Assembly (NCBI GenBank): GCA_010015805.1
Contig: ML978132.1
Span: 124,001 to 188,000 of the forward strand
Length of the DNA: 64,000 nucleotides
Reading direction: 5' to 3'
Origin: Rhizodiscina lignyota
Taxonomy: Eukaryota
Part shown: one piece after another, positions 1 to 64,000 of the stretch
How positions within the stretch are numbered: position 1 is the stretch's first letter
Layout: each line of letters opens with the position of its first letter
The notes under the pieces: model-generated
The model's input: the letters and a program-made list of their open reading frames with translations, nothing else
Database searches by the model: none
What the model was told of the DNA's origin: nothing
Translations under genes and position numbers: made by a program

Positions 1-250
1 GGTACGAAATTGGGTTGTACAGCATGGGAGGACGATGGCGATGATTAGAGGCGAGATGTTTTCAGGAGGAGATGGAAAGGGCGGTGAGGGCGAGGGATTG
101 CCCAAGAAGATAGTATATGCCGTGGCAGAGCATCATAAGGTTCATCTTCCGACACGAGCGGAGCACCTCAGCGTGAGGCTGAAATGGGACGACGATATTG
201 AGGCGCAGGCTAGGGCCGAAGAAGAGCAGAAAACCAAAGCGAGAATATGA
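1..250 (+). CDS. 3' end of a probable hotdog-fold thioesterase (PaaI/ACOT13-like), truncated by the window edge
   Basis: The frame reads VRNWVVQHGRTMAMIRGEM...KIVYAVAEHHKVHLP and stops at 248-250. This resembles the C-terminal beta-strands of fungal thioesterase-superfamily proteins. Confidence 0.5.
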   Translation, partial: VRNWVVQHGRTMAMIRGEMFSGGDGKGGEGEGLPKKIVYAVAEHHKVHLPTRAEHLSVRLKWDDDIEAQARAEEEQKTKARI

Positions 251-370
251 CGGCATGATTCCAGTATGATACACCGTGGTGTATGGAATGACTTTTGAAC
301 TGTATGTACAAGAATTCGGATCGTGAAAGTCGTAGAATACAAATCGCTGAAGCGCTATTATGCATTAGTG

Positions 371-1722
371 TCACCGCAGCGCGCGATGCGCGATATCTTT
401 TCGATATTGCATCCCGTCGAAATGTATGCAATTCACTCCCTTGTACGCGGTCTGCACTGCATCTTCTAATGTCTCTCCACTCGCAGTCGAGGCAATCACT
501 CGTCCACCAGATGTCTTAAGCACACCACCGTCTAATGTCGTCCCCGCGTGGAACAAGACAACACCGTTTGGTACGGAGTCGAGCTTCATCTCGACTCCCT
601 TCTTGTACGAGCCAGGGTATCCGCCGGACGCAACAACTACTGTTGCAGCAAATTTTGAATCCACCTCGAGCTCGAAGGATTCCAACTTCTCGTCCATACA
701 CGCCTCAATGACCTTTGCGAGGTCACTTTTCATCAGAACAACCAGGCTTTGCGTTTCTGGGTCGCCGAATCGCACGTTGTATTCGAGTACTCGAGGGCCG
801 TTCTTGGTCATCATTAGACCCGTGAAGAGGCAGCCGACCATAGGATATCCTGATTACCGATATGTGAGCTATTAAACTCGGACAACGTGACGACGATCAT
901 ACCTTCTTCTCTCATGCCATCAATTGTCGGCTGCAGAACCGTCTTGTGTATCTGTTCCAACTCTGCGTCCGAGGCAGCCTTGGTTGGTGCGTACGTGCCC
1001 ATGCCGCCAGTGTTCGGACCAGTATCTCCGTCACCAATTCTCTTATGGTCTTGTGCCGGCGGTAAGCTCTTGATGCTCTTACCATCGCAGAAGCTTAGTA
1101 TGCTAATCTCCTCTCCCTCGAGGAACTCCTCAATCACTACCTCGTCTCCTGCAGCACCAAACTCCTTGTCCAGCATGATATCCTTGAGCGCATCATGCGC
1201 TTCCTGTTTATTTTGAGGTATTATCACGCCTTTGCCCGCAGCCAGTCCAGATGCTTTAATCACCACATCGTGGGACACGGAGTCGAGATACTCCTTAGCT
1301 TCCTCATATTTATTGAAATTTCTGTATTCCGCCGTAGGAATATTGAATCGTCTCATGAAGTCCTTCGCATATGCCTTGCTCCCCTCCATCATTGCTGCAG
1401 CTTGTGTTGGGCCAAAGCACCATGTCCCTCTTCCTCTTGTATGATCGTTAACATAGTCGACGATGCCGTCTACGAGAGGCTGCTCTGGGCCCGGAAGGAC
1501 GACATTGACATCGTTGTCTTTCGCAAATTTCACCAGTTGCTCGAAATACTTAGGCGACGTCTCTGATATACTCGATACATTGGTGACTTTGTCGAGCGAC
1601 GCGGTGCCGCCATTCCCTGGGACAGTGAAGATGTGCTCGACGAGGGGCGATTGGGATAGCTTCCAGGCAAGCGCATGCTCGCGGCCGCCGCCGCCAACGA
1701 GGAGGATGCGAAAGGAGCTCAT
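371..1722 (-). CDS. ADE5: Stand-alone phosphoribosylamine--glycine ligase (GAR synthetase, PurD/Ade5 domain only); 2 exons, intron 850-902
   Basis: Motifs LLVGGGGREHALAWKL, EGSKAYAKDFM, VIKASGLAAGKGV, QDHKRIGDGDTGPNTGGMG and EYNVRFGDPETQ. A 53-nt GTATGA...GCTCAC...CAG intron joins EEG|YPMVG in frame. The protein ends YRKDIAHRALR* with no AIRS domain. Confidence 0.95.
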
Positions 1723-2060
1723 GGCTGTGGTATGTCAGTCATGGTGAAGTTCAATTGAGATCAATGAGACGAGAAGAAGTTTGCGCGTCACGGAGCCCGA
1801 AAATTTCAGAGTGCCCCTCGTAGGGCTGAAATAGAGCTGGCGCGGGGCGAGCAAGGGTCACGAAAACGGTCGACCGCGAAAATCTGCTGCACCCGCGTGT
1901 CGCGAGACCACATGCACCGTCCTATAAGGTACATTCAATTCAACCAGGCTCCGTGACGATGAGTTTCAAGCAAACATTGGTGACGTTGTGGAGGCTCAAT
2001 CGCTCGTGAAGAAAACATAACGCTGATCGCCCGACCTTCGAAGAATCCCTTGAACAAGCT

Positions 2061-2106
2061 TGATGAGTCCTCCAAAAATAAGTATATAAAGCCGGTATGT
2101 GACTCT
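2061..2106. promoter_or_regulatory. Candidate elements in the divergent ADE5/THR1-AIRS promoter: TGAGTC (2064), TATATAAA (2083), TGACTC (2100)
   Basis: The motifs are seen directly. TGACTC is the core bound by Gcn4/CpcA and Bas1 in yeasts and fungi. Function here is unproven and such hexamers occur by chance. Confidence 0.3.
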
Positions 2107-2460
2107 CGACTCGAAATATTCGCAGCTCAAGGACTACAAAATGATGATAGTTCATCCCATCTTTCTTGATTGTCTCCGCCGAATCTTCCCTGGCAACTAA
2201 TTCAGCGAACAGACCCAGCCACCGCAATTTCAGAAGTGCAAGTACGACTGTACGATCTTCAACTCCCAATTGCAGCCCATCCAAATTCGAATTCCCCCTA
2301 CCACAAATCGTGCGATAGAAGGATTCTCTTCCCAGAGCAAACACTGGCGCCAGTACTGCCGCCTAATCACAGGTGGCCATTAAATCGTCCGTCTTCCCAC
2401 TGCGGTCCTTGGAACTCTCAGCACCACAGCCTCTTAGGCTCTACTCTTCCAATCGGCGCC

Positions 2461-4617
2461 ATGATCACCATCAAGGTGCCCTGTTCCTCGGCGAACATTG
2501 GACCTGGCTTTGACGTTATTGGCCTCGCACTGTCAATCTACCTCGAGCTGCGCATTACTGTAGACGAATCACGCACAGACTTTGACGCTCCTCTGAACTG
2601 TGAGATATCTTACGAGGGCCAAGGCGCGGAAGAAGTCAGTCGCGATGCCACGGTCAACCTCATCACTAGAGTAGCGCTTTATGTGCTCAAGTGTCATGGC
2701 CAGTCACAGTTCCCTCGAGGTACGCACCTCCACATCATCAATCCCATTCCACTAGGCCGCGGTTTGGGCTCTTCTGGTGCGGCTGTTGTGGGCGGCGTCA
2801 TGGTTGCTAATGAGATTGGCAAACTGGGCCTCTCGAAGGCACGCATGTTTGACTACTGCCTCATGATCGAGCGTCATCCGGACAACGTCGGCGCAGCTCT
2901 ATTCGGCGGCCTCGTCGGCACCTATTTGAACGAGCTTGAGCCTGAAGACACGCAACGCAAGGAAATCCCGCTGGCAGAGGTGCTACCACAGCCAGCTGGT
3001 GGCGAGGACACTGGTATACAGCCGCCAGAACCTCCACTCAACATCGGACATTACTTCCAATTTACATGGGCGAAGGAAATCAAATGTGTAGCAGTCATTC
3101 CCGACTTCGAAGTCCCTACCTCGAAAGCAAGAGAGGTCCTCCCAAAGCAATACTCCCGTGAAGATGTCATCTTCAACCTTCAACGCGTTGCACTGCTCAC
3201 GACAGCGCTAGGCCAGAGTCCCCCAAATTCTGACATGATCTACAAAGGCATGCAAGATAAAGTTCATCAGCCTTACCGAAAGGGTCTCATCCCTCGCCTT
3301 ACGGATATACTCAGCAGTGTCACGCCGGATAGCCACCCAGGGCTCCTTGGTATTTGCCTTTCGGGCGCGGGTCCAACCATACTGGCGCTTGCAACTCACA
3401 ACTTTGAACATATCGCAGAGCATCTACTGTCCGAGTTTGAGAAAGAGAACATCACCTGTGAATGGATGCTCCTGGAACCGGCATACGATGGCGCCACAGC
3501 CACACACTCTGCAGATCCAACACCTGCTACCTTCCAGCAGGAGCAGCAGCAGTCCATGACATACGCCGACGCCGGTGTCTCTATCGATCGCGGCAATGAG
3601 CTGGTCACCCGCATCAAGTCCGCCGTTCGCTCAACTGCGCGACCCGGCGCAGACGCTACCATTGGCGGGTTCGGCGGCGCCATCAACCTCGCCGCGGCAG
3701 GCTACAAAGAGGCGCCAATTCTCGTGCAAGCGATAGACGGCGTAGGCACGAAGCTGAAAATCGCGTTTGAGATGCAGAAGTACGACACCGTCGGCATCGA
3801 CCTGGTCGCCATGAATGTGAACGATCTCGTCGTGCAGGGCGCAGAGCCCATCAGCTTCCTGGATTACTTCGCGTGTAGCAAGCTCGACGTCGATGTCGCC
3901 GCGTCCTTTGTCGAAGGTGTAGCGAGGGGCTGCAAGATGGCGGACTGTGCGCTGGTGGGAGGCGAGACGGCGGAGATGCCGGGCATGTATGCAGATGGCG
4001 AGTTCGATGCTGCTGGTGAGGCGACTGGGTGCATTCGGCAGGGCGTAAAGGTATTGCCAGACGTGGAGTCGATGAGGGCGGGAGATGTGCTGCTGGGACT
4101 GGGAAGTAGTGGGTGCCATTCGAATGGTTTCTCGCTAGTGAGGAAAGTACTGGAGAGGGCGGGATTGAAGTTCACAGACCAGGCGCCTTGGCAAGAGAGT
4201 AAGACGGTAGGAGACGCTTTACTCGAGCCAACGAAGATATACGTCAAGCCGCTCCTAGCAATAACAAGGCGAGGGTTGGTTAAGGGGATGTCACACATCA
4301 CCGGAGGAGGACTGTACGACAACGTACCGAGAATGCTACCAAGTCATCTAGCAGCGGAGATGGAAATCGGAAGCTGGCCCGTTCCGCCAGTGCTGAAATG
4401 GTTGAAGAGGGCAGGAAAGGTGCGCTCGAAAGAGTTCGCGAGAGCATGGAATACAGGGCTGGGCATGGTCCTGGTGGTTGACAAGCACAGGGCCGAGACG
4501 GCAAAGGATATTCTGGAAGAGTGGGGAGAGAAAGTGTATGAAGTTGGGAAGCTCGTTAAGAGGGAGCAGGACGGCTGTGTCTTGCTGCAATTGGATGAGT
4601 GGGATGAGTGGGACTGA
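2461..4617 (+). CDS. THR1-ADE7: Fusion protein: homoserine kinase (GHMP family, ~2461-3500) plus AIR synthetase (PurM/Ade7, ~3556-4617); 718 aa, no intron needed
   Basis: The N-half has IKVPCSSANIGPGFD, PIPLGRGLGSSGAA, ERHPDNVGAAL and LSGAGPT. The C-half has MTYADAGVSIDRGN, DGVGTKLKIA, DLVAMNVNDLVVQGAEP, LVGGETAEMPGMY, SSGCHSNGFSLVRK and SHITGGGL. It is one continuous ORF with a Q-rich linker. Confidence 0.93.
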   Translation: MITIKVPCSSANIGPGFDVIGLALSIYLELRITVDESRTDFDAPLNCEISYEGQGAEEVSRDATVNLITRVALYVLKCHGQSQFPRGTHLHIINPIPLGRGLGSSGAAVVGGVMVANEIGKLGLSKARMFDYCLMIERHPDNVGAALFGGLVGTYLNELEPEDTQRKEIPLAEVLPQPAGGEDTGIQPPEPPLNIGHYFQFTWAKEIKCVAVIPDFEVPTSKAREVLPKQYSREDVIFNLQRVALLTTALGQSPPNSDMIYKGMQDKVHQPYRKGLIPRLTDILSSVTPDSHPGLLGICLSGAGPTILALATHNFEHIAEHLLSEFEKENITCEWMLLEPAYDGATATHSADPTPATFQQEQQQSMTYADAGVSIDRGNELVTRIKSAVRSTARPGADATIGGFGGAINLAAAGYKEAPILVQAIDGVGTKLKIAFEMQKYDTVGIDLVAMNVNDLVVQGAEPISFLDYFACSKLDVDVAASFVEGVARGCKMADCALVGGETAEMPGMYADGEFDAAGEATGCIRQGVKVLPDVESMRAGDVLLGLGSSGCHSNGFSLVRKVLERAGLKFTDQAPWQESKTVGDALLEPTKIYVKPLLAITRRGLVKGMSHITGGGLYDNVPRMLPSHLAAEMEIGSWPVPPVLKWLKRAGKVRSKEFARAWNTGLGMVLVVDKHRAETAKDILEEWGEKVYEVGKLVKREQDGCVLLQLDEWDEWD

Positions 4618-4813
4618 GATCGTCTTCTGATGTCAGAGCTGCGTATTTGGTAGTTTGAGGCGCTTTTCGAATTCGTGAGTGGTTGGGTAGGAGCCTGAAA
4701 TGACTCCAAGATAGCTATACATAGACATGGCGGAAGCAAAACCAAGGTTCTAATGGATATGGGACTCCCACATGCGCCGGCTCCATGCACTTCTGTATAG
4801 GGTATTCGTCCCG

Positions 4814-5271
4814 TTAAGCCGCTGGTTGCCCAGGCCGTCTCTTTGTAAACCGTTTCGACTCTGCATGATCGTTAGCTTGCGCCCATCCCCCTATCATACA
4901 ATGTGTAGAGCGCGAGGAAGCACTCACCCGCTTTAGTCTTCTTCTTCTTTGGCGCGCCCTTCCCTCTCAGCTTCATCTGCCTTATCTTGTCCACTCTCTC
5001 CTCCTCCGCCTCGTCCTCAATCTCGAAGGCCGGGTACTTCGCTCTAAATTGCTTTATCGTGCCAATGCGACGCGGATAGTAGGCTGCCATTGAGGGACCG
5101 CGCAGGCGCTGTCGTAAGACTTTGTTGCCGAGGCGTAGACCCTCAGGGTTGAAGGTTGTGTTGAAGATGCGGCATCGCACCTAGTAGTGGTGAGAAGAGT
5201 GAGAGAACAGAGGGGAATTACCGGGGGAGTACCTTCATGAGTTGTAATATTCGTGATCGAGGGACGGCCAT
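4814..5271 (-). CDS. RSM27: Mitochondrial small-subunit ribosomal protein mS33 (Rsm27); 3 exons, introns 5181-5232 and 4861-4927
   Basis: Spliced product MAVPRSRILQLMK|VRCRIFNTTFNPEGLRLGNKVLRQRLRGPSMAAYYP...RGKGAPKKKKTKA|ESKRF, with canonical GT-AG introns. Confidence 0.88.
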
Positions 5272-5551
5272 TGCGGCTTGAATTGGTGCTCGAGATAGAG
5301 ATACAATGGCGCTGCGGAAAACGGAGGTGCTTTCGTGGAGGCACTGAGGTTAGACGCGGCTCTGCGGGAACAAGCGAGGGACCAGGCTCCCACGCGGGCA
5401 CGTGCCCCATGTTTATTCTCCACTCTTAAATATGCCTGCCTCTCCCTCGTGAGTTCTTCCTCTCTCAGTCACATTACACGACTCTCGGCCAACGCACTCT
5501 GTAAGGTACCCCCTTCAAACCTGCCGAGCTGGGCCAGCAGTTTTATGCAAA

Positions 5552-6646
5552 ATGGGGAAAAAACGCAGACACAGCCAACTACCTGACCATCATGACAGTC
5601 CTTCAGAGTCGATAACTCCAAGCTCTAAAAAGCGCAAACCAATCAACGAGCGGGAGAAGCCTTATGAAGAGGCCATCTCAAAGTCGGAGCTGAACATCGA
5701 ATTCCCGGAGCAATCGTTCCTTGGAGGCGGGAGCGACTACGTTAAATTCCCTCCCTTCTCGCACTCCAAACCCCTCAACGAGTACGTCATGGACGACGCG
5801 GACGAGCAGCCTGACTTGCCGGAGATCTGGAACAAAGAGCTTGCCAAAAAAGTTTTCACGCACAAGGCGATGCGCACTGGGGAGGCCCAGACCACTGGCG
5901 ATGAGTCTATGACCTACGAGACGCTGGAGTGGCTTGGAGACCGCTATATTGAGCTAATCGCCGTGCGTCTGATTGCTCTGCGCTTCCAGCACTTGACCGC
6001 GCACAAAAAGTCCCAAATGAAGGAAGGCTTAGTGAACAACGTGCAGCTTGCAAAATACTCGAGGGCCTATCACTTGCCGGAGAAGGTCAAACATCTGTAC
6101 TACGTCGACAACGAAAAAGTCCGGATGAAGATGGAGGCGGATATTTTCGAAGCGTACGTGGCTGCTGTCATCGAAAGCGATCCGGATCATGGCTACTCCA
6201 TCGCCACTAAGTGGCTGACTGCCTTATGGGCTCCGAAGGTGCTAAGCCTGGGCCACGCGGAGAAACGTATCCTCAACATAGATGAGGCGAAGGCAAGGCT
6301 GAACAAGTATCTCATGCACTCGAGTGCTGGCATCACTATCGACTATGTCGAGTACCGGAAGCCAAAGCCCATCAACAACCAGCGCTACTACTACACCTTC
6401 TTTAGGGCGTTAACAGTGACTGGCTGGGGCCAGGATGGAACGGTGCTGGGACGGGGCTCGGGCAGCAGCGCAAAAGAGGCAGAATGTAGGGCTATCATGA
6501 ACGCGTTCGACGAGAGCATGCCGCTTCTTGAAGAGATGTATGAGAAGAAGCTGGAGTTCACTGAAAAGAGGAAGAAGGCGAAGGAAGCACAAGCGAAGGA
6601 AGACGAGGCGAAGAAAGACGAGGCGAAGCTTAATGCCGACACTTGA
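5552..6646 (+). CDS. Single-domain ribonuclease III (Pac1/Rnt1-like) with a degenerate C-terminal dsRBD
   Basis: RNase III signature YETLEWLGD and second acidic motif ADIFEAYVAA, followed by dsRBD-like LGRGSGSSAKEAECRA. The N-terminus is basic (NLS-like). Confidence 0.85.
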   Translation: MGKKRRHSQLPDHHDSPSESITPSSKKRKPINEREKPYEEAISKSELNIEFPEQSFLGGGSDYVKFPPFSHSKPLNEYVMDDADEQPDLPEIWNKELAKKVFTHKAMRTGEAQTTGDESMTYETLEWLGDRYIELIAVRLIALRFQHLTAHKKSQMKEGLVNNVQLAKYSRAYHLPEKVKHLYYVDNEKVRMKMEADIFEAYVAAVIESDPDHGYSIATKWLTALWAPKVLSLGHAEKRILNIDEAKARLNKYLMHSSAGITIDYVEYRKPKPINNQRYYYTFFRALTVTGWGQDGTVLGRGSGSSAKEAECRAIMNAFDESMPLLEEMYEKKLEFTEKRKKAKEAQAKEDEAKKDEAKLNADT

Positions 6647-6726
6647 TGGATTCCGTTGGTGGCAAGCAAGCTATTCAGCTAGATGACGTTGGTGACTAAT
6701 GGACGTCTGCGTGTTGCAAAGGGCGA

Positions 6727-6857
6727 GATTCACGAGGTCAAGGTCAAGATTCACGAGGTCAAGGTCAAAAATTCACGAAGGTCAAAATTCACGAGGTCGA
6801 GGTCAAAAATTCACGAAGTCAAGGTCAAGGTTAACGAGGTTAAGGCCAAGGTCAAGG
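6727..6857. repeat. Degenerate ~21-23 bp minisatellite (unit ~ATTCACGAGGTCAAGGTCAA), about 6 copies, built on AGGTCA sub-repeats
   Basis: Seen directly between the convergent RNase III and PhyH genes. Confidence 0.85.
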
Positions 6858-6911
6858 ATGTACATTACACAATCAAGAAGCTAGATGGCTCACCTTGCTC
6901 TCCGCTTGCAA

Positions 6912-7781
6912 TCAGTCTTCGTGAGCATACCCAACATCCCCATTCGCCTCCTGTCCCATCTCGTATAATCGAGCTCTCATCCCCTCAGCCCTGGTCCTCA
7001 TGTTCCCTGGCAACAGCTCGAAGTTGCATTTCTCCACCCACTCGCCCACGCCATGCTGCAGCACGTTCCTTGCGCGCATCCTGCTTCCCTTCACGTGCCC
7101 AATGCTGCCATGCAGCGTCATCCGCTGCCAGTGCGAGTCGTATACGCCGCGGTGCAGGATGTTGTTATTGTAGAATACCAAGTCGCCCGCCTTCATTTCC
7201 ACGACTTTCTGGCCAGGCATGTTCTTGTCGAGCGGATCGGCGTTCCTCTCTTCGTCGGTCCTCGCGCGCTGATGAGTCCCCGGAACGACAACTAGCGAGT
7301 GGTCATCGTACAGCGCGAGGTTCCATTGGGCATGCCAAGCCGGTTCTTGTAGTCGCTTCATCTCTTCTTCGGCCGTTGCGTCCGCTGCAATGTCATCTCT
7401 GTGCCAGCGGAGCTCAAAGTCGCTGTCGGGTCGTACGAGTACGTTGTACAGTTCCATGATCAAGTCATCCTCTTTTGCATCGAGTAGCTCTTTCACCGGG
7501 TTGATGATGAAGTCTGCAAAGTACGACAGCGCAAATATATCGCTGTCTGGGAGCTCAGGATTGAGCAGGTGCTGTACGCCCCAGATTCCATTCGATGGGT
7601 CTGACCCCCACGGCGGGAACTGCTTCGGTAGCGTCCGTATGTATGGCCATTTTCCTGAGCGAGCTAGTGTGACAGTACGCTCTGCTGCAGCTCGGAGAAC
7701 AATGAGTTCGGGATCTGTGAGGGCGGACGGAATGAGGACGTAGCCGTCTTTCTGCAGCGATTTGACGAGATCTTTTGTCAT
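6912..7781 (-). CDS. Phytanoyl-CoA dioxygenase (PhyH) family Fe(II)/2-oxoglutarate dioxygenase
   Basis: LQKDGYVLIP start, HxD motif WHRDD, LVVVPGTH and MKAGDLVFYNNNILHRG (distal His). First ATG is at 7781. Confidence 0.82.
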   Translation of the reverse strand: MTKDLVKSLQKDGYVLIPSALTDPELIVLRAAAERTVTLARSGKWPYIRTLPKQFPPWGSDPSNGIWGVQHLLNPELPDSDIFALSYFADFIINPVKELLDAKEDDLIMELYNVLVRPDSDFELRWHRDDIAADATAEEEMKRLQEPAWHAQWNLALYDDHSLVVVPGTHQRARTDEERNADPLDKNMPGQKVVEMKAGDLVFYNNNILHRGVYDSHWQRMTLHGSIGHVKGSRMRARNVLQHGVGEWVEKCNFELLPGNMRTRAEGMRARLYEMGQEANGDVGYAHED

Positions 7782-8494
7782 GTTTGGAATATCGATTGAG
7801 GAATCGAAAGACAAATGGAAGAATGAGCTCCGCGAAGAACTTTCCACGGACTACCTAGGATATTCTGAAAGAAGTCGCGACCTCGTCTAGTTGCTGTCAC
7901 GCGCACTCGCTGGGAGCTTCGAGGTCGTCGGGTGGAGTTCAGTTTTATATTGAGGCGACAATTCTCGTGACTATAAAGCTTGAAGAGTTCAGGTTTAGGT
8001 TGAAATGTTCCGTGACTTTATATCAGACACCAATGAGAGTCTTGAGGAGGTTCGATTAAGTTTGAGTATGAAGTAGAAGCATCCAACATGGTCCCACTGT
8101 ACATTCCTGGCATACGCCACAGCGTTGATGAGATGCCCCCGCATTGCGGATCGCGGCGGGCTTAGTCACTTTTAATTCTGTTACCTTTTCGAACTGTATC
8201 GTATTTCTCTTTCTGATTGATGGATCTTAATTTTAAGCATATATTTTGAGTGAGCTAGGCGAAATTTTGCATGCTGCTTCAACGTAGCCGAGACGTCCGA
8301 GACCGCTTTGGGAAGGAGTGTGGGACGTCTATTTGCTCTAACATAAAACATTTGTAGCACAGAGGTATTGTCGTATTGTACAACAAAATCCACGAGATCT
8401 AAGGGGTGCACATATCTCTCTTTGTCATTTGTCGAGGCGCTGGAATCAAGAGCCGCAGCTCTGTTGTCGGCCGAGTCTGTTTTGAAGCCCCAGT

Positions 8495-10303
8495 TCAGGA
8501 CTGATCCGAAACATCCTCAGATCTCTCGATATTCGGTTTGTCGCCATGGGCATCCTTTTCAACATCTCCTGCCGTCTGCAGCGGCTCTCGTTTAGCCTCG
8601 ATACTCCCGATACGGCCATCCTCAGTGACATTCATAGCATCATGCTCGATTCTCTTCTTTTCCTCTTCGCTAATTCCATACCAATGCGCCGCGATGTGCT
8701 TATCGCCAAAGAGCTCACCAATCTCCTCAAGGGTGCGGCCTTTGGTCTCTGGGAAGAGGAAGTAAATGATCGGCAGATAGACGACCGTTGGACAGATGAG
8801 GACGAGGTAGACTGTAGCGTGTTAGCATCAACTCACCCTCGATATGGGGAGACATTTACTCACATTTCCAGCCAATATCGTTCAGAGCTATTGGAGCCGC
8901 AACCAGAGTAACTTCGCTCGCCAAGAAGAACGTTGCCAAGCCCAATGCTGTCCCTTGCGCGCGTAGATGATTCGGCCAAATTTCCGATACATAGACAAAT
9001 TGCGTAGCATCCATGAGGAAGCACCAGAAGAAGATGAAGAACCAGACGAAAAAGACTGCCGCATTCAAGCCAGCCTTGTTATCTGTTCCCAGGAATTGAG
9101 CAGTCAATGCCGCCTCAAAGATCAGACACATGAGACAGCCAGAGGTCCCAATCAGAAGGAATGGACGGCGTCCGAATTTGTCCACGAAAAAAGCGGTCCA
9201 CGTATTGCCGATGATGGTAAAAGTAGTCCAGCAAGCATTTAGAAGGAGGGGGGTGTATCCCGTGAGGCCAAGAGACCCGTAGATGAGCACTCCGTAATTT
9301 GCTAGCACGTAGACACCCTCCATTTGGTCGAAGAACATCAGAAGCACCGAGACAAGAGCACGACGTCGATTGGCTTTCGTGCGGAAGATCTCAAACCGCC
9401 GGTTCAACATCAACTTCTTGTCCGCCTCGTGCTGAAGCTCCATCAAATAGTACTCTTCTTTGGCATGAATATGATTCGGGTCGTCCTTTCGACCATGAAG
9501 ACGTTGGATAATCTGGTAAGCTTCTTCTCGGCGATCTTGACTAAGAAGCCAACGCGGTGAATATGGGATGAACCTGCTGCCAGCCAGCACTATGAGAGGC
9601 GGAACGCATTGAAAAGCCAAGGGGAAGCGCCTGCAGTCGTTAGCTGCCACGTTAGATGATCAATGTCAAACAATGGGTCTCCTACCAAGCGGCTGAAGCA
9701 TGTGGCGAGTCGCCAGGGATATGAGCGCATCCATAACCAATCCACCCAGCGAAACTGTAACCGTAGGCCCACATAATACCGGTAACACACATCATCGCGC
9801 CTCTTGTGTCAGCTGTTGCAACTTCCCCTTGATACATAGGCACAACCATTGCGAGAATACCGGATCCGATGCCTGCGATTACGCGACCAATGGCAAACAT
9901 GGAAATGGCCACAGAACCGGCGTTGAGGGCGCCTCCAATCACGAGAAATACACATCCGATTTGGATGGTATGTTTACGGCTGTATTTGTCTGATGACCAG
10001 GCGGCTATGATGCATCCAACGAACGCGCCTCCGCTGTTTGCGCCATTGAGGCCTCCGAGTATGTTCGTTGTATGCTCATAACCAGGCTCGCCTTGCTGGG
10101 CAAGGTTGAAATAGGCATAGACTGTCGAAGTCAGAATCTAACATTACATTCTCTGCTCAGGAGGACGTACAGTTTGGTTGCCCAGATGTCGAACCAATGA
10201 TAGCTAGACCATAGGCAGTAGCTAGTGTCCCCAGAGCCACAAAAATGACGAGAAGCAAATTGAAAGTGTTGATATGAAAGTTTTCACTACCAAACATCCG
10301 CAT
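8495..10303 (-). CDS. MFS sugar-porter family transporter; about 4 exons
   Basis: Motifs GRVIAGIGSG, VPMYQGEVATADTRG, PYSPRWL, VDKFGRRPFLL and VSEIWPNHLRAQG. Introns lie near 10122-10172, 9630-9685 and 8812-8862; the stop is at 8495-8497. Confidence 0.85.
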
Positions 10304-12080
10304 CTTGGCGAGATTTGAATGGCCAGTCTTGATTGTTCGTAAAGGATCCAACAGCTGCAGAAGAGAAATGCAAGGGACACGAGGACAACGGGGTATCATA
10401 TCAATCCTGGGTCCTCCGCCGATACCGTCGCTCAGGATCCAACCCCGAGGTAATCTCACGATCTCCGCATATTGGTGGATCATGCACCATCCCCATGGGG
10501 TCGGTCTTACAGTCCAGGTGCGGTAAGAGAGAGCTGCGTCAGTGGCGGTACACCATGATACCACAAGCGAGCGAGCCCTAGGGTTTCAAGCACACCGCTG
10601 TGCCGCTAGACAGTAAGGTGATCTTGGAATCGGCAGGCTTCGGCATCATTTGATTATTGCGGTGTCGTGGTACCAAGCTGGAAATTGATTTGGTGAGCAG
10701 GTGGAATACTCCGTAGTGCCACGGAAAGATAGTAGCGACGGTCTGGAGCGACCATTGGGTCCCCACATTTGCGTTTTTGAGCTTCCTGCAACTATCAGGG
10801 AATCCAGCGAACGGCATTGGAGCGGTTCCCCAGGTTCACTCAGCGGAAATGTCGATCCACGGGGATCCACGGGAATACAGGGGACACAAGGTAAGACACG
10901 GTGAGACGTGTGTATGTGCGGTAGTGTACCTTCAACCCTAACCCCGCGCATCATTTACTGGATGGGAGGGTTAGCCCGCTTCACCATCGAGATACCGAAC
11001 GACTTCGCGGGGGAACAGCCGAAGCTCCTTCGGACCGACTTGTCGAGGCTGGAAATGAAGTGCTTTATTAGTCAAGGTTAGAGGGCTACGTTGACGCTAT
11101 GACTCGGTCTGCCTATTGGTTCATTATTTCCGTGAGTTAGAATATGTGCGTTGACATCTCGAGTATGAACAAAGGTTGAGAGACGAAGGATCAATAATTT
11201 ATAGAAAATGTCAGATGAGATTTATTACATTTGCTGAAAAGAAAGGCCATGACCCTCATCTAAGCTCAGAATAGCAATTATTATAGTAATGTGGTAATAT
11301 TTTCGTTATTTCCGGAATAGCTCCGTTATCGGACCCACATTCCCGATATCGTAAGTTATGCCTCCCCTCGCACAAAACCTGCTTTCTTCATAGAGAGTAT
11401 TATGTTCTCGGGCCTTCATGGAAGATAGGCGCAAAGATCGACCGAAACAATGGGAATTTGCATTTCAATTTGAGAGAGGCCGTGCAACAATAGGTATCTG
11501 AACTGCCTTCAAGACATGCATTTGCAGTCTCGTCAGGCACCAGGATCACCGCAGTCCGGAAGTTTGCTTCAGTGCTAACTACTCCGTCCAATACTCGGTC
11601 ACTTCACGGAACGCCGCGGATCCAGACTAGTTAGCAGATATGCCGCCATCCTCAGTGGCAGCCTCGTTGCATGGAAAAGTGGGCCTTCTGGACGCAGACC
11701 ACCTCTGGCGAGGGTCGAGACCAAAATGTTATGAGCAGCATTGCTTGATGAGTCTGGGCGGTTGTGTGTTATTGGCTAGTGAATTATTATTGGCCCTATG
11801 CTGAGAACTTCGAGAGCATGAGAAGCGAGAAATGCATGAACATGCCATAAGGGTATCTGAATGCAAACCAGCAATTGAGAGCCACCTTTTCGACGCCATG
11901 AAATGCCCAGCGCTACGTCAGAGACGGCTTTTGGAAAACAAAGACAACCTCGGTATCATCCAGGAAAAGCTCCTCGTGCAAAAAGAGACCTCTTTCTGAA
12001 AGACATACTGCATTTGAAAAGCAAAAAAGAAAAGGAAAGAAAATTAGTCGCCTATTAACGCCATGGTCCCCCTTCAACAC

Positions 12081-15000
12081 TTAAGCAGTGTCAGATTCCC
12101 CATCAGTGAGATAGCTAAGGTCAAAGACTTCTCTTTCCTCTTCGGCTTCATCTTCGGACAGGCTTCCAGACTGCCCCGAGATCTCGTCTGGCAGCTGAGG
12201 CGGAAATCTGAAGCCCTGGGAACCTATCAGGGGAAACTTTTGGGGACTTTGATTCGGAGCTTTCATCAAACTGTTGGACTGCTTTTCACTCTTAATGAAG
12301 GCTCTCGTTGCTCTGGGAGGTAAATCGAAAGCACCGTCTGTCATGACGCTCAAGTCTGGCGGGGAGCGCTTCTTTTTCGTCGTTGTGGTAGGTTTTGAGT
12401 TATCACTGCTGTCTCCCGTAAGATCAATACGTTCAGCAATAGTACGAGTATTTGCCTGGTTTGGTACCGGTGATAACGGGGCCCTGGACTTGCCAGGAGA
12501 TTTGCCAGTTGCCGGTGAACGTTCAGCAGCAGGCGAGCCGTCGCGCCTGGAAATTTCCTTCGGGGCCTCGCTAGCGGCCGGCTTGTCGTTATCGGCCGCT
12601 CTTCCTACGTCAGGCGCAGATCTAGGCGGACGAGGGTTGGAAGGGCGCTGCAGAGTTGGCTTAGGAAGCTCCGGCGGAGCAGAAGAACGAATGAGGTTGG
12701 CAGAGTTCGCCTTCGCAATCAGTGAATTTTCTCGAAGCTCACGGGACTCTCTGCGGGATGCGCTCGCAGGTTGGGTAGATGCAGCGCGTATGGCGCTATT
12801 TTGTCTGCGTTCCGCGTTCAGATGAATCGGGGAGTCAAGGCGTCGCTGTTCATCTACATTCGGTGTATTCGTGGTAGTGTGACGTCCTCCCAGGGCGCTA
12901 GGGGAAACGCTCGAAGACGATGGTTTAGCCTTCAAGGGAGAAGGAGAACGAGGGCCAAGGTTGAAGAAGGTCCTCTTTTGAGATGTCGTAATGGTGGGAC
13001 CCGAACTTTTGGTCTCATTGCCACCACTCGCTGGATGTGAATCGTCTGAAGAGCGTTGGCTACCTTTATCATCAGTCGATCGGGAAGCCTTGGGTGGAGA
13101 TTCGGTGCGACGGGTTGGAGGGGCCATCTGGTCCATGCTCTCGATTGGTGAGACATGCGAAATGGGAACATTAGCCGACGTAGATGTTGGAGGATTCATC
13201 GGCGCGACTGGTGCAACATAGTCGGTTCGATCCAATTGCGTGCTGAAACCTGGTTCGGGCACCAAGCTTTGGTTGGAAAGGGTACTCTTTGCAGGATTGG
13301 CCATTTCGGCGATGGAAACCGATGTCGATGGGGTGTCGGCTTTGCCCATGTTCATAATAACATTCTTCACCCATTCTACTGCCTTCTCTGTGTTCCACCG
13401 CGCTTGCTTGAGAGCATCTGCAATGAGATTAGGTTTAGCATCTGGAACTGCCTTGGTGACTATGTCGATTCTGTGCTGCTGTTCGGCGTGTGGAATTTGG
13501 GTTCCCATCGGGCCTAGTCTGGCTCCAGGATGGGTGAAAGCAGTGGGAGTAGAAGCCGTTGCGGCTGTGGGATTCCGCCCTAATCCAGCCTGTTGGTAAA
13601 CAGCCTGCTGATAGCGTCCTGGGTCTTCCTTGCGCATCTTCTCCAACTTGAATTCGTCCTCAACTTCCCTCTCCTCTTCAGCGGTCAATTCTTCATCCGC
13701 AAACTCTGCTTGCAATGTCTCGGTTGTTGTGATTGCTTTGATAGGATACTTTTCGCCCATCGTTTTCCGAGCTTCAAGCACGTGGTCCAGAACAACCTTA
13801 TCCTTGCCGATGTGCTCATCCAGGTCCTCAGCTGGCACGTCTCGAGGCTCAAACAAGAAGTCTGACGTCTTGAGTGCTTGACTGCTTATCTTCTTCTTTT
13901 CGACGACTCTGAAGGCAAGCTGTGTTTTGAATACTGACATGTTGTACAAAGCCTCTTCAAATGTCCCACCGGTGACGAATCGGTATACGAAGACGGGTTT
14001 CTCTTGACCCAAGCGATACGCTCGGCCGACAGCTTGCTCTTCATGGGTTGGGTTGAAGCCAAAGTCGAGAAGAACCACGCGGTTAGCCCCAGGAATGTTG
14101 ATGCCGACGCCGCCCGCGGTAGTAGAGATCAGTAAGACGTCATACTCTCCTTCATTCAAGGCTTTTGCTAGACCTTGTCGTTTCTGCGGCGACACTGACC
14201 CATCCATTCTCGCCGCCTTGATTTTGCGCAGTCTCATGAGTTCCTCGAGATAATCCAAAGTCGGAATACTGTGCGAAAAGACGAGGACTCGATCTTTGAC
14301 TTCCAATTTCAAAGAACGCGTGATGACCTGCATTGCAAAGATAGCTTTCGCTGTATGCGTGGTATCCATGATGTTGGTGTGGGCCGTTGCTAAAATTGCC
14401 TGAAGCTCTTTTACAAGGTCGGCAGGGATGAGTTCTTTGATTGGCTTATCGTCAAGAGCTTTGGTAAAAGCTTCATCAACATTGTCCTGGCCTTGATCAT
14501 CCTTCTTCTGGGAATTAGTTGTCTTTGTCTTCTTAGGTTTTGGCTTCTTTTTGGAATTCGTGGCCAGCGGAGCATTGAGCTTTATCTGAAGCGCTCTTGG
14601 ATGGTTACAGGCAAGCTGCAATAATGCCATCCACTTGAACAAATTGGCAGTAGATACTTCGCCATTCGCAAGGGCGGCGCGGATAATGGCGGAGCATAGG
14701 TCCTTTTGAATGCCGGTAAGTCCAACTTTCAGAACGAATTCCAGTTTTGGCTTGAGGTTGCCTCTCAGGACCTCAATGTTTGCGCGGTTGACTTTTGGTG
14801 CAATTTCGCGATTGAGGACGTGCAATCTCTTCAACGCCTTCCGATGTTGAGACTTGCTGCTGCTCTTGTATAGGCCTTGTTCGATCGGGTCCTTGTAATA
14901 GTTTCTGAATTCCGTCGCATCTCCTAAGAAGCCCGGAGCGACCCATTCAATCATTGCAAAATACTCCAGTAAGTTGTTCGCAAGAGGTGAGCCTGTCAGC

Positions 15001-18000
15001 GCAATTCGGGACGTCGACTTGAACCGCGCAGCTACCCTTCCAAGTAGTGAGCTAATTGATTTCAAGCTGTGAGCTTCGTCGGCGATGATCAAAGTCGGAC
15101 TCTCTAGCAAAATCTTTGCCAGTTCTTTTCGCTCTTCCTCGACCAACTTGCCCCCCTTTCTCTTGACATGGTCACCGTCATTGACAAGGTCACGGAACAT
15201 CTGGTACCCAATGAGCAACACCCCACCTTTTTTATCCCATTCGCGTCCATTGTCAAGTCGATCTGAAGGTGAGGTTATAGAGGTGTCTATCCAGAAAACT
15301 TTGCCAACATCTTTCATAAGGCTTCCGGGGAGCCACTTGATAAACTCTTCCCTCCAATTGTTAATGAGCATTGGAGGACACAGGATGAGGGTTCTCAATC
15401 CACGCAGAGTAGGCGAGAGCTGCTCAGATACCTCAGGATCTTTCGCAGCTACAGAGAGCGTATGGATAAACGCAATTGTCTGCATAGTCTTTCCAAGCCC
15501 CATAGTATGCGCAAGCAGACAACCCTCACCGCCAGTGACAACCTCACGCCACATGAAGCGAACGCCTTCGAGTTGATGCGGTTGCATGTTTGAAGAGATG
15601 GCAACATCGATGTAAATGAATTGGTTTTCGTCCACCTCGTCCACATTGACAACTTCTCCTGCAGAATCCTCGTCGCGTGTTGATTGGCTGTGCATATCCA
15701 AGAACCGCTGGGTATGCTTCTGGGACTCAAGTTGTCGGAACTGAGCCTTTTTGCGCCTCTCCATTGCCTCAGTATTCTGTTTCACTTCCTTCTTTCGACT
15801 TGAACTGAGTTGCTCGAGGACATCCTCATCAGATAATTCATCAGATGAATCGGAAGGCTCCTCCTCCTCTTGATCATCATCGACTGTGTCTGGCGATGTG
15901 ATCGGTTCCTGGTGCTGCTCAAAGAAACCTTTCAAAATTGCTCGGAACTGCGCAATAGCTTCCTTGAGACGAGGTCTGCTGAGTAAATCGTTCTGGGTTC
16001 CTGTCAGGTCCTCCTTGAATTTCGTGTGATCGCATTCTTCGAAAATGACCAACAGGCGAGCAAACTCAAACATAAGTGAGGAAGTGTTGATGTCTACACC
16101 TTTGAGCTTCTTCTCGCCCTGGTGCAGGGCCTTAAGCGCACGATACACTTCGTCATTGAAGTCAACGGCCTGGATGCTGGAAAACCGGGCTCTTAAAAGC
16201 TCGAATAGTTCCAAGCGGAGGGTGAGGAGGACCTTGAAGACGACCTGCTTGCGCATGTTTTGTTCTTCGAGGTATTCCCAATCGTGCTTCACGATCTCTT
16301 CAGCGCTCAGTTGTTTGGTAGGGTGTTGGCTCGAGCCGGATGCAACAGTTTGCGATGGTGGGGCAGGCGTGTTAGATTTAGCAGGCGAGTCCGTATCGGA
16401 ATCTTCACCACAGAGATCAATGACTTCCGGACCATTACCGGTATTCGCCATTTGAGTCATGCTAGGCTCTTGCTTCGTTATCTTTGGATGGTCGACGTCC
16501 ATTCCTAAGCCTGTGTCGGCTGGATTCGGTTCAGCGCCACCATTATCGCTCTCCACTGAGTAGAAACTCAGAGGTGAGGTCCGCAGAGGTTGTTCCTCAT
16601 CTGCGCCAGCAACAGTGTTGTTCCGACCAAGCTCGTCTGGAGTGCGCTTTCTCGGAGGGAAAGCCTCATCGTCCTCTTCAATGAATCCTTCTAGAGCAAC
16701 CCCCACAATGTCTGAGTCGCTATCCAGAGACATGCCGTCTTCATCATCCACAGTAGCAAGTTTCTCCTTTTTCTTCTTGAGCAAAGTAGTCGGTGGCTTC
16801 TCTGGTGCTTGTCGCCTCTTCAAAACGTCCATTTTGAAAAGCTCCTTTTCTCGGTCGACGATCGTTGGCTCCATGCTCCGGCAGGCTTTGATGAGTTCTT
16901 GTTCTTTCCACTCAGAATGAAGGAAGTGCTCTTTCTGTTTGGCGAGCCTATGCGTCAGATTTTTCACGTTCTTCTGTGCAAATGCGATTCGGTCCGCGCG
17001 AGATAAGTTTATCGCATTCTGCTTCCATATACTCCAGGCTTTGTTCTCCTGAAGTGGAAGCTTCTCCGCCTTCCACGTGTCAATATAACCTTGAACAGTC
17101 TCATCGATAACCTCGGCCGCCCTCTTATCAGTGAGAGGGCCATTATTCCTCGCACCCTCTAGCTCTGCCTTCTCCTCCTCAATCTCACGTTCAATGTCCG
17201 AGTCGAAACCACTTTCGTTGTCGGAATCGCCAGCCGCAGGGAGAACATCAGGGTCATCGCTTGCATGTCTTTTGCCATTCCATTTTTCGATAAGATAGTT
17301 GTACTGATCGCCGGAGGAATCGGTTTCCGCGTCCCCGAGAAGGCCATATCCAGCCTCGATGAATTGCGGATCTTCTCTGGTGACGGCTTCTGTTTGAGGA
17401 TCGAAAAGAAGGCCCGAACGATGGCTGCTCTTCTTACTTGCGCCAGCCCGATAAGGATACACCACAACTGCCTTCTGCCCATTTCGATCTACCTCCTCAC
17501 GCTCTGCATTATGCAAGAAATGTTGCATTTGCCTGTTTACGAATTGTTGCTGGCCAATCAGGTGTTGTTGAGGAGCGTGAAGGGCAATGGAGAAGTCGAG
17601 CTGTTGTGGATCATCAACCTTCGCGTCGGTGGTAAGAGACGAGTCGTAAAGAACAACTTCTTCGCCCAACTTGGCATCGCCGAAGAAGAGCTGTTCTACG
17701 GCCATCTTCTTCAAACCAAGGAAGTAATTGGAAGCATCTTCAAGTAGAGATGCCGATTTGGGTGAAGCAATATTGACAATACCACCATTGTTCAACTTGC
17801 GCCGCTTCCTTCCAGACTTGTCTTCCACGAGTGCTTCTCCTGGTCGCGTGTGCGTGCCCACAGGTCCCAGCGCCAAAGCATTCTCTTCCACGTGTGCTGA
17901 TTGGGTCGCTTGATTTGTAGAGGGCAGGGCCAGGTGTGGTGCGGCTTGATCAGTCTTGAACGTTCCTTCAACCACCATTGCGGGTTTGATAATTGAGTGT

Positions 18001-18434
18001 GTCACCTCCGGTATAGCACTCTGAGGGCGAGACAGACGGCCGGACACGCTGTCATGTTCGAAATGAACTCCTGGGACGGTACGGACACTCGGGGTCACGC
18101 TGAAGATTGATTGCTGTCGTTCGACATCACTCTTCTCCTCCGAGAAGTGTTTCTGCGAGATTCTTTGGAGATCTTTGATCGCATTGTGAATGGAAGCTCT
18201 TTGGCCAATGGACCGAATTTTTGCCTCGTTCTGGAGAACATCCTTGTCGATGGATGTTAGCAGCGTGCTGCCATTGACATCATTATCCCGGAGGAATGCT
18301 TCGAACGCGACGGGGTCCGGCAATGCAGAGTGCGGTTTGTCTTTCCAAAGATCTCTGGACTTGCAGAAGTTTTGAACAACATCATCAACACTCCAGTTCC
18401 AGGGATCTCCGGCAGGATCTGCGGCCTGATCCAT
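12081..18434 (-). CDS. SNF2-family chromatin-remodelling ATPase, ATRX/RAD54L2-like subfamily, with an N-terminal SAM-like domain
   Basis: Motifs HQLEGVRFMW, GCLLAHTMGLGKTMQ, IIADEAH, ALTGSPLANNLLEY, LLISTTAGGVGIN and EEQAVGRAYRLGQ. LAHxMGLGKT is typical of the ATRX/ARIP4 group. First ATG is at 18434 (about 2117 aa). Confidence 0.88.
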   Translation of the reverse strand: MDQAADPAGDPWNWSVDDVVQNFCKSRDLWKDKPHSALPDPVAFEAFLRDNDVNGSTLLTSIDKDVLQNEAKIRSIGQRASIHNAIKDLQRISQKHFSEEKSDVERQQSIFSVTPSVRTVPGVHFEHDSVSGRLSRPQSAIPEVTHSIIKPAMVVEGTFKTDQAAPHLALPSTNQATQSAHVEENALALGPVGTHTRPGEALVEDKSGRKRRKLNNGGIVNIASPKSASLLEDASNYFLGLKKMAVEQLFFGDAKLGEEVVLYDSSLTTDAKVDDPQQLDFSIALHAPQQHLIGQQQFVNRQMQHFLHNAEREEVDRNGQKAVVVYPYRAGASKKSSHRSGLLFDPQTEAVTREDPQFIEAGYGLLGDAETDSSGDQYNYLIEKWNGKRHASDDPDVLPAAGDSDNESGFDSDIEREIEEEKAELEGARNNGPLTDKRAAEVIDETVQGYIDTWKAEKLPLQENKAWSIWKQNAINLSRADRIAFAQKNVKNLTHRLAKQKEHFLHSEWKEQELIKACRSMEPTIVDREKELFKMDVLKRRQAPEKPPTTLLKKKKEKLATVDDEDGMSLDSDSDIVGVALEGFIEEDDEAFPPRKRTPDELGRNNTVAGADEEQPLRTSPLSFYSVESDNGGAEPNPADTGLGMDVDHPKITKQEPSMTQMANTGNGPEVIDLCGEDSDTDSPAKSNTPAPPSQTVASGSSQHPTKQLSAEEIVKHDWEYLEEQNMRKQVVFKVLLTLRLELFELLRARFSSIQAVDFNDEVYRALKALHQGEKKLKGVDINTSSLMFEFARLLVIFEECDHTKFKEDLTGTQNDLLSRPRLKEAIAQFRAILKGFFEQHQEPITSPDTVDDDQEEEEPSDSSDELSDEDVLEQLSSSRKKEVKQNTEAMERRKKAQFRQLESQKHTQRFLDMHSQSTRDEDSAGEVVNVDEVDENQFIYIDVAISSNMQPHQLEGVRFMWREVVTGGEGCLLAHTMGLGKTMQTIAFIHTLSVAAKDPEVSEQLSPTLRGLRTLILCPPMLINNWREEFIKWLPGSLMKDVGKVFWIDTSITSPSDRLDNGREWDKKGGVLLIGYQMFRDLVNDGDHVKRKGGKLVEEERKELAKILLESPTLIIADEAHSLKSISSLLGRVAARFKSTSRIALTGSPLANNLLEYFAMIEWVAPGFLGDATEFRNYYKDPIEQGLYKSSSKSQHRKALKRLHVLNREIAPKVNRANIEVLRGNLKPKLEFVLKVGLTGIQKDLCSAIIRAALANGEVSTANLFKWMALLQLACNHPRALQIKLNAPLATNSKKKPKPKKTKTTNSQKKDDQGQDNVDEAFTKALDDKPIKELIPADLVKELQAILATAHTNIMDTTHTAKAIFAMQVITRSLKLEVKDRVLVFSHSIPTLDYLEELMRLRKIKAARMDGSVSPQKRQGLAKALNEGEYDVLLISTTAGGVGINIPGANRVVLLDFGFNPTHEEQAVGRAYRLGQEKPVFVYRFVTGGTFEEALYNMSVFKTQLAFRVVEKKKISSQALKTSDFLFEPRDVPAEDLDEHIGKDKVVLDHVLEARKTMGEKYPIKAITTTETLQAEFADEELTAEEEREVEDEFKLEKMRKEDPGRYQQAVYQQAGLGRNPTAATASTPTAFTHPGARLGPMGTQIPHAEQQHRIDIVTKAVPDAKPNLIADALKQARWNTEKAVEWVKNVIMNMGKADTPSTSVSIAEMANPAKSTLSNQSLVPEPGFSTQLDRTDYVAPVAPMNPPTSTSANVPISHVSPIESMDQMAPPTRRTESPPKASRSTDDKGSQRSSDDSHPASGGNETKSSGPTITTSQKRTFFNLGPRSPSPLKAKPSSSSVSPSALGGRHTTTNTPNVDEQRRLDSPIHLNAERRQNSAIRAASTQPASASRRESRELRENSLIAKANSANLIRSSAPPELPKPTLQRPSNPRPPRSAPDVGRAADNDKPAASEAPKEISRRDGSPAAERSPATGKSPGKSRAPLSPVPNQANTRTIAERIDLTGDSSDNSKPTTTTKKKRSPPDLSVMTDGAFDLPPRATRAFIKSEKQSNSLMKAPNQSPQKFPLIGSQGFRFPPQLPDEISGQSGSLSEDEAEEEREVFDLSYLTDGESDTA

Positions 18435-19233
18435 GCCGGGCGGCTTTCCCACTCGCGTGAATGCAGTGACTAGGAATCGAAGAATCTCCTGTAAGAGAAA
18501 TTGTTCTGGGGAATCTCAAGAAACCAGGCAATGTAAGTCGTGTTGCAAGTCGCCTAAGCGAAAACGAGGTCGAAATCGACTTGTGGGAAGCTTCACAAGC
18601 TCTGGCGCAAGGTAGAGAAACGCGCGCGCGAGTGACTGCGAAAGCTCCTCTCCGAAGAAGATGTAGTACAAAAACGCCTGGCAAACCCGTAAAGTGCGGT
18701 GAGATAGTTTCAGAGGGATATGAAGGAGATAATTACTGTAAATCACGCGTTTCTGAAACTAGCGTGGTGGTCGATTGGAGAGATGGATGGACGTGTCAAA
18801 GTGAGGATAGAGACCAAAATACCCAGATAGGTAAAGAAAATTTTGGCCGGAGCAAGAGAAATACCGGAGCACGATCACCAGACCGTGTTGGTGGTAGTGA
18901 AGAAGGCATACCTCAAACACTCATAGTTGCTGCCCCATCTCCCATCTCGTGGGGAAGGCACGATGGATCATGGCACAGCTCAGCCGCAGCCGCGCGCTAC
19001 GATAGGATATCTGATACGATAGCCAGGCTTGGCATAGTCTCTCCGCGCCCTTCTTCGTTACATGAGGATTATGTCAGCCTCTATATCAGATTGCCTGACT
19101 AATTCCTGACTATTAAATCGGGCTTCCAATACCTCATGAAATTCTCATACTGCGTCCTCATTTCCCATTCTCAATCTCACGTCGAGATTGATCTGAATTT
19201 CATTCTGTCTCCTTGGACTTATCGATTGTCGTG

Positions 19234-20893
19234 ATGGCGAATTCAATTTACCCGCCATACCCACCGCCTCTCACAGCAGAGCAAACAGAATATCTCTTTA
19301 CAACGTTAAAAGATTGGACAATTGCACATGGGCTTGCGGTTAGACCAGCTCCGGGCTTCGTCTCGAAAGAGCAAGATCCTTCTGGAGTGCTTGCAACCAC
19401 TGCTCCTGTTACACTTTTCCCGAGCCTGTTCCCTCGAAGTTGCTTTGATGAGGCATTAAGTATTCAGGAACTGTACAACGAGTTCTACTCTCGAGTTGCA
19501 AGAGACGAAAGATGGCTGGAAGGAATTGTGAATGAGTACGTCTACGCAGCTCACAGCCGGAAGAGGTCACATCACGTAGTCCTGAGTACTGATATATTTG
19601 CAGACTAATTGGCGTAGATGATTTCATCGCCAATCTATGGCGGATTCATCTCGAAGTGAAGCGAGAAGGCTATGTGCAGGTACAGACCCCCTCGAACATA
19701 TCTTTTCACTCAGCTGATAATATTAGGATCTCTCTCTAGGACTTTTCCGCTCGGACTACATGGTTCACATCAATGACGAAGGCTCTGATAAGAAGCTGCA
19801 AATTAAACAAGTCGAGTTCAACACCATTGCATCGTCGTTCGGCGGTCTTGCATGGGAGGTCTCGACACTTCATAAATACCTTCTCTCGGTCGACGCGTAC
19901 CCAGGAGGCCCTAAAACCGTACCGATGCATGGAAACCTAGCGACAAGCAACTCCGTCCCAGGGCTCGCAGCAGGGCTTGCCGTTGCACACAAAACATATG
20001 AGCCAAGCAACGAATTTAATCGCCTATGTGTAATCTTCCTTGTGCAGGACCCAGAGCGCAATGTCTTTGACCAACGTCATCTAGAATATGCATTGTTGGC
20101 ACAGCACGGCATACGCTCATTTCGACTACCGTGGCAGCGCATCCTACAAGATACTGAGATGACGGCGAAGCGGACGCTGGTGTATAGACCGCCGCATCTT
20201 CCAGACTTGCCCTGTGAAGTCAGTACAATCTATTTCAGAGCCGGCTATTCGCCGGACGAATACAAGAGCGAGCAAGACTGGACGGCTCGACTCCACCTCG
20301 AACGGAGTAGAGCTATCAAGTGTCCGACTGTGCTGACGCAGCTCGCGGGGTGCAAGAAGGTGCAGCAAGTTCTTGCAACGCCAGGCAAGCCGCCTCGGCG
20401 GTTTATGTGCGACGGCGAGAGACTGGCGAAATTGATGCAGACGTTTATGCCAATGTATCCAATGGACGACGGCGAAGCCGGCCAAGAAGGAAAAAGGCTT
20501 GCATTGGATCCAGAGTCAGCAAATAGGTACGTCTTGAAACCTCAGAGAGAAGGCGGCGGCAACAATGTGTACCGAAAGAAGATTCCGGAATTCTTGAAGA
20601 GCATTCCCGAATCACACTGGCCAGCATGGATATTGATGGAGATGATTGAACCCCCGGCGCTCAGAAATGCAATCCTGCGGAACGGCGAGATCCAGGAGGG
20701 TGGTGTCATTGGAGAGCTCGGGGTATATGGAGCTTGCCTGTGGAGAAGTGGGACCGGGGAAGAAGGCCAGGGAGAGATCTTGCGAAACTTCGAGGCCGGG
20801 TACCTTCTCAGGACGAAAGGCGACCAAAGCGAAGAAGGTGGAGTCGCGGCGGGTTTTGGTGCCGTTGACAGTTGTTGCTTGGTTGATCTGTGA
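19234..20893 (+). CDS. GSH2: Glutathione synthetase (eukaryotic type); 3 exons
   Basis: Motifs APVTLFPS, LGLFRSDYM, KQVEFNTIASSFGG, YFRAGYSP, LAGCKKVQQ, YVLKPQREGGGNN and EGGVAAGFGAVDS. Introns lie near 19535-19604 and 19680-19727. Confidence 0.95.
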
Positions 20894-22481
20894 AGTTCGT
20901 GATGATTCATGGAGAACTGTCCGGCTCAATACTCCGTAGAGAGATCTAGATTGCGTTACTGCTAATGCAAATCGCCGAGATGCATCAACTCGCTCGGCCA
21001 TTACTGGAAGTCTTTTGGGGCATTTCGACTTGGGAGGCACAGCGCTTTGTGTGATTACAGAAGCTGGAGACGCAGTGGAAGTGAGTAAGACAAACGTCCG
21101 TTCCTCATAGAGAAACAAGGATAACCTTGCCCAATGACTGCGAACTCATTAACTCTCTGTCCGTCGCACAGCGCCGATAATGCGGATGGCTGGTGGTACA
21201 GCCTCGTCCCGAAGCGAGCTCGCTACACATGTGGTTACGGATAGAGCGTGGCATGTGTCTCTTCGCCGGAGAAGGCATCAATGGCAGCTGGAAGAAAGGA
21301 ATATTTTTCACGGGTGGCGGGTCCAATAAATCGCGTTCTAAACGGGGAATTTCGTCGCGAAATTTGGAGACGAATCTGAAAGCAGAGGTTCCCCTGGCTA
21401 ACGATGGCTTGCGGCCGCTTCCCCCAGCTCTGGCCGCCGCCTGCGTGGCTTGCTGAACATTGGAGCGTCGCGCCCGCTCTCCGCACAACAGCTCCAGTGC
21501 TGCTCCACGGACTTTGCTCCTTTTAGTCCTCCCGATCTCATGCCCAGCCCTGCCGGCTATTCTGCCTTTGGCCTCACGCGTCGAACTCTGCTGTCCCAAT
21601 TGGCTGTGCTGGGGAAATTCCCGGCCTCCATTGGGCAATCGAACCCTGCGAAGATCTCTCCGCTCCTGCAAACGAGCGTCTTGCACGTCGCGGATGCGGC
21701 AGCAAAAGCCTGCTTCCGAGGTGACGACGTGCATTGGAATGCATCCTCCACTTCGAGAACCGGTTGTCATGCTTGCACACCTGTAACAGCAGCATCATCG
21801 GCATGTCATGCCATAATAGCGCAAAGGCCGCGGCTCACTTTCGTCAGCAATTCAGTGCGCGCCTGCGACTGTCAAACTCCAGTGTCGAGAGCCACTCGTT
21901 GTCCCTGAGAACGGGCTCGTTTAGCTCTTCGAGCGCGGTGTGGCGCTCGCACCAGGCGCTGGAACATCGAAATTCGTCGACCAGATGGCACCATGGCTGG
22001 AGGAGGTTTTGATCTCTTTAATTTCCCTTTCTTCATGCGGTTAGCAGGCATTCCCAGTGCAAAGGATTGGCCGATTCAGCCCAAGCTCCCCGACGGTATG
22101 CTGGGGCTTGCATGTTAGGCCTGCTGCTTTCTGCAGATCCCTCTTCTCTGGGTCCATCTCTTTTGGGTTTCTTGATTGAAAGTCACTTCTTCCGTGTTTT
22201 TCAACTCCTTTGCGCTTGTGAGCGTTTCGTGTTCTTATCGCATTGCAGTTCCTTTCGTCATCTCTCTCGTTACACGCGGAGCGCAAGTACTACTAACCAC
22301 TATCGTTCACTTAAGCGCCGTGTACGAATAAATCTAGAGCTTAACGACCACCGACTGAAAGGCTGCGACTTTGCCGCATAGCTTTGGCAATTGTACGTCA
22401 CGGCGGGACTGGTTTTGAGAACATGGCATCGCGATAGCACTGTGAAAACCAAAACACAATCGCTCAGCCACAGCGATCATT

Positions 22482-25400
22482 ATGCGTCTATATCGATTAT
22501 TATTATTATGTTCGCTCCTCCTGGTACTTCTCGTTCAACTCGTCACAGCTACGAATGTCCAACTCGAGGCAAGACAAGACAGCAATAGCCCCTCACCAAC
22601 TCCATCCCGAACGTCATCTAGCGATGACAACAAATCAAGTGTTGCACCTTCGTCGACGGACAAGCTATCACCATCCTCTTCACAGCACAAAAGTGCTAGC
22701 TCGACGGTCCACTCAGCCTCGCAAACTCCAGCACCTTCCTTGACTTCTGCGAGCACGCCGTCGTCATCCAATGGCAAAAATGGTGCGTTACCATCTAGAG
22801 AAGAAGAAATGTACCTCGCGGTTACTGACATTTGTGTTACCAGGCACCACATCAGATGACGGCACCAGCCTGCCTCTCACGCCGAAGATAACGCCTGGCA
22901 TTGGCGTTGCAGGTGCCTTTCTCATGATATCGGGCATTGTGTTCTGTCTTGTGGGAATCAGGAACAAATGGTTTGAGCCTACAATATGCCCGTGTCATAG
23001 AGATACTAACCGTGCCAAGGCTTTATATATCCATGTCCGCAGCGTTCCTCAGCAGCTTGGCTGTTACAGTTCTTATAGTATATCTTATGCACCCACCGGT
23101 GAACGATGCCGTCCAAGGAGGCTTCTTCGTGGCTGCATTCTTCACCGGCTTAATTTTTGGCGCCCTGTCTCTCATATTCACGGACATGACAGAGGGGCTG
23201 GGATGCTTGCTTGGTGGATTTTGTCTTAGCATGTGGTTCTTAGTGCTCAAACCCGATGGCTTGATTGAGTCGCAAGGAGGTAGAGCTATATTCATTGGAG
23301 TCATGAGTGTAGCTTCCTTCTCGTTGTCGTTCAGTCATTATACGAGAAACTACGGCTTAATTTTCTCAATCGCTTTTTCCGGATCCACTGTTACGATACT
23401 GGGTATCGATTGTTTTTCGAGGGCTGGATTGAAAGAGTTTTGGTTGTGGCTCTGGAGTATGCCTTGTTGCAGAATGCTCTTAAATGACCCTAGCTGACCA
23501 GGTAAACAGATCTTAACAGCGATGCATTCCCTCTAAACTCAAACCACTATCCTCAGACACGGGGCATCCGCGTGGAAATTGCCGGCATTGTCCTGATAGC
23601 CCTCTTTGGTCTAATTTCGCAGTTCAAACTGTGGAAGCTCATCAAAGAGCGCCGCGAACGCAAAGACGCCAGTCGCATGCAGGACGAAGTCAATCTCGAG
23701 CAGCTGGAATCAGAGGTTGGACGCCGAATCGAGGATGAAAGTAACCGTGAGCGCGTGAGATGGGAGGCGGTGTACGGTGATAGGGCGAAGGCCCTGGAGA
23801 GTGAGGACAGCATGGCGAAGCCATCTGTCATTGTCAAGGAACTCGCTAACTCGACGAGTGACACGGAGACGTCCAACTCCAGCAAGGATGGGGAAACGAG
23901 GACGCTCTCGAATAGACCGAGCGGAGACGGGAAGCAAGTCACCATTACAGTGCGCAACGAGGATGAGATTCGACAAATTGACGCAGATGGCAACCCGATT
24001 TCAATGGAAAGATCGTTCAGAGACTCTTCCGCGACTGGTAATTCTGGCAGCCGTAAGGTGTCGACAGATGGTGGAAGTGGTGGATATATAAGTGAGAAGC
24101 AATCATTAAGGGCTTCAGGACCAAACCCGCCATTCCTTCCGTTGTCATTCAACTTCGCCTCTGGCGACTTGGGTACCTTTAAGGAAGAGCCAGGTACAGA
24201 CACAGGCTTGCTAGAGCAAAGGCCGGATTCGAGAAGAGGGTCGAAACGGTCATCAGGCGGTCTTATAGCGCGTACCATGTCGAACAGGAGCAGGAAGAAC
24301 CGGAAGTCTACGTCTGAAGAGGACTTGATGATTCCATATGAGGAAGACAGGGCATCATCTGTCGCTGCAACCTATGATATCTTGGACGAAGACCAGATTT
24401 CATTGTCCCAGCACTCCTTCCCACATTCGGATGCCAACTCGGAGCAAGGCGAGAGGCCAGCACAGACCACTCGGCCTACCTCCACAAACGAGGCTGAAAG
24501 CTCCTACAATGTTGACAAGGCTGCTGATGCGGAAGGCGAGCAGGATGGAGAAGAAGATCTGAAGGAGTCACCGAGTCCTACCACAGAACAGAAGACATCT
24601 CCCAAATCGAAAGCGCGTAGGACGTCCAAGAGAATGTCACAAATGTCTGCTCAAGATGAAGAAGGCGGCCCATCCCGGCCGCGGTCACGCGCACCATCTA
24701 GGCCGCAATCACTACATTCTGCAGGAGCTGAGTCATTTGCGGCCAGTCTGGCGGAACATCTGCCCGAGAAGCTCTCAAAGATTGCGTTGTCATATCGTAC
24801 GAATGAGTGGGCGAAACATCTGGAAGTGGCCGAGAAGCCTGATGTTGAAGAAATTGCGGAGCCAGAATCGCCAGGCATACAAGTTGACCCGACATTTGCT
24901 GAGACGGTCAAGAAAGAGTCGGAGGCGAAGAATGTCGATGGAGACAAGACCCCTCCACAGGGCTCCGTCACTGTTAAAGGCAATTCGATCACTGTTGTGC
25001 CACATTCCGAGCGACCGCAGACCTCGTCCGCTGCTGCTCCTCCGCTCCTCCGACAAGGATCGAGTACCACGATTCCTCGACCATCAACCTCTTCGAAGGT
25101 GGCAATGAGACCAGAATCGAGTGTGATCAATATGGGCGGCTCTCTGTCACGTCAGTCATCTGCAACCCGGCTTGCCGTCCGACCACCCAAGCGCACTTCA
25201 TCCGGCCCTATGACTGGCATGACACTGCTTGAATCTCCAGGAGAAGATGAGTCTGATGTCGAGAGAGCTTATGAGACGCTTGTATCTCCGGCGCCAGATA
25301 CTCTCCTTGGAAAGCGAGAGACAATGATGAAGCATCGCGTCTCGTCCATGTCCTTCAACCAATTTGCTTCTACTCCAAACGTCAATGTTCTCCCAGCCTC

Positions 25401-25968
25401 GGAGGCGGGCAGCTTCGCACGGCCCACTTCTCATAATGGGCAGCAAGCCAGTCGAACATCACCCGTGGCCGAGCAGCTCCAGGGCCTCGATGAAGAAGAC
25501 ATGACCCTCGCAGAGCGTCGACAGCTCATCCAAGCACACCGACGTGCATCAGGCGGCATGCCACCGACTTCTGCTCCGCAAGGCGCGCAATCACGGCCAC
25601 AATCCGCACAGCAGCCACTCGGCTCCGTTGCTGTCCCCAACTTCGATTCCCATCAGCCGAAACGCGACGCCTCCTCGATGGACGCCTCCAAGCGCGAAGC
25701 AATGCTCGCATCATGGCGCGCCTCGATGCGTAACGAGTTCTCTGCGACCTCGACACCTACTGGGGCACAGAGGCCTGCACCCGACGAGGGCCGCAGGGCA
25801 ACACTGCTGAACGAGCGGAAGCAGGCGGAGATGATGAAGGCGATGCAGGAGAGGCAGGCAAACGCGAGAGATGCAGCGTTTGATACGGCGATGAGGAGAG
25901 GCGATATGCTCGACCTGCATAAAGAGGCCATGCGGAAGATGCAGGGCCAAGCGAACAGAAACGCTTGA
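22482..25968 (+). CDS. Membrane protein with signal peptide, Ser-rich stalk, multi-TM DUF4203/TMEM198-like domain and long disordered cytoplasmic tail; about 4 exons
   Basis: Hydrophobic N-terminus MRLYRLLLLCSLLLV and a TM block ITPGIGVAGAFLM...GLGCLLGGFCLSMWFL...LGIDCFSRAGLKEFW. The tail has SYRTNEWAKHL and HKEAMRKMQ motifs. Confidence 0.7.
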
Positions 25969-27699
25969 ACCTGCAGCCTCTTAGTTTGATTTGATTTTTT
26001 TTCAGTTCTCTGCTCCTGCTGTCTGTCGTTCCGGCATAGGTTCCAAGAGCCTTCACAGCGCGCTCTTCTTCATTCATTTCTTCAGCGATGTGCTTTATAC
26101 CCCTTGGAATTTGGAACTTTCATCAGCCTTGCTCTAGCAGGCTGGATTTGCGGCATCTGTCATATGCGTTTGTTGCTTCATGTTTACTTTGGAATTGCAC
26201 GTCTACCGACGAACCATAGCAAGGGAATGAGATTACGGGATACACAAAAACGCATTGGAGCTCGGAGGTCACGGACACGGTCTTCACCATATACTACTCA
26301 TAATCTAATCTATTCACAATCCGCCAATTTCTAGTCAGCATCGCTTCGACTTTCAGTTGTACGTACGAGGATAATTGAGAACTGTTCGGATGATGTTGAT
26401 GCCAGCCCCCAGATCTTAGCCCTACCATTCCCCTTCCATCTGCAGCATAGCACAGCAACTGCAACCTTGAAGTGGCCGCTGATTTGCTTTGTCATTCCGC
26501 TGTGGGTCGTATTCGATTCATTGATGTTGCGACATGGGAGGTCAGCAGAAAGCAGAATGACGACAGCCTGCTTGCTTTTCCGCCATTTCGCAAACCTTAA
26601 AGCGACTTGCAACATCAAATGGCTGAGCAGACGCGTGTTGCCTCGCTTGCATACATCACTGAGCTTGCAATGATCTGAAATGGTGCCTGAGGCGTCCATT
26701 CGAACAGTCCTCGGCTGATAGGGGGTGCGTTGGGCAGGAATGTTGCGCTGGTTCCTCCGCAACAGCCTCATGCGCTACGCGGGCTGCATGCACGACGATA
26801 ATCTTCCGACGATTGACGTCTTTGAGCTTCACTTTATGTGATCGGTCGTCCACTTGCATGCCCTCGCGCCGCTGGGATTCGCTGCATCACTTCTCGGAGG
26901 GACCGGTTCAGATTTATAGGCTTGGTGTGATATTTCATAAGCTTTCTCCCGCCGCTACAGCAGAAGCGAAATTGCCGCACGCTTCGTTTGCCTTCGTCTC
27001 TCGTTTTCGGGCGCGACGTGCGAAAGCTTCGCGACCAAGGGCTCGCAGAGAATTATTCAGCTGAGAGGATGTGGAATTGGGAGATGACGTCCTTAAGATC
27101 TACCGGTATGCTCAATCGAATCTGGACGCCGCCCGAAGGTACGGTTCTTATGCTGGCGTTAATCACCGAATCCAGCACTGGACCGTGTGGTTGTCTCCAC
27201 CGCGTGCAATTTCGAATTCCTGAACGGCTTTTAGCTCGCCCATCGAGCAGAGCTAAGAGGCTAAGCCGCGCAAAGTCGCGCGATAATGCGTTCAGAAGGT
27301 AAGGCTAGCAGCTGGCAGACTTCCGAATGCCCTTCTAGTGCCCTTCCTCCTGTTTCTTCTGCTGAAGCATCACGATCGGCCCTGTCAGCCCAATGCTGAT
27401 TTTCCGCCACCAAAGACGAATGGACACTAGCACAGCTGGCACAGGGCAGGGCGTACCCCTGGAAGCATATGGCACTGTCTTTCGGGAATGAGGTGAACGT
27501 TTTCGAGGATCACACTTGGCTCAATGCGTTGCATGTTTTTACGGCTGTCTCTAGGGATGAGATGAAGGAAAGATAGATATAATCGCACATCCGCCTTCTT
27601 CTCCTGTGAGCATTTTTTTGGCCTGATCGCTGCACCTACTAGCCGCTCCTTCATCCCACGTCGTTGGCGTCGAGTCGAATTTTGCCGTTGGCACAGGGC

Positions 27700-29266
27700 A
27701 TGGAGCCCATCATAAGCGAGCAGAACCTGCACGTTTCATCAGCACCACGGCGTCCTCTACCGACAACCAACCTTCCACCCAGACCACGGACCCGGCTCAA
27801 GTCGAGACAACTGCTTTGCCAACAGCCCCATCTTCCGTACAACGCTGGAGTCACTTCTTCAATATCGGCCGAGGTCCCTGGCCGAACAACGCGACTCCCA
27901 GACGACCGCGAAGTCCGACCAGACCTAACGTACGGGTCGAGCACCCACAACTCCGCGAAGGAACGCCCAGGAGGACAGAGGGACGAGACGAATACCCGCT
28001 CCTGACGCTCCCTGAGCAGCGTCAAAGTCGGCAGAGCATCTCCGGCAGCCTTGTCGTCGAGCACTCGGCGGGAGGAGGCAGTAGTCGCACCTCAATTGGC
28101 CTGCCCCCAGGCCGCCGAAGCTTCGCGGCAGAACGAGAAGGTGCACAGCAGCAACAACCCACGTCTCCGACATTCACAACAGCGCCGACCACTTCGCGCC
28201 CGCCGCCGTTGACGGAAAAGGGACGAGGGAAACAGCGAGCACCTGAGCCTCCAGAAGACGCTCTCCAGCCACCAGAAGCCGAGTCAAGCTACGAAGCTGC
28301 AGGCACTCCATTTCCCGCACAGCGCAACATGCCACCACCCGGCGGGGCACAGTTCGACAATGCGCCCTCACAGCCTCTCGACCTCGAAGCTCAAAACATC
28401 TCCCGTCTCAAGCGCTCCGGCTCGCGCGCCTCTCTACCGCTATCCGTACAGCCCTCCACACCACACTCTGACGCCGGCACGCGCGACGGACCAGAACCTG
28501 CGTTGCAACCGCCGCCTGGAGGCGAGGAGGAGGACTACCAATGGGGCCCTTCGCACCCTTGTTTCCCTCATCTGAATCCACACGTCCCGCTCGACTCTCC
28601 ACTCTACGAGTCTACGAAGATAATACGCGTGAAAAGAGACTGGATGGTAGCAGGCGATCTGGCACCAACATTTGCGAACCTATATCCCGAGGTGCTGGAT
28701 CCGCTCGTCTCAGAAGAATCGTTCCGCACAATCATCAGGAAGATAAATTCGGAGCTGGTTGCTGCGTTTTCGCCCTTTACCATGAGAGCGTGGATCGATG
28801 CGCTGCTGGGTCTAGCGACGTTCTGGCTATGGGACGACGCAGGCCTGACGGGCGTGAAGAGCAGGTTGAAGCATCTGGAGACGTGGATAGAGCAGTGGAA
28901 TAGAGGGGAAGGAAGCAAAGAGGGCGTGCAGATCATACCATTAAGAAGGACAGGGTACATGACTGTAAGAGCCTCCATTTCTGTTTCAGTCTTCATTCAT
29001 ACGCGCAATCGCATCTGCTTCGAATTTTGTTCGTGCAGTGGCTGACTTCGATATAGCTCGACTTCCAAATTCCAGACCCACATATCGGCCTCGACAACGG
29101 TACCAACGCCGGCTCCACATCGCGCCTCCCCACTAGTACAGATGTGAATAACCCACCTGGACTCGATTCTGCACGCCATGGCGAGCTCGGCCCATATCAG
29201 ATTGTTCAAGACCTCGCCACGCTTAGAGCAGGCGGGATGCAAACTCTGGCGGGGACGGCGCGATGA
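27700..29266 (+). CDS. Erf4/Golgin-A7 family palmitoyltransferase accessory subunit with disordered N-terminus; start exon tentative
   Basis: C-terminal domain HPCFPHLNPHVP...IIRVKRDWMVAGDLAPTFANLYPEVLD...IIPLRRTGYMT|LDFQIPDP, with an intron near 28964-29056. A possible first exon 27700-27732 splices in frame to 27783. Confidence 0.72.
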
Positions 29267-29811
29267 AAAATAATAATATGCATAGTAGGATAATCGGTAA
29301 TTCACGAAGAGACGCCCGGCGGACTGGACTTCCTTTTGTTATTTGGAGCGTTGAGCGTGGCGCGCATTATGGGTCGGGGCATGGCATTAGTGGGCGTTGA
29401 TAGGGGCAGATGCCAGTTCTTGGTGCACAATGATGGATCGCGAGGATGGCAGCGTATCAAGGACGTTCTTCCTGGTTCTTCTGACCTCTTGTGCTCTTCT
29501 TCGATTTGCTTAGACTCTGTTTTGCTGGCATTGATACCCTTTTTCATTTCGTCTCCGCAGCAATTCGCTGGTTTATTTTCAACGTTAAACAGCTTCAATG
29601 TGACAACCAATCAACGTACCACCAAAACTGCACCAGCGTCGCCGTTGAAAAATCTTTCCAATTCAGTGAAATCACTCAGAGGTCTCTGTGAGGATCAAAC
29701 CCTCCATCTGCTTCCCTTTCTCTTTTCTTCATCTTGCATCTCAAACTTTGAAGAAGTACAACATCAGAGCTCATCTCAGAGCATCACCATCACATCTCAA
29801 ACATCATCAAC

Positions 29812-30438
29812 ATGTACAGACTCCACAAACCCTCTTCCTTCTACCCTTTCTCCTCCAAGCCCGAGGAGTCAACCTGGACGCTGCGCTACAAAACAGAACC
29901 TCCGCTCTTCTTCTCGCCGCCAATTGTCGAGGAGAACACACGCGCAGACGCCATCTTCGGCCGCCGGGACAAGGTCCCGCCCGAGCTGTTCGCGTGGTAC
30001 CTGTCCTGTACCAGACTGTACGCGCAAGACCCGTTCTGGTGTCCCGGGGCCATCGCCCGCTGGGCAGAAGACGTGAGGCCGGCCCCGCACGAGGAGCTGA
30101 TGGCTGTGATGATGGAGCGAGAGGCGCAGCGGCTGCGCGGGGAGTGGGCAAGGGCGGAGGAGGAGAGAAGGGTCGCTGCGGCTGCACGGGCGAGAAGGCG
30201 GAAGGGGCGTCAGAGGGAAAGGCGGGAGTGGTCGGCGGGGAGGCGGCGGGAGCATGCGAGGGAGGAGGAGGCGCTTGCGCGGGGGCGAAGGGTGCAGGAG
30301 AGGGAAGAGGAGGAGCGTCTGCGGAGAGAGCGAACGCTTGCATGGGCACCGGCCGTGCGCGAGGAAGAGTGGGTGTTGGTGCAGAGCAAAGGTAGGCGGA
30401 GAAGGGGGGTTAGGCACAGAGCGTGTTGTAGTAGTTAG
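29812..30438 (+). CDS. Orphan hypothetical protein (208 aa) with an Arg/Glu-rich helical C-terminus
   Basis: ATG in a CAACATG context after a CA-rich leader typical of fungal 5' UTRs. No family recognised. Confidence 0.4.
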   Translation: MYRLHKPSSFYPFSSKPEESTWTLRYKTEPPLFFSPPIVEENTRADAIFGRRDKVPPELFAWYLSCTRLYAQDPFWCPGAIARWAEDVRPAPHEELMAVMMEREAQRLRGEWARAEEERRVAAAARARRRKGRQRERREWSAGRRREHAREEEALARGRRVQEREEEERLRRERTLAWAPAVREEEWVLVQSKGRRRRGVRHRACCSS

Positions 30439-30974
30439 GGCATCAATTGGCATAGAGTTTCGTTCGTCCTGTGTTCACTTCCGCTGTAGTCGCACCGACA
30501 GCTCGAGCCAGGTGCAATATCACATTTACTCCGCTCGACTTAGGTCACGTTGCTTGTGCTCCACGGTATTCAAGTAAACTTTGAATATGCGCCAACGAAT
30601 TGTGAACATATATGTGAAATAGTAGACTAACCATCGTCAAGTACTTCGTTCCATTGACGCCGGTGTCAATGTGATGTGGCCAATGTCGCAGTGCCTTGTT
30701 GAATCTCGAACGCATAGACGTGCCAATATTTCTTCCTCAGGCGCCAGCACAAGGCTGACAACGAAATGAAAAAATATTGGCACCAACTGCATAAAGCCTG
30801 CACAGTAGTCAGCATCGTCTGCCAAATCGGACTGCTTTGATGCGTCGGAGTGTCACAACTCACCAAAGTTGGTGCAAAAGCTCTCCGTGCAACCTCCCTT
30901 TACATTCTTCCTCATTTATCCGCCCTCAGTCATCGGTCGCTCGAAGGGTATTCATAAACCGTAAACGCATCACA

Positions 30975-31335
30975 ATAACAAAAGAAAGAGGAAGCAAGAA
31001 TAGAAAAGGGAAAGCGGAAGAGAAGACCCAAAAACAGGTGAAGGCGAGGAGGGAGCATGTGTGGAAGAGGATACATAGGTGAATAGGGGTGCGGAGAGAG
31101 GATACAGGCGGCAGAGGATATAGCAGAAGGAATCGGAAGAGAGGCGGAAGAGAAGCGGTATAGGTGAGGAGGTGAGCGGAAGAGAGGCAGGAGAGAGGGT
31201 CTACATAGGTGTATCGGAGGCGGTGAACGCGCGAGTAGGAGGAGTGCAGAGGAAGAAAGAATGACGGAGGTGAAGGTGCATAGGTAATTGCAGCGAAAGG
31301 AGAGGAAAGGGATAGGAAGTGAAATATAAGAGATA
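30975..31335. repeat. Purine (GA)-rich low-complexity tract with strong strand asymmetry
   Basis: Seen directly (runs such as ggaagagaggcggaagagaagc). No credible ORF. Confidence 0.7.
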
Positions 31336-31393
31336 CTTAGCTGCTATCCTCCGCTTCTACCTCTTCAGGCGGCACCCTAAGTCCAAAAAGGAT

Positions 31394-31752
31394 CTGCGAG
31401 CACGTTAGCGAACCAAGGGGAGTGGGAGTGACTTACCTTGAAGAACCTATGAACACGTTAGCAAATCAAAGGGGGTAGGGCTCACTTACCTGGCAGAGAG
31501 ATGTACCTGTGCACAGTTAGCATACCAAAGCAGGAGGGGGACGACTTACCTGGAGAACACCTGTGCACAGTTAGCATACCAATCAGGGAGGGAATGACTT
31601 ACCTGGAAGAAGAAAGATATGCCTGTACACAGTTAGTGAACACAAGGGGAGAGGATCACCTACCTGAAAGAACCAGATGTATCTGCGCACACGTTAGCCA
31701 GCATGGGGGGAGGGGCCTACCTGTAAAGAAACCAATCTGCTGACAAGTCAGC
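31394..31752 (-). other. Tandem array of six mini-introns (38-43 nt) separated by micro-exons (10-20 nt), plus an upstream branch/acceptor
   Basis: On the minus strand each unit reads GTAAGT/GTAGGY - pyrimidine tract - RCTAAC - 9-10 nt ending YAG. Introns: 31683-31720, 31623-31663, 31561-31602, 31507-31549, 31447-31489, 31394-31436. Confidence 0.8.
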
Positions 31753-32654
31753 ATGATATCCCAAGAGTTCCAGAACAAATTGAAGTGCGAGGCGGGGAGT
31801 GTGTGCTGCGGTGGAGAGCCTGAGCCAGAGCAAGTTTGAACTGGTGCCGAACCATAGGTAAACTCTTGGCGGAAGACTCTGCATTGCCTGGGGCACTGGT
31901 GGGAGAGGAGTATGCCTGCCCCGGGAGAAGCATCTGCAACATGTTGCGCATCGATGAGGACAGAGGAGATTCTACTTAGCGAGAAGCGTCGGCAAGATGA
32001 GGCGTCCTGGCGGAGGAGGTAAAAAAACAGCCATGCGTTGCCGTTCAGCCACCTTTGGAGGATTAGAGTCGGAGGGCCGGTGAAGTGTTGTGACCACATC
32101 CTTCCGAAGGCCGTGCAATGATGCGATAGCGTTGATTGGCAATAAGGTCAATGGTCGTCGAGCGCTGACGCCACATTGACGGATGGATGATGGAGTTTGA
32201 CATGATCTCTCTCCATCAATCGAGCATCGGTGACGGAGATGAGGGCAGGAGATCACGATGAATGTATGGATGGGATTGTGAGACATTGATGGAGTGTTGA
32301 TTGCTATGAATGGAGGCTCTATCTGTGTTTGTAGAGAGGTGCAAAGGAAGCTCGCCAGCAAAGAAGGAAGAAGATCCTTGGATGAGAGATGCATGATGTG
32401 AGAGAGAGATAGACAGAATACGAGAACGCTCTGCAACAGAAATGAAAGGCCGGATGGAAGAGCAACGCCAAGGTGGAATTCGGTCTTCAGTTGCAATGGC
32501 CATAGTGGCATAGCGACAGTGGCACCGTAAGGAAAGGCCCTCGGAAACTTCCTGGACCACCAGCAGAGATTGGATGATCCCGGAAGGAGGAAGCCATCGA
32601 GTGATGCGAGAGGAAAGTGAAAAGTAGAGGAAAGAGAATGCGAAAGTGACATAC

Positions 32655-33160
32655 CATCCTTTCCTAGTGCCCTTGGTGAAGAACACCGATTGGCACGAAT
32701 CCCACCGCGTGTACCAGGCGTCGTCAGATTCGTTCGGTCGCGGAAGTTCGAGGTGCCCGCGGACATGCATGAGGGCCCTATAGAAGTCACAGTTCTCTGG
32801 AGCCTCCCAGAGGGGGTTGCATCGGGGGAGGGACTTACCGCCGTTCCATTCCGGTAACCAGGTGTAAGGAATGACCCGTACACCTTTCACCACCTCTTTT
32901 GCCGGCCAGTGGACCTTGGGCTTTGGATTGCTCCGCGGCACCAGAGGGTCCAGTCCCATCAGTCGGCGTTCCTCACAAGTGTGGAACTCGGCCTCCATGA
33001 TTGGAGACCGCCTCGCAGAATGACTCCCCGAAGCTGCCTTCGGATCAATGCCAGACTTTGAGGGGCCGGGCTGGGGCGGCGACGAAGGGTTGTGCAATGA
33101 GCGGGCAGCGCTCGCCTTCGTCGCACGCATATAATGTGGGATCTGATTCTGTTTTGCCAT
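32655..33160 (-). CDS. Orphan hypothetical protein, probable first exon (3' structure unresolved)
   Basis: ATG 33160 begins MAKQNQIPHYMRATKASAARS and the frame stays protein-like to GTRKG. It is followed by a GTATGT donor at 32654 and pyrimidine-rich sequence. Confidence 0.4.
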
Positions 33161-35052
33161 TGCGTTAGCAAATGGCTCTTGCAAAGTTTGTGTGTTTGGG
33201 TTTGGATTGCTTGTGAAACTTGTGAAACTTGGGGGGCACTTAGCTTGTTCAAGTTTTCTATGGTGAGGAGAAAAGAAAGAGGAAGGAAAGAAAGAGGAAG
33301 GAAAGAAGAGGAGGGCCTTAAATAGTTTTCGAAGCGGGCAGTTCAGCGCTAGGCTGCAAAGCGAAAGGCGGCCAGAATCTAGTTCATTTACGGTATAGTG
33401 AGTTGCATGTGATGAAAGGATGATAAGAAACACCCAGAAGAGAGTAAGAGAGGTTTGCTGTACAATAACATGAATATATATACATAAGACCCATCGGGGA
33501 GGTAGGCAAGGGGCTTACAAGTGACAGCAAGTCTCAGAATGCGTAACTAAGTGAAGAGTGGAGAGATATCGCTCTTGCTGCGTAAACGAGCTGCCAAGTC
33601 AGGTGATGGTGCACGTAAGGAGCGCTGGCATGCCAGGTACCGAAAAGGCTGGCTTGGCGCTGGCGAGGGCACTGTAGCATGGTGCCCTAGAGGATGCTTG
33701 AAGGCAAGAGGCCTTGTAGAAGGCGCGCGGCAGCCTTTGGGCGGGAGAAAGGGCCTGTATGTTATCATGCTAGAGAAACTGAAATGAATGAGACTACTTT
33801 TATGCCCGGGACTGATGTGGTGGCTGAGATATCGATGAAGAGGTCCCGTCCTGGCTGCTAGAAGCAGTGAGATTGCTCACGAACCACTAGGCAGCGCAGC
33901 GGCACCACGGCTCTGAGGGTATGTATGAGAGCTTCAAAGGGATAGAGACACGCAGAAAAATAGATTTAAGGAGTAATTTATGTGCAAGAGACGGCAGTTG
34001 TGAGGACTCCTGAAAATGGTACAGAAGGAGCCAGCTTGAGCACTTGGGACTCCACAACGCAAGCGTGCGTGCATAAAATATCAGGCATAGAGATACCGAT
34101 AGGAGTACTGGAAGCAGCAAACAAGCCAAACAGATGGAAATCCATTGTACGCGGCGACCGGAGTCGGAAATCGTATCTGCTGCTACCGGCAAGGGCTCTC
34201 GGCATGCCAAAGCAATCGCCCCCAGTGCCCGGCAGCCAACAAGGGGAGCGAAAGCATAACGCGCACAATAACAACCCAACTACAGAGCAAGGCGTTTGGC
34301 AATGAAACGGAAATCAATATAACGGGACATCTAACAATAATAGCGAACATTGCAAGTATAGCATATTGCAAAACAAGGAGCTCTTACGCAAAGCAGGTTC
34401 AGAAAGGTCGTACCTGCTATATCAATGATGGTAGACTGGAACATGGCCCTACAATGGAAACTTGACATCTCTCAATCATTGCGGCATCAAAAGGTGAGGT
34501 TCAAAGCTTCTAGTCCTTAGAACATGTCTGACGAGTGAGGCAGACACTCTCAGAGACACGCTTAAAGACGTATATGCAAGGAAATTGCTGTAAAAGAGTC
34601 AATCGTTGGTGATGACGACTTCATGAACGGGTGACATTTTGTTAACGAGCTGGCAGAACGGAAGGCAACGTTTCATCGATAGCGGCCATCAACTGACGTA
34701 AAGCTGTGGAAGATACGATGTGGACGATTGAACAGGCTTAAGGTGCAGAGACCACACTTGTTTGGACGTGTCGAGGGCAAAGAAACAAGCGGCATAGCGA
34801 GGTGTACTTGATTTCGAAGGCTTGACGTTGAATCAAGGACACGAAAACGGTCGAGGGCCCGCAGTAAACACGTGAGCGGCTTGGTGTTCTTATTTCCGCC
34901 AGTGCGGGCGGCAGCGGTCGACACAACGTTCGACGCCACCTCAACTTCCACTGCACTCTCATCTACATCTCTACATCACCCACCATTGAAACAATTGGCC
35001 TCCTGCCATCCTCACGCTCTCCACCGTCCCACATCAGTCAATAACCGCCACC

Positions 35053-36006
35053 ATGCCGCGGGCTGAAGCGGGCTCCACCAAATCTGTCGCGAACAAGCTC
35101 AAAGCCGCCGGGCTCGGCCGTCTACGCTGGTATTGCCAGGCATGCGAGAAGCAGATGCGCGATGAAAATGGTTTCAAATGCCACGTCGCATCTGAGACTC
35201 ACGTGCGGAAGATGCAGGTGATCGGCGAGGACCCGCGCAAGGCGATCAACGAGTTCTCACAGCAGTTCCTGAGCGACTTTATGAGGCTGCTGAGGACGGC
35301 GCACGGCGAGAAGAAGGTCCATCTCAACCACTTTTACCAGGAGTACATCAATGACAAACATCACATACACATGAATGCGACGAAGTGGAACAGCTTGACG
35401 GACTTTGGCAAGCACTTGGGCAGAGAGGGACTTTGTAGGGTGTATGACGAGGGTGAGAAAGGGCTTCACGTTAGTTGGATCGATAACAGTCCCGATGCTT
35501 TGCGACGGCAGGAAGCAATCAGGAAGAAGGAGCGTCAGGATCGGGGTGATGAGGAGAGGGAGCAGAAGTTGATCCAAGACCAGATCGAGCGGGCGAACAA
35601 GGCAAAGGCTGAGCAGGCAAAGGCTAACAACGCAGCTGCATCAGCGGACGAGGAGGAGCAGCAGAAGAGCGGATGGGAAGAGGGGAAGAAGATCTCTCTG
35701 AACTTCACCTTCAAGAAACCACCTACTCCTCCCGCCGATGAAAAGGATAAGGATAAGGACGCAAGCTCTGGCAGTGACAAAGAGAAGGAGAACGGCGAAA
35801 TCAACTCAAATTTAGCTAAAGGCACTAGCAAACCCGCTGCGCCTTTCAGCTTCTCGAAGAAGGCGGAAGCACCGATCAAACCCAAGAACGTCTTCGGATC
35901 GGCGAAGCGAAAAGATCCACCAGTCGAGCTACAGCGAAAAGCGCCGATGAGCAACATGCAGAGGATTATGTTGGAGGAGCAAGCGAAGAGGCGCAAGGTT
36001 TTCTAG
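35053..36006 (+). CDS. RTS2: KIN17/Rts2 zinc-finger DNA/RNA-binding protein
   Basis: KAAGLGRLRWYCQACEKQMRDENGFKCHVASETH zinc finger and YQEYINDKHHIHMNATKWNSLT. Confidence 0.93.
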   Translation: MPRAEAGSTKSVANKLKAAGLGRLRWYCQACEKQMRDENGFKCHVASETHVRKMQVIGEDPRKAINEFSQQFLSDFMRLLRTAHGEKKVHLNHFYQEYINDKHHIHMNATKWNSLTDFGKHLGREGLCRVYDEGEKGLHVSWIDNSPDALRRQEAIRKKERQDRGDEEREQKLIQDQIERANKAKAEQAKANNAAASADEEEQQKSGWEEGKKISLNFTFKKPPTPPADEKDKDKDASSGSDKEKENGEINSNLAKGTSKPAAPFSFSKKAEAPIKPKNVFGSAKRKDPPVELQRKAPMSNMQRIMLEEQAKRRKVF

Positions 36007-36429
36007 TTCTTTCGGGTTAGGGTTGGGGTAAACCTCGACGAAGAAATTATGAAAATTTCAGGTGAATCATTGCATTGCGTGGCATGGCATGGCATGGTAT
36101 GGCGTTTTAGAGGCAATTTATTGTATTCCGACGGGTGTAGACATTAGGGCGCTGATATACCCTTTGATGGTGGCATCATCTTCACGAAGTGCATTGTTCA
36201 GATATCGAAACCAATAAGTTGAATCAAAAGTTTCAACTCTCACGACATGAGCCTCCACACATAATTTGTGCGCACAATGATGACGAAAGCTCTCCATGAT
36301 TTCGATTGCCACTGTGAATTCTATGGCATGTTCATTTGGCTACATAAGAATTTCTCTAGCCAATTCAAGTCCCGCAGTTCAGATTCGATCGCAACTTATG
36401 ACGCTGACTTTAAAGCGCATGCACCAAGC

Positions 36430-38392
36430 TTATACAGGCTCACATGCAGGGAAATACCTCTGTCCAGCATAACCATGGCAAATGATGCTTTGCACATCGA
36501 TGTTCTCTCCCGGATCAGGACTGAAGAGCTTCAGAAGGATAAATCTGCCGGAACTACAAAAAATGTACGTCAGCTCAGTGAACTTGCATCTCAATCGGGA
36601 AAGAGAAGCAAGAGTAGGCACTTACACAGGTGGATCAAACCTGATGCACACCAAGCTCTTATCCTCTTCAATGAAGAACTTCGCATGGGGCTCCAAGACA
36701 GCACCCGGACCCTCAGCACTTGGTGGACCACGCTCTCGACCTTCCCTTGGCTCAATGCGACTGGGCATCTTCCTCCTATTCGGCACCATGTGACTAGGGT
36801 ACCGATCCACCCTCCGAGCAAAGCTTGAGGTGCCTGTTCCGTCGCGCAGCAACAATTCCACTGGTGGGAGTTCGTCGTCACCGTAACTGTCCAAGCGACG
36901 CCAACGCGCTTCACGGAAGGAGCGGTCCGCTAGGGCGTCTGGTGACGTTGTCTCTTCGACGTCGTCGAAGCCAAGGTCAGTTGGAGACGAGTCTGTTGTC
37001 ACACGGATCTGCGGCGGTGGAGGAGGTGGAGGAGGTGGAGGAGGCGGCGTTGGGGCACGGAAATCTCGTGGTGAAGGATCGGCGTCACCGTTCAGGATAG
37101 TGGATGCGGGGACCCATTCGCAATTCTCATGGTTGTTCTCTTGAGCTGCGTCATCGTCGTTCGGGTGGTCCTGCCACCAGACAGACGGTGCATTGCCGGC
37201 TTCTTCCTCGCGGCGACGTTGATATGTCTCCCACATTTCAGCATCATTGAGGCTTTCGAGGAGAGTGAGGCCGCGCTCGCGGTCCTCTGAAGATCCACGC
37301 TGCCGGTTGCGGTGTGGAGAGCGGTTGCGCCAACGATTAAGGCGCGAGCGATATGGTGCTGGTGGGGGTGGTGGGATGTATTGGATATTGTACGCCGATG
37401 TGCCGCTGACGAGTCCGTCTGAGGACATGGAGACAAATACGAGGCCTTCTTGGATGCTGAATTTCAGGATAGTGTTAGCATATAGATCATCTTCAGGGCA
37501 TTAGCGCCAACTCATACGGCGCAGTAAAGCCTATGTCGGGGCTTTTGATTATCAGTCGTTCAAGCGCAAAGAGCGTCTCTCCTTGATGGCGAAGAAGTAG
37601 ATTGCATCGCGAACTTTCAGAACAATAGACACTCTTATCGTTCCGCAGCATGTTCTCTGCGCGGTATAGAGATTTGAAGTGGCCACCATCACAGCTCACG
37701 ATTTCCATCTTCAGCGAGCCTGCCACAACTTGTCCGAAATGGCCATACTTGATAACAGGATACCGCTCCCTCGTATCATCATGATCCAGCTTCCTTCTTT
37801 TCATTCGCCGACGAGAATCCTCATCGTCATCGTTATCGTTCATGACGTCTTGGGCGAGAAACGAGCCGATGTTGGGAAACGGGCTCGAACGACGATATCG
37901 ATCGGGATAAGGGTCGATTAGCTCAGAGAGGCTCGAGCTAAGTTCTCCAAGTCGCTCGCTCGCTTGCTCTAGCTCTGAGAGGCCGCTGCCATTGTGCTCT
38001 CTGGAGGACTGACCCCTCCTCCAGCGAGAGGTGGGGTAATTGTCTCGTGGGAAACCGCGGGGCCTCCTGCCCAAGGACGACGACATCGGGCCTTCAGAAG
38101 CATGTGTGACTCGCCTGTTGCTCCTCTGAGGTTGAGAAGAGGGCCGGCGATGTGAGGCTGAGCGGGTTATCGGAGGCATGGCGGCGTAGTTTTGGTCCCT
38201 CTGCCGCTGCTCTGCCGCTTGCTCCCATCCAGCACGATCAGTCTCCCGTTCTCGCTGAAGGGCTTGTCGAATATGGCGAAAGCGGGCGGGGATGTTGTTG
38301 ATATCGGAGGCAGACGGTGAGTTTGATGCAGGAGGCCAGTCGAAGTTATTGCCGGACATGACTCTGGCAGACAAAGAGACTCTCCGCGACAT
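36430..38392 (-). CDS. Fungal protein of unknown function; 3 exons, two globular segments separated by a Pro/Arg-rich insert
   Basis: Segments YGHFGQVVAGSLKMEIVSCDGG...ENMLRNDKSVYCS...FTAP|IQEGLVFVSM and PHAKFFIEEDKSLVCIRFDPPV|SGRFILLKLFSP...NIDVQSIICHGYAGQRYFP are joined by canonical introns. Confidence 0.65.
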
Positions 38393-38756
38393 CGAATAAG
38401 TGTCGTGGAGAGCGGCACTGGCTCGTAGGAATGTGCCCTGAAGTTCTGGCAAGGGCGAAGTGGGAAATCTGGGGTTGAAGTGTGGGAGAGTGATGAGAGG
38501 AGGTGCGTTGCGGTCGAGTGATGCGAGCTTGTAGTACCTGTGACCCCTCAGCTGCCGAATCGGCGTCGTGAAGGGATCAGGGATGTTCCTTGGCGCGCGT
38601 TAAGCGGCGATATCGATTCAGGCACGGCGTGCATGAACCTTGTCGGGGTTGTTGCTGCAAACGATTCACTCACACTTCTCCAACAATAAATACTCTACCT
38701 TTGATTCGCCTCCAACATTCTTCCTCCTCACGCCATGCCAACATAAGTGGAACACC

Positions 38757-40399
38757 ATGGCGGCGGCGGCACCTCTTACAAACGGGACTTCGAACGACAA
38801 TGCAGGAGAGGTGGTAGCTGCAATTCAAGCACAGACGATTAGCGCAGGTAACGACGAAATCGTCCATCTTTGCAGCTGCATTCTCTTCTCTAACAAATAA
38901 TCTAGATGAGATTGCCCTCTACGATCGCCAGATCAGGCTATGGGGCGTCCAAGCTCAGGAAAAGTACGCATTAACACCCGGACAACTCGCCACGTGAGAT
39001 GGCTTGGATTGTAGAAGCTGATTATTTTCTCTCGCCCAGAATCCGAACTGCGAATATCCTTCTGATCTCTGCAAAGGCATTGGCAAATGAAGTTGCGAAG
39101 AATCTGGTCCTAGCAGGCATCGGATCTCTCACAATCGTGGACCATGAGACCGTGACAGAAGAGGATCTTGGCTCCCAATTCTTCATCTCAGATGCACTAA
39201 TTGGCCAAAATGTATTTGAGTAGCTCCCTCTATGCTTTGAGGAAGCTCACTAATATCTCTTTCAGCGCACCGAAGCAGCAGCTCCTGAAATTCGTCGACT
39301 CAATCCCCGTGTGACAGTGAAGGCCATCTCTGCACCAATCAGTGATTGTTTGCCAGACTTTTACACCCCATTCACACTGGTCATCGCCACCGACCTAGAT
39401 TTCAACACGCTATCTACCATCAATGCCGCAACGAGGCTCGCTAACAAGCCAATGTACGCCGCTGGTGGCCACGGAATGTATGGCTACATCTTCGCAGATC
39501 TCATTCAGCACGACTACGTTATCGAGCGAGCCAAATCAAACATGCCAACCGTCCTGGGACCCGAGTCAGGATCAGCGACCCGATCTATCGTTGGGGTATC
39601 GACTAAACGCGAAAATGGCAAAGTCGTTGAACTCGTCACGAAGCGGGAGATCTACTCGCACCTTCGTCTGGCCAATTCTTCTCCACTCCCACCTGAGATT
39701 CTGAACTCTTTAAGGAAACTCAAGAATGTGTCGCCACTACTACCATGTTTCCGGGCCCTGTGGGACTTTGAGAAGCAGAAGCGCCATCTCCCAGCGTCGA
39801 ATTCAGTTGATGACCTTCGAGAGTTTACAATCCTCGCGCATGAAAAGCTAGACGAACTTCAGATGCCAAAGGAGTTGCTGAAATCCGAATTACTTCGCTC
39901 ATTCCTGCAAAATGTGGGATCTGAGCTCGCGCCTGTCACGGCTTTCTTGGGCGGTCAGCTTGCGCAGGATGTGATTAATGTGCTCGGTCGGAGGGAACAG
40001 CCCATCCAGAACCTGGTGCTATTTGATGGGGAAGAAACGAAGGCACCAGTCTATTCGCTTCATTCCTTTCTCCAGGACGCACTGGATAGCATTCCTCCGC
40101 CGCTCCCGGTACCGCAGCTAGCAGGTCTGAGTGGCATGACGATGCCGATGCCAATGGGTGGAATGGACGGCATGATGGCTGGAGGAGTGAATGGCGTTGC
40201 AGAAACGCTCGGCGGGATGAACGGAATGGGAGGGCCCGCTGGAGAAACCAATGGTACCGTAGGCATGGTTGCAGGCATGAATGGTGGGTTCGACGGTATG
40301 AACGGAGCTGCCGAAGGAGTCGTCGATATACCGCCTGTCACGTTCCCTAATGATGCGGGCGACACAGATGAAAATGGCATGGCCTTACCGCCTATTTAA
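38757..40399 (+). CDS. AOS1: SUMO-activating enzyme E1 subunit Aos1/SAE1 (ThiF family); about 4 exons, Gly/Met-rich C-terminal tail
   Basis: Motifs DEIALYDRQIRLWGVQAQE, ALANEVAKNLVLAGIGSLT, RRLNPRV and ELAPVTAFLGGQLAQDVINVLG. Confidence 0.9.
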
Positions 40400-40779
40400 G
40401 AGGGAAGAAGGGCTCGGAAAAGCCTATGCCTGGGGATAGGCATATCACGACCAAGGCTTTTGTAAATTAGGCGGCACCGGGCGTTCAAGGTAACGGAGTC
40501 TTCGTGGACTGTGATTCCGCTATGAAGCGCAAAAGTCCTCAATTGTGAACACTGAATACACCGGAACTACGCCACCGATGCTCATTTCTCGTGACCTCTA
40601 GCCTGAACAAGAAGTGAAATCCGAAGTGTGATTACCGCTCAAAAATGCTGAAGCACAAGACATCACACCACACGCGACCTGAACCCAAAAAGTAAACCTG
40701 TTGATCCTGTGATCCAAGGTTCCGCTCGCACACTACTCCGCGATATCTGCGCTTAGAAAGTCGATCCAGGAGCAGGCGA

Positions 40780-41807
40780 TCAGACTGTGCCGGCGATGCT
40801 CAGGCCACGAATCTCCTGCAGCACCTCCTCGACACGCTGGTCAAGATTGCCGCTTGCGTACTGCTCGCGTGTGTCGGCATCCAGATATTGCTGCACTTGC
40901 GCCATGCGCGAGTAAGCTTCCGCACAGAACCTCAATTGAATCTTGACCAGTGCCTCGAAGCTCGGGTCGAGGTACGGCACGCGTAGGTCGATAAGCCTTG
41001 GGAGCTCGTCCTGCAGCTGCTCGTTGAGGGTATCGTACGCCTGCCTCGCCAGCTCGGCCTCACGCTCGGCGGCGGGCAGCTTGGCCGGGTCCTTGTCGGG
41101 CTTCTCGGTGAGCTTCTTCACCTTGGCACGCATGCCATCGAAGTCGGTCAGCTTGTGCTGGCGCTTCTTGATGCACTCATTGATGTCGCCGAAGTAGTTG
41201 CAGAAGCGGGAGATTGGATCGAGGACGCATTCCCTAGATGGTGGTTGGCATAATCGCCTCAACATAAGGTGATGTGGTTAGGAAATCGTACCTGTACGGG
41301 CCATCGAGCGCCTTGATCGTCTCGGCGTCGAGGTCCTCCACGGCCTTCTTGTAGCTTCTGCTCACGCCATCGCGGGCGCCCGCGTCGCCGTAGAATGCGT
41401 CGATAGTCTCGGCGATGCGCATCTGGGACGCAGTCATAGCTGGTGGAGGGTGTCAGTCCAGCTCTTCCTCTATTCGCACTGACAACGCTTCTAACCTCGC
41501 AGCGAATCCAGATAGCCCTTCGCCTCCTTCTGCAACTTAGTGGCAGCCGACTCCATTGTGCGATATCGCCTGAGCTCGGTCTCGAAGTCTCGATCGTTGG
41601 TGCGCTCGACGCGGCCTGGTCGCGTTGTGAGTCTCTTGTGCAAGAGCGCGGAAGCAGCAAATAATTTGGAGATGGATGTGCGTGGTTACCCACCAGCTTT
41701 CATCATGACCTGGGTCGTCGCCCGATCGACCGTCTTCTTGAATCCTATACGACATCAGCCAGCCGGTTGCAGCCGCGGAAGTGAATTCACACACCGGACC
41801 ACGACAT
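40780..41807 (-). CDS. RVS161: BAR-domain amphiphysin Rvs161/Hob3; 5 exons
   Basis: Spliced MSWSG|FKKTVDRATTQVMMKAG|...LQKEAKGYLDSLR|AMTASQMRIAETIDAFYGD...LIDLRVPYLDPSFEALVKIQLRFC. There is no SH3 domain. Confidence 0.93.
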
Positions 41808-42630
41808 CGTGAACGTTTATCTGAAGCGCGCAGCGGTTTGAGGTTCGGTCAGGATCGTATTGTTTATGTTTGGAGCAATTATAGTCGAGGATGGTTACTG
41901 CGTCGTGGGTCTGTGGAGTTGTGGGTCATTTGCGAGGCCGTGAATCGTGTGGGCGGGGAGTACTTGGTGTTGGCGGAGTGCATTGAGGTTGTGGATGACG
42001 CAGGCGGTGCAATCGGGCACAAGCCACAGTCTTGGCATTTAGCCTCGAATTGAACCTCCTGCAGCCTCTTTCTCCCCGCATCATCTTCCTCTCTTCACAC
42101 CACATTTGCACAATGATAGAGGACTTCTTGTGTTTAGATGAAGCCGTTTCAGGTAGGCGTTGGATTTTTAGAGTTCCGCACTAGGCATCATCTTCTGCAT
42201 CTACATACCGAAGGATCACTCACACTCCGAAATATCGTAGCACTGCAACTCCTTGGGCAGAGTCCAGCAGAATGGATATTGGACAACCAACCATCCCCTA
42301 TCAGCGACTCGAAAAATGGGAGTACGATATTTCCTTGGTATCGGTAAACGTTTCAATGCATTACAACACGATTCATCAGGATCAACTCCTTTCTACGAGA
42401 TGAGTAAATTCCAAAGCAATGCGGCATATTCTTCTGGCAGGTAAACGAAAAAAGACGTTTTCCAAACGAAGATACCATTGTGATCTATTATTAATGCTGA
42501 GATTCGAGAATGACCGTATTTTTAGATATTAGACGGCAGCATCAACTCTGCAAAGAACGACCAACGACTCCCGCCACCTTATCAAACGTCAAGTTTAGCA
42601 TGACAGGTTGCTAATAAATCAACTTTTCGC

Positions 42631-43109
42631 TTAAGCCATGGTCTTCAGCTGAGCAGCATTGGGAGCCTGCGGGACCCAGTCGACTCGGTTCGGCGAGAAC
42701 ATCTCCGCACCCGGCTTCGCGTTCGACAGCGTTGACATATCATCCATGACACCAACCTTTATGATCTTGGTATCTGGCACAGTCGGAGTCTCGAGCCAAA
42801 GTGTTGTACCGCAGCTGCCGCAGAAGAAGTTTGTCGCCTTGTTGCCGGAGGCAGTGTTTTCTTTAATATAGGTCTTGGGTGTGCCAGAGATTAGCTTGAA
42901 TGCGTTGTCTGGAACGACGATGTTGGAGCTGAAGACGCTTCCAGATTGCTTCTTGCATCCGTTACAGTGGCAGAGGGCCTATACACAAGCTTCGTTAGCA
43001 TGGCAATCACAAGCATTGACTGCTATGAGGAGCTGAGACATACCTTTAACGCAGGTTCCCCCTCGTAGGCGATCTTGATGTCTCCGCAAAGACAGCTTCC
43101 GGAAAGCAT
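42631..43109 (-). CDS. GFA/Mss4-like (CENP-V) zinc-binding protein; 2 exons, intron 42979-43043; missed by the ORF track
   Basis: Manual translation: MLSGSCLCGDIKIAYEGEPALK|ALCHCNGCKKQSGSVF...FFCGSCGTTLW...PGAEMFSPNRVDWVP. The CxC, CHCxxC and CxxCG zinc motifs are present. Confidence 0.9.
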
Positions 43110-43925
43110 TCTGACAGAGAAATATGACGAATTGGTCGAAGAAATCGAAGATCAAGTTGTTTCGTGGAAATGTAAGTCCTGTTTGATCTTGTAGCTTGCG
43201 CTTATTTGAGTATAATCGGCACAGGTCTTTATGTTGTAATGGTGTGAGACTGTCTTTCTCAATAGCGCAACATCGCCTACCTTTTATACTTAAAGGTCTG
43301 AGAAATATTCATGACACGTCTTCGCTTTGACCGAGTGCACACTGTGCACATGGCCGCTATCTACCCTCTGCCGACTGCACGGGCTGATAACAGAAGAATT
43401 CCAATACTCGTGCGAAAGGCCAAGGCGGATTCTGAGACCAGTTGACAATTTCTCTACATCGAGCAAGAGAATGTAGCAATGAAGTCATGTCTGGGCCGCT
43501 TCACGACACGTTGAAAGTCGAATAGGAGCAGTTTCCACAAAGCGTAATGACCCCGAGGCACGTGCAGGAAATTGTTTGGAATCTTGAGGCAAAATTACGG
43601 GCCGCAAGTGGACGCCGCAACGGCAGATGCGGCGAATGCACGGAGTCCGAGGGCGGACTGATATTCTTACAGAGACTGTTCGGGCCTCGAGACTCTGAAC
43701 ATGCAGCTAAGAAACATCGAACCCTTGAAGTAGATGCGATGACAGATTCTGGATTCGGGGGCCTCTCGTACGAGATCAGCGCTATGCCTGTTTGGGAAAT
43801 TGAAGGTATGTGACTGAGAGGAATACGTATGTATGAACCAATCTTCCAGAAATGTCCAATTTGTCATGATTGCAACGCTCGGATGAACGATTTTGCTTGA
43901 TCAAAATGTCCCGCTTGACAAGTTC

Positions 43926-44513
43926 TCAAGCGTACACATGAGACCATCGACTTTGGCCTCTTACACCTTCTCCCGACAGTTCTGCCGCCTCAGGCGCTCC
44001 TTGTGTTCGTAGTCTCTCCTTTGACTCTCCCTTTAAGCATTTGTCAATCTCTTGAACCAGTGCCCATTCCTCAGGTGTCCAATTGTTTTGCGCTTGGTTG
44101 TTCCATAGTGTTACACGCCGTCGAATCTCTTCCATCGCTCCATCTGATCTTCTCTCCTTCTCTTCTTTTAGCCATCGGTTGGCTCTGAGCACGTTCCGCA
44201 TACTCCATATGTCAACGTCCAGTGCATATTTTAATCGCATCAACTCTCTACATTCATAGACGTCCTCTGAAGTTACTTCGGTGGCCCGAGTGGCTCCTTT
44301 TGCTGCCGCAACTTTTGCTGGAGGCGGCCGAAGTTTTGAAGCCGGTTGGAATTTTGATGTGATTTTTGTGATAGTCGCTTGAGAGACCGCGCCGTTCGAA
44401 GTAACGAGCGGTGGATATTTTGAAAGCACCGGGTCTTGAGGCGCAGGAGTCGTGGCGGCGCTCTTGAATCCTTCCGTCTTCCTTTTGGCCCAAGCAATGA
44501 GACTGGGTGCCAT
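43926..44513 (-). CDS. Hypothetical protein (~195 aa) with a predicted small helical C-terminal domain
   Basis: ORF from MAPSLIAWAKRK with an amphipathic Trp-containing segment RELMRLKYALDVDIW...EIRRRVTLW...WTPEEW. An intron-like element lies in the 5' leader. Confidence 0.55.
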   Translation of the reverse strand: MAPSLIAWAKRKTEGFKSAATTPAPQDPVLSKYPPLVTSNGAVSQATITKITSKFQPASKLRPPPAKVAAAKGATRATEVTSEDVYECRELMRLKYALDVDIWSMRNVLRANRWLKEEKERRSDGAMEEIRRRVTLWNNQAQNNWTPEEWALVQEIDKCLKGESKERLRTQGAPEAAELSGEGVRGQSRWSHVYA

Positions 44514-45300
44514 GGCTGAAAGATCGATCACGTCTTCTTCTCTGTGGAGTTCACGTTAGTGTCCGAGGAGAGAGTTATATTGGAAACGCACAGTGTATAA
44601 GTTCACTCCAGGAATAACATGGAGTAGTGTTATCTGCAGAATCTGTTTGCAATCACGGTGTGTCCCTACATCACGCACACGGGCTCGGCTGCGAGGCTCT
44701 CACGAGATTGTTGAGCGCTTAGCCAGAGAGTGAAGTTCCAGCCTTGTGCCATTGCTGGTACGCGCTCCATGGGTGGCAGATATGCAAAACCACACATCAA
44801 GTAACTCGCTGAAAAGGGCAGGCGGCGGTGCTTGGGCGCTGCGGGTTGCTCGATCACGCGCGGAGTCCATGTACAATCTGTTGGATAAGACTATCCAGGC
44901 TGGCAATGAGGCAAACGACGCAGGCATCGTGCATCATGCATTCCTTCCGTCCCGAGTCAAGAGGGCGAGGTCGAAGAACCCTAATATTGGTGCCTCAGGC
45001 GCATCCCACAGCCTTGCTGCAACTCATAAGTTACACTAGGAAAATTACAGAACAATCATGGTTTTTGGTTTCGAAACACATTTTCCTAAACAGGTATCGC
45101 TCAGAATCACGTTCAATTTCACGCGACGCGTCCGCGACAAGGCCAGCCACGCTTCAATATCCGATTTTGCATCATCAAAGGCTTATGCGGTCTCAACTTC
45201 ACTTTACAACCCTGAGAATATGGCAGACAGCTTAGTTTGCGTGAGCCGTAGTTCACCATCAAATTGATATTTCTCTCTTAGAGCGCTCCTTGTCTCTTAT

Positions 45301-47461
45301 TCAGACGCCACTGAAAAACTCTGGACCATCTCCATAAAGATCGAAAGACTCTGATGCGACTTCTTTTCCTGCAAAGCTCATTGTGTACTTGACTTGGTTG
45401 TCTACGCGGATGGTGAGCTTTAATTTAGCGGTGAAGAACAGCTTCCCGTCTTCTGAGGATTTCTCGCGGTCAAATTGCTTCAGGTCACACTCCGTAAGAT
45501 CAAGAATCATCTCACGGACGTCACTTGTGTCTAAGCGTGTCATTAGCAATCTGATCTCCACCCCTCTCCATTTAAAGGATACTTACGGCTCGGTACCTTG
45601 GAGAACGTCTCGGGCGGCGTGTCCTCGTCACAAGCGACTAATGTTGCTCTGAATTTCCTCTCATCCTTGCTTCCAAATTTCCGACCAATATCTACGGATT
45701 GCTCAATGGGTCTGTCGGAGAAAATGCCATCACCTTTTCGCACGAGCCATGTCATTTGGCTTTCCGCACGTCTCATCCCATCGAATCGATCAGCGTACAC
45801 GTCCGTTTCGGAGTGTTGCCACGATGCGAACGTGTGGGACAAAACTATGCCGAAATGCCTGGGACATGCAAAGGCAGTGATTTTGCCACCACTTCCATAA
45901 CCCATGCCTTTGGCAACAGCTCCAAAAAGGACCGCAGCTTGAGGATTCGGTCCACGATAGACCTCGATCCGGTCTCTTTCTCTCGCAAACCGTCTCACCT
46001 CATTGAGCAAATGGTCACTATTGGCGAACCCACCTGACAGGAAGATGCATCTGGTTTTAGATCTCGCTCTCTCCACCTGCGTTATTTGAGCAGAAATCAG
46101 ATCAACAACCCCTTCCACGCAAGGTTCGAAGATCTCCCGCATAGTCTCGGCTGTTATTCGTATCTCGCCATTCATGATGTCGTTCTCCTGATTGTCGTCA
46201 ATCCCTAAACTATTTGGCAGCTCAATATAATTCTCTTTTGCTGCGCTGGGATCCCCAAATGCTCGTTTAATGGGCTCGAACTCGCTCATAACTCGCCGGA
46301 GATCCGGGCCCATGACTTTATGGGCGCTGAGATCTTGCTCCGGTGATTCTTGGGCAAGCTTGCTGTAGATGTCTTCCCCAAGTTTCCTTTGAAGCCACTT
46401 TCGGAATTCTCGGTCGATGAATGATGCTCCGCATCTGCTACCTGGATTTCGATTAGCTTGCGTTACATCAGCCAGTTCCTTTACGCACTTCCGGCCCAAC
46501 CAATTTGTGCCATCCTAAATTCTGGAGTCACAGACGTGATCCGGTACGATATAACATCCTGTTTTGGGATTTCTCAGTTCTGTCGTTGTCGTTCATCATG
46601 GCGTACTCACAGCTGTTCCTCCACCTGCGTCGCACAGTATAAATGAATCGCCCTATGAGTTGATCAGCGATCATCGGTAATGATGCCCTTGCAACGTTAT
46701 AATCGTACTTCTCTGATCCTCAAATGGCCCTGGCGGTGTACTTCCGTCAATGTGTACAGAGCCGCAGCTTCAGGTTCCGAGACGAAGATGATCTGATGAA
46801 GTGTGGGGAAGTTCATCTGGTCAAAACCGGCCTGTGTCACTGCCTGGAATGTCCGATTCCTCGCGGGCGCCGACCACTCTGCAGGAATTGTGACCACCAA
46901 GTCGATCGGCACCGTTTGTCTGACCGTTTCGTTACGGCTGTTATCTCGATCCAGCTCATCTGTTACATATTCACGGATTTTCATGAGGAAATTTGTTGCA
47001 ATTTCGACAGCTGTACGCGCCGGATACTTTGGAAAACCTCCAGGGGCTTTTCGGAGTTCTGCGAACTTAAGATTCATCATCCCCTTGAGGGCTGATAGTA
47101 TAGACTTGAGCTCCTCCACGCGGTCTTGTGGTTCGAATTCCAGTTTAGTAAATGCTACGGTGAGCGACCCCGGGTAGATGTTCGCGCCCCATTGTTTCGC
47201 TGCATCAGGAGCCGACTCATAAGATATCTCTGACGGCACCTTTTCGCCGCTGTAGGTTCCTTGATTCCCAGGCCAGGAGGTTATGGCGCGTATCTGCCTA
47301 AAATCTAACCCGGTGTCGCCATCTCTCACTTGGCCGTGTGCAAAGCGTATGTCATAGTCAGTACAGAAGTTAATTTGTCGAGATGGATCATACGTATCTG
47401 TGAAAGTTGTTCCATAGTCTACCGCGAACACAAGTCGCGTGCTCGCGCCTACGTTTGCCAT
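45301..47461 (-). CDS. HSPA12-like atypical Hsp70 (actin-like ATPase domain); multi-exon
   Basis: Motifs FAVDYGTTFT, EKVPSEISY, VVTIPAEWS, VSEPEAAALY, FILCDAGGGTA|DVISY, CGASFIDREF and FLSGGFANS. The C-terminal part is not a canonical substrate-binding domain. Confidence 0.88.
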
Positions 47462-48192
47462 GTGCTACGACTCCGAAGGACTCCAGCGCAAGATTGGGAA
47501 CAAAATTGATGGATGTAGATGCATCTACTCGGCAGTTTCTTGGAATCCACAAATCAGATTTCTCGATGTCTTTACAGGAACAGGGACGTCGCCAGACGTG
47601 AGCTATCTTTGGCGTTTTCGCGGAACCTTTTAGACATTTGTGAACTGGAGAGGTGCGGCAGACTTATTAACGGGCCAGCCTTGCACACCGATACGACACG
47701 ACATGCACTTTTAAAAGTGCCCATCGTTAATTTTCAATACAGAAATTTCATTGAATTATAGCCTTGCGGCAAAGGGTGTTGTACTGTACTAGGCACCTGA
47801 GCGCTGTCGATCCGCAAGGCTGGCCAGTCCCACGCCACTGTCTGCATCTCGGCTCCTGCAGCTGCAAGTTTGCCTGACACGATTCATCCCATGCAGCCTT
47901 GCTTGAACTCGTTCGAGTGGACCTCCGAGATGCCCTCCTCAAGCCCTTAGCCTCACAAGCTCAGCAGGTAAGTGTTTGGGTTCTGCCGCTGTCATCAGGG
48001 ACGCACAAGGCTGCACTAGCTTTTTTCTCTCGAGGCACAGCTTGACCTAGCTTGAGACTTTTGCATTCGCGCTTGCCTTCGACACTTTTCACGCAGTTCT
48101 TATTTGTGAAGTCTGTAGTTGCTAACCTCCCACATTGAAAGGGAAACGCATTCCAGAAGATCTAAACTCATCATCTAAGAGCTTCAATTGTC

Positions 48193-49981
48193 ATGACTAA
48201 GATCTTAGGGATTCAGATCGGTTCTTCTAAGTCTAAAGACGATTCTACTTCTAAACGCCATCTATCAGAGCAGCCTCAACGTGGTCATGCGGGTTCACGG
48301 AATCACGGTAAGTCTCACTACCAAACAGATTTTCTGCGTCTTCCGGACTCACTATCAAACAGATTTTCTCAGCCATGCAGCTAGACCGGACGAGCCGCCG
48401 TTGGACATGAAGCAATACGAGAATTACATTCGCAGAAGAGCGGAGGATGTCGTGGAGATGCTGCGAAAAGTAGACGGAAAGCACAAACCTCTTGATTCCA
48501 AGGCTGATCCCTGTGACAATCTCTACAATGTCCAGAGAGATTTACTTTCTCATTTCGAAAAAATGTTGAAGGACGAAACTCCACTGCGGAAGGAAAACGC
48601 TAAAATGCGGGGGGAGAAAGCTGCAATGCAAGAGGCACTGAAAGGTAAAGAGGATGATCTTGAGGACGCAAAGAAAAGATGGCAGAAAACACTGGATGAT
48701 GCGAGGGTCGAAATGCGAAAGTTGGGCGACCAAAACACCGTACTTCGCAATGATCTCGGAAATCGTGATAGAGTCCACCAGAATGCCGTGAAGGCCATCG
48801 AAGAACGCCACAGAGTCCAACTCGAGCAACACCGCACTCACGCGACGCAATTAGAGGGGGTTATTGAGAATAACAAGCTATACTATGAGGGCCAAATGTA
48901 CAAGATTAGAGAGGAATACAACCAAAAGCTCGCAGATGTGGAAGATGCGTGCGCCGCAGAAGTTGCAAAGCTTGAGAAGCAGCACAATCAAGAAGTGACA
49001 ACGTTAAAAACCGATTCCGAGAAGGAGAGGAAGTTGATGTTATCGAGGCATAAGGGCGAAAAGGATGAGCTGAATTCAAAGATGCAGAGGATGGAGACAG
49101 TTCACGGCCAGGAGTCCGTGAGGCTGAAAAATGCATTGGTCACTCCAGCGGATGCCATACCAGCTCTGACTGACAGTGATCTCAAGGATCAAGTGAAAGA
49201 GCTGAGGACCCTGATTGTTTCTCTCTCTAGGGCTCCTTTCTGGTCGAGACCTGCGCCCGATGCACAGACACTCGGGCAGTTACATGGACAGGGTGATCTT
49301 GCTCGACGAGTACCATCAAAACACCTTCGATATATACTCGAGAGCGTGATATGGAAGATCATTATTGACGGGTTCTTTATTCCTCAATTTGGATTCCAGT
49401 CTCTTGGATCTTACGGTCGTCATGTCCTAAATGAATGGTGCCGACTGTTCAACAGAGGTAGACCCATATCTCTGGCGCTCTGAGTGTAAAGCTAATCTGT
49501 ACTAGATTCCTCGACAGATTCGTTTCCACGTCCGGATGGGCTCGCCGAGCAGTGGAGATCCGTGACCTTCGAACAGCTCCGACGAAAAAGAACCCAACCA
49601 AGTGCAATCACTGAATTCATCAGAAGCTCTGAGGAAAACTTTGAAACTGTCCTTCGAAAGCTCATCACCGCCTTCGGAAAGGTGTCTTCAGACAATAAGC
49701 AAGACGACATGCAGGTCATCGCGGAGAAAGCACGGTCACTCGCGCTTCTCTTCGGGACGCAGCGGGCAAGGCTGGAACTGTACCTTCCACAGCCAAACCA
49801 GAGGTTTGGCAACGGAGATCCCGCAATTGAGAACTGTAACGATTCGATGCCTCACAGCAGCTCTGGGGGCGTAGTGCTTTTCGGTGTGTCCCCAGGGCTA
49901 AGGAAACAGGGCGACGCTCGTGGGGGCTCTTTGGATCGTATTGACGACCTGCAGCCTGCTATGGTTTATCTTGGTGCTTGA
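48193..49981 (+). CDS. Coiled-coil protein with a helical plus beta C-terminal domain (possibly GrpE/Mieap-like); 3 exons, introns 48308-48380 and 49458-49505
   Basis: Both introns splice in frame. A heptad-rich stretch of about 200 aa is followed by LTDSDLKDQVKELRTLI, EQWRSVT and C-terminal VVLFGVSPGLRKQG...LQPAMVYL. Confidence 0.7.
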
Positions 49982-50858
49982 TGTCCGAGACTCCAATCGT
50001 AGTTCGTGTGTGCAGACCTCGTACTCCGCCTGTATCTAGTGGCTCGCAACTATGCAGGCACCTTGAATCGTTGCACCCTGCTGCTTAGCGCTCTTCAAGC
50101 TTGCACTCTGACCGGCGTCTGTACCACGGCACAACTGTGAAGCATGCCATGTGACGAGAAGCCTCGTTTCCCAGGTCCTTGCCGACTGGTTTGCATTACT
50201 CCGTAGGGTGAGGCTCATCCTGTCAAGGACGTCGAGTCGCATCTCTTTCGCCTTGATACGAACTCAGCTTGATGCCTTGTGGAGCGCGGACCGTTGCATA
50301 TGTATGACCATGCCATTATTCATCAGGCCGAGGGACATTGGTTAAGACAACTAGACAACGTATGATGAAAAGAAGTTGATACACGGGCCACTTGCACCCC
50401 TGAGACCCCGCAACCCAAGACGGGGCGCGGACCGCCTGTAAGGCTGTGTCAACCCTGAACCTTGTTACGATACCTTGCTACCTTGAGCTTTCGGTGGAGA
50501 AATCTATCCGGGCCGGTGTATCTAGATATTCCGCCAGCATTGCTTCGACCGCAAGGCTGAAGGATTGTAGACAGTTTCTTCAATTCGCCGCAGGCAATAG
50601 CGAGTGCTAAGACTTGCCATGCTGGCCCTCGCTGGCATCATGATGGGCTATATTGACCACTCAGGTCATATCTCTCTAGTCTCGCGACAGCGTGTTGTGG
50701 CGCCCCCTTCAACTCGTTTGCACTCACTCTACTCTCCCATCCCTCTCATGGAATTCGAATATTACCATTCGTTCATTAGTCTATTCAGATATATTCCAAT
50801 CTCTTGATATATATTGTGGGCCCAATCGCAATACTAGAGAACTTCGGACACCCTCAGG

Positions 50859-52217
50859 ATGGCACATGTTTCCCCCGTCGACCTCGAGGTCATTAGCGAT
50901 TTGTACGAAAACATTGAGCGCAATCCCCCCGCCATAGATGCCAGGGAGCTATTGATTGGACAATGGCTCAACGCTGGAGAGATGGAAATGGCCAAAGGCG
51001 CTGCAGAGGAGCTTCTGGTCGTCGCACCGTCCAACGCTTTGGCGCAGAGCATTCTCCAAAAGCAATCGCCTAAACCGAAAAGCTCAAGAAAAACATCTCT
51101 CAAGAAGTCTGCATCTTCTACGCCGGAGCCCTCTCGTTTAGCGAAAAGTACATCAAGAGTTAAAACGCGAAATGGCCAGGCTGAGCAATCAAGCCCCGAC
51201 AGAAAGATCCTAGAGAAGGACTTAACTAATGCTCATGCTTGCCTGGTAGCTCGCGCGAAGGGTCTACTAAGAGATGTTACAGTGGTGCGAAACATCCTGG
51301 GCCCACAAGTGGAAGATGGGGGTCCTTTCGGAGAACCCAAGACTCTCTTGGCTGACCTTAAAGCACTTTCTGAAGGCCGGATCAGCGAGGTCGTCACAGG
51401 GAAAATCCCACAAAGTGCGCGGGCACTGGCACGTTCCATGGTCTACAATGAGAGCGCCGCTCCTGGTCTTGCCCTCGACGATCTCGAATACTTCATTCGA
51501 TGGATGCAAGCGGAACACGAATCAGACAGTGATATTATTCGGGAAGCTGTCGCAAAACGAACGAATGTCCTGGCTGCAGCGCTGCCTGAGGAGCTTGAAT
51601 ACCTTGCCTATCAGGCAATGATGCATGCGGAGCATGAAATACTCGGACGGACTTACGTGAACGCGGAGACAATGGTCGCGTTCGAGCCTGTGGGAAGCAT
51701 TCCCAGAGAGCAATTTTGGGCCAGCGAGGACGGATATGCGTGGGACATGCAAGAGCTAGCGGGTGCTCTTTCGTCCAATGAAGGCGTCATGCGTAATCCG
51801 CTGAGCAGACAGATGTTCTCGCCAAACGATGTCCGTGCTATTATGCAGCACCCACTTTGCAAGCATCTTGGGGAGAAACGACGCCAGCAGGCACGGATGA
51901 GCCAAGGCGTCCGACTACCAACTATTCAGAAACTTGAAGAGCTTGCAGGAAAACTCTTGGCAGACCAGAGCGCCGATCTGACTGCTAGTCGGAAAGCCAT
52001 CGACGAATTTCTGAATTACAAGGCTTCCTTATTATCGACCGAGAGCGAGGCCATGGAATCGCTGCGAGTACCTGCAAAGGACAGCCACAGTGGGATCGCG
52101 TTTGACTGCAGCATTGGCGAGGCCCTGCGAGACGCTCAAGCTAACAAGGTTTGCATGCATAAGACTGGCGATTTCATTGGCCAGGCAGCGAAGTATTTGC
52201 GGTCGCACTTGGATTAG
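50859..52217 (+). CDS. Hypothetical protein (452 aa) with a TPR-like N-terminus and a U-box/RING-like segment
   Basis: Intronless ORF with AEELLVVAPSNALAQ (TPR-like) and SEDGYAWDMQEL...MRNPLSRQMFSPND (U-box-like pattern). Confidence 0.65.
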   Translation: MAHVSPVDLEVISDLYENIERNPPAIDARELLIGQWLNAGEMEMAKGAAEELLVVAPSNALAQSILQKQSPKPKSSRKTSLKKSASSTPEPSRLAKSTSRVKTRNGQAEQSSPDRKILEKDLTNAHACLVARAKGLLRDVTVVRNILGPQVEDGGPFGEPKTLLADLKALSEGRISEVVTGKIPQSARALARSMVYNESAAPGLALDDLEYFIRWMQAEHESDSDIIREAVAKRTNVLAAALPEELEYLAYQAMMHAEHEILGRTYVNAETMVAFEPVGSIPREQFWASEDGYAWDMQELAGALSSNEGVMRNPLSRQMFSPNDVRAIMQHPLCKHLGEKRRQQARMSQGVRLPTIQKLEELAGKLLADQSADLTASRKAIDEFLNYKASLLSTESEAMESLRVPAKDSHSGIAFDCSIGEALRDAQANKVCMHKTGDFIGQAAKYLRSHLD

Positions 52218-52611
52218 TTTAAGTGAGGCTGATCCGGGAGCCTACATCTGTTGCCTCGTTGCCTGCCAAGCCCGACGGAGGCCAGACCGAATTTCAAAAA
52301 CGCCTTATGACCGTCAGCATTGTAATAAATTTCCAGAACTCATTATTTCAGTGAATGTCCACTTCTTTTGGCCTTCGTTACGTTTGACTTCTATACTGTG
52401 TGATATTTCCTACCTCAGCAATTGTGATCCAAAGAGTCGTCCACAGTATGTAGGGCTTTTCTATGCGATACTTGACCTGAGCGGTTACCAGTTAATTTCA
52501 CTACCTGTTTAACCAATCAGGGCCTGGGCAACATTTGAGGTATCGTTGGGCGTCTCTAAACATCTGCTGTGGTTTTTGCCTCTTGATCATGAGGCTCTTC
52601 CATTCTTTCAG

Positions 52612-55600
52612 ATGCCGCTCTTCAATCGCAAATCGCAGGAGAGCCTATGGCATCAACAAATTGAAGCACGTATAGCAGCGCAGAGATTTCCTGACGATGT
52701 CGGAGAATTTTCATTTCCTATCGAAGACTTGAAGAAGGTTACATCACAATATCTGGTCAAGCGCAAATTGGAATCGATCTCGACAAAATGCGACGAGCAG
52801 CTCGAGCGCCTTCTCGAAGCGCAAAAGTTCGGTGATCTTGTTGGCAGGCTTAGTGCCTTTGTCTCTTGTCTGCCGTTCCTCTCTCCCTCCTCCGCGCGAT
52901 CTCTCGTAGTCGCGAACATTCGGCTCGATGGCGCCACTACCAGCCATGCCGAGCTTCAACTTCTTCTCCGTTTTATCGTCATTGCCCAGGAGATTAACGG
53001 TGGCTCGTTGCGAGAGGAGGAACTCGACTACGTCTCCAGGCTAATCAAATTTGCCTCTCCTCAAATAAACTTCCTGGGGACTCTACTGAAGGACCACTTC
53101 GCCCAGGAAAAGACGTTGACGTCCAAGAATGCATTATCGACTCTGAACATATCTCACCTCGTCGATGGCGCATGCAAGCGTTTTGCGAATCATCTCCTCA
53201 CTCTTGAGCAGAATGGAAAATTATTTTTAGCATATGTTGAAAGCTCCTGGTTCAGCAAAATTGCAAACGATGCAGAGATTTCTCGAACACTTAACAATAA
53301 CATTTCGGAATGGAAATCCTGGACAGAATGGCGACCAGACACGTCACGTCTCAAGCGCTGGGAGAAACTGACGGATGATCACATAGCGTTGCTCCAAGAT
53401 CTTCTTGTGCTTGAAGGACGCGATACCACGGGAAGCGGAAAAGGGACGCTTTTGGAGGCTCTTGATAGCCGTCGATCTCGCCCTTCAGATTCAATCAGTT
53501 GTGAGGCGATGGTTATAACCCCTGCAGGCGGTGATATTCGCGCAGAGCTTGACAACCTCTTCGATGGGCTCGATGCTGCCCTAGGGATCGGGCCAAACGC
53601 TGTCTTGTTATTCGCTCATCTCTGCGGCCAGGGACAGGCGAACGCGAGAACGGTGGATATAATCAGTGCAATAGAGCAAGCCGGAGTAGTTGCTACAGCA
53701 AGCAAAGCGGTGCTCGACTTCTTCATATCGATTTCAAACAACAGCAAAATCACGTATATCAACAAGATAAAAGACACGAATAAACTCGTAGCTATCATGC
53801 GATTGCTTCCAGTTTTGGGGAGCAACGACCGTTTGCGTCAGTTGCTGTCAAGCGTTTTGTCGTCCGAGATTGGGCCAGCACTGCGAGCTGCACAAGACAC
53901 ACTTGCGACGCAGATCAGGAAAGGTGGTACTGGAGAGACTGTCGGCATGCGCATCTTTAGCTTTGGAAGCCTCTTGACTGCGTCTGAATGGCTTCAGCCA
54001 TTCTTTTCGACCGAAATCCAGATCTTTGCCGCTGGCTTGCCGACGGAGGATAAACTACTTGCAGTGTTCAAGCATCGTGTGGCAATTCGAGAGGACGGAC
54101 TAATATTTGAGCATGAAGAGACAAGTAATTTCCTCATGGCCACACTTGCCGGTCGTGGCACTTCGGATCAAGGAGCACACGACATGGCTTTGGGGCTCGC
54201 GACGGTGTACCAACGACCGATGGATTCCGACCGCCGCGCAATCACAGTGTTTTTCACGAAGGCTTCGAAGGATTACAATATCGATTCGACCCTAGTTAAG
54301 CAGTGCCTCGATGAGCTCCACGAAGCACAAGATTGGTTCACTAAAGGCCTTGCTTCAATCCTGATCAAGAGATCTGACACCCTTGACTTAACTTGCGCCC
54401 AGTTCATGGATCTCCTGATGCAGCTGCTCCAACGGGATCCTCATATGCACAGTGAATGCTGGAGAAAACTGTGGCTTTCCATGTTTGAAGTACATATACC
54501 CCAGATTCTTGGACTCATGGCAGTGAAACTTTCATTGTCCTCATGGTTCCAATGGACGTCGAATCTCCACGCTTTGATCGGGACAGGAAATCCATTTGTA
54601 GCCAGCAATATCGATCTTGAAGTTTTCTTCTCCTGGACCGGGACATTAAAATCAGACCACTCTCTTGCTCTCGGCCGACTCGAGAAAGCCCTTAATGGCC
54701 GCCGGGATCTGCGATGGATCTATTTGCGCGAAACAGAGATCGCCGTTTCACTACTCCATCTGCTGGATAGTCCCACAGATGCTCCTTTACGAGAGGTAGA
54801 AAATGTCATTCTCTCCAGACTTATTCCCGAAGGAGGCAATGCGAGTGCTATTTGCGCTGCTCTGTCAAGGCTGTCCAAATCATCTGAGGTTGGGATCGAA
54901 GCCTGCCGAGCAGTGGTTCGCCGATATGACAAGTCGAGGCAGGAAATCTCACGAGCGATTTTCTCTGGATGGCTAAAGGATGAGGGCTTGTCGCCGAGCG
55001 ACAGAAGAACTATCGAATCTGTCGGTGCATTGCTTGGTGTCAACTCGCTAAACGAAAGCGAAGTAATCGTGGCTAAGGCTATTCTGGTTAAGGAGTACGA
55101 GGCTGTGATTAAAAGTGCTAATTCCTTCGACTCTCTACGAATAGCTCTAAAATTGGATGATGCACCGCGAACAAAAGTCATTCTGGCTCAACTTGGAATC
55201 GAAGACACCTCCATTTCCGGCGTCACTAACCTGGATGTACCACCGTCGCTTATACACTACATAGAGCTCGTCGATGACGGTATCTATGAGCTATCCTTTC
55301 CAATCGTTCAAATGCGGCCCTTTAAACGAAAAGCCCTCGGAGTTCCAACGACCTCTAGAATGATTATTGTACGCCTCAATCTTCGGTACGGCTTTAGTTC
55401 GCCTTCTTTCTGCGTTCATCTCGACCACGGCATGAAACCTGAGGACAACGCAGAGCACACATTCTGGAGGACGAGCCGAAGTAGTGGTGCTCCAAATCGA
55501 TCATTTTGCGGCCAACCAACGAGTCGATTCCTGTATCACGCCAGTCGCGCTCTGTGGAAGCACCTTCAGGAGGGCGTTGAAACTTTAGAATCAGCCTACA

Positions 55601-56508
55601 ATGCGATGAGCAAAATCCTGGAAGACCTGTCTCATCAGTGCTTAGTTTGTGGAACCTCCTTAGGTCGTCTCCTCCGTTCTTCAGTCTGTAGTGGGCCATG
55701 CTCGTTCAGCTTGAGCCAAGCTGCTCTTGAAGTGCGGCTCGAAGACTTGAAGAGTGATTCTCCTGTCGTTGATGCGCTGCTGGCTGGAATCTACGCAGCT
55801 GCAGTGCTCAACAGGACCGATGTCACTCTACTGCCTGGATGTCCCTTAGGTAATAGCGTCATCAAAGCGGAACTTGGCTACTTTCCCCCGATGTCTTCAT
55901 TTAAAGACATCAGCAGTTTTGCAACAGACGTCCGAGCGCTCGGGCAAACAGCTGTCGACCTATTATCATGGACCTGTACGACTTATCGTGGCTTCCTCAC
56001 CTCTGCAACACATGGCCTTCGAATCCCAAGCATGCCCAACGTCCATCAATTCGTCTTAGCTAATGCAGCCCCTGGGCTTGAATCCGCCTTTGCCACCAAC
56101 TTCGCTACCTATGGAAGTACCGTACTGTTCCACGGAACCTCTCTCGATCGGCTGTACTGCATCCTGCGGGAAGGACTTCGCGTCGTGAGTGGCACAGGTC
56201 TTCAGCAGCATGGAGCCACCAGTGGACATGGTATCTATCTAGCAGACGAGCCCTCGACGTCGACAGGATATTTTGGTTCCGCATCGTCGTGGCGGGGAAG
56301 CGCATATCAAAACGTCGGTGTGTTGCTGGCATGCGAGTATGCTGGGCCTCCGTCACGATCCATCGGGATACAAGTCGTTACGGACCCAAGCATGGTCATT
56401 GTTCGATATGTATTTCTCTGTCCACATGGCTTTGTCGCTCCAATGAGAAAGGATATTGTACCTGCGATTGAGATAGCCTGTTCGTCTCTACGCTCCGGGT
56501 CTGTGTGA
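52612..56508 (+). CDS. Large protein (~1298 aa) with a C-terminal PARP-family ADP-ribosyltransferase domain (PARP6/8/16-like)
   Basis: VLFHGTS...ILREGL...HGATSGHGIYLADEPSTS...LLACE...IQVVTDPSMVIVRYVF, preceded by CLVCG...VCSGPC. First ATG is at 52612. Confidence 0.85.
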   Translation: MPLFNRKSQESLWHQQIEARIAAQRFPDDVGEFSFPIEDLKKVTSQYLVKRKLESISTKCDEQLERLLEAQKFGDLVGRLSAFVSCLPFLSPSSARSLVVANIRLDGATTSHAELQLLLRFIVIAQEINGGSLREEELDYVSRLIKFASPQINFLGTLLKDHFAQEKTLTSKNALSTLNISHLVDGACKRFANHLLTLEQNGKLFLAYVESSWFSKIANDAEISRTLNNNISEWKSWTEWRPDTSRLKRWEKLTDDHIALLQDLLVLEGRDTTGSGKGTLLEALDSRRSRPSDSISCEAMVITPAGGDIRAELDNLFDGLDAALGIGPNAVLLFAHLCGQGQANARTVDIISAIEQAGVVATASKAVLDFFISISNNSKITYINKIKDTNKLVAIMRLLPVLGSNDRLRQLLSSVLSSEIGPALRAAQDTLATQIRKGGTGETVGMRIFSFGSLLTASEWLQPFFSTEIQIFAAGLPTEDKLLAVFKHRVAIREDGLIFEHEETSNFLMATLAGRGTSDQGAHDMALGLATVYQRPMDSDRRAITVFFTKASKDYNIDSTLVKQCLDELHEAQDWFTKGLASILIKRSDTLDLTCAQFMDLLMQLLQRDPHMHSECWRKLWLSMFEVHIPQILGLMAVKLSLSSWFQWTSNLHALIGTGNPFVASNIDLEVFFSWTGTLKSDHSLALGRLEKALNGRRDLRWIYLRETEIAVSLLHLLDSPTDAPLREVENVILSRLIPEGGNASAICAALSRLSKSSEVGIEACRAVVRRYDKSRQEISRAIFSGWLKDEGLSPSDRRTIESVGALLGVNSLNESEVIVAKAILVKEYEAVIKSANSFDSLRIALKLDDAPRTKVILAQLGIEDTSISGVTNLDVPPSLIHYIELVDDGIYELSFPIVQMRPFKRKALGVPTTSRMIIVRLNLRYGFSSPSFCVHLDHGMKPEDNAEHTFWRTSRSSGAPNRSFCGQPTSRFLYHASRALWKHLQEGVETLESAYNAMSKILEDLSHQCLVCGTSLGRLLRSSVCSGPCSFSLSQAALEVRLEDLKSDSPVVDALLAGIYAAAVLNRTDVTLLPGCPLGNSVIKAELGYFPPMSSFKDISSFATDVRALGQTAVDLLSWTCTTYRGFLTSATHGLRIPSMPNVHQFVLANAAPGLESAFATNFATYGSTVLFHGTSLDRLYCILREGLRVVSGTGLQQHGATSGHGIYLADEPSTSTGYFGSASSWRGSAYQNVGVLLACEYAGPPSRSIGIQVVTDPSMVIVRYVFLCPHGFVAPMRKDIVPAIEIACSSLRSGSV

Positions 56509-57038
56509 ATGAAGAATGGGCGTCACGAGTAGCTACGAACTCACGATTTCATGAGGTGTGGATTTTTGCATAGCGGCTGACGATGCGCCTTCAAACTGTA
56601 CTGGTATGAGATGTTCGTTTTATACAATTGGCCTGACAAAATCCGTCGCTTTGATATTTGTGTTTGCACGAGCGCTTTCGGCGTGTCTTACAAGTTACTG
56701 TCACAACTCTGGAGTCTTGACTGCGGGCACCACTTACTTTTCTCTCATGATATTACATCGTATCTGATACATCATCAATTCATTTGTGAAAACACCGAGT
56801 TGAATGTCACATATGTTGAATTCGCTATGTGACTAGCATCTCCGTAATCCATTGCACCATTTTCCTTGTCCCAAGAGCAAATTCCCATCGCATGCTTCAA
56901 CTCCAATGAGAAATCCAAGAGAGTATGAACACCTCATGGTGACCAAGAATTGATCTAATTCCACCGCCGTCCATTGTATTCTCTATGCGTAGAGAGGCTG
57001 AGATCGTTGTTTCCGTAGCGGAACATTATCGCCGAGAT

Positions 57039-57257
57039 TTAGTTGCAGTAACCGCAGAACGGGTTCGAGTTGACGGTTGCTTCACAAATCGACTGGCCAC
57101 ACGCGTGGCAGGCAGGGAACTTCTCGTCCAGGCAGTTTTGGATCTGCTGATTGCAGAGGATTCCGCAGCTGACAGGAGGGCCGACAATAGGCACAGCGCC
57201 CACAAGCTTGAGCATGCCAGTGGCGAAGAAAGCGACAGATGTGATGAGGAACTTCAT
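57039..57257 (-). CDS. Small secreted cysteine-rich protein (72 aa, 8 Cys)
   Basis: Signal peptide-like MKFLITSVAFFATGMLKLVGA/VP, followed by a mature part of about 51 aa with 8 Cys. Confidence 0.7.
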   Translation of the reverse strand: MKFLITSVAFFATGMLKLVGAVPIVGPPVSCGILCNQQIQNCLDEKFPACHACGQSICEATVNSNPFCGYCN

Positions 57258-58851
57258 ATTGCTGGAGATGTGGTACCGTGCTTTTCTTTGAGTCGGAAGT
57301 AGACTGAAGCTGGAGTGATGGTTGACGATCGGTTCGCAGAGTTGTGCTTGTGGAGTTTTGAGATTCCGCTGTGATGGAGAGTAGAAGAAGGTGGAGAGTT
57401 AAGAATTTCCCGTGCTTCGAGAATTTAAAGTTAAATTCTTCCATTACTCGTTAGGTATCGCTCCATGCCGTGTTCCTTCAATTGCCGATCGAATCCGCTG
57501 TTGCAGGTGTTGTCTCCGGTATCACAAGTTGAGTCTTCACAACTTCGCCGAGCGTTTCCAAATACAAGGGCGCGGAATGACGCCATTGCAAATACCGTAT
57601 GGCCATATTATAGTGCATCACTTGAGCCGCATAATGTTGAAGCCGAGAGAGATATCCGGGAGCACTTCCCCTAATCACCCCGCCACTAATAATGGAACGC
57701 ATGTGACGACTAGGAGTACATAGTCGTAATGCACTGACATGAAGTTGCTCATTAGATCTTCTGTAGCTAAAGGGCTGCACACACGCATTAGAACGGAGCG
57801 GGAAAATGGCATGCTAAGAGTGTCCGTGGGCTGTTGTGGTCCCTATCCACAAAGCCGAGAGTATGTGGTATCGAACATCACCATCTTCTGCAACATAAGA
57901 TATGAAAGCCTGACGTGATCCAGAAGCCAAAGTATCAGAAATTCGGAACAAGGTATGCATTGCCGTTAATTCTCTTTTAAGCCTCAAAAGGAGAACCGAA
58001 GTTGTTTGACGCCGAGTAGTAGCCAAACAGCTCCAGGAGATGCTTGGCAAGTGTAGCCAGCCACCTGCAGGAAGCGATCTCAAGGCAACTCAGAGACTGA
58101 CAGAGAAGATACAATAGAAAAGGTAAGTGCATCGACAAAACTTATCAAAGGTCCAACAAAGCCTGATGAGCTGCCTGCCTATCCGTGTACACGTGGGCAA
58201 GCCATGGCTGCAAGCGAGGCTCTCGATCACATCGGCATACCACTCATCCGCTCTTGTGTAGCTATTTGATGTATGCAAAACAAGTGGAAACCTTGGCGCT
58301 ATCCTGTCCGCAGTCAAACCAAGACATGATGAGTCCCTCTCGAACTTGCGCACCGATGAAGTTCTCTGGGCAGTGTCGCACACAATGTAAAGATTCGTCT
58401 CACGAGTCTGGCGTGAAGGCGCTGGCAGGTTTTGTCAACAACGAAGGAGAGGGAGTTGGTAGATTTGCCACTTGCGCGGCTTTAGAGCTGTTCCGCGCTC
58501 CTTACTGCTAAACTGGACTATTATTGTTCAGGGGCAAGCGGGATTGTCTCTGCGAGCTCAATTTCATTTGAGATCGTTTTCGACACGGATTTACAGCTCC
58601 AAAGTTTGGTTTCACCTGTAAACTGATGAAGATACTCACCCTAAAATAACTTGATTACAGAGATTCAATAGTGGGTGGAAGCAGATCAGACATTCAAATA
58701 ATGTGTATTGTGGTTAAATCGTCACGAGGAGCATCATCTCGGTACTACCATTTGTCACCCAACCAGTCCCATGTCGACCTTTAAACCTACCAGCCGGAAC
58801 TCCAGTCTATATACATGGTATTTGCCTCAACCATAACGCAAAACAGAAGAC

Positions 58852-64000: not shown

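Follow-up and report, generated by a model that had tools for sequence, protein, structure and literature searches.

The analysed window is a 64-kb stretch of the genome of the Dothideomycete Rhizodiscina lignyota, in which a minus-strand gene contains a tandem array of intron-like units separated by micro-exons. When the minus-strand frame starting with the ATG at 33160 was used as a query, a single protein match was obtained, at 99% identity, to the 263-aa hypothetical protein NA57DRAFT_59797 (P0001) of the same species. The deposited model consists of exon 1 (33160-32839), a 61-nt intron (32838-32778), exon 2 of 123 nt (32777-32655), a 721-nt intron (32654-31934) with the donor GTATGT and no canonical CTRAC close to its acceptor, exon 3 of 213 nt (31933-31721), the array itself, and a last exon whose coding part spans 31393-31337 and ends with the stop codon TAA at 31339-31337, all on the minus strand. 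The deposited protein fits the window only if exactly the six introns of the array are removed. The 721-nt intron of the model is very long for a filamentous ascomycete, and it overlaps two long stop-free frames, 32216-33514 and 31972-32886, which have no coding signal. The gene is flanked on the plus strand by an Erf4/golgin A7 family gene (27627-29045) and by a homologue of KIN17 containing zinc-finger and winged-helix domains (34990-36006), both of which can serve as synteny anchors. A 228-codon open frame with an Arg/Glu-rich second half and no Pfam family (29752-30438, plus strand) converges on the gene, and a 2144-codon open frame with clear coding codon usage occupies positions 12084-18515 of the minus strand.

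The array covers positions 31720-31394 of the minus strand, where six intron-like units of 38, 41, 42, 43, 43, and 43 nt are arranged head to tail and enclose micro-exons of 19, 20, 11, 17, and 10 nt. Mini-intron 1 (31720-31683) begins with GTAGGC, continues to a GCTAAC branch site with its branch A at position 27, ends with CAG, and is followed by the 19-nt micro-exon at 31682-31664. Mini-intron 2 (31663-31623; GTAGGT, ACTAAC, CAG) precedes the 20-nt micro-exon at 31622-31603, and mini-intron 3 (31602-31561; GTAAGT, GCTAAC, CAG) precedes the 11-nt micro-exon at 31560-31550. Mini-intron 4 (31549-31507), which is identical to mini-intron 3 at 37 of 43 positions and appears to be the youngest duplicate, is followed by the 17-nt micro-exon at 31506-31490. 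Mini-intron 5 (31489-31447) ends with TAG and has a second donor-like sequence, GTGAGC, 4 nt inside; it is separated by the 10-nt micro-exon at 31446-31437 from mini-intron 6 (31436-31394).

The splice signals of these units are uniform. The donors read CAG/GTAAGT in three units, AAG/GTAAGT in one, and CAG/GTAGGC and CAG/GTAGGT in one each, with GTAAGT or GTAGGY in all six. The branch site is GCTAAC in five units and ACTAAC in one, and the 3' end is CAG in five and TAG in one. In every unit the YAG ends 9-10 nt past CTAAC, and the distance from the branch A to the 3' end is 10-11 nt. The AG/GT configuration is present at all six donors and at three of the six acceptors. The branch-site motif is given as CTRAY in the available part of PMC5677156, and each of the six units has the sequence signals of a U2-type intron of filamentous ascomycetes, namely a donor GT with RNGY-like bases, CTRAY near the 3' end, and YAG. 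A sequence-only reading of this stretch had described a series of six such units on the minus strand, and its sizes, donors, branch sites, and YAG spacing are all borne out. It had also listed a separate first exon of 16 nt; the sequence is there, but it constitutes the last 16 nt of the 213-nt exon 3 (31933-31721), with no upstream donor seen.

The array introns are at or below the lower end of the lengths described for other fungi. Among manually checked introns of four Fusarium species (226 core genes), the shortest has 42 nt and the longest 529 nt, and the median is 57 nt (PMC5677156, available sections), and the intron length distribution of Neurospora peaks at 60-69 bp (PMC4317165, as far as its accessible text goes). 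Four of the six array introns (42, 43, 43, and 43 nt) lie at the bottom of the Fusarium range and two (38 and 41 nt) fall below it, this range being taken from other species. The mini-introns had been proposed to be shorter than those in the rest of the window; this agrees with a rough, unverified scan in which the other well-formed candidates begin at 47-50 nt, but lengths of 42-43 nt are within the Fusarium range. An exon of 10-11 nt would leave little room for splicing complexes to sit simultaneously on both adjoining introns, a point against the splicing of every copy.

We then asked how often such short introns are expected by chance. A strict regular expression for very short introns, run on both strands of the 64 kb, returned seven matches, all on the minus strand, which correspond to the six array introns and one alternative donor within the fifth; outside the array the window contains no match on either strand. 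The same expression gave a mean of 2.3 matches per window in 200 block shuffles, with a maximum of 9. Since about 2.3 matches per window arise by chance, a single match is not rare, and the non-random part of the observation is the head-to-tail clustering together with the likeness of the units. A looser intron scan did not discriminate, with 17 candidates of at most 50 nt observed and 17.3 in shuffled sequences.

The host gene is a species-specific orphan. When its 314-aa read-through frame was compared by phmmer with 1.84 billion representative proteins, the sole match was NA57DRAFT_59797 itself, over residues 1-111, and a word-indexed protein search likewise confirmed one match among 12 candidates, again NA57DRAFT_59797. 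No Pfam family was assigned to NA57DRAFT_59797, to a 93-aa frame on the plus strand, or to the downstream minus-strand frame. The Atlas structural model of NA57DRAFT_59797 has a pLDDT of 0.30 and a pTM of 0.14, and all its structural neighbours in the Atlas are below TM 0.4. We scored codon usage as a log-likelihood ratio per codon, with 17 long open frames from the window as the training set; these frames reach 0.09-0.30 when scored on themselves rather than held out. Exon 1 scores 0.14 in frame versus -0.34 and -0.08 out of frame, exons 2 and 3 together score -0.016, and the micro-exons with the last exon (45 codons) score 0.058. A coding-like signal is present in exon 1 only, where it is weak, and the array part has no detectable coding constraint.

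The joined exons of the series (93 nt) contain no stop codon in any of the three frames, as had been claimed, whereas each frame of the unspliced array is interrupted by stops. The lengths of the micro-exons differ by insertions and deletions, so that their phases are mixed, which argues against a repeated coding function; on balance, the coding status of the array leans against constrained coding. The opposite strand offers another coding interpretation, according to which the array is a repeat within the 93-codon frame at 31462-31743 (plus strand) that encodes a repeated peptide. This frame is open over most of the array, and a short peptide recurs in two of the units. Against it stand the lack of any Pfam family up to an E value of 1 and the complete splice signals present in every unit, which appear on the plus strand as their reverse complement; moreover, most of the unit periods, at 53-62 nt, cannot be divided by three, and a peptide repeat is therefore not kept from unit to unit. 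We consider this interpretation hardly credible. A host of snoRNAs or other known RNAs is not indicated either, as Rfam gave no match up to an E value of 1 across 29000-36000, and the array introns are too short to accommodate a snoRNA.

Comparison of the units with each other points to a common origin. The pairwise identity among the six aligned introns ranges from 47 to 86%, and the spacers of most pairs are 47-74% identical. Tandem Repeats Finder reports a period of 53 with 88% matches at 31505-31607, which, along with the 37 of 43 identical positions in mini-introns 3 and 4, bears out the close likeness that had been noticed between two adjacent units. To see whether the remaining units are also related, the splice signals were stripped and the residual sequences were compared with 1000 composition-preserving shuffles. 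The donor-to-branch spacers resemble each other with z = 8.4, a value reached by none of the 1000 shuffles, and the branch-to-acceptor spacers with z = 8.6, again with no shuffle as alike. The micro-exons are mutually alike as well (z = 8.5, 0 of 1000 composition-preserving shuffles). When intron 4, a member of the near-identical pair, was left out, the likeness persisted with z = 6.6 and 6.4. Judged from their sequences, all six units are true paralogues, beyond the one similar pair, and since the micro-exons are alike as well as the spacers, the duplicated unit comprises a micro-exon and an intron. The earlier suggestion that introns were multiplied here by tandem copying of an intron-plus-exon unit is supported in this form, with the paralogy extending to all six units in both spacers and micro-exons. 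The array would accordingly have grown in several rounds of tandem duplication of differing ages. A search for decayed extra units in both flanks of the array found none (all p > 0.2), and the repeats in 30400-34900 comprise nothing beyond the families of the array itself and purine-rich low-complexity matches.

The positions that are kept among the copies are those of the splice signals. The alignment of the six introns has 44 columns, 14 of which are invariant; these include all 11 signal columns, defined as GTA, G at +5, CTAAC, and AG, and 3 of the 33 others (hypergeometric P = 4.7e-8). None of the 66 signal cells (11 columns in six copies) has changed. Overall, the donor, the branch site, the acceptor, and a TG after the branch site are kept across copies. 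The proposition that splice signals were retained while the spacers diverged holds up as an inference from these counts, the contrast being partly circular, because the units were recognised by the very signals that are scored and a decayed copy would go uncounted.

The case for splicing of the units as annotated draws in part on the deposited model. The genome annotation was produced with the JGI pipeline, as stated in the accessible part of PMC7082219. In our judgement, the model of NA57DRAFT_59797 is much likelier to derive from transcript assembly than from ab initio prediction, since exons of 10 and 11 nt, a 721-nt intron with weak signals, and the lack of homology support together make an ab initio origin improbable. 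Taken with the conservation of the signals, the model suggests that the array is spliced in the cell. Of the public sequencing runs that contain this DNA, none is on record as RNA; one covers the entire stretch with a single near-identical contig and may be the source of the DNA, and a second contributes only one contig, of 194 nt, from upstream of the start codon, with no joints reported, so that these runs speak neither for nor against expression. The units might instead represent a minisatellite in an untranslated or non-transcribed region overlaid by an artefactual gene model, or the array might be removed as one larger intron. Such readings draw on the units of 38 and 41 nt, which lie under the lower limit published for Fusarium (PMC5677156, in the sections available), on the appearance of the predicted protein, which looks meaningless past exon 1, and on the chance occurrence of lone matches to the strict expression. 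They would have to explain how spacers came to be only 47-74% identical in most pairs with not one of 66 signal cells changed, which is hard to do unless the signals are used, and how exons of 10 nt entered the model, as in our judgement ab initio predictors do not build them without transcript support. We regard it as unlikely, though worth keeping in view, that the units are not spliced as annotated.

The interpretation that we consider rather probable is serial tandem duplication of a unit made of a micro-exon and a mini-intron, whose copies are still spliced, within an orphan gene. The starting unit would have been about 53-62 bp long, with a micro-exon first and a very short U2-type spliceosomal intron after it, and would have been located in what is now the 3' part of the species-specific gene NA57DRAFT_59797. 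It was probably duplicated by unequal crossing-over or replication slippage, and every copy would have kept AG/GTARGY, RCTAAC 10-11 nt from the 3' end, and YAG. With the full set of signals in each copy, we propose that each would be recognised by intron definition and removed, so that splicing would shorten the 327-nt array by about 250 nt and leave 77 nt of micro-exons in the RNA. The micro-exons would have drifted in length by insertions and deletions; the transcript is presumably young, and the array most likely occupies a tail of it that is not conserved or a portion that does not code for protein. The property maintained would then be the capacity for being spliced out, because a copy left in place introduces stop codons or puts the transcript out of frame. 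In the annotated frame, a stop falls inside intron 2, 3, 4, or 5 when that intron alone is retained, and intron 1 or 6, when it is the only one left in, causes a frameshift. The sequence shows the anatomy of the array, the paralogy of its units, the invariance of the signals, and the match to the deposited model; splicing in the cell, the mechanism of duplication, and selection on the signals are what we infer.

Intron multiplication could also have been driven by an introner-like element, that is, by repeated insertion here of introns from a mobile or multiplying family. Introner-like elements were described in the Dothideomycetes (PMC4457414, available text), the class of the host, and there is one sign that the intron type of the array is not strictly confined to it: in the 61-nt intron that lies 1.1 kb upstream within NA57DRAFT_59797, the first 21 nt, a count that includes the G in front, match unit 1 at 18 of 21 positions, a score that none of 300 shuffles reaches. 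This 61-nt intron (32838-32778, minus strand) has a C-rich 5' module as in unit 1 and no canonical CTAAC, and the array introns may descend from it or be related to it. A unit profile run with nhmmer, however, found no further copy on either strand of the 64 kb, the best match outside the array being this same intron at E = 3.7. The micro-exons were duplicated along with the introns, which a mobile intron would not bring about. Stable predicted secondary structure is a described trait of introner-like elements; the array RNA has no unusual stability, with z = -0.8 and 21 of 100 shuffles folding at least as well. A scan of metagenome collections, which are a poor sample of fungi, gave no match to the pattern of units 3 and 4. 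The pattern of two introns with a micro-exon between them occurred at three metagenome loci, none of which has a complete intron by regular expression on either strand; we read these as chance matches. An origin through a mobile intron family is accordingly rated as distinctly improbable.

The array could be a selected regulatory cassette, acting as a timer through its rate of splicing, as a retention-coupled switch for nonsense-mediated decay (NMD), as a spliceosome sink, or as a source of up to 32 micro-exon isoforms; a combinatorial cassette, a sink, an NMD switch, and a lncRNA were the possibilities put forward in the sequence-only reading. The invariance of the splice signals in all six copies would be expected of such a cassette, retained introns 2-5 create stops upstream of the remaining junctions, and the geometry of the array should force an ordered splicing. 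The cost of unspliced copies accounts for the same signal retention just as well, and nothing points to a function of the orphan host gene. Micro-exon skipping, furthermore, terminates in the last exon, where all three frames stop within 57 nt, in each of the 32 patterns in the annotated frame, with no premature stop upstream of a junction; because the stops always fall in the last exon, skipping alone makes no NMD switch of the kind that is based on junctions downstream of a stop. We find little reason to expect a regulatory cassette here. A bolder variant views the array as a locally self-amplifying "tandem introner" under selection for splicing as such, in which introns at or under the size limit of the lineage, and exons that are too short to accommodate two splicing complexes together, lead to slow, ordered removal that serves a young transcript as a kinetic timer or a retention-coupled decay switch, or else generates many isoforms. 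We judge this variant quite doubtful; if true, it would mean that introns of 38 nt on either side of exons of 10 nt can be spliced in a filamentous ascomycete.

Among known systems, the array is most readily placed as a multi-copy variant of an established route of intron gain, with the nearest analogues being single gains by tandem duplication in fungi and plants and the exon/intron arrays of Tetrahymena. Intron gain by tandem duplication in fungi is represented by one case in Neurospora (PMC4317165, accessible portion), and such duplication accounts for less than 1% of intron gains in Zymoseptoria tritici, as cited in the available text of PMC4457414. Cases under the AGGT model of tandem genomic duplication are a Neurospora tetrasperma gene (PMC4317165, same portion) and an RdRp gene of potato (PMC4974935, to the extent of its accessible text); this kind of gain shares with our array the paralogy of the new introns to neighbouring sequence within one gene, the adjacency of the copies, the AG/GT boundaries, and the dispensability of a mobile element. 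In the cases described under the AGGT model, one duplication gives rise to one intron, whereas here a whole unit of an intron and a 10-20-nt exon is present in six copies, and both introns and micro-exons have been added, so that the mature RNA is changed. The introner-like elements of Dothideomycetes resemble the array in fungal class, in full canonical signals, and in mutual resemblance of the copies (PMC4457414, available text); unlike them, the array copies are local and in tandem, include an exon in the unit, have no stable fold, and occupy no second locus in the 64 kb.

More distant parallels are found outside the fungi. The coding exon/intron arrays of Tetrahymena (PMC6564038) are also composed of intragenic tandem exon-plus-intron units and are explained by unequal crossing-over, but their exons are exactly 90 bp long, uniform in phase, and coding, with introns of about 230-260 bp that are longer than the exons, whereas the exons of our array measure 10-20 nt, vary in length and phase, and have no coding signal. 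The 37-bp minisatellite in intron 7 of human F7 similarly has a splice signal within its repeat unit (PMC1557585, as its available part describes it); there the donor alone is repeated and one donor is chosen, and here each unit has a donor, a branch site, and an acceptor. Runs of very small exons also characterize another group of genes. The micro-exon genes of Schistosoma have symmetric exons in multiples of three, flanked by ordinary introns, and encode secreted proteins. The array exons of 19, 20, 11, 17, and 10 nt have no coding signal and are not multiples of three, which separates them from the Schistosoma type. In the open-access literature searched, we found no description of a tandem mini-intron/micro-exon array in a fungus.

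To our knowledge, proven new spliceosomal introns are few, and the cases that involve tandem duplication are mostly single events. A graded series of six copies with 47-86% identity in one gene offers replicates in which the positions that a minimal fungal intron retains can be told from those that are free to vary. If the junctions are confirmed, the array would set a natural lower bound for a filamentous ascomycete of 38 nt for an intron and 10 nt for an exon, and it would provide a compact substrate for studies of intron definition and splicing order. It would also illustrate that the expansion of a minisatellite within a transcript need cost little, since every copy removes itself by splicing. 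Should the junctions not be borne out, the locus would be a cautionary example for gene annotation.

Several features of the surrounding sequence were recorded in addition. On the plus strand of 30001-36000, the GC skew amounts to +0.23 to +0.24 between 30 and 34 kb and to +0.07 between 34 and 36 kb, and the AT skew is +0.11 to +0.27 throughout 30-36 kb; the minus strand, which is that of the orphan transcript, is hence pyrimidine-rich for several kilobases, including regions outside the gene model. Downstream of the stop codon, in the presumed 3' UTR, an 11-nt tandem repeat, CGGAAGAGAGG (plus strand), is present in six copies with 67% matches at 31134-31198. Upstream of the start codon, at a distance of about 110-150 nt on the minus strand, positions 33272-33312 form a pyrimidine-rich repeat with a 15-nt period, as is typical of fungal promoter or leader regions, and a 194-nt contig of one public sequencing run, identical to 33197-33390, coincides with this repeat.
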